From an uncultured Candidatus Saccharibacteria bacterium (GTDB lineage Bacteria > Patescibacteriota > Minisyncoccia > Phycocordibacterales > UBA12445), in the NCBI GenBank assembly GCA_964531375.1, contig CAZHDO010000001.1:2282-66281 (forward strand): a stretch of 64,000 nt of DNA, given 5' to 3'. The position numbers were made by a program, and so were the translations under genes. The number at the start of each line of letters is the position of its first letter. Positions within the stretch are counted from its first letter, which is position 1. Positions 1 to 64,000 of this stretch are shown piece by piece. The notes beneath the pieces are model-generated. The model saw nothing but the letters and a program-made list of their open reading frames with translations, did not search any database and was not told the origin of the DNA.

Positions 1-1596
1 AGAAGAGTGAACGTCTGCGACTTTATAGTGAATTATTTTTGCTCCTTGTCTTGAGAGGTTGTCTTTTAGTTTTTGAACACTCTTTTCGTTTCCTGGAATG
101 ATTGAAGAAGACAAAAGCACAACATCGGTTTTGTTTATTTTTACATATTTATCTTTCTTTGTTGCCATTCTCATCAATGCGGCCATTTCATCTCCTTGGG
201 CTCCCGTTGCTAATATTACAATTTTATCTGGTGGATAATTATCGATATCTTCAGGTGGGATAATCGTCGTCGGCTTTATATCAAGCATTTTTATTTCAGT
301 CGCAATAGCAACATTTCCTTTCATGCTTTTACCTCTCAAGACAACCTTTTTCCCCAGTTCCTCTGATGTCTTAATGATGTAAATAATACGCTCAAGAAGA
401 GACGCGAACGTACCGATTATAAGCCTTCCTTTTGCCCCAGCGATTACGAGTTTTAGATTTTCATGAACCATTCTTTCTGAAAATGACCAGCCTGGCTTTT
501 CAACGTTTGTTGAATCCGCCAAAAGCACAAGATTATTTTCTGCACCAAGTTTGGAGTATGTATCAACTTCATGTTGAAGTGGTATATTATTGTCGTGATC
601 TATTTTTACATCTCCCGTAAACACAATATTTCCATATGGTGTTTCGATTATTACCCCCATAGATTCCGGGATTGTGTGTGTTACATTGAAAAATCTAACA
701 GTTAGAAATTCTCCAACTTTTATTCTGTTTTCCTTTTCAACAATTTTTAGGTCGAGTGCGGGAAGGTGAGAAAATTCTTCTTGCCTTTTCTTTATCATAA
801 GAGAGGGGAGGAATCGAGTATAAATTGGTGGATTTCCTAATCTCTCCATCATGTACGGTATTGCTCCTATGTGATCAAGATGTCCGTGTGTAATAAACAC
901 TCCTTTTATATTTTTTTTCTTTTTTTGAAGATATGTCGTGTCTGGAATAATGTAATCTACACCCGGAGTTTCTTCTCCTGGGAATTGAAGTCCCATGTCT
1001 ATGATTACAATATCTCCTTTATATTCTACGACTGTCATATTTTTACCAACCTCTTCAACACCACCAAGCGGAATAATTCTAATTATATCGTCATATGCCG
1101 TTGCGTTAAAAGATGAAGTTGCCTGCTCTTTTGGTTCTGTGGTTGTCTTGGTCGCAGTCGTTCTGTGTTTAAATAGGTTTGTGTGTGTTTGTGTTGTGTT
1201 CTTTGCTCTAATTGGCGTCCTGCTTAGGTAAGATGCTGTTTGTGCGCTATTTTTAAATTGTGCACCTGTCGCTGTGTTGGAGTTTTTACCATAATACGGT
1301 CTTTTCTGTTGTGGTGTTGTAGCGGTCTTTGCGAGAGAATTTGTCGTTTGGTTATTTGCAAGTGGTGCCAGACTGCTTGCCTTAGGTACAATAGCCCCAA
1401 GTACTATTGGTTTTTCCGGTTGTAGTGGGTTTTTGTTTGCTGTATGTGTATTTTTTGCGCTAGAAAAAGACCTTCTTGGTCCAGCGTGATATGGTTTACT
1501 ACCCTCATAAGGACGAGCCTTTCTTACTGGCTGTGTTGTTGGTGGTGTATTTGTAATTGGGGTCACACCTTCCTCCTTCTTTTCATTTGTCTCCAT
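1..1596 (-). CDS. rnj: Ribonuclease J (metallo-beta-lactamase/beta-CASP RNase), 5' portion; the gene's 3' end runs off the window start. It carries an unusual low-complexity N-terminal extension of about 160 aa rich in T/N/A/P/K.
   Basis: Minus-strand translation from the ATG at 1596 (METNEKKEEGVTP...) continues as an open frame to position 1. It contains IIPLGGVEEVGKNMTVVEY...DMGLQFPGEETPGVDYIIPD...VFITHGHLDHIGAIPYMMERLGNPPIY, with the HxHxDH zinc motif typical of RNase J. The plus-strand ORFs 432-1425 in the track show no recognisable domains. Confidence 0.8.
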   Translation of the reverse strand, partial: METNEKKEEGVTPITNTPPTTQPVRKARPYEGSKPYHAGPRRSFSSAKNTHTANKNPLQPEKPIVLGAIVPKASSLAPLANNQTTNSLAKTATTPQQKRPYYGKNSNTATGAQFKNSAQTASYLSRTPIRAKNTTQTHTNLFKHRTTATKTTTEPKEQATSSFNATAYDDIIRIIPLGGVEEVGKNMTVVEYKGDIVIIDMGLQFPGEETPGVDYIIPDTTYLQKKKKNIKGVFITHGHLDHIGAIPYMMERLGNPPIYTRFLPSLMIKKRQEEFSHLPALDLKIVEKENRIKVGEFLTVRFFNVTHTIPESMGVIIETPYGNIVFTGDVKIDHDNNIPLQHEVDTYSKLGAENNLVLLADSTNVEKPGWSFSERMVHENLKLVIAGAKGRLIIGTFASLLERIIYIIKTSEELGKKVVLRGKSMKGNVAIATEIKMLDIKPTTIIPPEDIDNYPPDKIVILATGAQGDEMAALMRMATKKDKYVKINKTDVVLLSSSIIPGNEKSVQKLKDNLSRQGAKIIHYKVADVHSS

Positions 1597-1770
1597 TAAA
1601 TCTATCTTTATTATTCTTTTCTATTAATTTATCTTTTTAAAATTGTTTTTGTTATATTTAAAAAAGATGAAGATAATTTTTCTTATTTTTTCGACAAAAT
1701 AAGATCTTTTATTTTTTTTATTAGTTAAATGTGGGTAATGCTGTATTTTTAAAATCTATTGACTGAATTA

Positions 1771-3591
1771 TTATTCGAATATTTTCCAAACTTTTTCTGT
1801 TTTCATATACCAATCATAAACATTTAGAAATCTGTCTGATGCGGTAATTGGTGGTAGGATTTTAACACCTTTTATTTCTTGTGGAACTATGTATAGAAAA
1901 TGAGGGGAGTACACGAATGAAGCAGGAATGTCTTTTCCTATCTCACTTTGAAATTCTTGCAAAAGCTTTATTTTCTTTGCGCTGTCCCTCTCTGCTTTTA
2001 ATGATTCAAGTATTTTATCAACTTTTGCATTGGCGTACATTGCAATGTTTACTCCAGGATTTTTTCTTTGTGAAGAATGCCAGAAAGAGAATAAATCTAA
2101 GTCTCGCCCAACAATTTCTCCGAAGAAAAGAGCGTCATATTTTCTTGGTTCGATTACGTTTCTATCCAAGTCTCCTTTTTCGAATATTTGAAGATTTACC
2201 TTAACACCAATCTTTTCCCAATCAGATTTTATAATCTCAGCTGCCGCTTTTAGTTCTGTAAAGTCTATTGTGGTAAGACCAACCTCCAGTGTCATTTTTT
2301 CTTTGGAAGAGATTTTTTTCTCAAGAAGTTGCGTTTTTTCATTAAGCTTCCAGCCGTCTTTTGCGAGAATTTGTTTTGCTTCCTCGGTGTTTTCCGTGGA
2401 AGTACTATTAGCTTCATTTGTATTTATTTTTCTTAGATCTATTGCGCCTGGTGGAATTGGGCCTGTGGTTTCTGTTCCGTATCCAAGTAAAATTTTATCG
2501 ATAATGTTCTGTCTATTGATTGCTGTATCGAGCGCTAATCTTACATTTTTGTTTGCTAAAACTTTTGATTGGTTTTGATTGTAAAATACTGCGAGAATTC
2601 TCGGTAAGTTTGATTCAACCATTTGATTTGAATTACTTTGAATCTCTTCTATGATTTTGGGGGAAACAGCATTCATGCTGTTTATTTCTCCATTTTTGTA
2701 AGCAGTATAGAGATTTTCTTGGTTGGAATAAAATTTTAAGGTTATTTTACTGATTTTCGGCTCACCTAAAACGTAATCCTTAAAAGGAACTAATTCTATA
2801 TAGTTTGGATTACCGCTAGAGATATCTTTTGATATTTTTTTAAATTTATATGGACCTGTTCCAATAGGTTTTGAAATATTTAGGTCGTTGTGTACGAATT
2901 TGTCTGAGTCTACATTTTTCCATTTGTGTTTTGGTAAAATTCCCATGGTTGCATTTTCAAGGAAAGACTGAAATGGTTGTTTTAGTGTAAATTTAATTTC
3001 TTTATCTGAAATTTTTGTGACAGTTACACCTTCCCAAATGGCTCTTTTTGGGCTTCTAAGTACAGGGTCTCTTGCTTTTTGAATTGTAAATTCAATATCG
3101 TCGGAGGTTACTGGTTCACCATCTTGCCATATTGCATCTTTTTTGATTGTAAAAGTGTATTCGAGTCCGTCGGTAGATATTTCATATTTTTCTGACAGAT
3201 CATTTATGTAATTTCCATTTTCAGTTGGTCTTAATAATCCTGAATATACCAACGCAGATAGATCTCTGTCGGCTTCTCCTGTTGCAAGCAGGGGGTTGAT
3301 AAACCTTGGTATGTCAGAAATACCCTCGATAAGTTCACCACCCTTTACTGGCTTTATAACCATAAAGCTTTCATTAATATCCCATAGGACATAGGAGGTT
3401 GTTCCTATGAACAAAAAAAGGAAAACCCAGAAGAAAAACCTTTCTAGTTTAGAAAAAGTCTTTGTTGCTGTTTTTAATTCTCCTTTTGTTGGTAAATCTT
3501 GAAGCATAAAACTTAGCCGGCTGTTTTTTAAAAAGTTGGGAGTCGGTATGTTAATTTCTTTTTTTAAAAGAGAAATAATTTTTTCTTTCAC
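1771..3591 (-). CDS. ABC transporter substrate-binding protein, family 5 (oligopeptide/dipeptide/nickel type), with an N-terminal membrane anchor
   Basis: 606 aa with a hydrophobic N-terminal segment (FFFWVFLFLFIGTTSYVLW). Its length and overall pattern fit the family-5 periplasmic SBP fold. No adjacent permease or ATPase genes are present. Confidence 0.6.
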   Translation of the reverse strand: MKEKIISLLKKEINIPTPNFLKNSRLSFMLQDLPTKGELKTATKTFSKLERFFFWVFLFLFIGTTSYVLWDINESFMVIKPVKGGELIEGISDIPRFINPLLATGEADRDLSALVYSGLLRPTENGNYINDLSEKYEISTDGLEYTFTIKKDAIWQDGEPVTSDDIEFTIQKARDPVLRSPKRAIWEGVTVTKISDKEIKFTLKQPFQSFLENATMGILPKHKWKNVDSDKFVHNDLNISKPIGTGPYKFKKISKDISSGNPNYIELVPFKDYVLGEPKISKITLKFYSNQENLYTAYKNGEINSMNAVSPKIIEEIQSNSNQMVESNLPRILAVFYNQNQSKVLANKNVRLALDTAINRQNIIDKILLGYGTETTGPIPPGAIDLRKINTNEANSTSTENTEEAKQILAKDGWKLNEKTQLLEKKISSKEKMTLEVGLTTIDFTELKAAAEIIKSDWEKIGVKVNLQIFEKGDLDRNVIEPRKYDALFFGEIVGRDLDLFSFWHSSQRKNPGVNIAMYANAKVDKILESLKAERDSAKKIKLLQEFQSEIGKDIPASFVYSPHFLYIVPQEIKGVKILPPITASDRFLNVYDWYMKTEKVWKIFE

Positions 3592-3665
3592 AGTTCTTTT
3601 CAGTGGTTAAACGATTTTCCACTTATTTGAATTATATTTTAGATAATATCCAAAATCAGAGTCAA

Positions 3666-3938
3666 TTAGAAGGTGGAAGTCGAGACTGCAAGAAGGGCTG
3701 AAATCGCAAATAATACAGCGATTACAATGGAAGCCATAAAAATGACCTTTTCTACTCCTCTTTTTGTTCTTATTTGACCCCCGCTCATATTTCCAGACAT
3801 GCCGGATTCGTTTTGTTGAAGAAGAATAACCCCAATCAATAGGGCTGATAATCCGATTTGTATCCAGGGAAGTATTGGTGTGATTTTTTCCATTTCCGAC
3901 AATATAGCATAAGTAAGAGCAAAAGACAATACTTGCAC
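3666..3938 (-). CDS. secG: Preprotein translocase subunit SecG
   Basis: 90 aa with two TM helices separated by a loop containing LLQQNESGMSGNMSGG, the SecG-like Gly-rich motif. Confidence 0.7.
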   Translation of the reverse strand: MQVLSFALTYAILSEMEKITPILPWIQIGLSALLIGVILLQQNESGMSGNMSGGQIRTKRGVEKVIFMASIVIAVLFAISALLAVSTSTF

Positions 3939-3997
3939 ACCGTTTATCCTTGTTTTGGGCCGAATATCAATAGTTTTGTGTTGTTGTGTTTAAAATA

Positions 3998-4025
3998 TTG
4001 ACTACCAGATTTGGGTGGTTATAAT
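3998..4025 (+). promoter_or_regulatory. Sigma70-like promoter upstream of groES (-35 TTGACT, 16-nt spacer, -10 TATAAT)
   Basis: TTGACT lies at 3998-4003 and TATAAT at 4020-4025, about 18 nt before the groES ATG region. No CIRCE (HrcA) inverted repeat is seen. Confidence 0.5.
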
Positions 4026-4042
4026 GGTGCCATTATCAATCA

Positions 4043-4393
4043 ATGGGCAATATGCCCTTAAGCTCAACAATAAAAAAAATGAGTAAAAAAATTACATTAA
4101 AACCACTTCAAGATAGGGTATTAGTTGAGGCGTTAAGTGAGCATGAAAGAGGAAAAGAGACTAAGAGTGGGATTTTTATACCAGAGACAGCTGAAAAGGA
4201 GAGAGCTGAAAGAGGAACTGTTATTGCTGTCGGTCCTGGTAAAATGAACGACGAAGGAAAAATTATACCTATGTCTGTCACTGTGGGTGACAAAGTTATT
4301 TTTTCAAAATATGGTCCTGATGAAATAAAAGTTGACGGAAAAGAGTATTTTATTTTAAGCGAGACAAATATTCTCGCGATCGTTACTGAATAA
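4043..4393 (+). CDS. groES: Co-chaperonin GroES (10 kDa chaperonin); an alternative start at 4079 (MSKKITLKPL) is plausible
   Basis: LKPLQDRVLVEALSEHERGKETKSGIFIPETAEKERAERGTVIAVGPG...GDKVIFSKYG matches the GroES consensus. The gene sits immediately upstream of groEL. Confidence 0.93.
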   Translation: MGNMPLSSTIKKMSKKITLKPLQDRVLVEALSEHERGKETKSGIFIPETAEKERAERGTVIAVGPGKMNDEGKIIPMSVTVGDKVIFSKYGPDEIKVDGKEYFILSETNILAIVTE

Positions 4394-4509
4394 TTTGCTG
4401 TATGAACCTTTTGTCGTTTCGAGAGTAAAGCCCAGCATCAAGAAAACAATCTCGAGTGAATCAGATTGAAATCCGTAATTATTAATTCGTAATTCTTAAT
4501 TAAATATCT

Positions 4510-6165
4510 ATGGCAAAACAAATAGTATATAACAACGATGCACGTCAAGCCTTAAAAAGAGGCGTTGACAAGGTTGCAAATGCTGTAAAGATAACAATAG
4601 GTCCAAAAGGCAAGAACGCTGTTATTGATAAGGGCTACGGCGCGCCGATAATCACAAACGACGGGGTTTCTATTGCAAAAGAAATTACTCTTTCAGATAA
4701 GATTGAGAATATGGGTGCTGAAATTGTGAAAGATGTCGCAGGGAAGGCAAATGATGTCGCTGGGGACGGCACAACAACTGCTGTTATTCTAACCCAGGCT
4801 ATTGTTGACGAGGGTTTTAAGAGGATTTCGCTCGGAGTAAATGCTATGGGGGTTCGAACTGGTATCGAGCATGCCACCAGAGCTGTTGTCGCCGAGCTTT
4901 TGAAAATGGCTAAGCCAATAAAGAACAGAAATGAGATAGTACAGGTTGCAACAATTTCCTCTGAATCAAAAGAATTTGGCGAAATAATTGCTGATGCTAT
5001 TGATAAGGTTGGAAAGGATGGTGTTGTGACAGTAGAGGAGTCTCAGTCTTTTGGAGTTGAATCTGAAGTTGTCGAGGGGATGCAGTTTGAGAAGGGTTAT
5101 TCTTCTCCATATATGGTTACAAATACAGAAAGAATGGAGGCTGAATACGAAGAAGCGCTTATTTTAATTACAGACAAGAAAATTTCTTCTATCAAAGAAA
5201 TTCTGCCTTTACTTGAAAAAATCGCCGCTACTGGAAAAAAGGAATTGGTAATAATTTCTGAGGATTTGGATGGCGATGCTCTTACCACTCTTGTTGTAAA
5301 TAAAATAAGAGGTTCATTTAGCGCTCTTGCTGTGAAGGCTCCTGGTTTTGGTGACAGAAGAAAAGAGATGCTTGAAGATATTGCAATAATGACAGGAGGA
5401 AAAGTTATTTCTGAAGAGGTTGGCTTGAAATTAGACGTGGCTACGATGGATTTGTTAGGTAAGGCTCGAAAAGTTGTTTCTACTAAAGAAATGACAACGA
5501 TTATCGGAGGGAAAGGGAAGAAGGCTAATATAGACGCAAGAATTGGGCAGATTAAGACTCAGATTGAGAATACTGAATCAACTTATGACAAAGAAAAACT
5601 CCAAGAAAGACTTGGTAAGCTTTCCGGTGGAGTTGCCGTAATTAAGGTTGGTGCTGCTACGGAAGCCGATATGAAGTATAAGAAATTAAAGATTGAAGAT
5701 GCTGTTGAGGCCACCAAAGCCGCTATTGAAGAGGGCATTGTTGCTGGTGGAGGGACCGCTCTGGTCAGAGCAATGGTAAAAGTTTCTGCAAATGGTGTGC
5801 AGAGTCCTTCGGAAGATATCAAAATTGAATTCGATGCTGGTGTTGCCGTGTTGCTTCATTCACTACAAGCTCCACTTAGACAGATTGCTATAAATGCCGG
5901 AAAGGATGATGGCCTTGTTATTGTAGATAAAATTAAGAATGGTAAAGACAATGAAGGATATGACGCCAATAAAGATAAAATTGTAAAAGATATGGTAACC
6001 GCAGGAATTATTGACCCTGTTAAAGTTACGAGAACAGCACTTGAACACTCAGCCTCCGCTGCCGCAATACTTCTTACAACAGAAGTCGCTATTGCCGAAG
6101 AACCTGTCAAAAAAGAAGAGCCAAGAGGCGGTGGCCATAGCCACGACGAAGAAATGGGTTACTAA
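4510..6165 (+). CDS. groEL: Chaperonin GroEL (60 kDa chaperonin)
   Basis: 551 aa containing AVKITIGPKGKNAVIDK, DGTTTAVIL and AVIKVGAATEADMKYKKLKIEDAVEATKAAIEEGIVAGGG, with a C-terminal GGGHSHDEEMGY tail. These are canonical GroEL motifs. Confidence 0.97.
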   Translation: MAKQIVYNNDARQALKRGVDKVANAVKITIGPKGKNAVIDKGYGAPIITNDGVSIAKEITLSDKIENMGAEIVKDVAGKANDVAGDGTTTAVILTQAIVDEGFKRISLGVNAMGVRTGIEHATRAVVAELLKMAKPIKNRNEIVQVATISSESKEFGEIIADAIDKVGKDGVVTVEESQSFGVESEVVEGMQFEKGYSSPYMVTNTERMEAEYEEALILITDKKISSIKEILPLLEKIAATGKKELVIISEDLDGDALTTLVVNKIRGSFSALAVKAPGFGDRRKEMLEDIAIMTGGKVISEEVGLKLDVATMDLLGKARKVVSTKEMTTIIGGKGKKANIDARIGQIKTQIENTESTYDKEKLQERLGKLSGGVAVIKVGAATEADMKYKKLKIEDAVEATKAAIEEGIVAGGGTALVRAMVKVSANGVQSPSEDIKIEFDAGVAVLLHSLQAPLRQIAINAGKDDGLVIVDKIKNGKDNEGYDANKDKIVKDMVTAGIIDPVKVTRTALEHSASAAAILLTTEVAIAEEPVKKEEPRGGGHSHDEEMGY

Positions 6166-6214
6166 ACCTGTTTGCAGTTTAAGTTTCTGGGTTAAAAATT
6201 AATTAACCATTCGC

Positions 6215-6253
6215 GAAACGTCGTTTCCTTTTTGGAAACGACGTTTCTTATTT
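6215..6253 (+). terminator. Rho-independent terminator after groEL (perfect 14-bp stem, 5-nt loop, T-tract)
   Basis: gaaacgtcgtttcc-ttttt-ggaaacgacgtttc is followed by ttattt. Confidence 0.7.
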
Positions 6254-6315
6254 ACCACTTATTCTGCCGTTTGGCGAACTTTTTATTTTAAGTATATTTT
6301 GCTATATTTATTCCT

Positions 6316-6918
6316 GTGAAAACATACGCATTTATAGACGTACAAAATACTTCCATTACAACTGAAAAATTATTAGGATTTAAGGTGGACTTGGTAAGGT
6401 TTTATGATTTTTTAAGGAAAGATTGGGGATGTGATGAAGTTTATTTGTATACGGGTTTCGATAAAAATGACATAGAATTAATTGAGGATTTAAAAACCCT
6501 GAAAGATAATGGATGTTTTGTTAGAGCAAAAGAATTTTGTTTATATAAAAATAAAGATAAAAGAATAAATATTATTTGTCCAAAATGTCAAAATAAATTT
6601 AGTAATGATGTCGATATGGGTTATAATAAAAAAGCAAATTGCGATGTAGATCTGACGGCAGATGCGATTGGTGTCGTCGAATCAGGAGACGAGGTATTTC
6701 TTTTTTCTGGCGATGGCGATTTTGAATATTTAGTAAGAAAATTTGTAGGAAATAAAACCTCTGTGCATATTGTTTCCAGTGCAAAGAAAATTAGAACAAG
6801 CTCTTCTTATTTTACTTCCAGGTTTTCAACAAAATTGAGGAAATTAATAAATGAATCAGGAAAGCCAGTCAATTTTATTGATATAAATAATATTAAGTTT
6901 AAGATAAATAGGGCCTAA
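6316..6918 (+). CDS. NYN-domain (LabA-like, PIN-related) protein with an embedded CxxC...C Zn-ribbon; GTG start
   Basis: The N-terminus YAFIDVQN...VYLYTG and the later DVDLTADAI...FLFSGDGDFEYLV resemble the NYN/DUF88 fold (acidic nuclease-like residues). CPKCQNKF...NCDVD is an inserted zinc ribbon. A paralog lies at 27697-28203. Confidence 0.55.
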   Translation: MKTYAFIDVQNTSITTEKLLGFKVDLVRFYDFLRKDWGCDEVYLYTGFDKNDIELIEDLKTLKDNGCFVRAKEFCLYKNKDKRINIICPKCQNKFSNDVDMGYNKKANCDVDLTADAIGVVESGDEVFLFSGDGDFEYLVRKFVGNKTSVHIVSSAKKIRTSSSYFTSRFSTKLRKLINESGKPVNFIDINNIKFKINRA

Positions 6919-6990
6919 AAACGAAAAGGCCACGAAGCGTGACCTTTCCTAATGACCTCGTAATAGTAACAATACAAGGAAAATAAGTCA

Positions 6991-8040
6991 ATGAAATTGT
7001 TAATAATAACCCAAAAAGTAGATAAAAACGATGACATATTAGGGTTTTTTCATAATTGGCTTTTGGAATTTTCAAAGAGGTGTGAAAAATTAACTGTAAT
7101 TTGTCTGCAAAAAGGCGAATACGATTTACCGGAAAATGTTAAGGTCTTTTCTCTTGGTAAAGAAGAAGGCGAATTAAGAATTAAGTACGTCTTAAATTTT
7201 TGGAAATATATTTGGCAGGAACGCAAAAATTACGATTCAGTTTTTGTACACATGAATCCTGAATACGTTGTCTTGGGTGGGTTATTTTGGAGGTTAATTG
7301 GTAAGAAAATTTCATTATGGTATACCCACAAAAGCGTTGATTTGAAATTAAAAATAGCAGAAAAATTTTCCAATATTATTTTTACTGTTTCTAAAGAAAG
7401 TTTTCGAATGAAGACAAATAAATTAAAGGTTGTTGGACATGGTATTCCTGTTGAAAAATTTAAAAACCAAGGTAATTTAGTTTACAAAAAAGATGCTGTT
7501 TTAAAAATTATAAGTGTTGGAAGAATTACGCCGATTAAAAATCTAGACACGTTGATAAACGCCTGTGAAATTTTAAAGAAAAATGGTTTAAATTTTGCAG
7601 TTTCTTTGATCGGGCCAGTGGTGGACGAAAAAGACAGAAAGTATTTTGAATATTTAAAACAACTAATCTCAGAGAAAGATTTAGATAAAGAAATAAAATT
7701 TTTAGGAAGTATCCCAAATAATAAGCTTGCTGAATTTTATTGGCAAAACGATTTTAGTATAAATTTATGCCCAACTGGCGGGGTTGATAAAGCTATTCTT
7801 GAATCAATGGCTTCAGGACTTATTACTCTAGCTTCAAATATTGCTTTTGAGGAATATTTTGGAGAATATAAAGAAGATTTAATGTTTAAGGAAAAAGACG
7901 AAAAAGATCTTGCGGCTAAGATAATGAAATTAATTTCCACAGACGATTTAGTGAGAATTAAGAATTTTCTACTGTCTTCTGTTAAAGAAAAAACTGATTT
8001 AGATAAATTACTATTGAGAATAATTAATGAAATTAAATGA
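6991..8040 (+). CDS. Glycosyltransferase family 1 (GT4-type, GT-B fold)
   Basis: The C-terminal half has the GT4 pattern (ISVGRITPIKN...LIGPV...FLGSIPNNKLAEFY...PTGGVDKAILESMASGLITLAS). It is the first gene of the plus-strand glycan operon. Confidence 0.75.
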   Translation: MKLLIITQKVDKNDDILGFFHNWLLEFSKRCEKLTVICLQKGEYDLPENVKVFSLGKEEGELRIKYVLNFWKYIWQERKNYDSVFVHMNPEYVVLGGLFWRLIGKKISLWYTHKSVDLKLKIAEKFSNIIFTVSKESFRMKTNKLKVVGHGIPVEKFKNQGNLVYKKDAVLKIISVGRITPIKNLDTLINACEILKKNGLNFAVSLIGPVVDEKDRKYFEYLKQLISEKDLDKEIKFLGSIPNNKLAEFYWQNDFSINLCPTGGVDKAILESMASGLITLASNIAFEEYFGEYKEDLMFKEKDEKDLAAKIMKLISTDDLVRIKNFLLSSVKEKTDLDKLLLRIINEIK

Positions 8041-9092
8041 GAATTTGTTATTTTGGTATTTATAATCCAGATTATAGTCGAAATAAAATTATTATGTCTG
8101 GTTTAAGGAGTAATGGGGTCGATGTTTTAGAATGCAATACAAGAAAAAAGGGAGTTTTAAAATATTTCGATCTTGTTTTAAAACATTGGAAAATTAGAAA
8201 AAATTACGACGTGATGATTGTTGGTTATCCTGGGTTTCAGTCTGTGATTTTAGCTAGATTTTTAACAACAAAACCGTTAATTTTCGATGCTTTTTTGTCT
8301 ATGTTTGACTCTATGGTGTTGGATAGGAAAAAGGTTGCGTTAAATAGCTTTCGTGCGAAATATTTTTGGTGGTTGGATAAGATATCTATGAGTGTGGCTG
8401 ATCTGGTTTTAATAGACACAAATGAACATAAAAAATATTTATCAAAAGAGTTCGGTTTTAGTGATAAAAAAATAGAAAGGGTCTTTATTGGTGCTGATAC
8501 TGATATTTTTACTCCAAAAGAACCCAGAAAAAGTGATGGTTTTTTTAGAGTTCTATTTTTTGGTACTTATATTCCGTTGCAAGGAATAGAATATATCATT
8601 AAGGCAGCAAAAAAATTAGAGACTCGAAAAGATATAAAATTTGAAATAATCGGTAAGGGACAAGAAAAAGATAAAATACTAAAATTAACCAGCGAAATGG
8701 ATATTTTAAATATTAATTTTGTTGATAGTTTACCACAAAGAGAACTTCAAGATAGGGTTGCTTTTGCAGATGTTTGTCTTGGAATATTCGGAAATACTGA
8801 AAAAACAAAAAGAGTTATACCAAATAAGGTTTATGAGTGTGTCGCTATGAAAAAGGCCGTTATAACAGCTGATACTTTGGCAGAGAGGGAGCTTTTTGAT
8901 GAAGGTGAATTATTTTTTGTAAAAGTTGCAGATGCTGATTCTATTGTAGAAGCAATAATTAAGCTTAAGGAAAATAGTTCACTTTTGAAAAGTATTGCAG
9001 TGAGTGGGTATAATAAATTTACAAAAGAAGCTACTCCTAATAGAATAGGAATATATTTGCTCGAGATTATAAAACAAAAATATGGAAAATAA
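8037..9092 (+). CDS. Glycosyltransferase family 1 (GT4-type)
   Basis: It overlaps the upstream gene by 4 nt. The pattern is GT-B (RVLFFGTYIPLQGIEYII...IIGKGQE...IPNKVYECVAMKKAVITAD). Confidence 0.7.
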   Translation: MRICYFGIYNPDYSRNKIIMSGLRSNGVDVLECNTRKKGVLKYFDLVLKHWKIRKNYDVMIVGYPGFQSVILARFLTTKPLIFDAFLSMFDSMVLDRKKVALNSFRAKYFWWLDKISMSVADLVLIDTNEHKKYLSKEFGFSDKKIERVFIGADTDIFTPKEPRKSDGFFRVLFFGTYIPLQGIEYIIKAAKKLETRKDIKFEIIGKGQEKDKILKLTSEMDILNINFVDSLPQRELQDRVAFADVCLGIFGNTEKTKRVIPNKVYECVAMKKAVITADTLAERELFDEGELFFVKVADADSIVEAIIKLKENSSLLKSIAVSGYNKFTKEATPNRIGIYLLEIIKQKYGK

Positions 9093-10119
9093 TAAAATAA
9101 AAATCCTAGTTACAGGTTCTGCTGGTTTTATGGGTAGCCATCTTGTCGATGGCTTAGAGAAACTTGGACACGAAGTTTATGGAGTTGATGACCTTTCTGG
9201 CGGTTTTATGAGGAATGTTTCTAATAAGAAAAATTTTACAAAATTAGACCTTCGAGACAGGAAAAAGACCGCTAATTATATTGATAAATTAAAACCAGAG
9301 ATGATATTTCATCTTGCGGCCGATGCAACGGAGGGTAGAAGCCAGTTTACACCCTTTAGTGCCTTAGATAGAAACATCGGCGCATATATGAATCTTTTGG
9401 TTCCAGCAATAAAGAACGGTCTTAAAAAGATGGTTTTGACTAGTTCGATGAGTGTATACGGTGCACAACAAGTTCCTTTTGATGAAACCATGATCACACA
9501 ACCAGAAGACGTGTATGGATCTGCCAAGGCTTCAATGGAGATTTGTACAAGGGTTTTATCTAATGTTTATGGATATAGATATTTAATAATAAGGCCTCAT
9601 AATGTTTTTGGGCCAAGGCAAAACCTTTCTGATCCATATAGAAATGTTATTGGTATATTCTTGAATAGACTATTACACAATAAAAGTTTTTATATATATG
9701 GAGATGGTAAACAAAAAAGAGCTTTTTCTTATATTAATGACACGATACCACCAATGATTAGAGCTGCTTTTAATAAAAAATGCGAAGGTAAGACAATGAA
9801 TGTTGGAGGAGAAGAGGCAATTACCTTAAACCAACTTGCTAAAATAATTACGGAAGAATTTTTTGGGACAAAAGAAATTCCAAAGGAATTTATTCCGACA
9901 CATCTCCCGGGCAGACCACAAGAGGTTAAATATGCATACTCTAATCATGACCTAGCTTTGAAATTAATGGGTTTTAAACCAGAAACATCACTAAGGGATG
10001 GGTTGCGAGAGATGATAAAATGGGCCAAAGAAATAGGTCCGCAGGAGTTTGTTTATTTAAAAGAGCTTGATTTGGAAAATGATTTAGTTCCAAAGACATG
10101 GAAAGATAAACTTCTTTAA
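9082..10119 (+). CDS. NAD-dependent epimerase/dehydratase (extended SDR; nucleotide-sugar dehydratase or decarboxylase-like)
   Basis: ILVTGSAGFMGSHLVDGL is a Rossmann GxxGxxG motif. YGSAKASME is the catalytic YxxxK. The 345-aa length is typical of this family. Confidence 0.8.
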   Translation: MENNKIKILVTGSAGFMGSHLVDGLEKLGHEVYGVDDLSGGFMRNVSNKKNFTKLDLRDRKKTANYIDKLKPEMIFHLAADATEGRSQFTPFSALDRNIGAYMNLLVPAIKNGLKKMVLTSSMSVYGAQQVPFDETMITQPEDVYGSAKASMEICTRVLSNVYGYRYLIIRPHNVFGPRQNLSDPYRNVIGIFLNRLLHNKSFYIYGDGKQKRAFSYINDTIPPMIRAAFNKKCEGKTMNVGGEEAITLNQLAKIITEEFFGTKEIPKEFIPTHLPGRPQEVKYAYSNHDLALKLMGFKPETSLRDGLREMIKWAKEIGPQEFVYLKELDLENDLVPKTWKDKLL

Positions 10120-10129
10120 AATAATAATT

Positions 10130-10777
10130 ATGAGTGATTTTAAGGAACACTACGATAATAAAAAGGAGGTTTATGGAATAAGCAAGACTAGAAAGAAAAA
10201 AATCTTTCAGCTTCTTGGTGACGTAAAATATAAAAAGATATTGGACTTTGGGTGTGGCGGGGGTCATCTCGGAAAGGTTTTTATGGGAGACGGCAACTAT
10301 GTTTGTGGCGTTGATATATCCAGAAAATCAGTTGATGTTGCAAAAAAAGTAATAAACGAGGCTGTTTGTATTGATGCTCAACAAGAAAAGTTGCCTTACA
10401 AAGATGAGTTTTTTGATATAATAATAATGGGAGAGATAATAGAGCATCTACTTGAACCAGAAAGGGTCATGCTTGAGATTAAAAGAGTGTTGAATAAAGA
10501 TGGTTTTGTTATTATAACTACCCCCAATTTTTTAGTTTTTTCTAATAGGATTAAGATGTTGTTGGGTAAATTTGAATACACCGAGACCGGTTTTTTGGAC
10601 AGGGGACACGTTCATTTTTTCCAATTCGATTCATTTAGGAAAATGATTGATGGTTCTGGTCTTAAGGTTGATATGTATAATAACGTTTATCATGGAAAAA
10701 TACCTGAATTTATGGGTAGGTTGTGGCCGAATTTATTCGCTTTTCAAATTGTAGCTAAGGTGTCTAAGAAAAAATAA
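10130..10777 (+). CDS. Class I SAM-dependent methyltransferase
   Basis: ILDFGCGGGHLG is SAM-binding motif I. DIIIMGEIIEHLLEP is motif II/post-II. Confidence 0.75.
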   Translation: MSDFKEHYDNKKEVYGISKTRKKKIFQLLGDVKYKKILDFGCGGGHLGKVFMGDGNYVCGVDISRKSVDVAKKVINEAVCIDAQQEKLPYKDEFFDIIIMGEIIEHLLEPERVMLEIKRVLNKDGFVIITTPNFLVFSNRIKMLLGKFEYTETGFLDRGHVHFFQFDSFRKMIDGSGLKVDMYNNVYHGKIPEFMGRLWPNLFAFQIVAKVSKKK

Positions 10778-11757
10778 TGTTAAAAATAGCTGTTATAAAT
10801 CCTCCAAATGGAGATGGGTTGGCGCGAACTGTTTTTGACGGTCTTATTCAGTTAAAGAAAAAAGGAATTGTTAATTCTTTTAAGTATCCAAATAAATTTT
10901 CCTATCCCATAGAAGGTTTGGCAGAAAATTATACAGAAAATGTAAGTGAATTTATTAACTTTGCAAATGAATCAGATTTTATTTTTTTGATTTGGGGTAA
11001 GGGGTGTACAGATTTTTCTTTGGCAAATAAGATTAATTTGTGGGGTAAAACCATTTTTTTGGATGGTTCGGAGATTGGTAAAAACGGAAGGTATGATTTT
11101 GAAATTCAAAAAAAGATAGTAAAGGGAGAATATACCGGAAATGGTAAGATTGACATAGACATGCTTAAAAAATGTCCTCTTTATTTAAAAAGAGAAAAGC
11201 CTTATAAAGATGGGGTTTTGCCACTTCCTTTTGGTATTGAGGACGCTTATGTTAAAAATTTTTCCAGAGAAATAAAGAAAGATATAGATTTTTTCTGTGT
11301 CTTTGGTCAAGATGAGTACCCTTTAATGAGGAGGTATTCCAAAGAAATTCTTATCGAGTTTTGTGCCAAAAATAATTTTTCCTGTTTTACAGAGAAAGTG
11401 GAAAGGGACGAGTTTTATAAAAAATTAGCTAGGTCAAAAGTAGGGATCTCTGTTGGTGGTGGGGGTTATGATACATTAAGATTCTGGGAAATATTGGGTA
11501 ATAATTGCCTTCTTCTAACAGAAAAAATTGACATATACGAGCCTGATTTGAATAGATTAAAATATGAAAGAATCTGGCAATTTAATGATCTATTTGATTT
11601 TGAGCACCAATTAAACAAAATAGGGAAATATCTAAGAGGCGGATATTCTCAAGCAAGTTTGGAATTGGAGTATGAAAAAATAATATCTGAGCATTCCTCA
11701 GAATCGAGGGTTTTGGAAATAATAAACAAAGCTAAAGGGGTAGGATTGGTAAAATAG
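10777..11757 (+). CDS. Hypothetical protein of the glycan operon (possibly GT-B-like glycosyltransferase)
   Basis: 326 aa, translationally coupled to its neighbours. It contains a weak GT-B C-terminal-like segment (GISVGGGGYDTLRFWEILGNNCLLLTE). No firm motif was found. Confidence 0.3.
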   Translation: MLKIAVINPPNGDGLARTVFDGLIQLKKKGIVNSFKYPNKFSYPIEGLAENYTENVSEFINFANESDFIFLIWGKGCTDFSLANKINLWGKTIFLDGSEIGKNGRYDFEIQKKIVKGEYTGNGKIDIDMLKKCPLYLKREKPYKDGVLPLPFGIEDAYVKNFSREIKKDIDFFCVFGQDEYPLMRRYSKEILIEFCAKNNFSCFTEKVERDEFYKKLARSKVGISVGGGGYDTLRFWEILGNNCLLLTEKIDIYEPDLNRLKYERIWQFNDLFDFEHQLNKIGKYLRGGYSQASLELEYEKIISEHSSESRVLEIINKAKGVGLVK

Positions 11758-11760
11758 AAG

Positions 11761-12654
11761 ATGATAACAAAATGTAACATTTGCGATAATGTGTCATTAT
11801 TTCTTCTAAAAAAGGATGGTTTTTCTGTTTTTAAATGTCAAAAATGCGACCTCTCTTTTGTTTTTCCTCAACCGACTCCTGATATGCTTAGGGGCAGTGT
11901 TTATTCCGGGAAATATCAAGCTAACAAAATCGCAGAGCTTAAAAAAGTTGCATTAGATAGTAAAAAAATAAGGATTATTGATTATATTAAGGCAAATATT
12001 CAAAAAGGAAAAAAAATTCTCGATATTGGTTGTTCAAACGGCGAATTTATTTTTAAATTAAAAGAAATTGGATATGAATGTTTTGGTGTAGAGTTAAATA
12101 AAGGGACTTATGAGATTGCTAAAAATAACGGACTAAATGTGCAGAATTGTATTCTTGAAGAAGCGGGTTTTAAAGATTCTTTTTTTGATGTAATTTTTCT
12201 GGGTGACATAATAGAGCATGTTGCAGATCCTGATAATTTTATAAGAGAATGTCGCAGGATATTAAAAAGTGAGGGGATTATTATTATTTCAACTCCGAAT
12301 ATGGATTGTTTTTGGTCAAAAAGTACCTTGATACTATATAATATTTTTGGAATTCCTTGGTCATCTGTAACGCCTCCTTATCATTTGTATCAGTTTTCTG
12401 TGGATAATTTGGATTTATTGATGAAAAATTTTAATTTTATTGTAAAAGACGGTTGGTTCTCAGGGCCTCCAGTGTTAAAATATGAGTTAGGACAGACCCA
12501 TGTTTGGGGTAATTTTAAGAGAGATAAAAGTCTTGGAAATATAGTAAAATTATTATTAACCGCTATTCTTTATCCCGCATTATACTCTATTAATATATTA
12601 ACAGCTCCGCTAAATCAAAAGGATTTTGGAATGGTTCGTGTTTATAAAAAATGA
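11761..12654 (+). CDS. Class I SAM-dependent methyltransferase with an N-terminal Zn-ribbon
   Basis: CNICDN...CQKCDL is a zinc ribbon, then ILDIGCSNGEFI (motif I) and DVIFLGDIIEHVADP. Confidence 0.7.
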   Translation: MITKCNICDNVSLFLLKKDGFSVFKCQKCDLSFVFPQPTPDMLRGSVYSGKYQANKIAELKKVALDSKKIRIIDYIKANIQKGKKILDIGCSNGEFIFKLKEIGYECFGVELNKGTYEIAKNNGLNVQNCILEEAGFKDSFFDVIFLGDIIEHVADPDNFIRECRRILKSEGIIIISTPNMDCFWSKSTLILYNIFGIPWSSVTPPYHLYQFSVDNLDLLMKNFNFIVKDGWFSGPPVLKYELGQTHVWGNFKRDKSLGNIVKLLLTAILYPALYSINILTAPLNQKDFGMVRVYKK

Positions 12655-13265
12655 AAAACTGGGAAATATTTTTTAATGAAAAAATAAGAAAAATCTTTTT
12701 GGAAAAAAAAGAAATTATTGATATTGGTGGTGGTTTAAGGATAGATAAAAAAAAGAATAACCGATACGATAAGAGTAGGGAGTGGATTATTCCACTTTTG
12801 GATAGTGTGGATTACAAAATAATGGACCCTGTTTCTGATTATAATCCCGATATTGTCGGAGATATTCACAATATGCCATTCAAAGATAATTCTAAAGATG
12901 CTTTAATTTGCATAGCGGTTCTGGAGCATGTTGAGAATCCGATTAAAGCTTCGGCAGAGATTTTTAGGATTTTAAAAAAGGATGGTTATGCTTTTGTCTA
13001 TACTCCTTTTTTGTATTACTATCATGCAGAGAGGGGGTATTATAAAGATTATTGGAGGTTTACTGAAGATGTGTTAAGGATGATGTTTAAGGACTTTTCT
13101 GAAATAGAAATTTGCCCTGTTCGTGGCGCTTTGGGTACTTGGATAAGATTGAGTCCGTTAGGAAGATATCCTTTCGTGGAAAATATTTTTTATTACTTCG
13201 ATAAGGTTTTTGGAAAACTCAATTCAAAACAAGTTAGTGGATACAATATTTTTTTAAAGAAATGA
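12651..13265 (+). CDS. Class I SAM-dependent methyltransferase (Methyltransf_11-like)
   Basis: IIDIGGGLR followed by DALICIAVLEHVENP, with a 4-nt overlap with each neighbour. Confidence 0.6.
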   Translation: MKNWEIFFNEKIRKIFLEKKEIIDIGGGLRIDKKKNNRYDKSREWIIPLLDSVDYKIMDPVSDYNPDIVGDIHNMPFKDNSKDALICIAVLEHVENPIKASAEIFRILKKDGYAFVYTPFLYYYHAERGYYKDYWRFTEDVLRMMFKDFSEIEICPVRGALGTWIRLSPLGRYPFVENIFYYFDKVFGKLNSKQVSGYNIFLKK

Positions 13266-14377
13266 AATTATTTTATATTGCAAATGCTAGGATTCCGACA
13301 GAAAAAGCTCATGGTATTCAGATAATGAAAACATGCGAGGCTCTGTCGAAACAAGGAATAGAGGTTGAACTTATTGTTCCCAATAGGGATAATAATATAA
13401 ACGAGGACCCTTTTTATTATTATAAAATAGAGAGAAATTTTAATATAAAAAAAATATATTCTCCCGATTTAGTAAGATTCGGAAAGGCGGGGGTTCTTTT
13501 CCAATACTTGTTTTTTTCTTGGGTTTCTTTATTTTATTGCTTGAAGGGGAAAGTAGATTTTTTTTATTCTCGAGATGAATTGCCAATTTGGTTTTTGAGT
13601 TTATTTGGTAAAAAAGTTTTTTGGGAAAGTCATAATGGTAAGTGGAATTTCCTTGTTTCAAGTATAGTAAAAAGAGCCTCTGGAACAGTAACAATATCTC
13701 AGGGTATAAAAAATTTCTTTATTAACAAGGGGATTAAAGAGGATAAAATTTTTGTATCTCCAGATGCAGTAGATCTCAAAGACCATGTAGGAACAACAAA
13801 AGACGAAGCTAGAAAAAAAGTTGGCCTGCCTTCCGATAAAAAAATTATTCTATATACAGGGCATTTATATGGTTGGAAAGGAGTAAATACCCTCGCTGAA
13901 TCGGCAAAGTCTTTTGACGAAATGAATTTATTTGTCTTTGTTGGTGGCACAGAGGGTGACGTAAATTCATTTAAGCAAAAGTATTCAGACACAAAGAATA
14001 TTCTAGTTCTTGGACAAAAACCACATTCTGATATACCACTCTATCTGAGTTCCGCCGATGTTTTAGTTCTTCCAAATAGTGGCAAGGAGGATATTTCACG
14101 TCTTTATACCTCACCAATGAAGCTTTTTGAGTATATGGCTAGTGGTAGGCCCATAATTGCTTCAAATTTGCCATCTATAAGGGAGATATTGAATGAAGAT
14201 AATGCTGTATTTTTCGAATCAGATAACCCTGGCGACTTAAGCCGGTCTATTAAAAAAGTTTTGGGCGACAAGGAACTTGGTGATAGAATTTCAAAACAGT
14301 CGCTCTTAGATGTTAAGAAATATACTTGGGAAAATAGAGCAAAGAACATAATAAATTTTATAAATGCTAAAAGATAA
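13262..14377 (+). CDS. Glycosyltransferase family 1 (GT4-type)
   Basis: ILYTGHLYGWKGV...FVFVGG...EDISRLYTSPMKLFEYMASGRPIIASN is the classic GT4 EX7E-type C-terminal domain. Confidence 0.8.
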   Translation: MKLFYIANARIPTEKAHGIQIMKTCEALSKQGIEVELIVPNRDNNINEDPFYYYKIERNFNIKKIYSPDLVRFGKAGVLFQYLFFSWVSLFYCLKGKVDFFYSRDELPIWFLSLFGKKVFWESHNGKWNFLVSSIVKRASGTVTISQGIKNFFINKGIKEDKIFVSPDAVDLKDHVGTTKDEARKKVGLPSDKKIILYTGHLYGWKGVNTLAESAKSFDEMNLFVFVGGTEGDVNSFKQKYSDTKNILVLGQKPHSDIPLYLSSADVLVLPNSGKEDISRLYTSPMKLFEYMASGRPIIASNLPSIREILNEDNAVFFESDNPGDLSRSIKKVLGDKELGDRISKQSLLDVKKYTWENRAKNIINFINAKR

Positions 14378-15071
14378 AAATTTTTACAACAAGGAAAGTG
14401 TTTCTTACTCGTCGAAAAGGTACCCAGAAGTTACGTCTAGTTATATTCAGTTCTTTTTTAAGAAGAGGTTGGTTTTTGTTTTAAGAGAACTAAGCAAAAT
14501 TGTAGGAAATAAAAAAGATTTGGCTCTTTTGGAAATAGGTTGTGCTGATGGTGTGGTTCTTAGAAATATTTACAAAGAAAGTGTGTATAATTTTTCTGAA
14601 ATGATTGGAATAGACACCTCAGATGGAATGATAAAAGAGGCGGGGATAATAGATTCAGATAAAAATATAAAATATTATGTCAGGGGGTGTGAACCGCAAG
14701 GTAAAAAGTTTGATATTGTTATAGAGGTCGGTGTTGCTAATTACGCCAATATAGACGAAGAGTTAAAATACGCAAAAAATAATCTAAAACAAGGTGGTGT
14801 ATATATTCTTTCCTTGGCGGGAAGTGATTCCCTGCATGGGTATTTTTGGAAGGGAATTGGCTATAATAATTTTTTAAATTATTCTGAATACGAAAACAAG
14901 ATAGCTGAGTTTTTTAAAATAGAAAAGATAATTCCAGTTGGCTTTTATGTGCCTTTTATTTGGAAGTTGCCAGTTATGGCTAGATTAATTCAACCGATTG
15001 TCGAGTTTATTTTTGGACCAATACTTCCAAATTTATTCCACGAAAAAATTTATATACTAAAAATTAAGTAA
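14364..15071 (+). CDS. Class I SAM-dependent methyltransferase
   Basis: LLEIGCADGVVLRNI is motif I. It is the last gene of the plus-strand block. Confidence 0.6.
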   Translation: MLKDKNFYNKESVSYSSKRYPEVTSSYIQFFFKKRLVFVLRELSKIVGNKKDLALLEIGCADGVVLRNIYKESVYNFSEMIGIDTSDGMIKEAGIIDSDKNIKYYVRGCEPQGKKFDIVIEVGVANYANIDEELKYAKNNLKQGGVYILSLAGSDSLHGYFWKGIGYNNFLNYSEYENKIAEFFKIEKIIPVGFYVPFIWKLPVMARLIQPIVEFIFGPILPNLFHEKIYILKIK

Positions 15072-15144
15072 CCCTTCGTCGTTGCGCACCACAGGGGTAT
15101 TTCTTGTTTATTAATTCGTTACACTCATGAGTAAACAAAGTCAG

Positions 15145-15160
15145 TTTTAGACGAAGCAAT
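15145..15160. repeat. 16-bp direct repeat ttttagacgaagcaat, left copy, flanking the toxin-antitoxin cassette
   Basis: An identical 16-mer recurs at 15869-15884. The two copies bracket only the yafQ-dinJ pair. Confidence 0.6.
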
Positions 15161-15233
15161 CCAGGAATCTTAGAAGGTCTGAATTATTATAAGCTTTTGC
15201 TTTCGCGATGGTGTTTTTTTGTGTAACTCCAAA

Positions 15234-15497
15234 TTACTCATATAATTCTCCATGTGTACCAAGAAGCAAGAATAAAATAATATCTCTGTTTTTGTTTTCT
15301 CTGAATATTGCTCGGTAGTCACCTGTAATATTTATACTTCTACAGCCTTCGTATTCACCATGGAGGGTGTGATTGTTGAGTAGGGGGTGGAATTTATCAT
15401 TAATATATAAACTTACTTTTTCAAAAACCATTTTTCTTATAATCTTGTCACTTTTCTCAAGTTTTTTCAGGAATTTTTTAGAATAATCTATTCTCAT
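15234..15497 (-). CDS. yafQ: Type II toxin, YafQ/RelE-family mRNA interferase
   Basis: 87 aa. ...HTLHGEYEGCRSINITGDYRAIFRE...ILFLLLGTHGELY follows the YafQ pattern (H.L.G..G.R..H....LIY...F.RTGTH..LF). It sits 4 nt downstream of the antitoxin. Confidence 0.7.
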   Translation of the reverse strand: MRIDYSKKFLKKLEKSDKIIRKMVFEKVSLYINDKFHPLLNNHTLHGEYEGCRSINITGDYRAIFRENKNRDIILFLLLGTHGELYE

Positions 15498-15500
15498 AAA

Positions 15501-15785
15501 TTATTTTTCAGCTATTTTGTGTAAATAGTCCAGAGCGTCTTCTGTATTATTAAAAGAGACAACATCTCCGTTTTTTACTTGTTCCATTGCCTCGGCCATA
15601 GATTTCTTAAAGTACTCAGTATATTCGCCCTCTCTAATATCAGAAGTAATCTTTTTCTCCCTTGTAAAATTTCTAAGAAGCACATTTAAAACATCGCTCA
15701 ATTTAAGCCCCATTTCTTCGGCAATACTTTGAGCTTCTTTTTTAACTTTCTCTTCGGTTCTAAAATTTATTATTGTTGTAGCCAT
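15501..15785 (-). CDS. dinJ: Type II antitoxin, DinJ/RelB family (ribbon-helix-helix)
   Basis: MATTIINFRTEEKVKKEAQSIAEEMGLKLSDVLNVLLRNF aligns with E. coli DinJ (AFVRARIDEDLKNQAADVLAGMGLTISDLVRITL). The upstream promoter region holds direct repeats atacattgta x2, a candidate operator. Confidence 0.65.
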   Translation of the reverse strand: MATTIINFRTEEKVKKEAQSIAEEMGLKLSDVLNVLLRNFTREKKITSDIREGEYTEYFKKSMAEAMEQVKNGDVVSFNNTEDALDYLHKIAEK

Positions 15786-15868
15786 ATGTTTTAATTAATA
15801 CATTGTATTTATAGTGTATATACATTGTACACTAATTCAAAAAAATAACAAGTTTTGTCTTTGTGGGT

Positions 15869-15884
15869 TTTTAGACGAAGCAAT
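15869..15884. repeat. 16-bp direct repeat ttttagacgaagcaat, right copy
   Basis: Identical to 15145-15160. Confidence 0.6.
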
Positions 15885-15903
15885 TAAGGTTTAATCTATT
15901 TTT

Positions 15904-16818
15904 TTATATCCTCATCCAATTTTCTGGGATTAGATCCTTTGTGTTTGTTGTTGAGTTAAACCATTGCTGAGGGGCAATAACTATTTTGTTTTTATTTTCA
16001 TTAAGCCAGGCGCCCCACCAGGAAAATGAACTATTGGCGATTATATTGTGTCTGCACCTGCTCATGATTATCAGTTCTTCATAATCGGGAATATTTTTAT
16101 CTGATACGAAGTAGGTAGGGAAGTTAATTTTTAGATTATTTTTTGCCCATTCTATGTCATCAGAGAAAATAAAGAATTCGGGATTTTTAATTTTTTCAGA
16201 AATTATTTTCACGGCTCTTAGGTAGTAGCCCACATCACAGATACCATGAAATTGGTTTGTTTTTGTGTTACTTACATAATCGCCCCTGCGTATGTGTAGG
16301 GAGACGGAATTGCTTTTTTCTATTTTTTTTATCCATTCTTCTGTTTTTGGGGTTGGTTTGTCTTTGAGAGTAAATTCTTTTCTTATAATATTTTCAATGT
16401 CTTTAAAATATTTTTCTGTTTGCCAAACACCGCTTAAATAACAACCGTTTTTGATTTCGAGTATTTCTGGATGAAAAACAAAAGAAGGTTCAGTTATAAA
16501 AATTTTTTTGTTTAGAGGTTTAAGATTTTCCTTAAGGCGAAAAATTTTCCTTTTTATTTTTCCAAACAAACTCAAATCGCACATATTTGGTAATTCAATA
16601 TTCCTTTCGTCATTGTTGTTAATTTTTCTGAAATTGCAATTAAAATAACCTAAAGTAAAATCTCTTCTTGTGTCAGTTGTTTTATTGTTTTGGAAAAAAG
16701 AAGTATCCAAGACAAGCTCAATTTTGTTTTTTATTGCCAAATTCCTTCCAATCGCATATTGGAACATCTGATTTCCTAGCCCTCCGGATATTCGTGATAT
16801 TATAATTTTATTATTCAT
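15904..16818 (-). CDS. Alpha-1,2-fucosyltransferase (glycosyltransferase family 11)
   Basis: GGLGNQMFQYA is the N-terminal GT11 motif. SLHIRRGDY is the GT11 signature HxRRGDY. FFIFSDD is also present. Confidence 0.8.
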   Translation of the reverse strand: MNNKIIISRISGGLGNQMFQYAIGRNLAIKNKIELVLDTSFFQNNKTTDTRRDFTLGYFNCNFRKINNNDERNIELPNMCDLSLFGKIKRKIFRLKENLKPLNKKIFITEPSFVFHPEILEIKNGCYLSGVWQTEKYFKDIENIIRKEFTLKDKPTPKTEEWIKKIEKSNSVSLHIRRGDYVSNTKTNQFHGICDVGYYLRAVKIISEKIKNPEFFIFSDDIEWAKNNLKINFPTYFVSDKNIPDYEELIIMSRCRHNIIANSSFSWWGAWLNENKNKIVIAPQQWFNSTTNTKDLIPENWMRI

Positions 16819-16819
16819 C

Positions 16820-18052
16820 TTAATTCAATAATTTCATATATTCAGCCTCATATCTTTCTGATATTTTTTCCCATGTAAATTTATTCAACCACGCCTCGCG
16901 CCCATTATTTCCGAGCTCTTTTCTTTTTTTGGTATTTAAACAAAGCTCTTCAAATATTTTTATAGATTTATTTATATCGACTTTCGCATATTGTATATCA
17001 GGATTCCAAAGATTAAATCCAATCCTAATTAAAAACTTTTTAAGATATTTTTTAATTTTTTCTATATAATTTTCACCCAGTATAATATTTTGGTAAGTTG
17101 GCAATAAAATACCCCCATTTGACCACTCTATTATTTCTTTTGTGTTTCCGACTTCGCTTGTAAGAAACGGTATTCCAGCAGCCATGGCTTCGAACAGTAC
17201 AATGGGGGAACATTCTGTATTTGATGGAAAAAGGAAAATGTCTGATTCCTTATATACTGAAACTGTATCTTCTCTGTTAAGTTCCTTAATTAAGATATTT
17301 TTATTGTTTTTTTTAAATGAAACAGTGCTATTAAGTTTTTCGCTTTCTTCTTTGGTTTTTTTGGAGCAAAAGTTGTCTCCATTTCCAATTAGTAATAAGG
17401 TTGCGTTTTTAATATTAGCTTTAGAAAATATTTCTATTGCTTCGTAGTGGCCTTTTACTCCAGTAAATGAACCAACGTGTAATATTAATAAATTATTTTT
17501 GTTGATTTTTAATTTTTCTTTAATATTTAGTGTTTTTATGTCAAAAAACTCTTCCTTACTAGCACCATTTGGTATTATTGTTATTTTGCTCTCGGGTACA
17601 TTATTTATTCGAGCAAAATTAATATCTTGATAGTTATTTGATAGAAAAATGTTGAGGTCATATTGCGCCAGCCATGTTTTCATATTTTCAAAATACGTTT
17701 TATGAGTTTTTGACTGTAACGCATTAAAGCCAGTGGGAACAAATACTTTTTTTGCTTTAATTTTTTGTAAAATAGGAAGCATAAGGTCGGTCATTGGTTG
17801 TTGAGCTGCAAAGTTTGTGATTATGTCAAAATCAGAATCAATTAAATAATCTTGATATCTTTTTATTTCATTTTCTTTTGAAAAATCGAAAAGCTCTACG
17901 TTTATGTTACTGCTGTAGTTATCGGGCTTTCTACCAGAAGCGATTGTTATTTCATGACCTCTTTTTTTAAGATTTTCTGATATTTGCCTAACTACTTCGT
18001 ACATTCCACCAGCCAGGGAGGAGTATGATTTTACTGTGTGTAATATCTTCAT
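16820..18052 (-). CDS. Glycosyltransferase family 1 (GT4-type)
   Basis: LHVGSFTGVKG...LLLIGNG...IFLFPSNTECSPIVLFEAMAAGIPFLTSEVG is the GT4 C-terminal domain. Confidence 0.8.
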   Translation of the reverse strand: MKILHTVKSYSSLAGGMYEVVRQISENLKKRGHEITIASGRKPDNYSSNINVELFDFSKENEIKRYQDYLIDSDFDIITNFAAQQPMTDLMLPILQKIKAKKVFVPTGFNALQSKTHKTYFENMKTWLAQYDLNIFLSNNYQDINFARINNVPESKITIIPNGASKEEFFDIKTLNIKEKLKINKNNLLILHVGSFTGVKGHYEAIEIFSKANIKNATLLLIGNGDNFCSKKTKEESEKLNSTVSFKKNNKNILIKELNREDTVSVYKESDIFLFPSNTECSPIVLFEAMAAGIPFLTSEVGNTKEIIEWSNGGILLPTYQNIILGENYIEKIKKYLKKFLIRIGFNLWNPDIQYAKVDINKSIKIFEELCLNTKKRKELGNNGREAWLNKFTWEKISERYEAEYMKLLN

Positions 18053-18053
18053 C

Positions 18054-18674
18054 TTATTTTACTGTTACAATATTTAAAGATATGGGTTCTTTGAATGGTT
18101 CGTTTGCAAGAGAGGCGTCACTTATTCCGTGACTTTTGGTGAATTTTACTGGATCATATTCTGATATTTTTTTAAATCCAGCCTCCTCCAGTAAAAGGGT
18201 TAGCCAGTTTAAGTTGAATCCAGTTTTGTGAAAATCGTATTCTGAACTTTGTCCTCCATAAATTAAACCATTCCATGGGGCATTACCTCTTTTTTGAAAG
18301 TGGTCCCAGTTTTTATTATATATTTTAACTATCTTATCCATATCAGGAACAGAAATTCTAAGTTCACCACCTTCTTTGAGTAGTTTGTGACATAATTTTA
18401 AGATGACTCTTACCTCATTTTCTGAAAAATGCTCAAATATGTGCGAAGCATATATCTCCGATACACTTTCGTGTTTTATAAACAGAGGAAGGTTTTTTAG
18501 TTCGCACAAGAGGTCTGTTTCTCTCATAAAAAGAGAATCCACATTGATATAATTTTTCATCCTCACTCCACCCGCCCCTAGGTTTAATTTTAGATTGTCT
18601 TTGAATCTTAAAAAAAGTGAATTATAGATGACTCTTTTTACAGTTTTCAATCCAAGAATTATTTTTTCAAGCAT
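18054..18674 (-). CDS. SAM-dependent methyltransferase-like protein
   Basis: LNLGAGGVRMKNYINVD resembles a Gly-rich motif I. EVSEIYASHIFEHF is motif-II-like. Confidence 0.45.
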   Translation of the reverse strand: MLEKIILGLKTVKRVIYNSLFLRFKDNLKLNLGAGGVRMKNYINVDSLFMRETDLLCELKNLPLFIKHESVSEIYASHIFEHFSENEVRVILKLCHKLLKEGGELRISVPDMDKIVKIYNKNWDHFQKRGNAPWNGLIYGGQSSEYDFHKTGFNLNWLTLLLEEAGFKKISEYDPVKFTKSHGISDASLANEPFKEPISLNIVTVK

Positions 18675-18684
18675 AGTATTTATT

Positions 18685-20355
18685 TTATGAATTAAGTATT
18701 TTATTCATTATTTTTTTTATCTTAATATCACGATCTTCTTTGTTCTGTATCTCTTTCCAATTTGATGAATTGAATAGATGAAGCCAGTCGCCGATATATT
18801 CTATCATATCTGAATGGGGATCATTTCCTTCTCGTATGTTTTCATAATAATGTCTTGGAAAAGATAATTTATCCTTGTCTATTTTAGAATAAATGTTTTT
18901 CCAGTTTAGACCACCTGTATCTACTAAGATGCCTTGTGCAGTGCCACTTAAGAAGTTCGGTATCTCTTTTATTATGTTTGCGTTAAAGAAGCAAAAGTTA
19001 CCCCATAAGTACCACAAATTTTGCCTTTCTTGGTAATGTCCCCAGATAGGTTGTGTTTTTAGGAAGTTAGTAATAGAAGCTGGTCTAATAGGGAATATGT
19101 CGTGGTCTATAAAACCAAAATATTTTGACTTTCTTTTTGAAAAATAGTTTCTATATATCCAATTCATTGATGCTCCGTGGGAGGCTGATCTGGTTAGTGG
19201 GTTGTTCGGAAGTTTTAAATAGGGGATATCGTGCTCTTTGCATAGGTTGAATATTTTTTCTGATGTTTCTTTGTCTGTAGAATTGTCGAAGATTGTATAA
19301 CTATATTTATCCTTAATATTTTTTTTAATAAGCTTGATTTGGTATTCTATTACCTCGGCGTTGTTGAAGGCTATAGAGCCAATGTCTAAAACTTCTTTGT
19401 TTTTTAATTCTTCATCTTTGTAATTTATTTTAAAGCATTTTACGGCAGGGGTATTGTAGAATTCTGTTTCTTTTGTTTTTAGATACAGAAAATTATAAAA
19501 TTCTTTAATTTTATTTACGACAACATCCTTTTTGATTAATTTTTTAATTATTTGCTTGAAATTATGAAAAAGAAGCTGACTGGATAGTTTTAACTCAGTT
19601 CTTTTTGAAAGTAGTTTGTATTCTGTTTTGTTTTCTTGTGGTAATAGCCAGTTATATAAATTTTTAAATACTTCTATTTTTCTTGAGATGTTGTTTTTGT
19701 AAGAATCAATCGATATTCCTCTAATGCTTTGGTTAGGGTTGTCGTAGTAATTAAGTAATGGTTCGTCGATATATGTAAAATTTGTGTTGGTAAGAATCTT
19801 AAGCCAAAGATTATAGTCCTCCATTGCTTTCAATTCTTTCTCCTCAGAAAAACCACCGCAGGAATCAAACACATTCTTTTTAACCAAGACAGAGCTATTT
19901 ATTATCCAATTATCCCTGAGTTCCTTTTTAAAATTTATTCGGTTGTTTTGGTGATTGGTGTGGAAAATGGTTTTTTCTCCGTTGGGTTTGATTTTATACG
20001 CATTTGTACAGATAGCTAAGGTTTTTTCTTTTTCCACTAAGGTTAATTGTTTTTCTAGTTTATCTGGTAACCATTCATCATCGCTATCCAAAAAAGCCAG
20101 CCATTCTCCTTTTGCTATTTTAGCTCCTTTGTTTCTTGGTACAGCCGGAAGTCCACTGTTTTTTTCACTTTTAATAAATTTGACTCTAGAGTCTTTTTTA
20201 ATAAAATTATCAACTATTTCTTTTGTATTATCTGTGGAGTTGTCGTCGCATATAATAATTTCTATTTCTTTTACATCCTGCACAAGGACGCTTTTAACAG
20301 CTCTTTTAATAGTTCCCGCTCTGTTGTACGTTGGTATTATTACAGATACTTTCAT
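18685..20355 (-). CDS. Two-domain glycosyltransferase: N-terminal GT2 (GT-A) domain plus a second C-terminal nucleotide-sugar-transferase-like domain
   Basis: VSVIIPTYNRAGTI...DDNSTDNT...FLDSDDEW are GT2 DxD motifs. The C-terminal 250 aa repeat a GT-A-like pattern (TIFDNSTDKET...GFIDHDIFP). Confidence 0.75.
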   Translation of the reverse strand: MKVSVIIPTYNRAGTIKRAVKSVLVQDVKEIEIIICDDNSTDNTKEIVDNFIKKDSRVKFIKSEKNSGLPAVPRNKGAKIAKGEWLAFLDSDDEWLPDKLEKQLTLVEKEKTLAICTNAYKIKPNGEKTIFHTNHQNNRINFKKELRDNWIINSSVLVKKNVFDSCGGFSEEKELKAMEDYNLWLKILTNTNFTYIDEPLLNYYDNPNQSIRGISIDSYKNNISRKIEVFKNLYNWLLPQENKTEYKLLSKRTELKLSSQLLFHNFKQIIKKLIKKDVVVNKIKEFYNFLYLKTKETEFYNTPAVKCFKINYKDEELKNKEVLDIGSIAFNNAEVIEYQIKLIKKNIKDKYSYTIFDNSTDKETSEKIFNLCKEHDIPYLKLPNNPLTRSASHGASMNWIYRNYFSKRKSKYFGFIDHDIFPIRPASITNFLKTQPIWGHYQERQNLWYLWGNFCFFNANIIKEIPNFLSGTAQGILVDTGGLNWKNIYSKIDKDKLSFPRHYYENIREGNDPHSDMIEYIGDWLHLFNSSNWKEIQNKEDRDIKIKKIMNKILNS

Positions 20356-20358
20356 TTT

Positions 20359-21108
20359 CTATTTTTTAATAAACCAAAAACAACCACATCCATAGTTTTG
20401 TTTATCGACCAATTCTTTGCTCGCATTTTTAATTATTCCAGTTTTTTTAGCGTCGTCTGGAATTAAAGAAAATTCTTTTAATTCAAATCCGTTAAAATAA
20501 GATAATATTTGTTCGTAAGAATAAATTCTGTGCGCGTTGAACATTAGTTTTGATTTACCAACGGGGACCACAAAAATAATATTTCCATTTTTTCTTACGA
20601 CTCTTTTTAATTCCTCTATTGCTTTTATATCTCCACTTGGATCCATTTGGTCGCCGTACCTTCCAAGTCCTATGTGCTCAATAGTATGCATACAAGATAT
20701 TGACTCAACACTATTGTCAGTAAAGGGGAGGAAAGTTAAATCTCCCTTGCCTGTATGATAGTTATCTAGTTTTATGTTTGCAGGTCTATAGTCATAGAAT
20801 TCGGTGGGTATAAAGGCCGATATGAGTGTCGAGAAACATAAAATAGATGAAATGTCTATGTGCTTTTTGGGTTTTATTTCAGCAATTACTCTTGCTGCCC
20901 ATGCGGGATGGTAAATGTAATGAGTGTCAAAAGAAGTGGAGGTGGTTTTGTCCTCTAATTCTGGTTGAATGTTTTTCCACTCCAGCGGAAACCTACTGTT
21001 GTTTTTTTCTTTAAAATTATCATAATCCAACAAAAAAAGAATATAGGAATATATTTTTTTAAATGGTTTTTTTATAAAAGCTGGAACTAGTTTTTTAATA
21101 TCGTCCAT
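20359..21108 (-). CDS. Hypothetical protein, putative SAM-methyltransferase fold (DUF268-like)
   Basis: DNSVESISCMHTIEHIGLGRYGD...NGNIIFVVPVG resembles the MTase motif II/III region. Confidence 0.35.
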   Translation of the reverse strand: MDDIKKLVPAFIKKPFKKIYSYILFLLDYDNFKEKNNSRFPLEWKNIQPELEDKTTSTSFDTHYIYHPAWAARVIAEIKPKKHIDISSILCFSTLISAFIPTEFYDYRPANIKLDNYHTGKGDLTFLPFTDNSVESISCMHTIEHIGLGRYGDQMDPSGDIKAIEELKRVVRKNGNIIFVVPVGKSKLMFNAHRIYSYEQILSYFNGFELKEFSLIPDDAKKTGIIKNASKELVDKQNYGCGCFWFIKK

Positions 21109-21115
21109 ATGGTGC

Positions 21116-22051
21116 TTATTTGAAAAAATTTTTTAAAGACTTCAGATATTTTTTATATTTTGGTTCAATTATGTCTTTTGTATCTTTCTTTGCTTGGTAG
21201 TTTATTAATGTCCCATTAATACCTATCTTATTATTCTTTAGTCTAATGGGTTTTTTTTCTAAATTTTCAAACCAAGAATATCTGTGTTTGCTGCTCATTA
21301 TGTATTCTATATCAGAATCATTTATTTGTGGTAAAAATTTAATTAGGACAGAAAGTCCGACTAGCGACGCCTTTACTTTATTCTCTTCTCTAATGAAGGT
21401 TGAATCATAGCCGTATCTGTGGTAATAAAAACTATCTTCAAGGATTATTATTTTAAAACCAGCACCCAATTGCTTTATTCCAAATGCCCATGAGTCATAA
21501 GCACCACCCAATGTTTCTTCGTACCTCCCAGAAATTTTCCAGCTCTTTTTTGTAAATAAATAGTTTCCACTTGGTCCAGGCCAGTAATATCCTGTCAGCG
21601 CATCCTGTAGTTCTACTTGGTTTTTTTTAAATATCCATTTGTGGTTTATTTCTTTTTTATCTTTTTTAAAATAACGCAATTCTCCAAAAGCCCCTACCTC
21701 AGCCTTGTTTTTCAGCATATGGCTCTTTAGGGGGTATATCGAGTTTGGTGCCAAGATATTGTCAGCATCTAAACAGAAAATAAGTTCATTTTTTGAAAAA
21801 TCTATCCCTGTATTTCTTCCGGCCGCAGCAGAACCTTTGTTTATGTTATGAGATACTGTTTTAATTTCTGGATATTTTTTTTGTAAGCTTTTGATTGTTT
21901 CTAAGGTTTTATCAGTGGATGCGTCGTCTATAATTATCAATTCGTCACCTTGTTCAAAATTATCTTTAAAAATTGATTCGACAGATTCGACTATTGTGTC
22001 TGCGCAATTATAGGCGGGCATAATAAAGCTAATATTTTGATTATCATTCAT
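21116..22051 (-). CDS. Glycosyltransferase family 2 (GT-A); the start is probably the internal Met (MNDNQNISFIMPAYN) rather than 22114
   Basis: ISFIMPAYNCADTI...IIIDDASTDKT...CLDADN are GT2 DxD motifs. Using the long start at 22114 would overlap the upstream gene by 70 nt. Confidence 0.8.
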   Translation of the reverse strand: MNDNQNISFIMPAYNCADTIVESVESIFKDNFEQGDELIIIDDASTDKTLETIKSLQKKYPEIKTVSHNINKGSAAAGRNTGIDFSKNELIFCLDADNILAPNSIYPLKSHMLKNKAEVGAFGELRYFKKDKKEINHKWIFKKNQVELQDALTGYYWPGPSGNYLFTKKSWKISGRYEETLGGAYDSWAFGIKQLGAGFKIIILEDSFYYHRYGYDSTFIREENKVKASLVGLSVLIKFLPQINDSDIEYIMSSKHRYSWFENLEKKPIRLKNNKIGINGTLINYQAKKDTKDIIEPKYKKYLKSLKNFFK

Positions 22052-22964
22052 TTTTTTTAAAGATAGCAATGATTGTGTGCCCCGGTATATATTCGGAAAC
22101 CGAAGACACACCAAGATTTGTTAATCTTACGAATATTTTTTTAATAAAAGACAGGATGGGGATATGTTTTTGTTTCATTTTCTCAATTATTTTCTTTTCA
22201 ATTATTTTTTCTGTAAATCCGAGGTGTTCTCTTTGGGTTGGTTCTAGAAAAATATTCCTTAATTTTATATTAAATGAATCCTGGAGTTTGATTAAAGAAT
22301 TAATATTCCACAGTCCCATGTGGTGGGGGGGCATATTTAAACAAAGGTTATTTTGTTTAAATATAAAGCTGTCGTTGTTTGGTACGCTTATTATCATTAA
22401 TCCACCAGGCTTTAATATTTTTAACGATGATTCTAGAAAAGATTTAACGTTGTTTATATGTTCTAATACTTGAAAAGAACAAACAACATTATAAAATAAG
22501 GGTTTTTTTTGAGAAAACTCTTCAATTGAATCCAGATAAACCGAAAGATTTTTTTCCTTACATTTTTTAACAGCGTTGGAATTTAGTTCCAACCCCTCAA
22601 TATTTGCTCCCTTTATTTTTATTTTTTCAATAAATTTTCCAGCCCCACATCCGATTTCCAACACACTATCGTTTTCTTTTATTATTTTTTCGACTACAGA
22701 ATATTCCCATTTCCAGTCTGAATAATACCAAGGTAGTTTTTCTAGCTCTTGATAAAAAAAATCATCACCAGATAAATTAAAAGGATAATAAAATTCATAA
22801 CCACATTGCACGCACCTAAAAAGTTGAATTTTATTGTTTTTAATTGTAGGAAAAACTATATCATTTTTTAGTTGTTGTTTGTATAGGTCGACAACAACAG
22901 AAGGGTCTATTTCTTTTATTAAAATGGTGTTATTTGTTTTATCGACAGGGCAAACGATTTCCAT
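22044..22964 (-). CDS. Class I SAM-dependent methyltransferase with an N-terminal Zn-ribbon
   Basis: CPVD...CVQCGYEF is a zinc ribbon, then VLEIGCGAGKFI (motif I) and NVVCSFQVLEHINN. Confidence 0.7.
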   Translation of the reverse strand: MEIVCPVDKTNNTILIKEIDPSVVVDLYKQQLKNDIVFPTIKNNKIQLFRCVQCGYEFYYPFNLSGDDFFYQELEKLPWYYSDWKWEYSVVEKIIKENDSVLEIGCGAGKFIEKIKIKGANIEGLELNSNAVKKCKEKNLSVYLDSIEEFSQKKPLFYNVVCSFQVLEHINNVKSFLESSLKILKPGGLMIISVPNNDSFIFKQNNLCLNMPPHHMGLWNINSLIKLQDSFNIKLRNIFLEPTQREHLGFTEKIIEKKIIEKMKQKHIPILSFIKKIFVRLTNLGVSSVSEYIPGHTIIAIFKKNE

Positions 22965-22965
22965 A

Positions 22966-24471
22966 TTAATTTTTTATTATATAACAAATATCATTTTCTG
23001 TTCTGATTCTATCTGGGATTTTATTTTGTGATAAAAAGTCATGTACTGCTTTTGTGCAACCATCCCAAGTATAATAGTCATCGATAATAATCACTCCACC
23101 CTTGGCAACGTTTTTATATAGATTATTTAAGCAAACCATTGTTGAATCATACCAATCAGAATCAAGTCGAAGTACTGCAATTCTTTGAGCTGGTATAAAG
23201 GGGGGGAGTGTTTCGTTAAACCATCCTTTTATTATTTGGTAATCTTTGACCTTGCTTTTTTTCATAGCATCTTCAGCATATTTAATTTCAGCAGAGCAGT
23301 TGTCAAAATATATTGGTGATTTTGTGTCTTTTTGCCAATTAATAGCCGATTCCCCGTCAATTTCTCTTGCTTTTGGTAGTCCTTCAAAACTATCAAATAA
23401 GTAGTATTTTCTGTCTCCATTAAGAACGTCTGCCACCGCCGCAATCATTCCACCTCTCCAAACACCGCATTCAACCACACATCCGTCTATGTGTGAAAAT
23501 CTATTTATTAAACCAAGATTATTACAAAAAATTTTCTTTGGAATCATTGTAAAATCGCGATATTTTTCAAATATCGAATTTTGTCTAGACTCCAAGTTTA
23601 TTTTTTTGATTTTTCTAATTAGTAGTTTAAATGGGTATTTTATAAAAGAGGGGGTAACTCTTTTTATTTTTTTAATAAAAAGGTTTTTGATACTTCCATT
23701 GAAGTGGTCTTGATAAGTAAATAAGTCCGCTAGGTAATTTCGCATTGTAATTTTAGGGTGTGTGAGCGGAAGGGTTATTTCTTCGGATTGTAGATTTGCG
23801 TATTTTGCGGGTTTTTTTGTGTGGGTTGCCTCATTATTAAATCCAATATTTGAAACTAAATTTACATTTGGTAAAATCGCTAATCCCTTGTGTTTGTGTA
23901 CCGATAAATTCCACTGGGCATCCCATATGTGTTTTCTCATTTCGGAATTAAGGAGTTCAAAATCATTATATTTCCATGCCCTTCGCCATGTTGCCCAGCC
24001 CCAATTGTGGGTATATTCAGAAAAATAATATGACCCCCAGCCTCTTTTTCTTCCATATTGGAAATTATCTCCACTAATATGCATTATTTTTTCATTACCC
24101 TTGTATTTAGATAAAAGTTCTTGGCAGAAGTAAAAAAAGGATTGATTTGGAACACAGTCATCTTCCAAAATTATGCCTGCCTCAACGTTATCGAAAAACC
24201 AGTTGATTGCGGTTACTGGACCAAGTCCACAACCCAGATTCTTCTCTTGAAAAAGTTTTTTAACCTCACAATCCCAGTCTATTTTTTCAGTAATCTTTCT
24301 GGATTCTATGCATTTTTCTTTCTCGTTTATCGTATTTTCTCTATAGCCATCTTGGGCTATAAATAATTTCTTTGGTTTTATTTTCCTTATCTCTTCGAAT
24401 ACAACTTTTGTTGTATCTGGGCGGTTAAATATTATAAATAGTATAGGGGTATTAAAGTCTGCTTTTTTCAT
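22966..24471 (-). CDS. Fusion protein: N-terminal GT-A-like glycosyltransferase domain (GNT-I/HlpA-like) plus a C-terminal TylF/MycF-family (macrocin-type) sugar O-methyltransferase
   Basis: N-terminus: TPILFIIFNRPDTTKVVFEEIRKIKPKKLFIAQDGYR. C-terminus: GCVVECGVWRGGMIAAVADVLNGDRKYYLFDSFEGLP...LRLDSDWYDSTMVCL...GGVIIIDDY matches TylF family motifs, including metal-binding DxD. Confidence 0.7.
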   Translation of the reverse strand: MKKADFNTPILFIIFNRPDTTKVVFEEIRKIKPKKLFIAQDGYRENTINEKEKCIESRKITEKIDWDCEVKKLFQEKNLGCGLGPVTAINWFFDNVEAGIILEDDCVPNQSFFYFCQELLSKYKGNEKIMHISGDNFQYGRKRGWGSYYFSEYTHNWGWATWRRAWKYNDFELLNSEMRKHIWDAQWNLSVHKHKGLAILPNVNLVSNIGFNNEATHTKKPAKYANLQSEEITLPLTHPKITMRNYLADLFTYQDHFNGSIKNLFIKKIKRVTPSFIKYPFKLLIRKIKKINLESRQNSIFEKYRDFTMIPKKIFCNNLGLINRFSHIDGCVVECGVWRGGMIAAVADVLNGDRKYYLFDSFEGLPKAREIDGESAINWQKDTKSPIYFDNCSAEIKYAEDAMKKSKVKDYQIIKGWFNETLPPFIPAQRIAVLRLDSDWYDSTMVCLNNLYKNVAKGGVIIIDDYYTWDGCTKAVHDFLSQNKIPDRIRTENDICYIIKN

Positions 24472-24480
24472 TTTTATAAA

Positions 24481-25173
24481 TTATTTAATTAAATCAGCAA
24501 AAATATTACCTTCTTCTGTTCGGTCTTTTCCTGGTCTGTATTCCTTTGGTATTTCTTTTGACAGGCTTTTGTTTCTGCTATTAAAGATAATGTTACTATA
24601 TCCTATCATTTTTGCGATTTCATTTAAATAATTTGGGGTTAGTAGGTTTTTATGTATGTGCTTATCCCATTCTTCGACATAGACACCTTCTTTTCCTTTA
24701 TTAAAATTAGAATTTTTTCGCATCGAATATAGAAGATTTGGTGTATTTATTCTATGTATTGAATTACGTTTTAGAACCCTAAAGGTCTCTGATAGAAAAA
24801 TAATTTGTTCTTTTTGGTCTAGATGCTCTATAAAATCCTCATGGAAAATAACGTCAATTGAATTATCGCTAAAAGGTAACCCTGTTTTCAAAATATTGAC
24901 GCCAAAGAAGTCATCTATATTACCTCTTATTGTTTCTGGGTAGTATACGTCAGTATATGATTCAAGATATTTTTCGAAAGGTTCAAAAGAAAGATCTATG
25001 TTTACCCAGCCCTTGATTATTCTAGGACCACAGCCAAAATGTAATTTTATATTTTTTTTATTTTCGCAAAATTTTGAAAGTTTTTTATGCTCTTTAAGTC
25101 TATAAAAATCATCAATTTCTTTGATTTTTTTTTGATGTTCATTATTTATTTTTCTCAGTATTCTTTCGAACAT
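24481..25173 (-). CDS. Class I SAM-dependent methyltransferase
   Basis: LHFGCGPRIIKGWVNIDL is motif I. DVIFHEDFIEHLDQ is also present. Confidence 0.6.
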   Translation of the reverse strand: MFERILRKINNEHQKKIKEIDDFYRLKEHKKLSKFCENKKNIKLHFGCGPRIIKGWVNIDLSFEPFEKYLESYTDVYYPETIRGNIDDFFGVNILKTGLPFSDNSIDVIFHEDFIEHLDQKEQIIFLSETFRVLKRNSIHRINTPNLLYSMRKNSNFNKGKEGVYVEEWDKHIHKNLLTPNYLNEIAKMIGYSNIIFNSRNKSLSKEIPKEYRPGKDRTEEGNIFADLIK

Positions 25174-25180
25174 TTTTTCT

Positions 25181-26005
25181 TTAGTTTATGCTTATAAATT
25201 TTTTATTTATAGCTATTATGTTTTGGTATATAAAAATCTCATTTTTTGAATTATATTCACCAAGAGGGAGGAGGGAGTTTTTCTTTAAGCGATAAAATTC
25301 AAAATTATTTAGTAAATTATAAAAATCTTTCAAGAAAACACGACCTGAGATGTTTGGTTCGTTAAATTCAAATTGTATTACTTTAATTTTATTTTTTTTA
25401 AGTAACTCCTTGGCCCCTTTTAAGACTTGCAATTCAAGACCTTCAACGTCTATTTTAACGAAATCTATCTCATCAATTTTATTTTTCGAGCAATAATTAT
25501 CTATGGTGTCAGAATAAAAGTTAATTTCTTCAATTTCATCCGGAATGTTGTAATTTTTTAAAATTTCTCGATTTGTTGTTCCTAGCTGTGTTCCTGGAAG
25601 GTTTTTGTAAGAATAAAGGGTTTTTTCCGGGGTTAATATCTCGCCCATTCCTTTATTTTCACAAAAGATATTTTTTTCCTTAGATGTTTTTTTTAAAATT
25701 TCATAAGCTCTTGGATTTGGTTCAAAAGAAAAGATGTCGGCCTTTTTGTAGTACGCTCTTAATAAATGGCTGTATTCTCCAACGTTGGCACCAATATCAA
25801 AGAATATGGTTTTTTTTTCTTGGGATAGGTATTTAGACAAACCATCTTTAATAAGATATTTCTCACCAGTTTTTTCTGCGTCCCCGAAGTCTCCAATGCC
25901 GATTTCAGAATGGGCAAATCGCAGGATATCTAGGTTGATTAACGATATTAGAGATTTAATCAATTTTATTGTTAGGTTTCTAATTCTGGATTTTATCTCT
26001 TTCAT
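25181..26005 (-). CDS. FkbM-family methyltransferase
   Basis: FFDIGANVGEYS...FSFEPNPRAYEIL...FVKIDVEGLELQVLKG is the FkbM signature. Confidence 0.75.
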   Translation of the reverse strand: MKEIKSRIRNLTIKLIKSLISLINLDILRFAHSEIGIGDFGDAEKTGEKYLIKDGLSKYLSQEKKTIFFDIGANVGEYSHLLRAYYKKADIFSFEPNPRAYEILKKTSKEKNIFCENKGMGEILTPEKTLYSYKNLPGTQLGTTNREILKNYNIPDEIEEINFYSDTIDNYCSKNKIDEIDFVKIDVEGLELQVLKGAKELLKKNKIKVIQFEFNEPNISGRVFLKDFYNLLNNFEFYRLKKNSLLPLGEYNSKNEIFIYQNIIAINKKFISIN

Positions 26006-26006
26006 G

Positions 26007-27314
26007 TTATTTTGTTTTAATTGTTTTGTAATTCAAAATTGATGATAGTTTGCCCATTTTTTTCCATCTGTAATCGAGCCTATAATTATTTGCGTCTGTT
26101 ATTTCAAAACTAAGATTTTTTTTAAGGTCAACATATTCTACAAAAGGCTTTTGCAGGGAGACTTCAATATAGTATTGATTTATATTTAAGAGGTTTTTGG
26201 GTACTTCTATCGTTGTTTTATAAACTCCTGGCTGGTAATCTTTAAGACAAGGAGAACCGTCTGTTTCAGAAGAATGCAGTATTAATTCCCCGGAAACTCC
26301 ATAGAATAGTACACAAATTAATGCTTTAGGTAATGGTTCTTTAATTAAATATTCAATTTCTATCGAAAAATTTTCATCAACAGGAATAAAGTTACTTGGG
26401 TCATTGTTCTTGTTTAGAAAAGAAATTTTTGTTATTTGATGTTTTTTACTGGGATCTTCTTCATAAGAGCTAACTGATTCGCTTTTATTGCTGGATAGAT
26501 TGATATAGTCCTGGATTGCTTCAGATGTTTCTTTAAAGCTTTTAATTTGACCTTTTTCTAAAACAATACATTTTTGGCAGAGGTTTTGAATTGCACTTAT
26601 GTTGTGACTAACAAAGAGAACCGTTCGTCCTCCTTCTTTTGATATCTCTCCCATTTTTCCGAGACATTTTTTTTGAAATTCAGCATCACCAACTGCAAGT
26701 ACCTCGTCTATTATAAGAATGTCTGGTTCCATGTGTGCTGCCACAGAGAAGGCGAGGCGGACATACATCCCCGACGAGTAGTATTTAACAGGTGTGTCTA
26801 GGAATTTTTCAATCCCAGCGAACTCTACGATTGTGTCAAATTTTTCACCAATTTCTTTTTGTGACATACCGAGAATAGCTCCATTTAAGAAAATATTCTC
26901 TCTTCCTGAGAGTTCTGGATGAAATCCTGTGCCAACCTCAAGAAGTGAACCGACTTTTCCATGAAGTTTTATTTCACCATGCGTTGGCGGTGTTATTTGA
27001 GATAAAATTTTTAGTAAGGTTGATTTTCCGGCACCATTTCTTCCAATTATTCCAATTACTTCACCTTTTTTAACCTCAAAACTCACGTCTTTAAGTGCCC
27101 AAAATTCTTCCTTGGTTTCCATGCCAGCCACCTGTTTGGCTTTCTTTTTTAGAAAAGCAAAAGGGGAGGTTATTGCATTTGTAAGAATATCTCGTAGTGC
27201 AATATAATTACCTCTTTGGTGTGTAATGTTATATCTCTTGCTTATGTTTTTTACTTCAATAATTGGATGGTCCATTTTTTTATTAATATTATTCTCTTTT
27301 GATTCTTTGTGCAC
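26007..27314 (-). CDS. wzt: Polysaccharide ABC exporter ATP-binding protein (Wzt/TagH-type) with a C-terminal extension of about 170 aa resembling the carbohydrate-binding domain of Wzt
   Basis: Walker A is GIIGRNGAGKSTLLKIL, the signature is YSSGMYVRLAF, and Walker B is ILIIDEVLAVGD. The C-terminal extension is predicted beta-rich. Confidence 0.85.
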   Translation of the reverse strand: MHKESKENNINKKMDHPIIEVKNISKRYNITHQRGNYIALRDILTNAITSPFAFLKKKAKQVAGMETKEEFWALKDVSFEVKKGEVIGIIGRNGAGKSTLLKILSQITPPTHGEIKLHGKVGSLLEVGTGFHPELSGRENIFLNGAILGMSQKEIGEKFDTIVEFAGIEKFLDTPVKYYSSGMYVRLAFSVAAHMEPDILIIDEVLAVGDAEFQKKCLGKMGEISKEGGRTVLFVSHNISAIQNLCQKCIVLEKGQIKSFKETSEAIQDYINLSSNKSESVSSYEEDPSKKHQITKISFLNKNNDPSNFIPVDENFSIEIEYLIKEPLPKALICVLFYGVSGELILHSSETDGSPCLKDYQPGVYKTTIEVPKNLLNINQYYIEVSLQKPFVEYVDLKKNLSFEITDANNYRLDYRWKKMGKLSSILNYKTIKTK

Positions 27315-27356
27315 TTGATATTTTTATCTATTTTTTGCTATTCTATATGCATAAGT

Positions 27357-27435
27357 GCCTTCGGGCTTGCCCTGCGAAAGCAGGGAGAAAAGTGAAAGGT
27401 CGTCAAAGTATATCTTTGACGGCTTTTCTTATTCT
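27357..27435 (+). ncRNA. Candidate small structured RNA or regulatory element (antisense to the wzm-NYN-wzt transcript), with promoter-like TTGATA-18-TATTCT at 27315-27344
   Basis: Going 5' to 3' on the plus strand: a cUUCGg hairpin (gcc-ttcg-ggc), a 6-7-bp stem capped by a GNRA tetraloop (ccctgc-gaaa-gcaggg), then a terminator-like hairpin (gtcgtcaaag-tatat-ctttgacggc) followed by ttttctt. The canonical UNCG/GNRA loops exist only in the plus orientation. Confidence 0.25.
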
Positions 27436-27615
27436 TTCGAAAATTTCCATATCTATAAAACTTATTTTATTAGCAAAACGCTTAATATCAATGACTCGCA
27501 TTTGCGAAATAATAGCGGAGGCTTCTTTGCCTTCTATTGCATGGTATAGCTTTTCGCTATCCATATCATGAATTTCTATCTTTTTTTTATTCCATTTATC
27601 GAATTCTTTTTTCAT
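27403..27615 (-). CDS. Small hypothetical protein (70 aa) between the NYN gene and wzt
   Basis: An ORF with charged, coiled composition, co-directional with and 80 nt downstream of the NYN gene. No recognisable motif. Confidence 0.3.
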   Translation of the reverse strand: MKKEFDKWNKKKIEIHDMDSEKLYHAIEGKEASAIISQMRVIDIKRFANKISFIDMEIFERIRKAVKDIL

Positions 27616-27696
27616 TTTTGTTTGACTTTTATTTTTTGGTTTGATATTATTATTAGGTATCCAAAATAGAAAAGAGTGCCCTGTAAGGTTCCGTCC

Positions 27697-28203
27697 TTAT
27701 GGGGTCTTTTCTTTTTTATACTCTAGAATTTCTTTTGAATTGTTTAAAAATCTGAGGTAGCTTTTTAGTATGTCAACTTTAAACAATGCTGAAAATTGTG
27801 ATTTATTCGGTATCGTTATAAAACCTAATTTATTTTTTTTGAGTAGATATTCAACTAAACAATAAAAGTCCCCATCTCCTGTTACAATGACCGCTTTGTC
27901 AAAATTATTAAATTGAATCATTGTATGCAGTACTAATTCCGCATCGCAGTTGCCTTTTGTGGTTCCATCTTGGTGTCCTAACGTTGGTTTAAAGATACAT
28001 TTATAACCTGTGCGATTAAGAAAATCGTACATTTTTTTATTACTTTCGACATAGCCAATAAATAGATAGGCCTCTTTTATTCCATATTTTTCTTTCAAAT
28101 AAATACGGAAACGCGCAAAATCTAAAATCCAACCCTGACTGCGTATGTTTAGGTTAAGGTTTTGACTATCTATAAAAGCGTAATTTTTTTCTTCTTTTCT
28201 CAT
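27697..28203 (-). CDS. NYN-domain (LabA-like) protein, paralog of 6316-6918
   Basis: YAFIDSQNLN...AYLFIGY...GNCDAELVLH...AVIVTGDGDFYCLVEYL shares the NYN/DUF88 pattern with the first paralog (YAFIDVQN...DVDL...SGDGDFEYLV). Confidence 0.6.
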   Translation of the reverse strand: MRKEEKNYAFIDSQNLNLNIRSQGWILDFARFRIYLKEKYGIKEAYLFIGYVESNKKMYDFLNRTGYKCIFKPTLGHQDGTTKGNCDAELVLHTMIQFNNFDKAVIVTGDGDFYCLVEYLLKKNKLGFITIPNKSQFSALFKVDILKSYLRFLNNSKEILEYKKEKTP

Positions 28204-28221
28204 TTTATTACCTTTCTCTTG

Positions 28222-29040
28222 TTATATTACATCTGCGAAATACCTCTCTGTTTTTTTGAAAGAATATGTTCCAAAGGCGAGTAGCGCGAGACAAGCGATA
28301 AGGGAAATAAAGATAAGATTCCAGTTAATTACAGCTGTATTCAATATAGCAGCTCTCGCGTTTTGAATTACCCCTGTCATTGGGTTTATGGCTAAAAGCC
28401 AGGAATATTCTCCCGCTATACTTGCAGGATAGATTACGGGAGTAAGATACATTAACATTTGAACAAAGAACGGTAGAATATATCTAAGGTCTCTGTATTT
28501 CACATTTATTGAAGCTAGAAAAAGTCCTAAGCCGACTGAAGCCATAAAGGTTATCAATAGAAGAAGTGGTATTATTAATACTCCAATTAAATTAGGCATA
28601 AAACCGTAATATATCATTAGAACTCCAAGAACAAGAAAGGCAATAGAAAAATCTACTATTTTTGTTAGAACAGAAGAGATAGGGAGGATCAGACGAGGAA
28701 AGTAAACTTTTGTTATAATAGCTTGGTTTGATATTAGACAATTGCTTGTGTCGCCGAGCGCGCTAGAAAAGAAATTCCAAAATAAAAGTCCTGTGTATAT
28801 AAAAATTGGGTAGGGAACATTATCAGATGGCATTTTCGCTAGGTTTCCGAAGAATACAGTAAAGACAAACATCGTCATGAGCGGTTGAAATATGGCCCAT
28901 CCGGCTCCTACTATTGTTTGCTTGTATCTAACCTTAAGGTCTCTCCATGTAAAAAAGTACATTAATTCTTTGTAGGCCCAAAGTTCGCGGATATCATTCC
29001 AGCTAAACATTTTTTTGGGCTTTATAATTGTTGTTGCCAT
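28222..29040 (-). CDS. wzm: Polysaccharide ABC exporter permease (ABC-2 type, Wzm/TagG-like)
   Basis: 272 aa with 6 predicted TM helices. It starts with the ABC-2 hallmark ...ELWAYKELMYFFTWRDLKVRYKQTIVGAGWAIFQPL. Confidence 0.8.
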   Translation of the reverse strand: MATTIIKPKKMFSWNDIRELWAYKELMYFFTWRDLKVRYKQTIVGAGWAIFQPLMTMFVFTVFFGNLAKMPSDNVPYPIFIYTGLLFWNFFSSALGDTSNCLISNQAIITKVYFPRLILPISSVLTKIVDFSIAFLVLGVLMIYYGFMPNLIGVLIIPLLLLITFMASVGLGLFLASINVKYRDLRYILPFFVQMLMYLTPVIYPASIAGEYSWLLAINPMTGVIQNARAAILNTAVINWNLIFISLIACLALLAFGTYSFKKTERYFADVI

Positions 29041-29065
29041 TTTAATTATTTATTTATGTTTTATT

Positions 29066-29314
29066 CTACCACTTATTTATTTTCTTAACGACTTTTTTCT
29101 TTAATTTTAGGTAAGAGTCGACTGCTTCTTTTTCGACTGTAGGGGATACGAGTCTAAGAATTTCTTTCCCCAGTATTCTATATTGTCCACCGACTTTATT
29201 TGCTCTTATAAGTCCTTTTTTTAAAAGGCGCTTTATAGTGCTCGTACTTATCTTTAATAAGTCTTGTGTTTCTGCTGTTGTATATACGATATTTTTCTTT
29301 ATTTCTCTATCCAT
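29066..29314 (-). CDS. Small helix-turn-helix DNA-binding protein (excisionase/MerR-like HTH_17 family)
   Basis: YTTAETQDLLKISTSTIKRLLKKGLIRANKVGGQYRI is an HTH_17 motif. It is divergent from the RhuM/Fic gene. Confidence 0.55.
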   Translation of the reverse strand: MDREIKKNIVYTTAETQDLLKISTSTIKRLLKKGLIRANKVGGQYRILGKEILRLVSPTVEKEAVDSYLKLKKKVVKKINKW

Positions 29315-29343
29315 AACTTGCTATCTATTGTACTACAACCAGA

Positions 29344-29363
29344 AAAGGTGTCAAAAGGTGTCA
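29344..29363. promoter_or_regulatory. Tandem direct repeat aaaggtgtca x2 in the divergent promoter region (candidate operator); extended -10 tgatataat at about 29390-29398
   Basis: A perfect 10-bp tandem duplication sits between the divergently oriented HTH gene and the RhuM/Fic gene. Confidence 0.35.
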
Positions 29364-29452
29364 GGTTGTTTTTGAGTTTTTGGGGAAATTTGATATAATT
29401 ACAATAAGCTTTGTAACCAAAAACAATCTGTTGCGGTTTAAATAAGAGAAGA

Positions 29453-30490
29453 ATGTTTTTAAATAAAATGAAAAAAGAAAATAAGAATATTGGGGAAAAT
29501 TTAAATAAGAGTGAGATTGTTATTTATCAAGATAAAGATAAACGTATCTTTGTAGACGCTGTTCTTGATGAAGATACTGTTTGGTTAAATTTAGATCAAA
29601 TGTCTGTCTTGTTTGATAGGGATAAGTCTGTTATTTCTCGACATATTAAAAATATTTTTGTAGAAAAGGAATTGAGCTATAGTTCAGTTGTTGCAAATTT
29701 TGCAACAACTGCCGCTGATGGAAAAACGTATAAGGTGGATTACTATAATTTAGATATTATTATCTCTGTGGGTTATAGGGTTAAATCAAAAAATGGCGTA
29801 AGTTTTAGAATTTGGGCGACAAAAACTCTCAAGGATCACATTATTAAAGGGTATACATTGAATGCTGATAGGTTAGAAGAAATAAAAGCAAAACAGTTTT
29901 GTGAATTTGAACAAGCGGTTGGTTTGATTAAAAAGACAATAGAAACTAGACAGCTTTCCGGAGGTGAGGAAAGCGGCCTTTTAAAGGTGATTACAGAATA
30001 CACTAACTCCTGGTTGTTATTGCAAAAATACGATGAAGATGGTTTATTTTTGCCAAAGAAGGCAAAAAAATCTTCGTTTTCACTCGAATATGATTTTGCG
30101 TTAAAGGCAATTTCTAATTTAAAGCAAGATTTGATTAAAAAAGGCGAGGCGAGCGCTCTTTTTGGTACAGAAAGATCAAGTCTTCAGGGGATAATAGGAA
30201 ATATTTATCAGACTTTCGGAGGCTCGGAATTATATTTGAGCATAGAAGAGAAGGCGGCACATCTTCTTTATTTTATAATTAAGGACCATCCTTTTTCAGA
30301 TGGAAATAAACGCATTGGTTCTTTTTTGTTTATCGTTTTTCTGGCCCAGAATAAACATTTACTTAAGAGTAACGGCGATAAGAAGATAAATGATAACGCT
30401 TTAGTGGCTATTGCTTTACTTGTGGCGGAAAGTGATCCATTGCACAAAGACACATTGATTAAACTGATAACTAACTTAATTATTGATTAA
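29453..30490 (+). CDS. RhuM-family N-terminal domain fused to a C-terminal Fic/Doc (death-on-curing type) domain
   Basis: GKTYKVDYYNLDIIISVGYRVKSKNGVSFRIWATKTL is the RhuM signature. HPFSDGNKRIGSF matches the Doc/Fic motif HxFx(D/N)GNKR. Confidence 0.7.
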   Translation: MFLNKMKKENKNIGENLNKSEIVIYQDKDKRIFVDAVLDEDTVWLNLDQMSVLFDRDKSVISRHIKNIFVEKELSYSSVVANFATTAADGKTYKVDYYNLDIIISVGYRVKSKNGVSFRIWATKTLKDHIIKGYTLNADRLEEIKAKQFCEFEQAVGLIKKTIETRQLSGGEESGLLKVITEYTNSWLLLQKYDEDGLFLPKKAKKSSFSLEYDFALKAISNLKQDLIKKGEASALFGTERSSLQGIIGNIYQTFGGSELYLSIEEKAAHLLYFIIKDHPFSDGNKRIGSFLFIVFLAQNKHLLKSNGDKKINDNALVAIALLVAESDPLHKDTLIKLITNLIID

Positions 30491-30493
30491 AAT

Positions 30494-31339
30494 ATGAAAT
30501 ATAAAATTGGAGTGGCTGGGGTTGGTATGGTTGGTGCACAGGTGAAAAAATGGTTTGAATTAAAAAAGTTTGAAGTTTTTGCTTATGACAGTTTTAAAAA
30601 TATTGGTAAATTTGAGGATTTGCAATCGGCTGATATTGTTTTCGTCTGTTTGCCAACGCCACATAGTAAAAGAAGCGATACTGGGGTGGATGTTGAGGTT
30701 TTTAAGAAATTCTTCCGCAATTTTAATGGGCCTAAAATTTTTGTAATAAAATCGACAGTTCCGCCAGGAACCACTGAGTTTCTTCAAGAAGCTTTTCCTG
30801 ATTACTCTTTTCTTCATAGTCCGGAATTTCTCACTGAGTCTACTGCTTGGGAGGATTTTTCTAAGCCAGTTTTTCAATTACTAGGATATACGGAAAAAAG
30901 TAAGAATATCGCCAACGACGTTATAAAGATATTACCAAGAGGAAAGGTAAACGAGGTGGTAAGAAGTAATGAAAGTGAAATATTTAAATTTACTCGAAAC
31001 GCTTTCTTCGCAATGAAGGTAATTTTTGCTAATCAGATATATGATTTGTCTCAAAAATTCGGTGCTGATTATGATGTTCTTAAGAAATTAATGTTGGCGG
31101 ACCCTTGGATTGGTGGACATCATTTAGAGGTTATTCACAAGGGTTATCGAGGTTTTGGTGGAAAATGTTTACCAAAAGATTTAAAGACCTTTATCAAAGT
31201 GTTTGAAAAAAAGAGAGTTACACCCTCGCTGTTTAATGTCGTAGATCAGATTAATGAAACCATGTTAAAAAAACAAAAACTAGGAGAAACTTTAAAAAAA
31301 TATTGGTTAGGTAATTATAATGAGCCAGAAAAAAAATAA
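30494..31339 (+). CDS. Nucleotide-sugar dehydrogenase (UDP-glucose/GDP-mannose dehydrogenase family) lacking the C-terminal UDP-binding domain
   Basis: KIGVAGVGMVG is the Rossmann motif. IKSTVPPGTT, SPEFLTESTA and the catalytic-Cys motif GGKCLPKD all match the family. The ORF ends about 100 aa early and overlaps the galE start by 20 nt. Confidence 0.6.
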   Translation: MKYKIGVAGVGMVGAQVKKWFELKKFEVFAYDSFKNIGKFEDLQSADIVFVCLPTPHSKRSDTGVDVEVFKKFFRNFNGPKIFVIKSTVPPGTTEFLQEAFPDYSFLHSPEFLTESTAWEDFSKPVFQLLGYTEKSKNIANDVIKILPRGKVNEVVRSNESEIFKFTRNAFFAMKVIFANQIYDLSQKFGADYDVLKKLMLADPWIGGHHLEVIHKGYRGFGGKCLPKDLKTFIKVFEKKRVTPSLFNVVDQINETMLKKQKLGETLKKYWLGNYNEPEKK

Positions 31340-32342
31340 AAAAGTTTTAATAACTGGAGCTGGTGGTTATATTGGTTCGATTACAACTTACACTTTTCTT
31401 AAAAAAGGTTATGAGGTGGTTGCTGTTGATAATTTCTCTAGAGGATATCGAGAGCCAGTTTCTTTCTTGCAGAAAAAGTTTGGTGAAAATAAATTAAGAT
31501 TTTATGAGGCTGATTTAAACAATAATATTGATTCTGTTTTTGAAAAAGAAAAAGATATTAGTGTGGTTGTTCATTTTGCTGCCTTTTGTCTGGTTAATGA
31601 ATCAATGGAGGATCCTTTTAGGTATTTTAATAATAATTTTTTTGGTTCAGTGAGGCTTCTTGAGGCTATACAGAAAAATGGTGTAAAAAATATAGTATTT
31701 TCTTCGACCTGTGCAACTTATGGTAATGCTGAGTATTTACCAATTAACGAAAAACATCCACAAAATCCGTCCAATCCTTATGGAGAATCTAAGCTATTGG
31801 TAGAAAAGGCAATTAAGTGGCTGGGTAAACTTCAAGGTTTAAATTATTTTATCTTTAGATACTTTAATGTGTGTGGTGCTTCTGATGATGGACTGATCGG
31901 AGATTCCAAGAAGCCATCTGCGCTTCTTGTGCAGAACGCAGTTAAGGGTGCACTCAATATATCTGAGTTCTCTTTAACTTGCCCGCATGTCGATACTAAA
32001 GATAGTACTCCAATACGAGATTATGTTAATGTGGTTGACCTTGCAGAGGCGCATCTTCTTGCTGTTGAGTATTTATTAAAAAATGAAGGACAAGAAATTG
32101 TGAACCTTGGTACCGGTAAAGGTAATTCTGTTTTGGAAATAATCAAAAAAGTTGAGAAAGTCACTGGACATAAATTTGATATTAAAAGATCTGAGGCCAG
32201 AAAGGGTGAAGATAAAGAACTTGTAGCCGATATTCGTAAGGCGAAAAAAATCTTGAACTGGAAACCAAAAAGAACAATAGAGGATAGTATTTTGTCATTA
32301 GTAAAATGGTATAAAAAACATCCAAATGGCTGGTCAAAATAA
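31320..32342 (+). CDS. galE: UDP-glucose 4-epimerase
   Basis: VLITGAGGYIGS, YGESKLLVE (YxxxK) and a 340-aa length are typical of GalE. Confidence 0.8.
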   Translation: MSQKKNKKVLITGAGGYIGSITTYTFLKKGYEVVAVDNFSRGYREPVSFLQKKFGENKLRFYEADLNNNIDSVFEKEKDISVVVHFAAFCLVNESMEDPFRYFNNNFFGSVRLLEAIQKNGVKNIVFSSTCATYGNAEYLPINEKHPQNPSNPYGESKLLVEKAIKWLGKLQGLNYFIFRYFNVCGASDDGLIGDSKKPSALLVQNAVKGALNISEFSLTCPHVDTKDSTPIRDYVNVVDLAEAHLLAVEYLLKNEGQEIVNLGTGKGNSVLEIIKKVEKVTGHKFDIKRSEARKGEDKELVADIRKAKKILNWKPKRTIEDSILSLVKWYKKHPNGWSK

Positions 32343-33315
32343 AAAAGTTTTAATAACAGGAACGGCTGGGTTTATTGGTTTTAATACAGCGAAGAGACTT
32401 CTTGATGAAGGGGTGTCTGTTGTTGGCGTTGATTGTTTTACTCCGTATTATGATATTAAAATAAAGAAAAAAAGAAACGAGATTCTTTTAAAATATCCTA
32501 ATTATAAATTTTATAAAAAAGATATTTCTGTTTATTCGAATGTCGATAAAATAATAAAAAAAGAAAAACCAGATTCTATTATTCATCTGGCAGCACAAGC
32601 AGGCGTGAGATACTCTCTGGTTAATCCTTGGGCCTATGTTGATGCGAATTACTTAGGGACCTTGAATATTTTTGAAGGTGCTAAAAATAATGGAATTAAG
32701 AAAGTTATTTATGCTTCTTCTAGTTCCGTGTATGGAAGTAATAAAAAAATGCCTTTTTCTGAGAGCGATAGAACAGATAACCCAATTTCGATTTATGCAG
32801 CTTCTAAAAAAGCCAACGAAGTTTTGGCTCATTCTTATTACCATCTTTACGGAATAGAGTCTGCAGGACTTAGATTTTTCACTGTTTACGGAGAATATGG
32901 TCGTCCTGATATGGCGCTTTTTAAATTTGCAAAAAATATTTTACTCGAAAAGGAAATTGAAGTGTACGGTGAGGGTAAAATGGCTCGAGATTTTACATAC
33001 ATAGATGATATTGTTTCTGGAATAATTGGAGCACTTAACAAAGAAAGTCTTGGCTATGAAATTTATAATCTTGGAGGTGGTCAGAGGGTGGCGCTGATGG
33101 AGTATGTGAAATTAATCGAAAAGAATATCGGTAAGACAGCTAAAATAAAAATGTTACCGATGCAGGCAGGGGACGTGAGAGAGACAAGTGCGGATATAAA
33201 TAAGGCAAAAAAAGAAATTGGATATGAACCAAAAACAAGGGTTGAGGTTGGAATTGAAAAATTTGTAAATTGGTTTTTGGATAATCAGAAGTGGCTTTTA
33301 AAGCTTAAGGACTAA
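32326..33315 (+). CDS. NAD-dependent nucleotide-sugar epimerase (UDP-glucuronate/UDP-GlcNAc 4-epimerase-like, WbnF/Cap1J type)
   Basis: VLITGTAGFIGFNTAKRL, YAASKKANE and HLAAQAGVRYS are present. Confidence 0.8.
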   Translation: MAGQNKKVLITGTAGFIGFNTAKRLLDEGVSVVGVDCFTPYYDIKIKKKRNEILLKYPNYKFYKKDISVYSNVDKIIKKEKPDSIIHLAAQAGVRYSLVNPWAYVDANYLGTLNIFEGAKNNGIKKVIYASSSSVYGSNKKMPFSESDRTDNPISIYAASKKANEVLAHSYYHLYGIESAGLRFFTVYGEYGRPDMALFKFAKNILLEKEIEVYGEGKMARDFTYIDDIVSGIIGALNKESLGYEIYNLGGGQRVALMEYVKLIEKNIGKTAKIKMLPMQAGDVRETSADINKAKKEIGYEPKTRVEVGIEKFVNWFLDNQKWLLKLKD

Positions 33316-33516
33316 TGAATATTAGGATGAGTTATAATTGCACCCTTGTCTGGGTGTAATTTTGTTTTAATACAACACAAAGTAATAATTCCGCAAATAT
33401 TTAAATATATTTTGGTTGTGGTATATTATATATGTATAGTATTAATAAGTGTCGCTATTGGGTTAATTTTTAAAAACATTATTAATTATTATTAATTTAG
33501 ATATGGTTGTGCGTTT

Positions 33517-35760
33517 GTGCGCCTATCTCCAATTAGAATGAATAAAATAAGTGCAAGCACAGAAAGCGTGCTAAGAAATATAATCATAGGAGGGTTGTTT
33601 CTAGTGCCGTTTTTACCATTTATAGTTACAGGCTCGATGTTCTTTCCTTTTATCACAGGGAAGAATTTTGCTTTTCGCATAATCATTGAAATTATTTTTT
33701 CGATTTGGGCGATTCTTGCTGTTTTTGATAAGAGCCTTATTCCTAAGAAAAATAATTTACTGCTGGCTGTAGGTAGTTTTGTTGGAATAATCGCAATTGC
33801 TGATATTTTAGGGGTCAATTTTTATCGAAGTTTTTGGTCAAATTATGAAAGAATGGAAGGTTTAGTTTCTTTACTCCATATTTTTGCATATTTTATTTTG
33901 CTTATTTCTGTTTTTACAGAGAGTCTTTGGAGGAAATACTTTAAGGCTATTTTCATTTCAGGAATTGGTTTAATGGTTTACGGTGCGATACAGCTAATGG
34001 GTTGGGCGAACATTAATCAGGGCGGAGTTCGTTTGGATGCGACTTTTGGTAATACCATATACTTTGCCGTTCACATGTTGTTTATTTGTTTCTTATCAGC
34101 GCTCTTTCTTTTCCGAAACAAGATCGGGAATAATGCAAAAACCTGGTTTTATGGTTTGATGTCTTTGTTTTCTGCTTTTTTCCTTTTAGAAACTGCGACC
34201 AGGGGCACCGCTATTGGATTATTGCTTGGTATTGTAACAGCCGCACTCATCGTTTTCTATAAAAGTACCGGCCAACATAAAGAGATTGCAAAATATGTAA
34301 TGGGATCTGTTGTCGCTTTGCTTGTGATTTTCTTATTTGCAAGAAATTTAAGTTTTGTAAAAGAAAGCCCTATTCTTGGTAGATACGCTGAATTGTCCAT
34401 ATCAAGTGTCTTTAATCAGCCAAGATATATGGTTTGGAACATGGCTTTCAAGGGGTTTTTAGAAAATCCAATATTGGGTTGGGGGCAGGATAACTTTAAT
34501 GTAGTGTTTAATAAGTACTATGACCCAAGAATGTACGCACAGGAGCCATGGTTTGATAGGGCTCATGACGTATTTTTTGACTGGTTAATAGCTGGTGGTC
34601 TTCTTGGGCTTTTGTCTTACCTTTCTATTTTTGCAGTTGCTTTGTTTTTTATCTGGGATGAGAAAATAACACGAAGATTTACTCTTGTTGATAGAAGTGT
34701 GATTACGGGCCTTCTTGTTGGTTATTTCGTTCATAATATATTTGTTTTTGACAACCTTATGAGCTATGCGATGTTTTTCGCTATTATCGCTTATATTTAC
34801 AATGAAACTAGATATCAAGATGGTGATGTTAAATTAGAAGATAAAGGAGAAAGAAAGGTTGAACCTTTTCTCGAAGAAGAGTTTGCTGCTTACGTTGCAA
34901 TTTCTTTAGTGATTGTTGGCTTCTTTGGAACTATGTATTTTGTTAATGTAAAACCTATTCTTGCTTCAAAAACTCTCATTCAAGCGCTGTCTACAAGAAG
35001 CTCTTCGGTGAATGATATGAACCAAAGCTTAGATATGTTTAAAAAAGTTTTCTCTTACGGTTCTTTTGGGACCACAGAGGCAAGGGAACAATTAGTGCAA
35101 AGAGCAATAAGTATGTCTCGTGCACAAGATATAGATAATTCTATTAAACAAAACTTTTTCCTTCTTGCAAGAGATGAGATGGAAAAACAGATTGCTGCTA
35201 ATCCGTTAGACGCTAGATATCGGGTTTTCCAAAGCTCACTATTTTCTGCTTATGGTCTTGTTAGTGAAGCCATGAAGAATATTGAGATTGCAAGAGACCT
35301 GTCTCCTAAAAAACAAACTATTCTTTTTGAGCTGGTTGCTGCAAATATAAACAAGGGTGATATAGAGACTGCGCTGTCTATTGCTAAGAACGCTTATGAC
35401 TTGGAGCCAACTTTCGCGGAGTCTAGAAATATTTACACCATCGCTGCTATTTATGCTGGTAAAAATGACGTTGTAGTAGAATTACTAGGAACAAGTACTC
35501 CGCCAGTAGAAGATCGATTCATAAATGCTTATGTTGCAACAAAGCAATACAAGAAAGTTGCTGAGATTTGGTTAAAGAGGATCGAAATGGACCCAAAGAA
35601 TGCCCAGTATCATGTCTATCTCTCTGCGACATATTTAGCGGACAAGCAAAAGGAAAAATCAATTGAAGAGCTTAAAAAGGCGATTGAATTAAATCCAGCC
35701 CTAAAAGACCAAGCAACAAAATTTATAAAAGATATTAGAGCCGGAAAAGTTCCACAGTAA
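33517..35760 (+). CDS. O-antigen ligase/polymerase-like (Wzy_C) polytopic membrane protein with a C-terminal TPR repeat domain; GTG start at 33517 or ATG at 33538
   Basis: There are about 11 TM helices with a large loop (GWGQDNFNVVFNKYYDP) typical of the O-antigen ligase family. The C-terminal 250 aa carry TPR-like repeats (AYDLEPTFAE..., IELNPALKDQA). Confidence 0.7.
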   Translation: MRLSPIRMNKISASTESVLRNIIIGGLFLVPFLPFIVTGSMFFPFITGKNFAFRIIIEIIFSIWAILAVFDKSLIPKKNNLLLAVGSFVGIIAIADILGVNFYRSFWSNYERMEGLVSLLHIFAYFILLISVFTESLWRKYFKAIFISGIGLMVYGAIQLMGWANINQGGVRLDATFGNTIYFAVHMLFICFLSALFLFRNKIGNNAKTWFYGLMSLFSAFFLLETATRGTAIGLLLGIVTAALIVFYKSTGQHKEIAKYVMGSVVALLVIFLFARNLSFVKESPILGRYAELSISSVFNQPRYMVWNMAFKGFLENPILGWGQDNFNVVFNKYYDPRMYAQEPWFDRAHDVFFDWLIAGGLLGLLSYLSIFAVALFFIWDEKITRRFTLVDRSVITGLLVGYFVHNIFVFDNLMSYAMFFAIIAYIYNETRYQDGDVKLEDKGERKVEPFLEEEFAAYVAISLVIVGFFGTMYFVNVKPILASKTLIQALSTRSSSVNDMNQSLDMFKKVFSYGSFGTTEAREQLVQRAISMSRAQDIDNSIKQNFFLLARDEMEKQIAANPLDARYRVFQSSLFSAYGLVSEAMKNIEIARDLSPKKQTILFELVAANINKGDIETALSIAKNAYDLEPTFAESRNIYTIAAIYAGKNDVVVELLGTSTPPVEDRFINAYVATKQYKKVAEIWLKRIEMDPKNAQYHVYLSATYLADKQKEKSIEELKKAIELNPALKDQATKFIKDIRAGKVPQ

Positions 35761-35856
35761 AGTTTGAATAAAATATTTCTTGGTGTTATGATGTCTGTGT
35801 GAGTGTTGTTCGGTGATAAATATTTTATTGAACGGACCTCCATAAACAAGTACAGT

Positions 35857-35900
35857 GCAAACCCCTTCGTCTATTTATAGATGTCGGGGTTTTGCATTTT
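35857..35900 (+). terminator. Terminator hairpin after the ligase gene (gcaaacccc...ggggttttgc plus atttt)
   Basis: A 9-10-bp GC-rich stem with a 20-nt loop and a T-tract. Confidence 0.45.
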
Positions 35901-36288
35901 ATAAATGTAATGCTAAAATATCTAATAGAGTTACATTTAGTTAAGATTGGCGGAACGCTCACATTTTTTGTACTTGTGGAGGTAGTATCCGCCGATCTTA
36001 AGTAATTGAAATTTCTTTTAAAAAGGCGGAAAAATATTTCCGTCTTTTTTATTTTGTAAAATAGTTTATTTTAGATTTATTTTTCTAAAACATATTATTT
36101 TTAAATTTTTTCTTAAATATTTTTTGGAAAATTATAGAAAAAGTTATCCACATCTTACATTATTTTTTTATCTGTGAGATAATTAACAAATAGAGCGACA
36201 TCTTAATTAAGAATTTTAAAATATTTTTAAAATATTTTAAAAAATTAAAAAGGTCGGATGTCGTCTAATATCTAAATAAAAAAATAAA

Positions 36289-36369
36289 ATGGTAGTTAAA
36301 AAAGCAGTAAAGAAAGTTGTAAAGAAGGCTGCAAAGAAAGCAGTAAAGAAAGTTGCAAAGAAGAAATAG
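36289..36369 (+). CDS. Lysine-rich micro-protein (26 aa, MVVKKAVKKVVKKAAKKAVKKVAKKK), histone-H1-tail-like or cationic-peptide-like, with its own terminator
   Basis: Built from repeated gcagtaaagaaagtt(g/t)(t/c)aaagaag units and followed at 36385-36415 by a strong intrinsic terminator (aaaacctcc-aaat-gggggtttt plus T7). Preceded by the palindromic AT tract aaaatattttaaaatatttttaaaatattttaaaa. Confidence 0.4.
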   Translation: MVVKKAVKKVVKKAAKKAVKKVAKKK

Positions 36370-36384
36370 TATTTTTGCAAAAAA

Positions 36385-36415
36385 GAAAACCTCCAAATGG
36401 GGGTTTTCTTTTTTT
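36385..36415 (+). terminator. Rho-independent terminator after the micro-ORF
   Basis: gaaaacctcc-aaat-gggggttttc followed by ttttttt. Confidence 0.7.
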
Positions 36416-36488
36416 GTTGTCCAGCCTGTTATTTTAACCTTATTCTGTTATACTAGAAGCTAATCAGATAATCGTTATTTAAACATTT

Positions 36489-38990
36489 ATGTACATTTTT
36501 GATAAAATTTTTGGCGACAGGAGTACGAGAGAGATAAATAAAATAAAGCCGATTCTTGAGAAGGTGAATGGTTTTGAAGTTGAAATTAAAAAACTTTCAG
36601 ATGAGCAACTTAGAGAAAAGACTATTTATTTTAGAGGTAGACTGAAGACGGGAGAAACTTTAGAGGATATTTTACCCGAAGCTTTTGCTGTTGTTCGAGA
36701 AACTTCTTTAAGAACTCTTGGTCAAAGACATTATGATGTTCAGGTTTTGGGCGGAGTTGTCCTTCATCAAGGAAAGATATCGGAAATGAAGACCGGTGAA
36801 GGTAAGACTCTGGTTGCAACTTTGCCAGCATATTTGAATGCAATTAGTGGGCACGTTCATGTTGTTACTGTAAATGATTATTTAGCACGAAGAGACGTTG
36901 TTTGGATGGGGCAGATATATTCTTTTCTTGGATTATCGATTTCTGTAATTAATCATGACTCTTCTTTTCTTTATGATCCAAAACACACTGAAGTTGATAA
37001 AGAAAGAGACCAGCTTGGATCCTTTAAGGTTATTTATGAATTTTTAAGGCCATGTACAAGAAGGGAGGCTTATCAGGCTGATATTGTTTACGGAACAAAT
37101 AATGAGTTTGGTTTTGATTACCTCAGAGATAATATTTCTTATTCAGAGAGAGATATCGTACAAAGCTCGGAGGGTGTTACTGAAAAGATTGCTTATAATT
37201 TTGCAATAATCGACGAAGTGGATTCTATTCTTATAGACGAATCAAGAACCCCTCTTATTATTTCTGCACCAGCTGGAGAGTCAGAAGATCTTTATTCTTT
37301 GTTTGCAAACATTGCAGGACAGATGAAAGATGTTGAGGACTATGTGATTGATGAAAAACAAAGAGTCATTTCTTTAACTGATAAGGGTATAAGTAAGGCT
37401 GAAAGATTACTTGGTATCGAAAATATTTATACTGAGGGTGGTGTTAAGTATGTTCATCATTTGGAATCGGCTGTTCGTGCTAAGGCAATATTTATTTTAG
37501 ACAAAGATTATGTTGTTAAAAACGGCGAAGTAATAATTGTGGATGAATTTACTGGTAGGTTGCAACCCGGCCGAAGGTGGTCTGATGGATTACATCAGGC
37601 GGTAGAAGCTAAAGAAGGGGTTAAAGTTCAGAAGGAGTCTAGGACAATGGCTACAATCACTCTTCAGAATTATTTTAGAATGTATCAAAAACTTTCTGGC
37701 ATGACAGGTACTGGTCTTACTTCTGCTGAAGAATTTTTTAAAGTATACGGACTCGATACTGTTGCGATACCTTCACATAGACAGAATAAAAGAGAGGATC
37801 TTGATGATTATATATTTCAAACTGAGGACGGTAAGTTAAAAGCGCTTACAAGAAAAGTTAAAGAGCTTAACGAAAAAGGTCAACCTGTTCTTATTGGTAC
37901 GATATCTATTGAAAAAAACGAGATACTTTCAAAGTACCTAAGTCGCGAAGGTGTAAAACACAACGTTTTAAATGCCAAGAATCACGAACAGGAAGGACAG
38001 ATAATTGCAGAGGCGGGTAAAAAGGGAAGTGTTGTTATTGCCACAAACATGGCTGGTAGGGGGGTTGATATTAAGCTAGGTGGAGTGTTGGCTACAAAAG
38101 AAGAGTCTGATGAGATTAGGGAGCTTGGGGGGTTGTTTGTGCTTGGCACAGAAAGACACGACGCTAGAAGAATAGATAATCAACTAAGGGGAAGAAGTGG
38201 GAGACAAGGTGACCCTGGAGCGACCCAGTTTTTCGTATCTATGCAGGATGCTTTGATTAGAATTTTTGCGTCTGATATGGTTACAAACATGATGGGTAAG
38301 CTCGGGATTCCAGAAGACGAACCTATTCAAAACAGATTTATTACTAAGTCGATTGAGGGTGCGCAAACAAAAATAGAGGGAATAAATTTTGATTCCAGAA
38401 AACATCTTCTTGAGTATGATGATGTTATGAATATCCAAAGAAAGACTGTTTATGAAAAAAGAAGAAAAATTCTTTTGGGTGGTGATGTTTATTTAGCTGA
38501 ATATCTCGAGCAGATAATGGGTGAAGATATTGAGTCAAGAGAATTTGTAAAAAATTTAAGAAGCGAGATTGGCGATGTTAATTTTTTTGCTGGTTTGCGT
38601 ATGCTTAGTCTGCAGGTAATAGATATGATTTGGACAGAGCACCTTGAAACAATGGATCACATGCGCTCGAGCGTAAAATTAAGGGCTTATGGCCAAAGGG
38701 ACCCGCTTGTTGAATACAAAAAAGAGGGAATTAGGCTTTTTAGGGAGATTGAAAATGCTTTCGCTCACAATATATTAAGGCTTCTTCCTACCTTAAGAGC
38801 AAACCAAATAATTCTTGAGCCAGAAAAAAAGAAGTTGCAAGAAATACATGAATCTGCGAATGCTGTCGGTAATTCTGAAGAGGAGCAAAAAGAAGATATT
38901 AAGTCTCAAGAAAAAGAAATTGGAAGAAACGAACCTTGTTCTTGTGGAAGTGGAAAAAAATACAAGAAGTGTCATGGAAAAAATATTTAA
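36489..38990 (+). CDS. secA: Preprotein translocase ATPase SecA
   Basis: 833 aa containing MKTGEGKTLVATLPAYLNA (Walker A), DEVDSILIDESRTPLIIS, and the C-terminal zinc-binding motif CSCGSGKKYKKCHG. Confidence 0.96.
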   Translation: MYIFDKIFGDRSTREINKIKPILEKVNGFEVEIKKLSDEQLREKTIYFRGRLKTGETLEDILPEAFAVVRETSLRTLGQRHYDVQVLGGVVLHQGKISEMKTGEGKTLVATLPAYLNAISGHVHVVTVNDYLARRDVVWMGQIYSFLGLSISVINHDSSFLYDPKHTEVDKERDQLGSFKVIYEFLRPCTRREAYQADIVYGTNNEFGFDYLRDNISYSERDIVQSSEGVTEKIAYNFAIIDEVDSILIDESRTPLIISAPAGESEDLYSLFANIAGQMKDVEDYVIDEKQRVISLTDKGISKAERLLGIENIYTEGGVKYVHHLESAVRAKAIFILDKDYVVKNGEVIIVDEFTGRLQPGRRWSDGLHQAVEAKEGVKVQKESRTMATITLQNYFRMYQKLSGMTGTGLTSAEEFFKVYGLDTVAIPSHRQNKREDLDDYIFQTEDGKLKALTRKVKELNEKGQPVLIGTISIEKNEILSKYLSREGVKHNVLNAKNHEQEGQIIAEAGKKGSVVIATNMAGRGVDIKLGGVLATKEESDEIRELGGLFVLGTERHDARRIDNQLRGRSGRQGDPGATQFFVSMQDALIRIFASDMVTNMMGKLGIPEDEPIQNRFITKSIEGAQTKIEGINFDSRKHLLEYDDVMNIQRKTVYEKRRKILLGGDVYLAEYLEQIMGEDIESREFVKNLRSEIGDVNFFAGLRMLSLQVIDMIWTEHLETMDHMRSSVKLRAYGQRDPLVEYKKEGIRLFREIENAFAHNILRLLPTLRANQIILEPEKKKLQEIHESANAVGNSEEEQKEDIKSQEKEIGRNEPCSCGSGKKYKKCHGKNI

Positions 38991-39123
38991 GAAAGCTACA
39001 GAAATTTTGCACCATTTTAATTGCGCCCACTGTGGAAAGTGGTGGACAATCGGCGACGCCCCAGAGGAAAGAATAGAGTGGTTCTGTCCTTGGTGTGGAA
39101 AATTGCAGAAATACAATGAATAA
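38974..39123 (+). CDS. Small zinc-ribbon protein (49 aa; CxxC...CxxC), overlapping the secA stop
   Basis: MEKIFKKATEILHHFNCAHCGKWWTIGDAPEERIEWFCPWCGKLQKYNE. The longer ORF-track start at 38815 lies inside secA and is rejected. Confidence 0.35.
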   Translation: MEKIFKKATEILHHFNCAHCGKWWTIGDAPEERIEWFCPWCGKLQKYNE

Positions 39124-39517
39124 AATTGAATTAATCCAAAAAACAAAAGAATTAAATTTCCAAACAGGGGAATATGCGGTTTTTGGTAGCGCTCTTTTGT
39201 GCATTTGGGGAATTAGGGATTCAAAAGATATTGATATTATAGTTAATAAAAATCTTTGGGAAAGATGCTTAACTTCTGGAGAGTGGACAAGTGGCAAGGC
39301 CTTAAGTGGGGCAGATAAATTAGAAAAAGAAAATATTGAAATATTTAGAGAATGGAATCCTGGAAAATTTGACCCCAACGAATTAATAAAAAGCGCAAAT
39401 ATAATAGAGGACGTACCTTTTGTTGATGTGAAATATTTACTTGAATGGAAGAAACTGATGGGACGTGAGAAAGATATAAGTGATATTGAGTTAATTGAGG
39501 GGTATCTAAATAAATAA
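39116..39517 (+). CDS. Minimal nucleotidyltransferase (Pol-beta superfamily, MNT-like) protein
   Basis: FGSALLCIWGIRDSKDIDIIV matches the nucleotidyltransferase GS(x)nG...(S/D)DxDxxV motif. No HEPN partner is adjacent. Confidence 0.45.
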   Translation: MNKIELIQKTKELNFQTGEYAVFGSALLCIWGIRDSKDIDIIVNKNLWERCLTSGEWTSGKALSGADKLEKENIEIFREWNPGKFDPNELIKSANIIEDVPFVDVKYLLEWKKLMGREKDISDIELIEGYLNK

Positions 39518-39537
39518 TTTAATAGACAAAAAGAAAA

Positions 39538-39556
39538 CCTCGCGGGTTGCGCGAGG
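39538..39556. terminator. Bidirectional terminator hairpin (cctcgcg-ggttg-cgcgagg)
   Basis: A GC stem lies between the convergent genes 39116-39517 (+) and 39578-39973 (-), with T-tracts on both sides. Confidence 0.6.
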
Positions 39557-39577
39557 CTGTTGTGTCTTTTATTCGGT

Positions 39578-39973
39578 TTAATCTTTCATAAAGCCTTGGC
39601 CGGACATAAGTTTATCCAAGGCCACTTCTTTTGTAATTTCTTCAGAGAGAAAATCTTGTGCTGTTGTTATTGTGCACGTCATCGCACCGTTCTTTAAGAA
39701 ATAGTTAAGTTCAGGGTTTCCGGTCATGGAACGATTTCCCTGAAAAAGAACCACTTGTTCATCCTTTGTTTGGTAGAATCTGCCACTGATAGTGATTTTT
39801 TTGAAAGTAACAAAGAGCTTTGTTTTCGGATCAGAAAGAGCTGCCTCGAGCTCGCTTTGAAGCCTCAAATGATCTTTCAAAAGACGGTCGTCTTCCGGGT
39901 TTGCAATGCGTTTTTGCAGATTTTTAATCTGACGAACTTTCTCTTCGTATTCGGCATACTTCTCAGTGGTCAT
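39578..39973 (-). CDS. Hypothetical protein (131 aa)
   Basis: ORF only. The N-terminal part is coiled-coil-like. No recognisable motif. Confidence 0.3.
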   Translation of the reverse strand: MTTEKYAEYEEKVRQIKNLQKRIANPEDDRLLKDHLRLQSELEAALSDPKTKLFVTFKKITISGRFYQTKDEQVVLFQGNRSMTGNPELNYFLKNGAMTCTITTAQDFLSEEITKEVALDKLMSGQGFMKD

Positions 39974-40064
39974 GATACTTCTCCCTGTGTGGTATTTTAA
40001 CGAACAAGCTGAAATTAAACTAACAAATTAAGGCTTGTAAGTAAAGAAGTTGTTCTTTGTTTGA

Positions 40065-40763
40065 TTAGATTTTGAAGTATTTTTCTTTGAGGAATTGCGT
40101 AAATTTTTGCATTTCTTCTTGTGCCTCTTGCACTTCTTCGATTGTGATTGGTTTAGTTTCTCTCTCTCGACGTTTTTTATTAGAGAATCGACTTTCCACC
40201 CTCCAAACACTTCCATGTTCGTTAAACCCAGATCCTTGTTTTATTATATCAAGGTTGTCAGTTGTGTTTTTTGAATTGTAAAATTCTAACAATAGTTCAT
40301 CAATTTTTGAACCCATCGCCATGAATTCTTTAAACCAGTTTTTATATTCGGTGGTTTTGCCAAGGGTTTCGTCTAATTCAACCAGCTTGTCTATAAATTC
40401 TTCATCTGCTAAGGTGTTGACTTCTTCCACTAATTGAATCTTTGTTAGATTGTATTTACTACATATTTCGTTTGTTATCTTTTTTCTGGCCTCGTTATAA
40501 ACCAATTGTTGATTATCTAGAGGGGCTATGTTTATATAAGGAAATGCGAAACTTCGTCCGGTAGTGTGCCCCGCACAAGACCCCGTTGTGTTAAAACCAA
40601 GGAGCAACAGATATGTGACTGTTTCTTTAATCTCTTGATCCATGGAGTTGCCTATTCCATCTACCACATCATCTAGTCTTTTTATTGTTTTGTTAAACGC
40701 TTCTTCTTTCTTTTTCTTTTTTTCTTCAATACTGCTTAGTTGTTTATTTAGGTTATTTTCCAT
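40065..40763 (-). CDS. Hypothetical protein (232 aa)
   Basis: ORF only, with a Lys/Glu-rich N-terminus and a C-terminal KKRRERE stretch. No recognisable motif. Confidence 0.3.
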   Translation of the reverse strand: MENNLNKQLSSIEEKKKKKEEAFNKTIKRLDDVVDGIGNSMDQEIKETVTYLLLLGFNTTGSCAGHTTGRSFAFPYINIAPLDNQQLVYNEARKKITNEICSKYNLTKIQLVEEVNTLADEEFIDKLVELDETLGKTTEYKNWFKEFMAMGSKIDELLLEFYNSKNTTDNLDIIKQGSGFNEHGSVWRVESRFSNKKRRERETKPITIEEVQEAQEEMQKFTQFLKEKYFKI

Positions 40764-40944
40764 GCCTGAGATTATAACACATTTGATATTGATGAAATCT
40801 TATCTCGATTTAGGCAGGAATCAGGTCGCAAGTTACTAAGTCTACTCATATTGCTTCGCAATATTGCGTGGACTAAGTACTCGCGACCCCGACTCAGCTC
40901 CCTTGCTTTCAGCAATGGGCCCGCTTCCGTCTTTCGATTCCTGC

Positions 40945-41020
40945 TGGGCGCTACAAAACAAAACCACCCCAAATGTTTTCACATTTAAGGTGGTTGTTTT
41001 GTGCGCCCAGCAGGAATCGA
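40945..41020. repeat. Long near-perfect palindrome (arms about 34 bp) whose right arm is the 3' half of tRNA-Lys
   Basis: tcgattcctgctgggcgc-tacaaaacaaaaccacc...ggtggttgttttgt-gcgcccagcaggaatcga. The left arm, 40945-40962, is the reverse complement of the tRNA-Lys T-arm/acceptor at 41003-41020. Confidence 0.6.
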
Positions 41021-41075
41021 ACCTGCGACCATTTGCTTAAAAGGCAACTGCTCTACCAGCTGAGCTATGGGCGCA
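41002..41075 (-). tRNA. tRNA-Lys (anticodon UUU)
   Basis: The reverse complement reads TGCGCCCATAGCTCAGCTGGTAGAGCAGTTGCCTTTTAAGCAAATGGTCGCAGGTTCGATTCCTGCTGGGCGCA. It has a D-arm GCTCAGCTGGTAGAGC, anticodon loop CTTTTAA and T-loop GGTTCGATTCC. Confidence 0.8.
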
Positions 41076-41281
41076 TACAACAAAGACTACAATATCACAA
41101 AATACTTATTTTTCAATACCTCTGGGTGGGGAGGGGGTCGGTCGCAAATAAATTTTCTAGTGGAAATTTTTCGCGACCCCGGCTCGTATCGCCTTTGGCG
41201 ATATACTGCGCCTTTCGATTACCTCGCGCAAGCAAAGCAGTTTACTTGCTATCTGTCCCATATTTCGCTCCGCTCTATATG

Positions 41282-41365
41282 TGCCTGAGGAGGGAGTCGA
41301 ACCCTCAATCCCTTACGGGCGACAGATTTTAAGTCTGTAGCGTATACCAATTCCGCCACTCAGGC
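41282..41365 (-). tRNA. tRNA-Leu (anticodon UAA), class II with a long variable arm
   Basis: The reverse complement reads GCCTGAGTGGCGGAATTGGTATACGCTACAGACTTAAAATCTGTCGCCCGTAAGGGATTGAGGGTTCGACTCCCTCCTCAGGCA. Confidence 0.85.
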
Positions 41366-41440
41366 CTATTTTTATTTTAGCAGAAAATAAATCTTCTGCC
41401 AGGATTTCCAGATGGAAATCCTGAGGCCTGGGTGGGAATC

Positions 41441-41461
41441 CTTTTCCTTCAAAAATTTCTG
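41441..41461. repeat. Partial direct copy (about 20 nt) of the tRNA-Cys 3' end (gaggcctgggtgggaatc), preceded by the palindromic hairpin aggatttcca-gatgg-aaatcct
   Basis: It matches 41566-41586, with 125 bp between copies. Confidence 0.5.
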
Positions 41462-41567
41462 GTCACTGATGTGACATTGAAATTTTTTCATCCAAAGCCT
41501 GTCGTTTTAAAATAGTAAAGCAGTTTACTTTTTTAAAATCGCCTTCGATTCCCAATCGGGAACCTTG

Positions 41568-41639
41568 AGGCCTGGGTGGGAATCGAACCCGCGTATAAGA
41601 GTTTTGCAGACTCTTGCCTTACCACTTGGCTACCAGGCC
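41568..41639 (-). tRNA. tRNA-Cys (anticodon GCA)
   Basis: The reverse complement reads GGCCTGGTAGCCAAGTGGTAAGGCAAGAGTCTGCAAAACTCTTATACGCGGGTTCGATTCCCACCCAGGCCT. The anticodon stem AGAGT/ACTCT carries loop CTGCAAA. There is one T-stem mismatch. Confidence 0.7.
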
Positions 41640-41711
41640 AGTAAATTGTAAATCATACCAATATTTTCAAAGCTTTGCGACTTTTGCCTGGACCCTGCCC
41701 GCCTTTGGCGG

Positions 41712-41731
41712 GACTTAGCTACCAGGCCAGT
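41712..41731. repeat. Partial copy of the tRNA-Cys 5' end (tagctaccaggccagta), abutting the rbfA stop
   Basis: Compare ttggctaccaggccagta at 41624-41641. Confidence 0.5.
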
Positions 41732-41733
41732 AT

Positions 41734-42066
41734 TTATACTTTTGTTTGATTTAAAAGTTCATCGATTCTTTGTCTGTTTTTTTCTCCCTTGTCTATTTCA
41801 AAATCAAAGAAGGGGAGAACTCTCATTTTCCAGAATTTTTTTACGTACTCTCTAAAATCACTTCTCTGTCTCTTGAGAAATTCTAAGGCCCTTAATTCCT
41901 CACTATCTGGTAGAGTTGTAAAAAGGATCGTTGTTCTTTCTTTGTCGTCAGAAATATCAACGCCTGTTATTGTTATAATCGAATTGCCATTTGAAACCCT
42001 CTGAGTAAAATCAGCGGCCATTTTCATTAGTAAAGACGATATTTTTTCGTTTCTTCTTCCTTGCAT
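41734..42066 (-). CDS. rbfA: Ribosome-binding factor A
   Basis: 110 aa, immediately downstream of infB (the conserved infB-rbfA order). The KH-like pattern is ...NGNSIITITGVDISDDKERTTILFT. Confidence 0.75.
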   Translation of the reverse strand: MQGRRNEKISSLLMKMAADFTQRVSNGNSIITITGVDISDDKERTTILFTTLPDSEELRALEFLKRQRSDFREYVKKFWKMRVLPFFDFEIDKGEKNRQRIDELLNQTKV

Positions 42067-42098
42067 TTTATATTTAATTAATAGGATGTATATTGCCC

Positions 42099-43697
42099 TT
42101 AAACTGTCTCAATGTCAAAGGCTTCAATAATATCTCCTTCAGAAATTGTAACCTTGGATTCTATCGTTACTCCGAATTGGGCCCCTTCTGTAACTTCTCT
42201 TGATTTTTGTTTTTTCTCTTGAAGTTCTATAATTTCACCTCTACCAATCTCATTTTTCTGTCTAATTATTTTAATTTGTTTATTGTTTATGATAGAGCCT
42301 GATAGAACAGAACCTCCAACAATTTGTTTGTCTTTTTGTCTGCTGAATGTTTTTAAGATTCTTGCTTGGCCTAGTACTTTTTCCACCTGCATCTTAGGCA
42401 TTCTCTTTTTAATCTCTTCGGCAACTACTTCATTGATTTTGTATATAATGTCAAAAATCATTGGTTGTACATTGAATTTCTGTGAGATATCTGCAACGCC
42501 TCTGTCTACTTTAACGTTGAATCCGATTACCAGTGGTTTTTCTGTTCCACTTGCCATGGTTATGTCGTTCTCTGTAATATTTCCTACACCACAACATATT
42601 ATTCTGACCTTAACATCATCTGTCTCAAGTTTTCTTAGTTCTTTTTCAATTGCTTCGTTTGAACCCTGGAAGTCTCCTTTTAATATAATAGGAAGAACTA
42701 CTTTAGCATTGGCATAATCCGATGCAGGTCTTGTTGAACAAACTGTCGAGCAAGTATTTTTGGCCATAACCTCGGCATCTTTTTTGTTTGGAGAAGATGT
42801 GAATGTTGAACCAACTGTAGGTATTTTACTGAATCCGATTACTTTGATAGGTGACGAAGCTATTGCGGAATCTATTTTAACTCCAGCGAAATTTTCAAGA
42901 GATCTTACTGGCGTTATGTTTCCGTCTATTACCAAGAAGTCACCCTTCCTTATTGTTCCATTGATTAAGATAAGAGTAGCGATACCTCCTTTGTTTGGGT
43001 GAAGATTTGATTCAAGAACAAAACCTTCGCCTCTTCGGTTGTCGTCCTTTTTAAGCCCATTAACTTCTGCCATTAAAAGTAAAATATCAAGAAGGTCGGA
43101 AACACCTTCGCCAGTTTTTGCTGATATTGGAATGTTTGAAATATCTCCACCGTATCCTTCAAGAAAAACTCCATTTGAAGCCAGGTCGAGTTTTGTTTTT
43201 TCGATGTCGGCGTTTGGTTTGTCTATTTTATTTATTGCAACGATAAAAGGTGTATTGGCTTCTTGTATTGTTTTTAGGGCTTCGATTGTCTGAACATTAA
43301 CACTATCGTCAGCGGCGACAACGAGTATTACAATATCTGCAACCTCAGCCCCTCTTGATCTCATTTTGGAAAAAGCAGCGTGTCCGGGGGTGTCTATGAA
43401 CGTTATTCTTTTTTCATCGCCAGTTGGAGTTTTGTGTATTACTTCATATGCACTTGTGTGTTGAGTGATACCACCGGCTTCTTTGTCTACTGTGTTTGAT
43501 TTTCTTATGAAGTCAAGAAGTGTTGATTTTCCATGATCAATATGACCCATCACTGTAATAATAGGGGGGCGCTCTTTAGGATCAACTGGTTTTTTTGTAC
43601 CTTGTGATTCGTCCGGTATTTTGTTTTCTTTTTTTGTTTTTATCATTATTTGAGCAAGAATAAGTACGGCTTGACCATTATCAACAAAAAAACCCAT
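42099..43697 (-). CDS. infB: Translation initiation factor IF-2 (short form); the true start is possibly the Met at about 43646 (MIKTKKENK)
   Basis: G-domain motifs GHIDHGKSTLLD, DTPGH and NKID, followed by the beta-barrel and C-terminal domains. Confidence 0.95.
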   Translation of the reverse strand: MGFFVDNGQAVLILAQIMIKTKKENKIPDESQGTKKPVDPKERPPIITVMGHIDHGKSTLLDFIRKSNTVDKEAGGITQHTSAYEVIHKTPTGDEKRITFIDTPGHAAFSKMRSRGAEVADIVILVVAADDSVNVQTIEALKTIQEANTPFIVAINKIDKPNADIEKTKLDLASNGVFLEGYGGDISNIPISAKTGEGVSDLLDILLLMAEVNGLKKDDNRRGEGFVLESNLHPNKGGIATLILINGTIRKGDFLVIDGNITPVRSLENFAGVKIDSAIASSPIKVIGFSKIPTVGSTFTSSPNKKDAEVMAKNTCSTVCSTRPASDYANAKVVLPIILKGDFQGSNEAIEKELRKLETDDVKVRIICCGVGNITENDITMASGTEKPLVIGFNVKVDRGVADISQKFNVQPMIFDIIYKINEVVAEEIKKRMPKMQVEKVLGQARILKTFSRQKDKQIVGGSVLSGSIINNKQIKIIRQKNEIGRGEIIELQEKKQKSREVTEGAQFGVTIESKVTISEGDIIEAFDIETV

Positions 43698-43730
43698 CTT
43701 GTAAACCCCTTTTAGGTGTTTTTCCTAAAA

Positions 43731-44201
43731 TTATAACCCTTTTCTACTTTCCCAGGATTTTTTCAAAACCTCTTTTTCTTCTTCTGAGAGTTCGTAGTCT
43801 GATTTATATTCTTTGATTGGTTTCGCAAAAACACTTACTTTGTCTCTTGAATATAGACTAGAAAGAACAACACCATCTCCATGGTCATCAATAAACGCGG
43901 AAGCGAAACTTTGTTTACTACCCACGTCTGCAAATGGATTGAATCTTGTGGTTTCAACTGTTCTTATATTTTTTCTAATACTGTTTTTTATAATTTGTAT
44001 TTCCTTTTCAATGTTATTTTTTGCAGTATCAAGTTTTTCAATATCTTCGATTGCTGTAACTATAGAATCTTCTATGTTGTTTACCGTATTGCCCTTAAGT
44101 ATTTTTTTGAGTCGCATTTCAAGGCGAATAATACACGCAATTAGAATTATTACGGATGCAATTAAAAAGTAAGTTACGGCTGGTGAATTTAAATTTCCCA
44201 T
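43731..44201 (-). CDS. Membrane-anchored hypothetical protein, DUF4446-like
   Basis: An N-terminal TM helix, then a coiled coil, then RFNPFADVGSKQSFASAFIDDHGDGVVLSSLYSRDKVSVFAKPI, which resembles the DUF4446 conserved core. Confidence 0.4.
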   Translation of the reverse strand: MGNLNSPAVTYFLIASVIILIACIIRLEMRLKKILKGNTVNNIEDSIVTAIEDIEKLDTAKNNIEKEIQIIKNSIRKNIRTVETTRFNPFADVGSKQSFASAFIDDHGDGVVLSSLYSRDKVSVFAKPIKEYKSDYELSEEEKEVLKKSWESRKGL

Positions 44202-44329
44202 AGATTTATTTCAATTCATTCTATTACTTTGAATTTATTTAATCAAGGCAAAAGTTTGACGTTTCTCGTGAATTTCTGTAAAAGTGGTAGAGACAATTCG
44301 TACTTTGTAAAAAATGAAAAGGGGGTTAT

Positions 44330-44608
44330 ATGTTTGATGATGAAAGTGTTGAGGTTCACGAGTTTACATATCCAATACGGTTGCCGCCCGGGTGGGATGG
44401 TAAGGGTAACATTGTTATTGTTTTTGAGAAGCCTGATGGAACCGCAGAATATTTGACTTTTCCTTGTGCGCAAGTGAGGAAGCTGGTTCGTTTTGTTGAT
44501 AACGGTCAAGATACGATTACCATTCGCGAGATAAGAGTTGTTAGCGAATGTCATCGCGATGCGAGGGAGGAGATTTTAAATATTATTCTTTTAAGAAAAA
44601 ATCCCTGA
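44330..44608 (+). CDS. Hypothetical protein (92 aa)
   Basis: ORF with a plausible promoter. No motif recognised. Confidence 0.3.
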   Translation: MFDDESVEVHEFTYPIRLPPGWDGKGNIVIVFEKPDGTAEYLTFPCAQVRKLVRFVDNGQDTITIREIRVVSECHRDAREEILNIILLRKNP

Positions 44609-44680
44609 TTAGTTGTTTTAAATTTAAACCGTAATTATTTATTTGTTGCGGTTTTTTGTTATTTGTAATAGATTTCAAGG

Positions 44681-45865
44681 GTGAAGAAAAAGCAAAATAA
44701 ATCAATATATCTTGATTATGCGGCAACCACTCCGGTAGACGAGAAGGTGTTGTTGGGAATGAGAAGGTTTTGGTCTACTGAATATGGTAATCCAGGATCT
44801 ATACATTCTTTGGGTGTTTCGGCAAACAAAGCACTCGAAGAGGCGAGAAAAAATATTGCATTACCGCTAGGCGCAAGGTCTTCCGAAATATTTTTTACGA
44901 GTGGTGGGACCGAATCAAACAATCTTGCAATCATGGGAGTTGCAAATTTTTTCAAGAGAATAAGTAATGGCAAAAAGCTCCATATTATAACTTCTAAAAT
45001 TGAACACCATTCGGTTTTGAAGCCTTTTAAATTTTTAGAGAAAAATGGTTTTGATGTTACTTATTTAAACACGTCTCCTTCTGGTCTTGTTAAGCCGGAA
45101 GATGTTAAGAAGGCAATAAAAGATAATACTGTGCTCGTTTCTTTGATGTACGCTAACAATGAGATTGGTACAATTCAGCCGATAAGAGAAATTTCCCAAA
45201 AAATAAAAGAAAAAAGAGGAGATAGAAATTATCCAATTTTTCATACTGATGCGTGTCAGGCTCCAGGTGCTCTGTCTTTACAGGTTTCAAATTTAGGGAT
45301 TGATTTAATGACGATTGGAGGGTCAAAGATATATGGACCAAAAGGGTCTGGATTTTTATATATCAAGAATGGCACTCCTGTTGACCCGGTATTTTTTGGT
45401 GGTGGTCAAGAAGGTGGTTTACGTTCAGGAACACAGAATGTGCCTGAGATTGTAGGTTTGTCTATTGCGTTAAGGCTTATCGAGGATAAAAGAAAAAAAG
45501 AGTCAGATAGGCTGACTATTTTGAGGGACTATTTTATTACTTCAGCTAAAAAAATAATTTCTAATTTGGAATTAAATGGCGATGCTAAACAAAGACTTCC
45601 AAATAATGTTAATTTTTATTTCCCAGGAATATCTGGAGAGCAATTGGTTATTGAACTTGATGCTAAGGGAGTAATGACTTCGACTGGAAGCGCCTGTTCA
45701 AGTAGGGAAGAGGCGCCATCTCATGTATTGGTTTCTGTTTACGGAAAAGAGGCAAGGGCGAACAGTTCTGTAAGATTTACTTTTGGCAGAGATACTACGA
45801 AAAATGATATATTAAAAACGGTAAAAATTTTACAAAATATCGTAGAGAGATTAAGAAAAAAATAA
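44681..45865 (+). CDS. iscS: Cysteine desulfurase (class V aminotransferase, IscS/NifS-like)
   Basis: IYLDYAATTP is the N-terminal signature. HTDACQAPG is present. TIGGSKIYGPKG is the PLP-lysine region. TSTGSACSS is the active-site Cys loop. Confidence 0.85.
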   Translation: MKKKQNKSIYLDYAATTPVDEKVLLGMRRFWSTEYGNPGSIHSLGVSANKALEEARKNIALPLGARSSEIFFTSGGTESNNLAIMGVANFFKRISNGKKLHIITSKIEHHSVLKPFKFLEKNGFDVTYLNTSPSGLVKPEDVKKAIKDNTVLVSLMYANNEIGTIQPIREISQKIKEKRGDRNYPIFHTDACQAPGALSLQVSNLGIDLMTIGGSKIYGPKGSGFLYIKNGTPVDPVFFGGGQEGGLRSGTQNVPEIVGLSIALRLIEDKRKKESDRLTILRDYFITSAKKIISNLELNGDAKQRLPNNVNFYFPGISGEQLVIELDAKGVMTSTGSACSSREEAPSHVLVSVYGKEARANSSVRFTFGRDTTKNDILKTVKILQNIVERLRKK

Positions 45866-45902
45866 TTTTTGCATTTATATTTTTTTGTTATAGAATAAGG
45901 GT

Positions 45903-46832
45903 GTGGAAGAGCTAAATAAAACACAAATTATACTATTGGCGATATTCATAACCCTCGTGACTTCTGCTGCGACGGGTGTGATTGTTGTGACCCTGATGGA
46001 TCAGGCTCCTCAAAGTATTACTCAGACAGTGAATAGAATAGTAGAGAGAACCGTTGAGAAGGTTGTTTCTCCTGGAAAAGTTGAAAAAACTGAAATAAAA
46101 CAAATCTTAAAAGAAGATGATACCGTTGTTTCTTCAATTAAAAAAACAAAGCTATCTCTTGTTCGTGTTGTTAGGGAAAAAGGCTCAGTTGAAAATATGA
46201 GCATCAATCCAAATCCAGTTGACTCATCTATTGGGCAGTCTGTTATTTTTGATGTTAATCAAGAAGCGAGTTTAAGCTTGGCTTTGCTTACTGAAGGCGA
46301 GGAGGGAAGTAAGATTGGCTTTTTTGTTTCAAACGACGGGTTAATTGTCACAAGCTCGAGTATTGTTGGTAGTGTAAATTCAAAATATTATGCAATTTTG
46401 TCAGACGGAACAAACGCTCCTTTAAGTTTGATTAAAAGTGAAAGTTCTTCTGGTGTGGCTTTGTTTAAGGTGGTGATTTCAAAAGATAAAAATTATTTTG
46501 TACCGATTAGTGCTCTTTCTAGCGACCAGGTTTCTCTCGGTAAAACTGTTATTTCAATGGGAATTGAGGGTGGAGCTAATGTCGTGTCTATGGGTTATGT
46601 GTCTTATGTGAGATTAGGGAATGCTTCTTCGACTCCTGTAATTAAGACAAGTATAAAGGCGCTAGAGAGCTGGGGCGGGCGTCCTTTAATTGATATAAAT
46701 GGTTTTTTGATTGGTATGTATGGTTCAAATAACGAAGTAATACCTTACTCTATAATAAAAAATTTAATTGGGGCTTCTACTGGTGCTAAGGTAGGTGACA
46801 TTTCAACCACAACTTACAAAAACACCAATTAG
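45903..46832 (+). CDS. Membrane-anchored trypsin-fold (S1/HtrA-like) protein with all three catalytic-triad positions substituted (predicted pseudo-protease)
   Basis: An N-terminal TM helix. IGFFVSNDGLIVTSSSIV fits the His-site pattern GfxISxDGxIlTNxHVV, with His replaced by Ser. GVALFKV fits the Asp-site DiAllKi, with Asp replaced by Gly. LESWGGRPLIDINGFLIGM fits GnSGGPLxxxxGxxIGI, with Ser replaced by Trp. Confidence 0.5.
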   Translation: MEELNKTQIILLAIFITLVTSAATGVIVVTLMDQAPQSITQTVNRIVERTVEKVVSPGKVEKTEIKQILKEDDTVVSSIKKTKLSLVRVVREKGSVENMSINPNPVDSSIGQSVIFDVNQEASLSLALLTEGEEGSKIGFFVSNDGLIVTSSSIVGSVNSKYYAILSDGTNAPLSLIKSESSSGVALFKVVISKDKNYFVPISALSSDQVSLGKTVISMGIEGGANVVSMGYVSYVRLGNASSTPVIKTSIKALESWGGRPLIDINGFLIGMYGSNNEVIPYSIIKNLIGASTGAKVGDISTTTYKNTN

Positions 46833-46918
46833 TTAATGTTTTAAGGTGTAATTTTAGTTTATTTGACAATTGACTTGTTGGTTATTAGAATGTGCGGAAA
46901 CAACTTAATTTAAAATAT

Positions 46919-49579
46919 ATGATTCCATTTAACAACTTAACTTCAAAAGCAAGGGAGACAATAAGAAAAGCTCACGAGCTTGTAATAGAGAGGGGTCAGA
47001 ATCAGGTCAATCCGATTCACCTTTTGGTATCTCTTTTAATACAAGAGGAGAGTCTTGTTTTGTCTATTTTGGATAAGATGGAAATAGATACCGCTCTTCT
47101 TCTTGATCAGTTACTTGAAAACGTCGAGGGCACTGAAAGTCCCAATGTCATTTCTCCTTCATATCAGATTTATTTAACAGCGGAACTCGTTAAAATTTTA
47201 GACGATTCGGCTAAGGTTGCTGCAAGTCTTAAGGATGATTTTATTTCAACCGAGCATCTTTTTATTTCCCTGATAGACGTTCCAAGTCAGGCAAGAGAAA
47301 TTCTAACTAGGTTTAAGATAAAAAGAGAAGATGTTGTCAGAATCCTTGAGGATATGAGGAAGAATAAGGGTGGTGATGTTGCGCCAAAAAAGAAGCCAAG
47401 AGCCCTTGAAAAATATACAAGAAATCTCACAAAGATGGCGATGGAGGATAAACTCGATCCTGTTATTGGACGTGATGAAGAGATTAGAAGAGTTATGCAG
47501 ATTCTTTCAAGGAGGACAAAAAATAATCCGGTATTAGTGGGCGAGGCCGGTACAGGTAAAACTGCCGTCGCGGAAGGTTTAGCGATAAGAATTGCTAAGG
47601 GTGACGTTCCTGAAATATTAAAAGGCAAAGAAATCGTTTCGCTTGATATTGGTTCTCTCGTTGCTGGTACGAAATTTAGAGGAGAATTTGAGGAGAGATT
47701 GAAAGCTATTCTTAAGGATATTGAAAGAGCTAGTGGAAATATAATTTTGTTTATAGATGAAATTCACACAATAGTTGGAGCTGGTGCGGCTGAAGGTTCG
47801 CTTGATGTTTCAAATATGATAAAGCCTGCGCTTGCAAGGGGTGAGCTTAGAGCTATTGGAGCCACAACTTTAAATGAATACCAAAAGCATATTGAAAAAG
47901 ATTCTGCTTTAGCTAGAAGATTCCAGCCTGTTCATATTGGTGAGCCAAGCATTGAAGACGCTGTTGCTATTTTAAGAGGCCTCAAAGATAGATACGCACT
48001 ACATCATGGTATTAGAATTACCGATGCCGCTATTGTCGCTGCTGTAAATTTATCTAGTAGATATATTGCAGATAGATTTTTGCCAGATAAAGCAATTGAC
48101 CTTATTGATGAAGCTTCTTCTTCTTTGCGTCTTCAGTTAGAGGACAAACCTATCGCAATTCAAGATACTGATAAGAAAATAATGAGATTGGAGGTTGAAA
48201 GAGAGGCTCTTAAAAAAGAAGCTGAAGGAAAAGATGTTCAGGCTAAGACTAGGATTAAAAAGATTGATAAAGAAGTCGCTGATCTAAGAGAAAAAATTTC
48301 AGAAGTTGATATGAGGTGGAAGAATGAGAAAAAAATAATCGCAGATATGAGAGCCTTGAAGAAAGACCTTGAGGGTCTTAGGCTTGATGCAGAATCAGCT
48401 GAAATGCGATCAGATTTAGCTTTGGCTGCGGAAATAAGATACGGGGTAATTCCTACTAAAGAAATCGCGCTTACTACTCTTGAAAATAAATTAGAAAAAT
48501 TATCCCCAAGAAGACTTCTTCGTGAAGAGGTTACAGAAGAAGACGTTGCAAATGTTGTTGCAAAATGGACTGGTATTCCTGTATTGAGAATGCTTGAAGA
48601 GGAGGCTGAAAAACTAAAAAGAATGGAGGAAGAACTTAAGAAAAAAGTTCTTGGTCAAGACGAGGCAATCAAGAAAATTTCTGAGGCTATCAGGAGGTCA
48701 AGGGCTGGTGTTGGTGATCCAGATAGACCAATTGGCTCATTTATGTTCTTGGGCCCATCAGGTGTTGGAAAGACTGAACTTGCAAAGACTTTGTCTCAAT
48801 TCTTGTTTAATGACGAGAAGGCGATAATTAGAATTGATATGTCAGAGTTTATGGAGAAACATTCAGTTTCTAAACTGATTGGTTCACCTCCAGGATATGT
48901 CGGCTACGATGAAGCTGGAAAACTTACAGAACAGGTGAGACATAGACCATATTCGATTGTTCTCTTTGATGAAATCGAAAAAGCTCATCCAGAGGTGTTT
49001 AACATTCTTCTTCAGGTACTAGACAACGGACGTCTTACTGATTCAAAAGGAAGAACAGTAAATTTCAAGAATACTGTAATTATTTTAACTTCAAACATTG
49101 GTTCAGAATTCGTAAATAAAATGGAGACTATCGGTTTTGGAAACGGTAGTGCCGATAGGACCGAATACAATATGATGAAGGAGAGAATTATGGAAAGGCT
49201 TAAGGATAGCTTCAGACCAGAGTTCTTAAATCGTCTTGATGAAATACTTATCTTTGATGTTTTGAATAAAGAAACCATTAAAGGTATCGTTGGTGTTCAA
49301 ATCGATATACTAAAGAAAAGATTGTCTGATAAAGGAATTCTATTGGAAGTTAGGCCTGACGTATTCGAATACCTTTCTTCCCAAGGAATCAACCCTCAGT
49401 ATGGTGCTAGACCCCTAAAAAGGCTTATTCAGACAAAGATATTGAATAGGGTGGCTGAATATGTTATATCTAAGAGTCTAGGGGCGAAATCAGTCATTCT
49501 TGTCGATGTGAAAAATAATGATATAATAGTCGACGTTAATGAAGGAATTGAAGCAAGGGTGTCTGTAAAAAAGCGTTAA
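46919..49579 (+). CDS. clpB: ATP-dependent chaperone ClpB; ATG at 46919 is preferred over the GTG at 46892
   Basis: The N-domain is [13 protein letters not shown].... Both AAA+ modules are present (GEAGTGKTA and GPSGVGKTE Walker A). The long middle coiled-coil domain distinguishes ClpB from ClpA. Confidence 0.95.
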
Positions 49580-49599
49580 GTGTTGAAAATTAAATATCT

Positions 49600-49619
49600 G
49601 GCAGTGTAAAAACACTGCC
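49600..49619 (+). terminator. Hairpin downstream of clpB (ggcagtg-taaaaa-cactgcc), immediately 5' of tRNA-Tyr; it has no U-tract, so it may be a processing or attenuating structure rather than a terminator
   Basis: A perfect 7-bp stem lies 20 nt after the clpB stop. Confidence 0.35.
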
Positions 49620-49623
49620 ATCT

Positions 49624-49706
49624 GCGCAGGTGGTAGAGTGGTCAATTACAACAGACTGTAAATCTGTCGGCTTCGGCCTACGAAGGTTCGAATCCTTCCC
49701 TGCGCA
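49624..49706 (+). tRNA. tRNA-Tyr (anticodon GUA), class II with a long variable arm
   Basis: GCGCAGGTGGTAGAGTGGTCAATTACAACAGACTGTAAATCTGTCGGCTTCGGCCTACGAAGGTTCGAATCCTTCCCTGCGCA. The anticodon loop is CTGTAAA. Confidence 0.85.
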
Positions 49707-49740
49707 TAAATTATAAACACCGAAAGGTGTTTTAATTTTG

Positions 49741-49795
49741 CGCAGGAGCAAGACAACTGCTTGTCTTGCGCGAAGGATTCGAAAAGCTTCTCCCT
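49741..49795 (+). repeat. tRNA-Tyr-derived remnant (acceptor plus T-arm-like, gcgcagg...gaaggattcgaa)
   Basis: It shares the 5' acceptor GCGCAGG and the T-arm GAAGGaTTCGAA with the adjacent tRNA-Tyr. An internal hairpin gcaagacaa-ctg-cttgtcttgc replaces the body. Confidence 0.4.
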
Positions 49796-50301
49796 TATAT
49801 TTTAGGATTAGATAATCCTAAAATATGGGAAAGCTATACTGTCCCTGTAAGGGAAGAATCCTTTTTTATGTCAACAAATAAATATCGGGTACAGCGAAGC
49901 GGATTCCAGAGGATAGGTGTAATCTCGCATTTAACGCTAGCCTCTTTGATAGATTTATTATTTTGACTAATTAATTTTCTAAAATTATTACTCTGTTTTT
50001 ATAAGATAGCGATAATTAAAAGAATATTAGTGCTGCGTTAAGGAGTCTTTTTTGCTATTATGTTTATATAATTAAATAAAATTCATTAGGGTGTGATAAA
50101 AAATTCGTTTAAGAATAAAAAAGTTTCATTACCCCAATTACCTTAATAGTTCATATGTGTTTGAGGGGTTAAAATTTGTTTTGAACAAAAGAATTCAGTG
50201 AGATTAAGGAAAGGTTTAAAGAGCGGTATTTATGTTGATTAATGGTTTTTTATTTTTAAAAGTATTTTAATTTAGTAAAAATATAACTACTCTTTTAATA
50301 T

Positions 50302-50868
50302 ATGTATATATCACCTTTAATTCTAATTTTTGCATGGATATTATATAGTCACTATAAAGATGTATCTCGAGATCGAATTTTTGATTTGGAAAACGAAATT
50401 AAGAATTTAAAAAATAAAGACAAATATTCTTTATATAAGGATGATTACTATGTTGAAGAATCAAGACAAAACAGCATAAAACAAGAAATTATGTATTATC
50501 CATCAGAGGCTCAGGATCGAAGCATGTTGGGCGTTAAACACGACGCATCGTCTGAAAAAATAAGGGAAGCTTATTTATTAAAAGTTCGAGAGGCAAAGGG
50601 TGGTGGTGTAGAATTAAATACAGATATTTACTCAGCTTATAAAAGGTTGTCGAATATAGAAAAAAAGCGCACGGAAATCAGGGAAAAAGAGAATGAAAAA
50701 AATAAGGAAAAAATAAAGCAGGTTAATGAAGAAAGGGAATACGACAACGAGGAGTCAATTGTTTTTAACTGTGGCTCCTGTGGTAAACAAATAAGACAGA
50801 ATAGAGATCAGGGGAAAATATCAATAATTTGTCCATATTGCCATCGTGTATCAAGGGTTATAACGTAA
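50302..50868 (+). CDS. Hypothetical membrane-anchored protein with a J-like domain (HPD replaced by GGG) and a C-terminal Zn-ribbon
   Basis: An N-terminal TM segment. SMLGVKHDASSEKIREAYLLKVREAKGGG...IYSAYKRL follows the J-domain helix II/III pattern (ILGV..DAS..EIK.AYRKL...HPD) without the HPD. A CGSCGK...CPYCHR zinc ribbon follows. Confidence 0.35.
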   Translation: MYISPLILIFAWILYSHYKDVSRDRIFDLENEIKNLKNKDKYSLYKDDYYVEESRQNSIKQEIMYYPSEAQDRSMLGVKHDASSEKIREAYLLKVREAKGGGVELNTDIYSAYKRLSNIEKKRTEIREKENEKNKEKIKQVNEEREYDNEESIVFNCGSCGKQIRQNRDQGKISIICPYCHRVSRVIT

Positions 50869-50975
50869 AATATATAAAATTGATATTTCACTAAGTATTT
50901 TTTATTGATACATAGCTCGTATTATTTATCTTGTAAGTTAATTTAGCCCTCCCTTGGCCTAATTTTAAATTTATA

Positions 50976-51005
50976 ATACTATATCAATATATCTTGATAT
51001 AGTAT
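50976..51005. promoter_or_regulatory. Perfect 12-6-12 inverted repeat (atactatatcaa-tatatc-ttgatatagtat) overlapping a TATAAT box (50972-50977), immediately upstream of arsR; candidate ArsR/SmtB operator
   Basis: A perfect palindrome 3 nt upstream of the arsR start. Confidence 0.5.
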
Positions 51006-51008
51006 TTA

Positions 51009-51326
51009 ATGAAAACAATATCTTGCAAAAGTAAAGAATCTGCTTGCAAACTTGCCAAAACGGTTGAGTTTCTTGGGGTTATTGCCGAAGAAAATAGATT
51101 AAAGGCACTCTGTTTTCTTCGGTCCGGAGAAAAGTGTGTTTGTGAAATATGGCAATTTTTGAATATTCCTCAAAATCTAGCTTCTCATCATTTAAAAGTA
51201 TTGAAGGATTTTGGGTTGGTTAATGATCGAAAAGAAGGAATGAAAGTTTTTTATTCGCTTAATAAAAAGGAGTTATTAGGGTTTAATTTATTATTAAATA
51301 GGTTTTTAAAAACAAATGGAAAATAA
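51009..51326 (+). CDS. ArsR/SmtB-family metal(loid)-responsive transcriptional regulator
   Basis: ALCFLRSGEKCVCEIWQFLNIPQNLASHHLKVLKDFGLV is the winged-HTH with a Cys pair in the metal-sensing position. Confidence 0.8.
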   Translation: MKTISCKSKESACKLAKTVEFLGVIAEENRLKALCFLRSGEKCVCEIWQFLNIPQNLASHHLKVLKDFGLVNDRKEGMKVFYSLNKKELLGFNLLLNRFLKTNGK

Positions 51327-51627
51327 AAATATTAAAATTCAGGTTTTGGGTTCGGGATGTGCGACATGTAAGAAATTATATGAATCAGTTAAAGAAGCCG
51401 TTGTCGAAATGAATTTAGGATTAGAGGTTGAGTATGTTACTGATATTCAGAAAATTGTTTCTATGGGTATTATGTCTAGTCCAGCAATCGCTATTAATGA
51501 TAAACCTGTCTTAGCGGGTTCTTTGCCTAATAAAGAAAAAATAAAACAAATAATTTCCGATTTTATCTCAAATAACAAAAACGAATCTGATACGTCTTGT
51601 GGGTGTAGTTGTAATGGTAAATGTTAA
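51316..51627 (+). CDS. Thioredoxin-fold redox-active disulfide protein (TM0996/'redox-active disulfide protein 2' family) with a C-terminal Cys-rich tail
   Basis: IQVLGSGCATCKKL is the CxxC motif. A CGCSCNGKC tail is present. The ArsR-adjacent context is conserved. Confidence 0.65.
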   Translation: MENKNIKIQVLGSGCATCKKLYESVKEAVVEMNLGLEVEYVTDIQKIVSMGIMSSPAIAINDKPVLAGSLPNKEKIKQIISDFISNNKNESDTSCGCSCNGKC

Positions 51628-51636
51628 TTAAAAAAA

Positions 51637-52605
51637 ATGAGCATATTTTACCCAATACAATTATTTGCAGATTGGCTGACATATTCAGTTTTTGGACTTA
51701 TGCCTGAGACCTTGTTTGCGGGTGCGGTTAATTTCTTTTTATTCGATACAATAAAGATATTTACCCTCTTATCTGTAATTATTTTTACTGTCTCAATTGT
51801 CCGGTCATATTTACCACCAGAAAAAATAAGAAATTTTTTGTCTCATAAAAATAGCTATAAAGATAATATCATCGCGTCACTTTTGGGAATTATTACTCCA
51901 TTTTGCTCTTGTTCAGCTATTCCGTTGTTTTTAGGATTTGTTCAAGCAGGCGTTCCTCTTGGGGTTACCTTTTCTTTTTTGGTTGCTTCTCCAATGATAA
52001 ATGAAGTGGCCCTAGTAATGCTTTTGGGTTTATTTGGTTGGAAAATAGCTCTCACTTATATATTGAGTGGTCTTGTTATCGCAATTTTGTCGGGAATAAT
52101 TATTGGCAAAATGAAGGTGGAGAATTTGGTGGAATCTTTTGTTTATGAAAACAAAATAAATGGAAAAGTTGAGCTACCTAATATGACAAGAAAAGAAAGG
52201 GTTATTTATGCGAGGGACTATACCTTAGATATTTTAAAAAAGGTTTGGCCGTATGTTCTTATTGGTATTGGAGCTGGGGCTTGGATACATGGCTATGTAC
52301 CAGCCGATTTTCTTGTAACATATGCAGGCGCCGACAAGTGGTACGCTGTTCCTCTTGCTGTGCTTGTTGGTATTCCTCTTTATTCTAACGCCGCTGGGAT
52401 CATTCCTCTTGTGTCTGCCTTAACTGAAAAGGGTGTGGCTATCGGCACAACTTTGGCTTTTATGATGTCTGTTACCGCCTTATCCTTACCAGAATTTATG
52501 ATTTTGAAGAGGGTAATGAAAACAAAACTTATTGTTATTTTTGCCAGTATTGTTGGCGTGGGAATAACGTTAACGGGATTTTTATTTAATTTTATTTTGG
52601 AATGA
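51637..52605 (+). CDS. Permease (COG0701/DUF318-type, two-repeat membrane transporter)
   Basis: There are about 8 TM helices and a PFCSCSAIP Cys motif. The family typically occurs with ArsR and redox-active disulfide protein 2. Confidence 0.65.
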   Translation: MSIFYPIQLFADWLTYSVFGLMPETLFAGAVNFFLFDTIKIFTLLSVIIFTVSIVRSYLPPEKIRNFLSHKNSYKDNIIASLLGIITPFCSCSAIPLFLGFVQAGVPLGVTFSFLVASPMINEVALVMLLGLFGWKIALTYILSGLVIAILSGIIIGKMKVENLVESFVYENKINGKVELPNMTRKERVIYARDYTLDILKKVWPYVLIGIGAGAWIHGYVPADFLVTYAGADKWYAVPLAVLVGIPLYSNAAGIIPLVSALTEKGVAIGTTLAFMMSVTALSLPEFMILKRVMKTKLIVIFASIVGVGITLTGFLFNFILE

Positions 52606-52683
52606 TTTCATAATATGAAAGAAAAATATCACCTGTGTTGTATTAGTAGTATAGAAGGTGGTATTAATAATTAATTCAATTTT

Positions 52684-53073
52684 ATGAAAAATAAAATATT
52701 AGGATTAGGGGTCTTGGCTTTGGTTTTAGGTTCAGCCTCTTTGTTGGCGGGCGGTGTTGAGGCTTATAAGGGTGATCCAGGTATTAAGGGTCCAAATTAT
52801 TCTGCAGAACGTCATGATGCAATGACAAAGGCTTTTGCAAATAAGGATTATGTTGCATGGAGTAAGCTTATGCAGGGCAAGGGTATGGTTAGTCAGATTA
52901 TAAATAAGGATAATTTTGCTAAATTTGCGGAAGCTCACAACCTAGCTCTTCAGGGTAAGAACGTAGAGGCCCAAAAAATAAGACAAGAGCTTGGTCTTGG
53001 AAAAAAAGACGGTTCTGGTAAGGGTCAGGGGGCTGGTAGGGGGATGGGGAGAGGTGGATGCTTAAATAAATAA
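52684..53073 (+). CDS. Secreted hypothetical protein with a Gly/Lys-rich C-terminus
   Basis: Signal peptide MKNKILGLGVLALVLGSASLLAGGVEA. The C-terminus is GSGKGQGAGRGMGRGGC. A terminator lies at 53084-53109. Confidence 0.3.
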   Translation: MKNKILGLGVLALVLGSASLLAGGVEAYKGDPGIKGPNYSAERHDAMTKAFANKDYVAWSKLMQGKGMVSQIINKDNFAKFAEAHNLALQGKNVEAQKIRQELGLGKKDGSGKGQGAGRGMGRGGCLNK

Positions 53074-53083
53074 TTTATATCTT

Positions 53084-53109
53084 AAACCCCGATTAAATAT
53101 CGGGGTTTA
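53084..53109 (+). terminator. Rho-independent terminator (aaaccccgat-taaat-atcggggttt)
   Basis: A perfect 10-bp stem plus a T-containing tail. Confidence 0.65.
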
Positions 53110-53145
53110 GTGATTCTTTGGTAATATTGATAGAATACAACACAG

Positions 53146-53688
53146 ATGAATGACAACATAAAATTTTTAGACGAAGAAATTGTAGAGAAAACTAGATCTG
53201 AAGATCAGAGTCTTTACTTTGTGATAATTGAAAGATACCAGTCTAAACTTTTGAGGTATGTTTTTAATTTAATAAAAGACGAAGATAAGGCGGCTGATGT
53301 TGTTCAGGAAACTTTCATTAAGGCGTTTATTAATTTAAATGGTTTTGATACTAAAAAGAAATTTTCTAGTTGGATATACAGAATCGCGCACAACGAAACC
53401 TTAAATATTATTAAAAAATACGAAAAAGAAACACCAATACCGGATGATTTTGAAGTTGAAAGCGAAGAAAGTATTGAAAAGGATTTCGAAAAAAGAGAAA
53501 TAAAAAACAGGGTTGAGAAGTGTTTGAGTGATTTGCCGATACTGTATTCCGAACCCCTTACTCTTTATTATATTGATGAAAAGTCGTATGAGGAGATTGG
53601 TGATATTTTACAAATACCAATGGGGACAGTCGCCGTTCGTATTAGTAGGGCAAAAGTATTAATGAAAAAAATATGTCAAAAGATCTAA
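53146..53688 (+). CDS. ECF-type sigma-70 family RNA polymerase sigma factor
   Basis: Region 2 is LLRYVFNLIKDEDKAADVVQETFIKAF...WIYRIAHNETLN. Region 4 is YEEIGDILQIPMGTVAVRISRA. Confidence 0.8.
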   Translation: MNDNIKFLDEEIVEKTRSEDQSLYFVIIERYQSKLLRYVFNLIKDEDKAADVVQETFIKAFINLNGFDTKKKFSSWIYRIAHNETLNIIKKYEKETPIPDDFEVESEESIEKDFEKREIKNRVEKCLSDLPILYSEPLTLYYIDEKSYEEIGDILQIPMGTVAVRISRAKVLMKKICQKI

Positions 53689-54155
53689 AAAACATTAAGG
53701 ATTCTGTTATGGATAAAATTAACAATGGTCAGGTAAAAATGAAGCCCAAGGTATTTTTTGTTATTGGTTCTTTGTTAACCTTTATTGGGCTCGTGAGTTC
53801 AATAATAACTTCAGTTTTTTTGATTGCAATAACAAGATTTTTTATGCGGGCACATGGGCCGATGGGCGCGGTTAGATTAGATCAACTAACTTCAAATTTT
53901 CCTTGGTGGGCGCCGGTTATTGCTGTTATTTCGTTGTTAATCGGAATAAAACTTCTTCGATATTATGATTTTTCATATAAGAAAAATTTTGCTTTTATAG
54001 TTTTTGTTTTTGTATTAGCTGTTTTTGTAACAGGGTGGGTTTTTGACATGACAGGCTTAAATGATATTTGGCTTCAGCGAGGACCCATGAGGGGAATGAT
54101 GAGACAGTACTTTCAGACAAACAATGGTCAGTTTGATAAAGGTGAAAGATTGTAG
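53673..54155 (+). CDS. Putative anti-sigma factor/membrane protein
   Basis: It overlaps the sigma gene by 16 nt, has 3-4 TM helices and is small (160 aa). Confidence 0.4.
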   Translation: MSKDLKNIKDSVMDKINNGQVKMKPKVFFVIGSLLTFIGLVSSIITSVFLIAITRFFMRAHGPMGAVRLDQLTSNFPWWAPVIAVISLLIGIKLLRYYDFSYKKNFAFIVFVFVLAVFVTGWVFDMTGLNDIWLQRGPMRGMMRQYFQTNNGQFDKGERL

Positions 54156-54215
54156 AAATTGTGATTTTATTTTGTATTAGAAAATAAAAAGCATTTAATA
54201 ATTAATATTATAAAA

Positions 54216-55106
54216 ATGACAAAAAATGAAGGGACAATTGATCGTTTGTTAAGACTAATACTGGTCGAAGTATTTTACATGCTTGGTTTCTTTTGGTTTG
54301 CGGGAGTTTGGCAAACGGTTTTTTATGTTTTGGCTATAGTGATGCTGTTTACCGCCTTAACTGGTTTTTGTGGTGTTTATAAGTTGTTTGGAATAAACAC
54401 TGATGATAAAAAACCAGTATCAAGTGTAACAAAAGTAGTCTTTGTATTTTTGTTTATTTTTATTGGTTTGGCGGGTAGTTATGCCAGTGATTTCTTTTCT
54501 AGAAAATTCTTTTTGGACGATTATAATAGGATGAATAATTACTATAAACAAACTCTTTTTAATACAGGACAAGATAAAAGACTGGAATCGATTAGTAACT
54601 ACGACGGATTAATTTCTGAATTTTCTATTTTTTCTGCAAAATATTTTACATATCATCCTTATGTAATAAGCGGTGATGCTCAATTTAATTCCGATCTGGT
54701 CAATGTCCAAAATATAATTTTAGGATTAAAAGAGAATGTTTATAATGGCGATTTAAAATTAACTCATAAAGATTTTGAAGTAATTCGTCCGATTTTTCAA
54801 GATATTTTAAAAAGAAATGGATTTTCAATGCTTCAGGTTTATCTGGTCGATTTCCATGACGCCATGGAAAAAATAATTGCAGCTGCAGATGCAAAAGATG
54901 CAGCAGGTATTATAACTGTTTACTCCGAGGTTGATACTAAGCTAAAGGCTGTTGAGGGGGTGGCGAACGATTCAGAGATTCAAACAATAAGACAAAAACT
55001 AGACGAAGTATTAAGTTTAGCCAAAGACGGAAGGGTAGATGAGCTTTCTGCAAAGGCGGCGGAGTTGAAGAGTAGTTTTGTTAAGGTTTATTTAGTAAGA
55101 GGATAA
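54216..55106 (+). CDS. Hypothetical membrane protein (3 N-terminal TM helices plus a C-terminal domain of about 200 aa)
   Basis: ORF with TM helices. No recognisable motif. Confidence 0.3.
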   Translation: MTKNEGTIDRLLRLILVEVFYMLGFFWFAGVWQTVFYVLAIVMLFTALTGFCGVYKLFGINTDDKKPVSSVTKVVFVFLFIFIGLAGSYASDFFSRKFFLDDYNRMNNYYKQTLFNTGQDKRLESISNYDGLISEFSIFSAKYFTYHPYVISGDAQFNSDLVNVQNIILGLKENVYNGDLKLTHKDFEVIRPIFQDILKRNGFSMLQVYLVDFHDAMEKIIAAADAKDAAGIITVYSEVDTKLKAVEGVANDSEIQTIRQKLDEVLSLAKDGRVDELSAKAAELKSSFVKVYLVRG

Positions 55107-55202
55107 TTATTTTGTATTTATATCTTGCAATAATAACCCACTTAGCGTATCTTTTTTGAAAGACGCATAGTTATTTGTTAAACTAAAATAAAGGAAAAAA
55201 TA

Positions 55203-55643
55203 ATGACAAATAACCAATTTGAGTTGCCGAAAGATGATATGGCTTTTAGGAAGATATACAAGAATCTTTTGGAGGAAGAAAAATTAACCACTGTTTTTAG
55301 GCCAGGTGTTCGGGACTGTAATAGGTTTCGGGGGTATTGTCCTGAAGATATTGTAAATGCCCGAGTTATCGACCAGCAAGGTCTTGATCGGGCTAGGGTT
55401 GCTCCAGTTTTTCTCGTTGAGCCTGTAAAGAAAATACAAGTTGAGCAAGTAGAGGTTAAGACACTTGGTTCTCTTTCTTCGAAAGATTTTATCGGATCGT
55501 CACCTGATGTGTATGATAAAAAATCTCTCATCTACCATCTCGGGTTAATTTACAATTTGGATATCTCGTCATTGTTGGATGATTCGCCGATTACAAGAAT
55601 CCAATTTCGTTACATAACACAAAAGGAGAAAAATCATGAATGA
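55203..55643 (+). CDS. Hypothetical protein (146 aa)
   Basis: ORF only. It overlaps the next gene by 8 nt. Confidence 0.3.
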   Translation: MTNNQFELPKDDMAFRKIYKNLLEEEKLTTVFRPGVRDCNRFRGYCPEDIVNARVIDQQGLDRARVAPVFLVEPVKKIQVEQVEVKTLGSLSSKDFIGSSPDVYDKKSLIYHLGLIYNLDISSLLDDSPITRIQFRYITQKEKNHE

Positions 55644-56640
55644 AAAAGAGATAATTAAGACCAGATATAAGGAGTTGCTTTCGATTGCGAAGTTGCCTAG
55701 GAATAATCCGCAGTTTCTGGATTTTGACTATTATGATGTAACGCCAGTAGATCACGATTACGCTGGGCAGTTTCAGCTTAAGGCAAATCATGTTTTTCAG
55801 AAACTGGGATTACCTTTTGGTTTTATTATGATGATTGGTGATCCAAACCGCGCTTCAGAGATTTACGACCTTTTTCGACAAGATCCAAAATATCTTGGCG
55901 GGGGAACTGGTTCTGGATTTAAGAACCGTGCGCCTAGTGTGCTTGATGAATTAGATCCGCTTGCAAAGCAAATTGGCGCGATAAATGTCGTTGTTAAAAA
56001 AGATGGCCGTCTGTGTGGGTACAATACTGATGGCCTCGGTTTTGTTCGTGGTCTTGAGGAGCTCTTAAAAACCGCGAGAGGGAATGATTCTGTGAAGGGT
56101 CTTCATGTTCTCGTCTTGGGAGCTGGTGGTACGGCTGATGCGATAGGTTTCACCCTTGCGTCAAAAGGCGCTACTTTAACGATTGTTAATCGTACTTCCG
56201 AGAAGGCATCTTCGTTGGCTGAAAGGATCAATTCTTTTTACGGCACCAACTATATCGGTGGAGGTGAAGAACTTATCGAAAGTGCCTTGGTAAGCGCTGA
56301 TGTTGTGATAAACGCCTCGACAAAGAGTGCCGAAGGACCTCTTAAGGATTTTATCGCTTTTGCTCCTGCTAAAGTGGGCGAGCTTGAAGAAAATTTGAAA
56401 CGCTCGTTTGATGTTATCAAAAATCTTCGACCAGGCACAATTGTCTGCGATATCAATCTTCGGTCTGACGAGTCTCCAACCTTGCGCATTGCAAGAGAAG
56501 CAGGTTTCCTTACACAAAACGGTGCTCCGATGAATTTTTACCAGGCAGTTGAAGCTTTGTGGATTATTCATGGAGAATTGTTTTCAAGCAAGGGTCTTCT
56601 TAAGGAAGATATTGCAAGTCTTGTGAAAGAGGTCTCTTGA
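55636..56640 (+). CDS. Shikimate/quinate 5-dehydrogenase-like NAD(P)-binding protein with a divergent N-terminal region
   Basis: IGAINVVVKKDGRLCGYNTDGLGFVRGL matches the AroE motif (GAVNTv...G.l.G.NTDg.G). VLVLGAGGTADAIGFTLASKGATLTIVNRT is the Rossmann motif. Confidence 0.5.
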   Translation: MNEKEIIKTRYKELLSIAKLPRNNPQFLDFDYYDVTPVDHDYAGQFQLKANHVFQKLGLPFGFIMMIGDPNRASEIYDLFRQDPKYLGGGTGSGFKNRAPSVLDELDPLAKQIGAINVVVKKDGRLCGYNTDGLGFVRGLEELLKTARGNDSVKGLHVLVLGAGGTADAIGFTLASKGATLTIVNRTSEKASSLAERINSFYGTNYIGGGEELIESALVSADVVINASTKSAEGPLKDFIAFAPAKVGELEENLKRSFDVIKNLRPGTIVCDINLRSDESPTLRIAREAGFLTQNGAPMNFYQAVEALWIIHGELFSSKGLLKEDIASLVKEVS

Positions 56641-56648
56641 TTTCCATA

Positions 56649-56686
56649 CCGCTCGCTCATTTTTTAATGGGACGAGCGGTTTTTTA
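56649..56686 (+). terminator. Rho-independent terminator (ccgctcgctc...gacgagcgg plus T6)
   Basis: A GC stem followed by tttttt. Confidence 0.6.
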
Positions 56687-56792
56687 ATCTCTATTTTTGT
56701 TTTGTAATAAAAATAATCTTGCTTTGGGGAAGTGGGGACGTTATACTGTTTGCTATTAATTCTAAAAAAGATTATTAATCTAGGAAAAAGTT

Positions 56793-57122
56793 ATGGCAAA
56801 AGCATTGGATATAAAAGCTAGTGATTTTAAAAAAGAAGTTCTCGAGAGTGAAATTCCTGTATTAGTAGATTTCTGGGCGCCATGGTGTGGGCCTTGCCGT
56901 ATGATGGCACCTGTTTTGGATGAATTATCTTCAATAATGGTAGATAAAATAAAAGTTGCCAAAATAGATACAGACGAATCCGAAAACCAAGATTTGGCGA
57001 ATGAGTACGACATCCAAAGTATTCCAAATATGAAATTGTTTAAAAATGGAAAGGTTGTTGGAGAATTTATTGGTATGAGAAAATTAGAAGAGTTAAAGCA
57101 AGGAATAGATAAACTGATTTAA
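56793..57122 (+). CDS. trxA: Thioredoxin
   Basis: [19 protein letters not shown] carries the WCGPC active site. Confidence 0.92.
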
Positions 57123-57123
57123 A

Positions 57124-58059
57124 ATGAAAAAAGTAAACGATACAATTTTTGATCTGATAATTATCGGCACGGGCCCTGCTGGTTTGACTGCTTCTCTTTA
57201 TGCTGAACGTTATAGATTAAAAACTTTAGCTTTGGGAACCTTTCCTGGTGGCACAACCAATCAGGCTCATAAAATATGTAATTTCCCCACAGAGGTTGAA
57301 ATTACGGGAATGGAGCTTGCTGAAAAGATGACAAAGGTTGCCTTAGCTCAAGGTGTCGAAATAAAGAACGATGAAGTTGTTGATATAAAAAGAGAGGATG
57401 GTCTTTTTTCTATAATTACAGATGGTTATATCTATAAAACAAAAACAGTTATTTTGGCAAAGGGTATGCATCATCGCAAGCTTGGGCTAACAAGGGAAAA
57501 AGAACTTCTTGGAAGAGGGGTTTCTTATTGTGCAACTTGTGATGGTATGTTCTTTAAGGATAAGGTTGTTGGTGTCGTTGGTGGGGGTGATTCAGCTCTT
57601 ACAGCGGCACTTTACCTCGCTGATATTGCTGATAAGGTGTTTTTAATATATCGCGGTAAGGAGTTAAAAGGGGAGCCTGTTTGGATAGAAAAGGTTAAGA
57701 GTAGTGAGAAAATAGAAATCTTACTTGAAACAAATATACAGGATCTTCTTGGAGAAAAACAACTAGAGAGTGTTTATTTAGATAAGCCTTATGGTAGTAG
57801 CAACGAATTAGCGATTCAGGGGTTGTTTGTGGAGATAGGCTCAGAACCGAGACACGCAAAATATCTTCACGATCTTGATATAAAACTTGATGAAAATAAT
57901 TTTATAAACGTCACACCAGATCAAAAAACATCAGCTGTTGGTGTTTGGGCGGCGGGGGATATAACAAACGGTTCCAATGGTTTTAGACAAATCGTCACCG
58001 CTTGTTCAGAGGGGGCAGTAGCCGCCGAAAACGTTTTTCGATATCTTCAGAAAAAATAG
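57124..58059 (+). CDS. trxB: Thioredoxin-disulfide reductase
   Basis: The FAD motif is IIGTGPAGLTA. The redox-active CATCDG is present. The NADPH motif is GGGDSALTAA. Confidence 0.9.
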   Translation: MKKVNDTIFDLIIIGTGPAGLTASLYAERYRLKTLALGTFPGGTTNQAHKICNFPTEVEITGMELAEKMTKVALAQGVEIKNDEVVDIKREDGLFSIITDGYIYKTKTVILAKGMHHRKLGLTREKELLGRGVSYCATCDGMFFKDKVVGVVGGGDSALTAALYLADIADKVFLIYRGKELKGEPVWIEKVKSSEKIEILLETNIQDLLGEKQLESVYLDKPYGSSNELAIQGLFVEIGSEPRHAKYLHDLDIKLDENNFINVTPDQKTSAVGVWAAGDITNGSNGFRQIVTACSEGAVAAENVFRYLQKK

Positions 58060-58102
58060 TTTTTAATCTAATCTATTGTTTAAATTCCCTAATTAGGTTT
58101 TT

Positions 58103-59497
58103 TTGTGTAAAATTAGGGGACGAATGAAAAAAGGTTTATTTTTTTTGCTTTTTGTTTTTATATTTTTTTTAAGTACACCATCTTTTTCGAGAATGGTTTT
58201 TGCTGATACCTTAAATGTGGTCGCGATTGATGAGCAACAGGCTAAGTTAGAGGCAGATCTTTCTGTGCTCGAAAAAGAAATTGCAGAAAAAGAAGCTTTG
58301 TTAAAGAATCAAAAAAATCAAACTGGATCTTTGAAAAAAGATATCTCTGTTTTAACAACACAGATTGCAAAAGCCAAATTAAATATTCAGGCGAAAAATT
58401 TAACGATTGCTAAGCTTAAAAAGGATATAACTGTAAAAATTGGCACAATTGGAAAACTTGAGGATCAGATATCTACAAATCAGGATTATATTGGTGAATC
58501 ACTTCGTAAGGTTAGAGAGTCTGATGATTTTTCTTTTGTGGAAATGTCGTTTGGTGCTAGTACGATATCTGATTTTTATATTGACGTTGATTCGATGGCT
58601 CAGTTGGAAGGTTCTTTGCAGGAACATATTGCCGACATAACAAAAACAAAAGAATTAACTCAAAAAGAAAAAGAATCTTTAAGTAAAAAACAAGACGCTG
58701 AGGCTGATGCAAAGGCGGTCTTGGAAAATGCAAAAAAGAAAACAGAACAAAATGAAAAGGAGAAAAATAAGCTTTTAAGTATTAGTAAAAATCAGGAAGC
58801 TGAATACCAAAAAATAATTAAAGAGCGAGAGAAGAAGGCAGCAGAAATCCGTGCCGCGTTGTTTGCGCTTCGTGACGCGAAGTCAATTCCTTTTGGTGAT
58901 GCTCTTACATATGCTGATTTTGCAAATACAAAAACGGGTGTTCGTTCCGCGTTGATCCTCGCTATTATCCAGCAGGAATCAAATATGGGTTTAAATGTGG
59001 GTACTTGTAATCGAAAGAATGACCCACCTGCAAAAAACTGGAAAGTTATTATGCCGGGCCCGATAGACAAAGCGAATGGAGATTCTAAGCGCGATGATCA
59101 ATCTGCTTTTATACGCATAACTCAAGAGCTTGGTATTCCACAAGAGGGAACTCCACTTTCTTGTCCTTGGGGTAAGGGTTGGGGTGGGGCGATGGGGCCT
59201 TCTCAATTTATTCCAACAACCTGGGAGCTATTTAGAGATAAAATAGGAAATGCTCTTGGTATTAAAACCCCGGATCCATGGAATCCAAAGCACGCAATTA
59301 TGGCCACGGCAACATACCTAGGTGGGCTTGGTGCTGGGGCGGGCGGATATACTGCAGAGCGTAATGCCGCTTGTAAATATTATTCTGGAAGAAATTGTGA
59401 TAATAAGTCGCCAGCAAATTCTTTTTATGGTGACCAAGTTGTCGCGAAGGCAAACAATATTCAAAATAATATGATCGACCCATTGAAAGGGTTATAG
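58103..59497 (+). CDS. Secreted coiled-coil protein with a C-terminal lysozyme-like (SLT/lytic-transglycosylase-type) domain
   Basis: A signal peptide, then about 250 aa of coiled coil. LILAIIQQESNMG is the SLT catalytic-Glu motif (A.AQ.ES). GAMGPSQFIPTTW corresponds to the SLT GLMQfmPsT motif. Confidence 0.55.
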   Translation: MCKIRGRMKKGLFFLLFVFIFFLSTPSFSRMVFADTLNVVAIDEQQAKLEADLSVLEKEIAEKEALLKNQKNQTGSLKKDISVLTTQIAKAKLNIQAKNLTIAKLKKDITVKIGTIGKLEDQISTNQDYIGESLRKVRESDDFSFVEMSFGASTISDFYIDVDSMAQLEGSLQEHIADITKTKELTQKEKESLSKKQDAEADAKAVLENAKKKTEQNEKEKNKLLSISKNQEAEYQKIIKEREKKAAEIRAALFALRDAKSIPFGDALTYADFANTKTGVRSALILAIIQQESNMGLNVGTCNRKNDPPAKNWKVIMPGPIDKANGDSKRDDQSAFIRITQELGIPQEGTPLSCPWGKGWGGAMGPSQFIPTTWELFRDKIGNALGIKTPDPWNPKHAIMATATYLGGLGAGAGGYTAERNAACKYYSGRNCDNKSPANSFYGDQVVAKANNIQNNMIDPLKGL

Positions 59498-59565
59498 TTT
59501 TTCTTAACATGGAGTATGAAGATTTTTTTGTTTTAAAATAAAACATTGATTAAATAAAAAATTTA

Positions 59566-60168
59566 TTGTATAATTATGTAATGGAAAAACTAATAAAAAT
59601 TTTGATTGTTTCATCGTTTGCTTTTGTTGGTTTTAATGTTGCTCTTGCGGATATAAAACCGCCATTAACTCATTCTTTAGACAGATGCGCTAGTGTTGTG
59701 AACTTAACTGATTTTCCAGATATTGTTCTTGTGGGTCATATTGAAGGGCCTATGGTTAAAAATAACGAGGTAGATTATAAAATTGAGAATGGAAATTGTT
59801 TAACCAAGGGTTATAAATTCAATACTTTTAGTGTTTATTGGACAACAAAAGATAAATTCAAATTAGAAAATTTAAAGAATTTAGAATTAAATGGCATGCA
59901 GCTTTTGTCTGGCGAAATTGAGCCATACGGTGGTTTTGTTGAAAATAGTAATCCTTTGATTAAAGAAAATATAGAATATTCTTTATTAAAATCAACTGAC
60001 GGTAAATTATCTTTAACTAAAACAAGGCAAATATCTGGATATGCTGACGGAGCTACTAGTACAGTAACTGATTTTAAAGATTCAAATATTAAGCCTATGC
60101 CAAAGCCAGAAGGTTTTTGGAAAAAAATAATTTGTTTATTTAAGGGTTTGTTTAATAAAAATTGCTAG
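59566..60168 (+). CDS. Secreted hypothetical protein
   Basis: Signal peptide MEKLIKILIVSSFAFVGFNVALA. No motif. Confidence 0.3.
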   Translation: MYNYVMEKLIKILIVSSFAFVGFNVALADIKPPLTHSLDRCASVVNLTDFPDIVLVGHIEGPMVKNNEVDYKIENGNCLTKGYKFNTFSVYWTTKDKFKLENLKNLELNGMQLLSGEIEPYGGFVENSNPLIKENIEYSLLKSTDGKLSLTKTRQISGYADGATSTVTDFKDSNIKPMPKPEGFWKKIICLFKGLFNKNC

Positions 60169-60518
60169 ATTTGTCGTACGAAACTAAATTCATTTATTCT
60201 CTGTTTTTAACCTTGCTTACAGAAATACCCGCTGTCGTATTCTTGGTTAATATTTTTTGTAAACAAGAAAGACTAAGCGCTTCAAGAATCGTTTTTTCTG
60301 GTCTATTGGCTTCTTCTTTAACTTTGCCTTATTTATGGTTTGTATTGCCTGCCATTACTAGCGTAAATAATGTATCAATCTTTTTTAGCGAGATTGTGAT
60401 TGTTGCAATAGAGGCGATTATATACAATCAGCTACTAAGTATAAAAATATCCAAAGCACTATTAATTTCGCTTATTGCAAATCTGGCTTCAGTTTTTGTC
60501 GGGTGGCTATTTTGGTAA
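60162..60518 (+). CDS. Hypothetical small membrane protein (3-4 TM helices)
   Basis: A hydrophobic ORF that overlaps the upstream gene by 7 nt. Confidence 0.3.
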   Translation: MLDLSYETKFIYSLFLTLLTEIPAVVFLVNIFCKQERLSASRIVFSGLLASSLTLPYLWFVLPAITSVNNVSIFFSEIVIVAIEAIIYNQLLSIKISKALLISLIANLASVFVGWLFW

Positions 60519-60620
60519 GACAGGCTTTATCTAAAAATTTTAAATATTGCGATATTTTTGCTTGTGTGGTATATAAAATGAAGCTGTAGTTTTTTAAAAA
60601 TTTAATTTGGAGGAATTGTT

Positions 60621-60986
60621 ATGATTCGTAAAGTGCTGTGTATTGGTGTTCGGTATGAAAGTTTTAAGCCTATATTGGTAAGTGGTATTAAAAAAGGGAG
60701 GAAAAATAAGTATTCGGACTCAAGCTATTTAAAGGGCGTTGGAAATGGTCTTGCTTTGTCCGGTATATTTTCTATTCTGAAACTAGATTTCCGCCATAAA
60801 GATAAGATTTTCTCAATCGACATTAATAAAATATTTTACGAAAAATTAGGTATTACGATAAAAAATAATATTGCTAATAAAATTAAGGCAACTATGCCTA
60901 AATATATCAAGATAGATAAGATGGATATAATACCCCAGGACATTGATGCCTGGGTTGATAGGGTAATAATCCTATTAAATAAATGA
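60621..60986 (+). CDS. Hypothetical protein (121 aa)
   Basis: ORF with an SD-like ggaggaattgttATG. No motif. Confidence 0.25.
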   Translation: MIRKVLCIGVRYESFKPILVSGIKKGRKNKYSDSSYLKGVGNGLALSGIFSILKLDFRHKDKIFSIDINKIFYEKLGITIKNNIANKIKATMPKYIKIDKMDIIPQDIDAWVDRVIILLNK

Positions 60987-61128
60987 TACAATAATAATTC
61001 CACTAAAAATGAAAATAACAAGGCGCCGATGAATAATCGGCGCCTTTCAACTTGTCCTTTACGAAAGTAAGCTTTTTTGTTATATTGTTAGGGTATCTAA
61101 CTATTCGTTTAACTAACAAATATTACAT

Positions 61129-61536
61129 ATGGAAAATAGTGAAAAATTAATAAGCGCAGTGTTCGATTTTGGAAGGGTGATGAGGGAGAGAATAGGTTCG
61201 GTAAATTTTTCTCACAATCTTTCGCATGGACAAATTCAAACCCTTAAGTTTATAGAATCAAACAAGGGTAGGACAATGAAGGAAATTTCTTCATTCCTTC
61301 GAGTAAGGCCACCAACCGCTACTACAATGATAAATAGTTTGGTTAAAAGTGGTGAGATTAAGAGAGTTGATGACGAGGGTGATCGAAGAATTACAAAGCT
61401 CGAACTGACCAAAAAGGGCGAAAAAATTCTTAAAGAAAGTTTTGGGACAGTTGCAAAGGAATTAAAAAGTATTTTTTCAAAATTGAATGATAAAGATATT
61501 GAAAACCTTATAAATATATTAGAAAAGATAAAATAA
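61129..61536 (+). CDS. MarR-family transcriptional regulator
   Basis: A winged-HTH (LSHGQIQTLKFIESNKGRTMKEISSFLRVRPPTATTMINSLVKSGEIKRVDDEGDRR), 135 aa, leading an efflux operon. Confidence 0.8.
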   Translation: MENSEKLISAVFDFGRVMRERIGSVNFSHNLSHGQIQTLKFIESNKGRTMKEISSFLRVRPPTATTMINSLVKSGEIKRVDDEGDRRITKLELTKKGEKILKESFGTVAKELKSIFSKLNDKDIENLINILEKIK

Positions 61537-61540
61537 AATT

Positions 61541-63091
61541 ATGAAAGAGAATCTCAAAAAGCCATTTATAATCGGAGGGATTTCTGTATTTTTGTTGGTG
61601 TTAATTATTATAATTGCTTTTAGTTTTAGCGGAAGTAAAAAAGTAGAGAATTCAATCTTCGAGGTCAAAAGAGGAAAAATAACTAATAATTTTAATGTTG
61701 TTGGTCAGGTAAAGCCAAAAGATGGAGTTGATCTGGCCTTTGAAAGAAGTGGAAAAGTTTCTGGAAAATATTATTCTGTTGGAGACAAGGTTTCTGTTGG
61801 TAAGACACTGGCGTCTTTGGAAAATTATGACCTTGTTGCAAATCTTCACCAAGCTGAGGCTAATTTAAAAATACAGCAAGCTAAGTTTGATGAATTAAAG
61901 AGGGGCGCGCGACCGCAGGATTTGGATATTCAAGAATCAAAACTTTCTGGGGCGGGGAGTTCTCTGATTGAATCAAAGAGAAATCTTATAGACAAAATAC
62001 AGGATGCTTATACAAAATCAGATGATGCCATAAGGGGGAAGGTTGATCAGCTTTTTTCTAATCCAAAATCTACGACACCAAAACTCACATTTACCATCTC
62101 GGATTCTCAGCTTGAGTATGATATTGAATTCAATAGAACAATACTCGAGAGTACTTTGAATAAATGGTATTCATTGCTTAATACTCTTAATATTAGCGAA
62201 GATCTTTCGGTTTATTCAGATACGACGATCGCTAATTTAAACAGCATCAAGTCTTTCTTAGACAAGGTTGCTTTTGTTGTTAATGGGTTAACTCCAAATT
62301 CTCAACTTTCATTGGCAACGATATCTGGCTGGAGGTTTGATATTTCGACAGTTAGGTCAAATATAAATACCTCAATTGCTGGTATAACTTCTGCAAAAGA
62401 CAAACTTGAAGCATCTGTTGCTAATTATGAAACGACAAGTAGTCAATATAATCTTATTATCGCTGGTGCTACAGAAGAGCAGATTAGGGCTCAAGAGGGG
62501 CAGGTAGATGCTGCTAGGGCCGCTGTAGAAAGTGCACAGGCTCAAATATCAAAGACTATAATTAGAGCCCCATTTAGTGGAGAGGTTGCAAAAGACGATG
62601 TTGTTGTTGGTCAGATAGTTTCTCCAAATATACCGATGATTTCACTTGTTTCTAATAAGAGTTTCGATATTCAAGTAAATATTCCAGAGACGAATGTTTC
62701 TATGCTTAAGGTTGGTGATACTGCGAAAGTAACCCTAGATGCATATGGTAATAAACAAATCTTTGATGCAAAAATAATTTCTCTAGATACCGCTCAGACT
62801 ATTGTTGATGGTATTGCAGTATATCGGGCCAAACTTCAGTTCACTACAGAGGATCAGAGAATAAAAACAGGAATGACTGCAAATGTTACTATTTCTTCTG
62901 CTTCTGGTGTTGATAAAATTTTTGTACCAGATAGGGCCATTTTCAAGAAAAAAGATAAAAATATTGTTTTTGTCGTTGGTGCTGATGGTTTACAAAAAGA
63001 AAGAGAGGTCGTTGTTGGTATTAGAGGGGTTGGGGAAAATACCGAAATTGTTTCCGGATTAAAAGAAGGTGAAAAGGTTTTTGTCTATTAA
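61541..63091 (+). CDS. Efflux periplasmic adaptor (HlyD/EmrA-type membrane-fusion protein) with a long coiled-coil insert
   Basis: An N-terminal TM anchor. A biotinyl/lipoyl-like motif (GQVKPKDGVDLAFERSGKV...VGDKVSVGKTLASL). A beta-barrel C-terminal domain (IIRAPFSGEVAK). Confidence 0.7.
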   Translation: MKENLKKPFIIGGISVFLLVLIIIIAFSFSGSKKVENSIFEVKRGKITNNFNVVGQVKPKDGVDLAFERSGKVSGKYYSVGDKVSVGKTLASLENYDLVANLHQAEANLKIQQAKFDELKRGARPQDLDIQESKLSGAGSSLIESKRNLIDKIQDAYTKSDDAIRGKVDQLFSNPKSTTPKLTFTISDSQLEYDIEFNRTILESTLNKWYSLLNTLNISEDLSVYSDTTIANLNSIKSFLDKVAFVVNGLTPNSQLSLATISGWRFDISTVRSNINTSIAGITSAKDKLEASVANYETTSSQYNLIIAGATEEQIRAQEGQVDAARAAVESAQAQISKTIIRAPFSGEVAKDDVVVGQIVSPNIPMISLVSNKSFDIQVNIPETNVSMLKVGDTAKVTLDAYGNKQIFDAKIISLDTAQTIVDGIAVYRAKLQFTTEDQRIKTGMTANVTISSASGVDKIFVPDRAIFKKKDKNIVFVVGADGLQKEREVVVGIRGVGENTEIVSGLKEGEKVFVY

Positions 63092-63105
63092 TATCCAGAA
63101 ATATA

Positions 63106-63840
63106 TTGAAAAATAAAAAATATATGAAAAACAACGAAAGAGAAATAATAAGGAAAGAGAATCAGATAATTAAAAATGAGCAAAAAATATTATCTGAACT
63201 TAAAAAAGAGGAGAAGGATATTGGTGAAATAAAGAAAAGTCAGTCGATGATTTATCTTCTTTTAGGAATTATAATTTTTGCCTTAATCGGGGGGTTGGTT
63301 TACTGGAACATTTCTTTGAAGAGGGTTTATGTGGAGAAGTCTCAGATACAGGGTGATGAGATTTCTCTTTCTGCACAATCAAACGGAATTCTTTATGAAA
63401 GTTATGTTAAGGAGGGTGATTATGTCTCAGAGAATGCCCCTATTGCAAGAATTGGAAACGAGCTCATTAAATCAAAAATAGCTGGGATTGTAATTTCAAC
63501 CAGAAATGACATTGGTACTATGTTTAGCAGAGGACAGGTTGTTGCCAAAATGATAGACCCAAACTCTCTTAGGGTTATTGGTAGAGTTGAAGAAGATAAG
63601 GGTCTTCGCGACATATCTGTGGGGCAAAATGTAATATTTACAGTTGATGCTTTTTCGGGGAGTGAATACTCTGGAATTGTTGATGAGGTTAGCCCGACCT
63701 CAAGATCTGGTGATATTGTATTTAATATTTCTGGAAAAAGAGAGATTAGGGAATTCGACGTAAAGGTTAGGTTTGATGTTGAGAAATACCCTGAATTAAA
63801 AAATGGAATGTCCGCTAAGGTTTGGATCTATAAGCAATAA
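63106..63840 (+). CDS. Second, shorter HlyD-like periplasmic adaptor protein
   Basis: A TM anchor, then a lipoyl-like and beta-barrel pattern (YVEKSQIQGDEISLSAQSNGILYESYVKEGDYVSENAPIARI...). Confidence 0.5.
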   Translation: MKNKKYMKNNEREIIRKENQIIKNEQKILSELKKEEKDIGEIKKSQSMIYLLLGIIIFALIGGLVYWNISLKRVYVEKSQIQGDEISLSAQSNGILYESYVKEGDYVSENAPIARIGNELIKSKIAGIVISTRNDIGTMFSRGQVVAKMIDPNSLRVIGRVEEDKGLRDISVGQNVIFTVDAFSGSEYSGIVDEVSPTSRSGDIVFNISGKREIREFDVKVRFDVEKYPELKNGMSAKVWIYKQ

Positions 63841-63845
63841 TTTTT

Positions 63846-64000
63846 ATGGCGGAACAAAAAAGTAAAAACTTAAAATGGCTTGTTCTTCTTACTGTTATCG
63901 TCGGAACTTTTTTGGGACGACTAGATCAAACCATTGTAAATTTAGCATTACCTAAAATTATTTCTGATTTTGGAATTACGGTGACTTCTGCGGGCTGGAT
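63846..64000 (+). CDS. MFS drug:H+ antiporter (DHA2/EmrB-like), N-terminal fragment; it continues beyond the window
   Basis: LKWLVLLTVIVGTFLGRLDQTIVNLALPKIISDFGITVTSAGW is the typical EmrB/QacA N-terminal motif. Confidence 0.7.
   Translation, partial: MAEQKSKNLKWLVLLTVIVGTFLGRLDQTIVNLALPKIISDFGITVTSAGW

Follow-up and report, generated by a model that had tools for sequence, protein, structure and literature searches.

What does the long non-coding stretch in front of secA encode in this uncultured Candidatus Saccharibacteria bacterium? The gap spans 728 nt (35761-36488) between a Wzy_C/TPR gene (33517-35760) and secA (36489-38990), and it is the longest one without an RNA gene in the window, i.e., in the whole 64-kb stretch of DNA that was analysed. 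An earlier note on this DNA had remarked on its unusual length. The GC content drops to 17% at 36000-36299. Searches of the whole window against Rfam at the gathering threshold returned only tRNAs elsewhere and nothing in the gap, and at E values up to 10 the gap gave only sub-threshold matches, the best of which align on terminators. Remnants of HPF or MurB were sought in the gap, and none were found.

The window-specific left part of the gap

All six features that the earlier note had described in the gap were found at or near the places it gave, three of them with dimensions that had to be corrected. The left part contains the following elements:

35853-35902, + strand: terminator-like hairpin after the Wzy_C/TPR gene (fold, -23.4 kcal/mol, z -6.1)
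35891-35919, + strand: promoter-like site upstream of the 35926-36050 unit (promoter scan)
35926-36050, + strand: window-specific small-RNA-like unit, a long hairpin followed by an intrinsic terminator (-46.8 kcal/mol, z -7.5)
35931-35954 and 35988-36011: arms of an inverted repeat, 24 nt each, 83% complementary, with a 33-nt spacer
36020-36049, + strand: second hairpin with U-tract, an intrinsic terminator (13 pairs, terminator scan)

The hairpin after the upstream gene is present, as had been claimed, with a weak U-tract (AUUUUAU), and its counterpart was not found in relatives. The inverted repeat is likewise real, but the 22-nt loop ascribed to it is not, the arms being longer and the spacer wider. 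The sole non-Watson-Crick position in its 14-nt core is a U-G wobble, which forms on the + strand only. The second hairpin and its U-tract were recovered, and together with the long hairpin they make up a small-RNA-like unit with no homolog in any fetched locus and no Rfam family at threshold (L20_leader, RF00558, 22.6 against 58.7). Judging from these comparisons, the first ~380 nt of the gap, comprising the Wzy terminator, the inverted repeat, and the second terminator, are window-specific and lie outside the conserved unit described below, a division that the earlier note had not recognised.

A lysine-rich micro-ORF conserved upstream of secA

The right part of the gap contains a short open reading frame with its own putative signals:

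36144-36152, + strand: exact DnaA-box consensus TTATCCACA, with AAAAG just before it
36154-36183, + strand: sigma-70-type promoter with -35 CTTACA, an 18-nt spacer, and a TG-extended -10 GATAAT (promoter scan)
36190-36288, + strand: 5' leader of ~100 nt (fold)
36191-36203 paired with 36256-36267: outer helix P1 of the leader
36214-36242: inner hairpin P2, the AT palindrome (14+1+14 = 29 nt)
36252-36257: unpaired GGTCGG in the leader
36289-36369, + strand: micro-ORF of 26 codons encoding MVVKKAVKKVVKKAAKKAVKKVAKKK (sequence and ORF list)
36379-36414, + strand: intrinsic terminator of the micro-ORF transcript, with 17-nt arms (36379-36395 and 36398-36414), 94% complementary, followed by a T-run
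36446-36454, + strand: TGtTATACT, putative extended -10 of a secA promoter (read by eye)
36489-38990, + strand: secA (Pfam SecA_DEAD, SecA_PP_bind, P-loop_SecA, SecA_SW, and SEC-C)

The 26-aa peptide MVVKKAVKKVVKKAAKKAVKKVAKKK has a net charge of +13, and its ORF is the only K-rich one in the window. The ORF had been read as near-tandem 15-nt units; its boundaries stand, while the repeats inside it recur every 12 nt (4 codons). The stretch directly before the AUG is A-rich and has no Shine-Dalgarno (SD) sequence, which is normal for this genome.

Seventeen loci, the window among them, have a K-rich micro-ORF of 13 to 76 aa on the secA strand just 5' of secA or hpf-secA. In an 18th locus (L015) the whole unit is inverted and lies 2.4 kb from secA. 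All of these loci are Paceibacteria-like (SecA identity 52% to 66%). Across 1.43 Mb of scanned sequence (161 secA loci), K-rich ORFs occur almost exclusively directly 5' of secA, the only other matches being the inverted copy in L015 and the C-terminal tail of SecA. Two loci, L162 and L163, were recovered through two weak matches to the 46-aa L002 peptide in a large protein collection, that is, by peptide similarity alone, yet both of their micro-ORFs sit before secA. The unit nearly always has murB or a Wzy-like gene on one side and (hpf-)secA on the other; it is directly 5' of hpf in L010 and L090, and peptide and hpf co-occur in three loci. Comparison of these loci shows that Paceibacteria-like genomes have kept the unit together as a block.

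Existing databases hold almost no trace of the family. Seven family peptides gave nothing at threshold against Pfam and NCBIfam, a PDB sequence search produced no meaningful match, and the 76-aa peptide of L008 had no match in a large protein collection. None of eight family peptides was present by exact look-up in a collection of 15 billion proteins, where the only related entries found are two proteins of other relatives whose starts had been called too far upstream. A literature search found no paper on this gene or on lysine-rich micro-proteins in Patescibacteria. The micro-gene is invisible to standard annotation, and lysine-rich micro-ORFs are systematically lost to gene callers and to trypsin-based proteomics.

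Several lines of evidence point to translation. The start codon is ATG in all loci except one, usually as ATG-GCN, and in every locus a start codon and a stop delimit the K frame at the two ends of the tract. AAG makes up more of the Lys codons than it does genome-wide (mean +0.30, Wilcoxon p = 4e-4), and A-runs are shorter than expected; this enrichment avoids stall-prone, slippery A-runs. Fine-scale evolution could be compared for one pair only, L002 and L162, because SecA scans gave no closer relatives: the closest relative of the window is L162, whose SecA could be compared over 203 N-terminal residues (66% identity), and one SecA scan each of genome and metagenome contigs found none closer than 62% to 64% over the full-length protein. 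The ORFs of this pair have a pS of 0.32 and a pN of 0.029 (pN/pS 0.09) and differ by a 24-nt indel, which is in frame. The comparison shows the ORF to be under purifying selection at the protein level.

The possibility that the purine-rich repeats form a non-coding RNA or DNA element, such as an ARN-repeat platform or a structural tract, with an incidental ORF, has to be weighed against this record. Such an element would fit an ORF that is this short and so low in complexity, that gene callers hardly ever call, and whose transcript carries a conserved non-coding leader. However, the bounded frame in every locus, the low pN/pS, and the in-frame indel speak against it. Synonymous third positions also differ among the repeats, and it is the amino-acid composition that is kept across the 18 loci and not the nucleotide repeats. 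The earlier note had reasoned that an ORF unconserved in relatives would count against a coding unit; all 18 loci have retained the frame, start, stop, composition, and terminator of the ORF, an outcome in favour of coding. We regard an incidental ORF as extremely improbable, and on these comparisons the micro-ORF at 36289-36369 is a genuine, conserved, and unannotated gene.

Promoter, leader, and terminator of the unit

The DnaA-box consensus and the promoter upstream of the leader are absent from the earlier note. Of 17 assessable micro-ORF loci, 11 carry a perfect TTATCCACA on the same strand and 15 carry it with at most one mismatch, and none of 30 candidate phyla radiation (CPR) loci without a micro-ORF has a perfect box (background density 0.023 per kb). 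Each locus has one good box only. Relatives carry an equivalent promoter, TTGTGT-16/17-GATAAT, downstream of the box, and the -35 element (CTTACA in the window) matches the consensus only moderately. In nine loci the box lies 17 to 18 nt 5' of the -35, and it abuts the -35 in the window and L015, so that the spacing in the window is unlike that of most relatives. DnaA regulon members carry the consensus TTATNCACA in or next to the promoter, and the window, with TTATCCACA abutting the -35, agrees with this. Its 9-mer match makes the box a putative DnaA-binding site; it could also be the site of another factor. Readings of the motifs as LexA or CodY boxes were weighed by eye and dropped.

DnaA is an established transcription factor (PMC8203912), and clusters of DnaA boxes have been described (PMC3245932). 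The arrangement resembles that of sda in Bacillus subtilis, where the DnaA-box consensus is likewise found at the promoter of a gene for a very small protein. The micro-ORF differs in having a single box instead of a cluster and an unrelated product, and DnaA binding is putative here. A perfect DnaA box in a gap with AT-rich palindromes and a GC content down to 17% would also be compatible with a chromosomal replication origin or a DnaA-titration site. However, the gap has a single box within one mismatch and no cluster, the GC skew does not change sign at 36 kb (its replication-related component is positive window-wide), no locus contains dnaA, and in relatives the box is in fixed phase to a promoter. 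An origin or titration site therefore has next to no probability in our view.

The predicted transcript begins with a structured leader. P1 complementarity exceeds that of shuffled sequences (mean z -2.0, p = 4e-5), with P1 located in each sequence by energy minimisation; some of these P1 assignments (L005, L008, L083, and L086) may rely on bases that are not transcribed. Between L002 and L162, 16 of 16 pairs of the leader helix are kept, seven of them changed and three of these on both sides; the leader is 78% identical in this pair, compared with 72% for secA DNA and 48% for the spacer. The conserved leader core is too small, and its P2 too variable, to yield a useful covariance model. GGTCG is found in 15 of 18 leaders, enclosed by the covarying helix, as the unpaired motif GGTCG(A/G). 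We rejected a reading of GGTCGA as a -35 or SD element, since it lies at varying distances from the -10 and the AUG and is not enriched before other genes of the window. The AT palindrome had been recognised before as a perfect repeat of 35 bp; it is 29 nt long, and its place as the inner hairpin of a conserved GGTCG(A/G) leader had been missed.

Downstream of the stop codon, the textbook terminator that the earlier note had placed right after the ORF was found, and all relatives have a strong hairpin with a U-tract behind the ORF. Between this terminator and secA or hpf, relatives carry -10 boxes analogous to that of the window (ATGACA-16-TAAAAT in L006 scores 10/12), and where the micro-ORF is missing, secA is preceded by a promoter of the same type. 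The earlier idea of a stand-alone transcription unit for a polycationic peptide is supported by both the terminator of its own and the separate -10 boxes of the downstream genes.

The idea of a leader peptide fared less well. A regulatory upstream ORF could respond to Lys-tRNA supply, to stalling on polylysine, or to a SecM-like arrest and so control terminator read-through into secA. A small ORF on the same strand, directly 5' of secA and separated from it by a terminator, is superficially like an attenuator or like secM-secA, and Phe_leader in Rfam gives a weak match (31.7 bits against a gathering score of 55). This match is caused by the terminator, the sole part that aligns. The distance from the stop to the terminator stem ranges from ~0 to 36 nt among loci and the ORF length varies six-fold, and no antiterminator helix is apparent as an alternative in the folds; amino-acid attenuators have fixed stop-terminator spacing and antiterminator pairing. 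Systems of the secM-secA (MifM/VemP) type share the position directly 5' of a gene for a Sec component. In contrast to these, the micro-ORF has no signal or transmembrane segment, no conserved C-terminal arrest motif, and no ribosome-binding-site coupling within one transcript; it has a terminator of its own, it may precede hpf (L010 and L090), and it may be inverted elsewhere (L015). The AAG enrichment, which avoids stall-prone A-runs, also argues against a stalling peptide. Since secA has its own putative promoter after the terminator, the unit does not appear to be a SecM-like leader or attenuator, and we consider control of secA by the micro-ORF to be improbable.

Possible functions of the micro-protein

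Family peptides consist only of K, R, A, V, T, P, S, and G, have no hydrophobic segment and no signal peptide, and vary at the C-terminus. A resemblance to histone-H1 or HU tails, suggested by the earlier note, holds for composition only. Extreme K/A(/V/T/P) short tandem repeats are shared with Hc2/HctB of Chlamydia, AlgP of Pseudomonas, and the H1-like proteins of Burkholderia and Bordetella. Hc2 is polymorphic in length through gain and loss of repeat units (PMC2848022), and the 24-nt indel between L002 and L162 and the family lengths of 13 to 76 aa are a parallel to this variation. H1-like proteins are presumed to bind polyanions, namely DNA or, for AlgP, polyphosphate granules (PMC9239181). 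The micro-ORF family has the K/A-rich short tandem repeats of H1-like proteins and a length that varies with repeat number. However, H1-like proteins are roughly 120 to 350 aa long, and the micro-ORF peptides are far shorter and have no non-repeat part. Profiles of H1-like proteins gave no match to the window peptide at E values up to 10, and the 76-aa relative scored far below threshold (HC2, PF07382, 11.7 bits against 40; of the NCBIfam models NF038052 and NF038053, hist_H1_lk_Burk 11.4 against 80 and the other 10.1 against 135). To our knowledge, H1-like proteins have no counterpart to the DnaA-box promoter, the structured leader, or the position before secA.

Taken as a whole, the region ~36144-36414 is probably best explained as an autonomous monocistronic gene for a nucleic-acid-binding polycation, linked to DnaA and controlled through its leader. 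A promoter flanked by the exact DnaA-box consensus would drive a transcript of ~225 nt comprising the leader (P1 enclosing P2 and the unpaired GGUCGG), the 26-codon polylysine ORF, and the intrinsic terminator. The peptide would act purely through its charge density, like a free-standing tail of histone H1 or of a ribosomal protein, and could coat or condense DNA or fill grooves of rRNA. DnaA at the box would couple its synthesis to replication status, and the leader motif might provide post-transcriptional control, possibly autoregulation. The micro-protein is thus possibly a DnaA-regulated, polycationic nucleic-acid binder whose target may be DNA or the ribosome.

CPR/Patescibacteria genomes are tiny, and any gene conserved in them is likely to matter. 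If made, the peptide, an almost pure polycation, would be one of the shortest proteins conserved in bacteria, which would make it a minimal model of the organisation of DNA or ribosomes by charge alone. A DnaA box in fixed promoter phase would rank among the first regulatory links inferred for uncultivated Paceibacteria, and the helix-enclosed GGUCGA leader is a candidate for a new cis-regulatory RNA motif.

The earlier note had also proposed an amphipathic or antimicrobial peptide, which an episymbiont might direct at the membranes of its host or of competitors. The window peptide does have a period of four residues (hydrophobic-hydrophobic-K-K) and a hydrophobic moment of 0.59, compared with 0.51 for magainin. 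However, the peptide is on average far less hydrophobic than antimicrobial peptides, and five family members have hydrophobic moments of only 0.03 to 0.30 and a mean hydrophobicity of -0.78 or lower. Among these, MAKRKKAAKKKKR and MAKKRKKAKKKASKKRRR have hardly any hydrophobic residues. Cationic antimicrobial peptides combine an amphipathic helix that has a substantial hydrophobic face with an export signal or transporter; here there is no signal peptide and no adjacent transporter or immunity gene, and the promoter has a DnaA box. The near-absence of hydrophobic residues and of a hydrophobic moment in several members makes a membrane-active peptide very improbable.

A lineage-specific micro-protein of the ribosome, either a tiny polybasic ribosomal protein or a hibernation-type factor, could compensate for the reduced set of rRNA and ribosomal proteins in CPR ribosomes or replace HPF; we take this possibility seriously but consider it unlikely. 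The unit fills the slot before secA that hpf holds in other CPR loci and in Firmicute loci, and it is immediately 5' of hpf in L010 and L090. Structured leaders are typical of autoregulated ribosomal protein genes, and tiny polybasic ribosomal proteins exist: bTHX, bS22, bL37, and eL41 have about 24 to 35 aa, are basic almost throughout, and long escaped annotation. Within the same lineage, the C-terminus of uS19 in Parcubacteria is extended by an A/K-rich segment of about 25 aa (PMC9297842), similar to the micro-ORF peptide in length and composition; this extension is fused to a ribosomal protein, whereas the micro-ORF is a free-standing gene with its own putative promoter and terminator. The known small ribosomal proteins are also fixed in length and conserved in sequence within a clade, in contrast to the micro-ORF peptides, which vary six-fold in length and exceed known ribosomal proteins by far in the variation of both length and sequence; members of 13 aa and so broad a spread of lengths are unusual in a structural protein. 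No PDB chain matches the peptide, and a DnaA box would be unusual in the control of a ribosomal protein. Since peptide and hpf occur together in three loci, the peptide is not a simple replacement of HPF.

More speculatively, and rather doubtfully, the unit could be a so far unrecognised core micro-gene of Paceibacteria in which DnaA sets the transcription of a free polylysine peptide of 13 to 76 aa under a new, helix-enclosed GGUCGA leader motif. As a minimal 'protamine' or a silencer of ribosomes, the product would link replication status to the state of the nucleoid or ribosome in these ultra-small cells and, in the HPF slot, would perhaps take over part of the role of HPF. Firmicutes have a stand-alone structured transcript upstream of hpf and secA as well, the raiA motif RNA (RF03072). 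The likeness is positional only: raiA is non-coding and about 210 nt long, unlike the micro-ORF transcript, and its model has no match in the gap of the window at E values up to 10 and none at the gathering threshold in L002, L006, L009, L010, or L015. The same model identifies a raiA RNA only in the Firmicute locus L053, with 199.6 bits, and in no CPR locus.

A conserved unit upstream of secA

The lysine-rich small ORF (micro-ORF) in the gap before secA is part of a larger conserved unit that lacks annotation; the unit is associated with a DnaA box and has a new leader motif, which makes the ORF more interesting than first stated. The gap is the longest in the window that lacks an RNA gene, its GC content falls to 17% (36000-36299), and no gene calls are on record within it for the ENA contig that includes the window (ERZ4223250 NODE_65, 133.5 kb). 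All six elements that an earlier note had listed here are present, although three dimensions needed correction. The arms of the inverted repeat are 24 nt long (35931-35954 and 35988-36011) with a spacer of 33 nt, not 22 nt; the AT palindrome measures 29 nt (36214-36242), not 35 nt; and the ORF repeats have a period of 12 nt, not 15 nt.

Features of the gap before secA
35761-36488, gap between a Wzy_C/TPR membrane-protein gene (33517-35760) and secA (36489-38990)
36289-36369, + strand, micro-ORF, encoding MVVKKAVKKVVKKAAKKAVKKVAKKK
36379-36414, micro-ORF terminator, a hairpin with 17-bp arms followed by a T-run
36446-36454, putative -10 box before secA (TGtTATACT), identified by eye

All fetched secA loci (1.43 Mb) were screened for lysine-rich small ORFs (K ≥33%, K/R/A/V/T/S/P/G ≥85%), which were found almost exclusively just upstream of secA on the same strand (loci L002, L004, L005, L006, L008, L009, L010, L082-L087, and L090; 13-76 aa). 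Elsewhere these criteria picked up just the C-terminal tail of SecA (L025) and an ORF in L015 that belongs to a copy of the micro-ORF unit, inverted, 2.4 kb from secA. When the L002 peptide was used as a protein query, it matched two called proteins whose starts are over-extended (P0001 and P0002), both on contigs where secA lies directly downstream, for a total of 18 loci including the window. The unit usually sits between murB, or a Wzy-like gene, and secA, and the upstream gene in the window has orthologs at this position in L006 and L087. The order in L010 and L090 is murB, unit, hpf, and secA, and hpf-secA occurs without the unit in other lineages of the candidate phyla radiation (CPR). 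Among SecA relatives of the window genome (GC ~35%), the best come from MAGs of the Paceibacteria/Parcubacteria type and are at most 64% identical; a scan of metagenomes for SecA relatives found none closer.

The remainder of the gap (35761-36143) is specific to the window and holds the Wzy terminator and a hairpin-plus-terminator unit. The latter resembles an sRNA and is very stable (35926-36050, + strand, ~125 nt; -46.8 kcal/mol, z -7.5). A promoter-like site precedes it (35891-35919), and it comprises a canonical terminator (36020-36049) and a long hairpin, in whose 14-bp core a U-G wobble exists on the + strand only. This unit has no homolog among the fetched loci and no Rfam family. Directly 3' of secA is a 140-aa ORF (39095-39517, + strand) for which Pfam has no match; the 133-aa gene call recorded there likewise lacks a Pfam family.

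DnaA box, promoter, and structured leader

Alignment of the regions upstream of the micro-ORFs identified two conserved motifs. The DnaA-box consensus TTATCCACA lies 100-235 nt upstream of the start codon ATG, on the same strand as the ORF, usually preceded by AAAAG; it is perfect in 11 of the 17 assessable loci and has at most one mismatch in 15. In nine loci, 17-18 nt separate it from a downstream -35-like TTGTGT/TTGTRY, with GATAAT following, while in the window (36144-36152) and L015 it abuts the -35 of CTTACA-18-TGaGATAAT and TTGACA-17-GAAAAT, respectively. Fifteen of 18 leaders carry the second motif, GGTCG(A/G), which lies 27-93 nt upstream of the ATG. Perfect DnaA boxes have a background density of 0.023 per kb. 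Thirty CPR loci that lack the micro-ORF served as controls: none has a perfect box within 300 nt upstream of hpf/secA, and just three have GGTCGR there. In the window, neither motif is shared by promoters in general.

Several features argue against a replication origin, which a DnaA box could also mark: the gap contains a single box without a cluster, dnaA is absent from all loci examined, and GC skew does not change sign around 36 kb (about +0.25 for + strand genes and -0.03 for - strand genes on both sides). Across all 64 kb, the skew indicates that the + strand is the leading strand. DnaA also acts as a transcription factor (PMC8203912), and the conserved consensus points towards a possible link of the unit to replication or the nucleoid. 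In a Peptococcaceae MAG (L038, 2780-3160), a cluster of two tandem pairs TTATCCACATTATCCACA and additional near-boxes lies in the comFC/hpf-secA intergenic region, thus the association of DnaA boxes with this neighborhood extends to a Firmicute. A CPR locus (L011, 6835-7100) has AAAG-TTATCCACA, a TTGACA-17-TATAAA promoter, and a ~200-nt leader before a gene whose N-terminus resembles RpoB by eye, suggesting that the box-plus-promoter design serves another gene there.

The predicted fold of the window leader consists of an outer helix, P1 (36191-36203 paired with 36256-36267), enclosing the AT palindrome as inner hairpin P2, with GGUCGG unpaired on the 3' side of the P1 loop. Across loci, the 12 nt that directly follow GGTCG(A/G) show greater complementarity to the 80 nt upstream than do shuffled sequences (mean z -2.0, p = 4e-5) or positional controls (p = 0.017), and P1 sequences differ in all loci. 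P1 and P2 keep all 16 of their pairs between L002 and L162 (a locus reached through the peptide search); seven pairs have changed, three of them on both sides, and an additional 5' hairpin has compensatory changes too (by eye). Identity between these loci is 78% in the leader, 72% in secA DNA, and 48% in the spacer. The leader matches no Rfam family. A positional analogue of the micro-ORF unit in Firmicutes is the raiA motif RNA (RF03072, 199.6 bits), present in a Sarcina sp. (L053, 1939-2142) ~2 kb upstream of secA.

Coding and transcription signals of the micro-ORF

In every locus the lysine frame opens at a start codon (ATG, except GTG in L083; most commonly ATG-GCN) and its stop coincides with the end of the purine-rich tract. 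The L002 and L162 ORFs differ by six synonymous and two non-synonymous changes (pS 0.32, pN 0.029, ratio 0.09) and one in-frame 24-nt indel. The AAG share of lysine codons exceeds that of the long genes in every correctly framed locus (mean +0.30, Wilcoxon p = 4e-4; 0.54 versus 0.26 in the window). The sole lysine tRNA in the window is tRNA-Lys(UUU), whereas the micro-ORF is rich in AAG; it lies in a cluster (41001-41639, - strand) with tRNA-Leu(UAA) and tRNA-Cys(GCA). A-runs in the micro-ORFs are shorter than expected (longest in the window 6, versus 8.5 simulated; P = 0.018), which is consistent with selection on translation, since AAA runs promote ribosome sliding. The A-rich start region without a Shine-Dalgarno sequence is normal for this organism, because strong ones precede only 2 of 46 genes in the window and start regions are mostly A/T-rich.

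The earlier note had considered both a stand-alone gene and a leader peptide. A GC hairpin and U-tract follow 0-36 nt past the stop codon of every copy, and -10-type boxes lie between this terminator and secA or hpf (in L006, ATGACA-16-TAAAAT, score 10/12). Comparable extended -10 boxes lie before secA where the unit is absent. This arrangement argues against an attenuator or SecM-like leader and supports a stand-alone gene for a polycationic peptide.

Candidate functions of the peptide

The peptides have only their charge density in common (net charge from +9 to at least +22 in the members computed); they contain no acidic or aromatic residues and have no relatives by profile, PDB, or protein-database search. 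Their composition is similar to that of bacterial H1-like proteins (Hc2 and AlgP; PMC2848022, PMC9239181) and the A/K-rich tail of Parcubacteria uS19 (PMC9297842). For these reasons we read the product as a putative free polycationic nucleic-acid binder. An antimicrobial role, which had also been proposed, is unlikely, since several members are essentially non-amphipathic (hydrophobic moment 0.03-0.30; 0.59 in the window peptide). The hpf/secA neighborhood and the structured leader may instead point to a ribosome-associated role. In L009, which carries the micro-ORF, a gene at 9215-9634 (+ strand) encodes an A/K-rich, H1-like N-terminus of ~55 residues (MPAKKVTKKVAAKKAPKK...) joined to a C-terminal globular domain, thus a genome with the micro-ORF also has the low-complexity A/K module as part of other proteins. 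The adjoining 423-aa gene is a candidate glycoside hydrolase family 57 enzyme, by eye.
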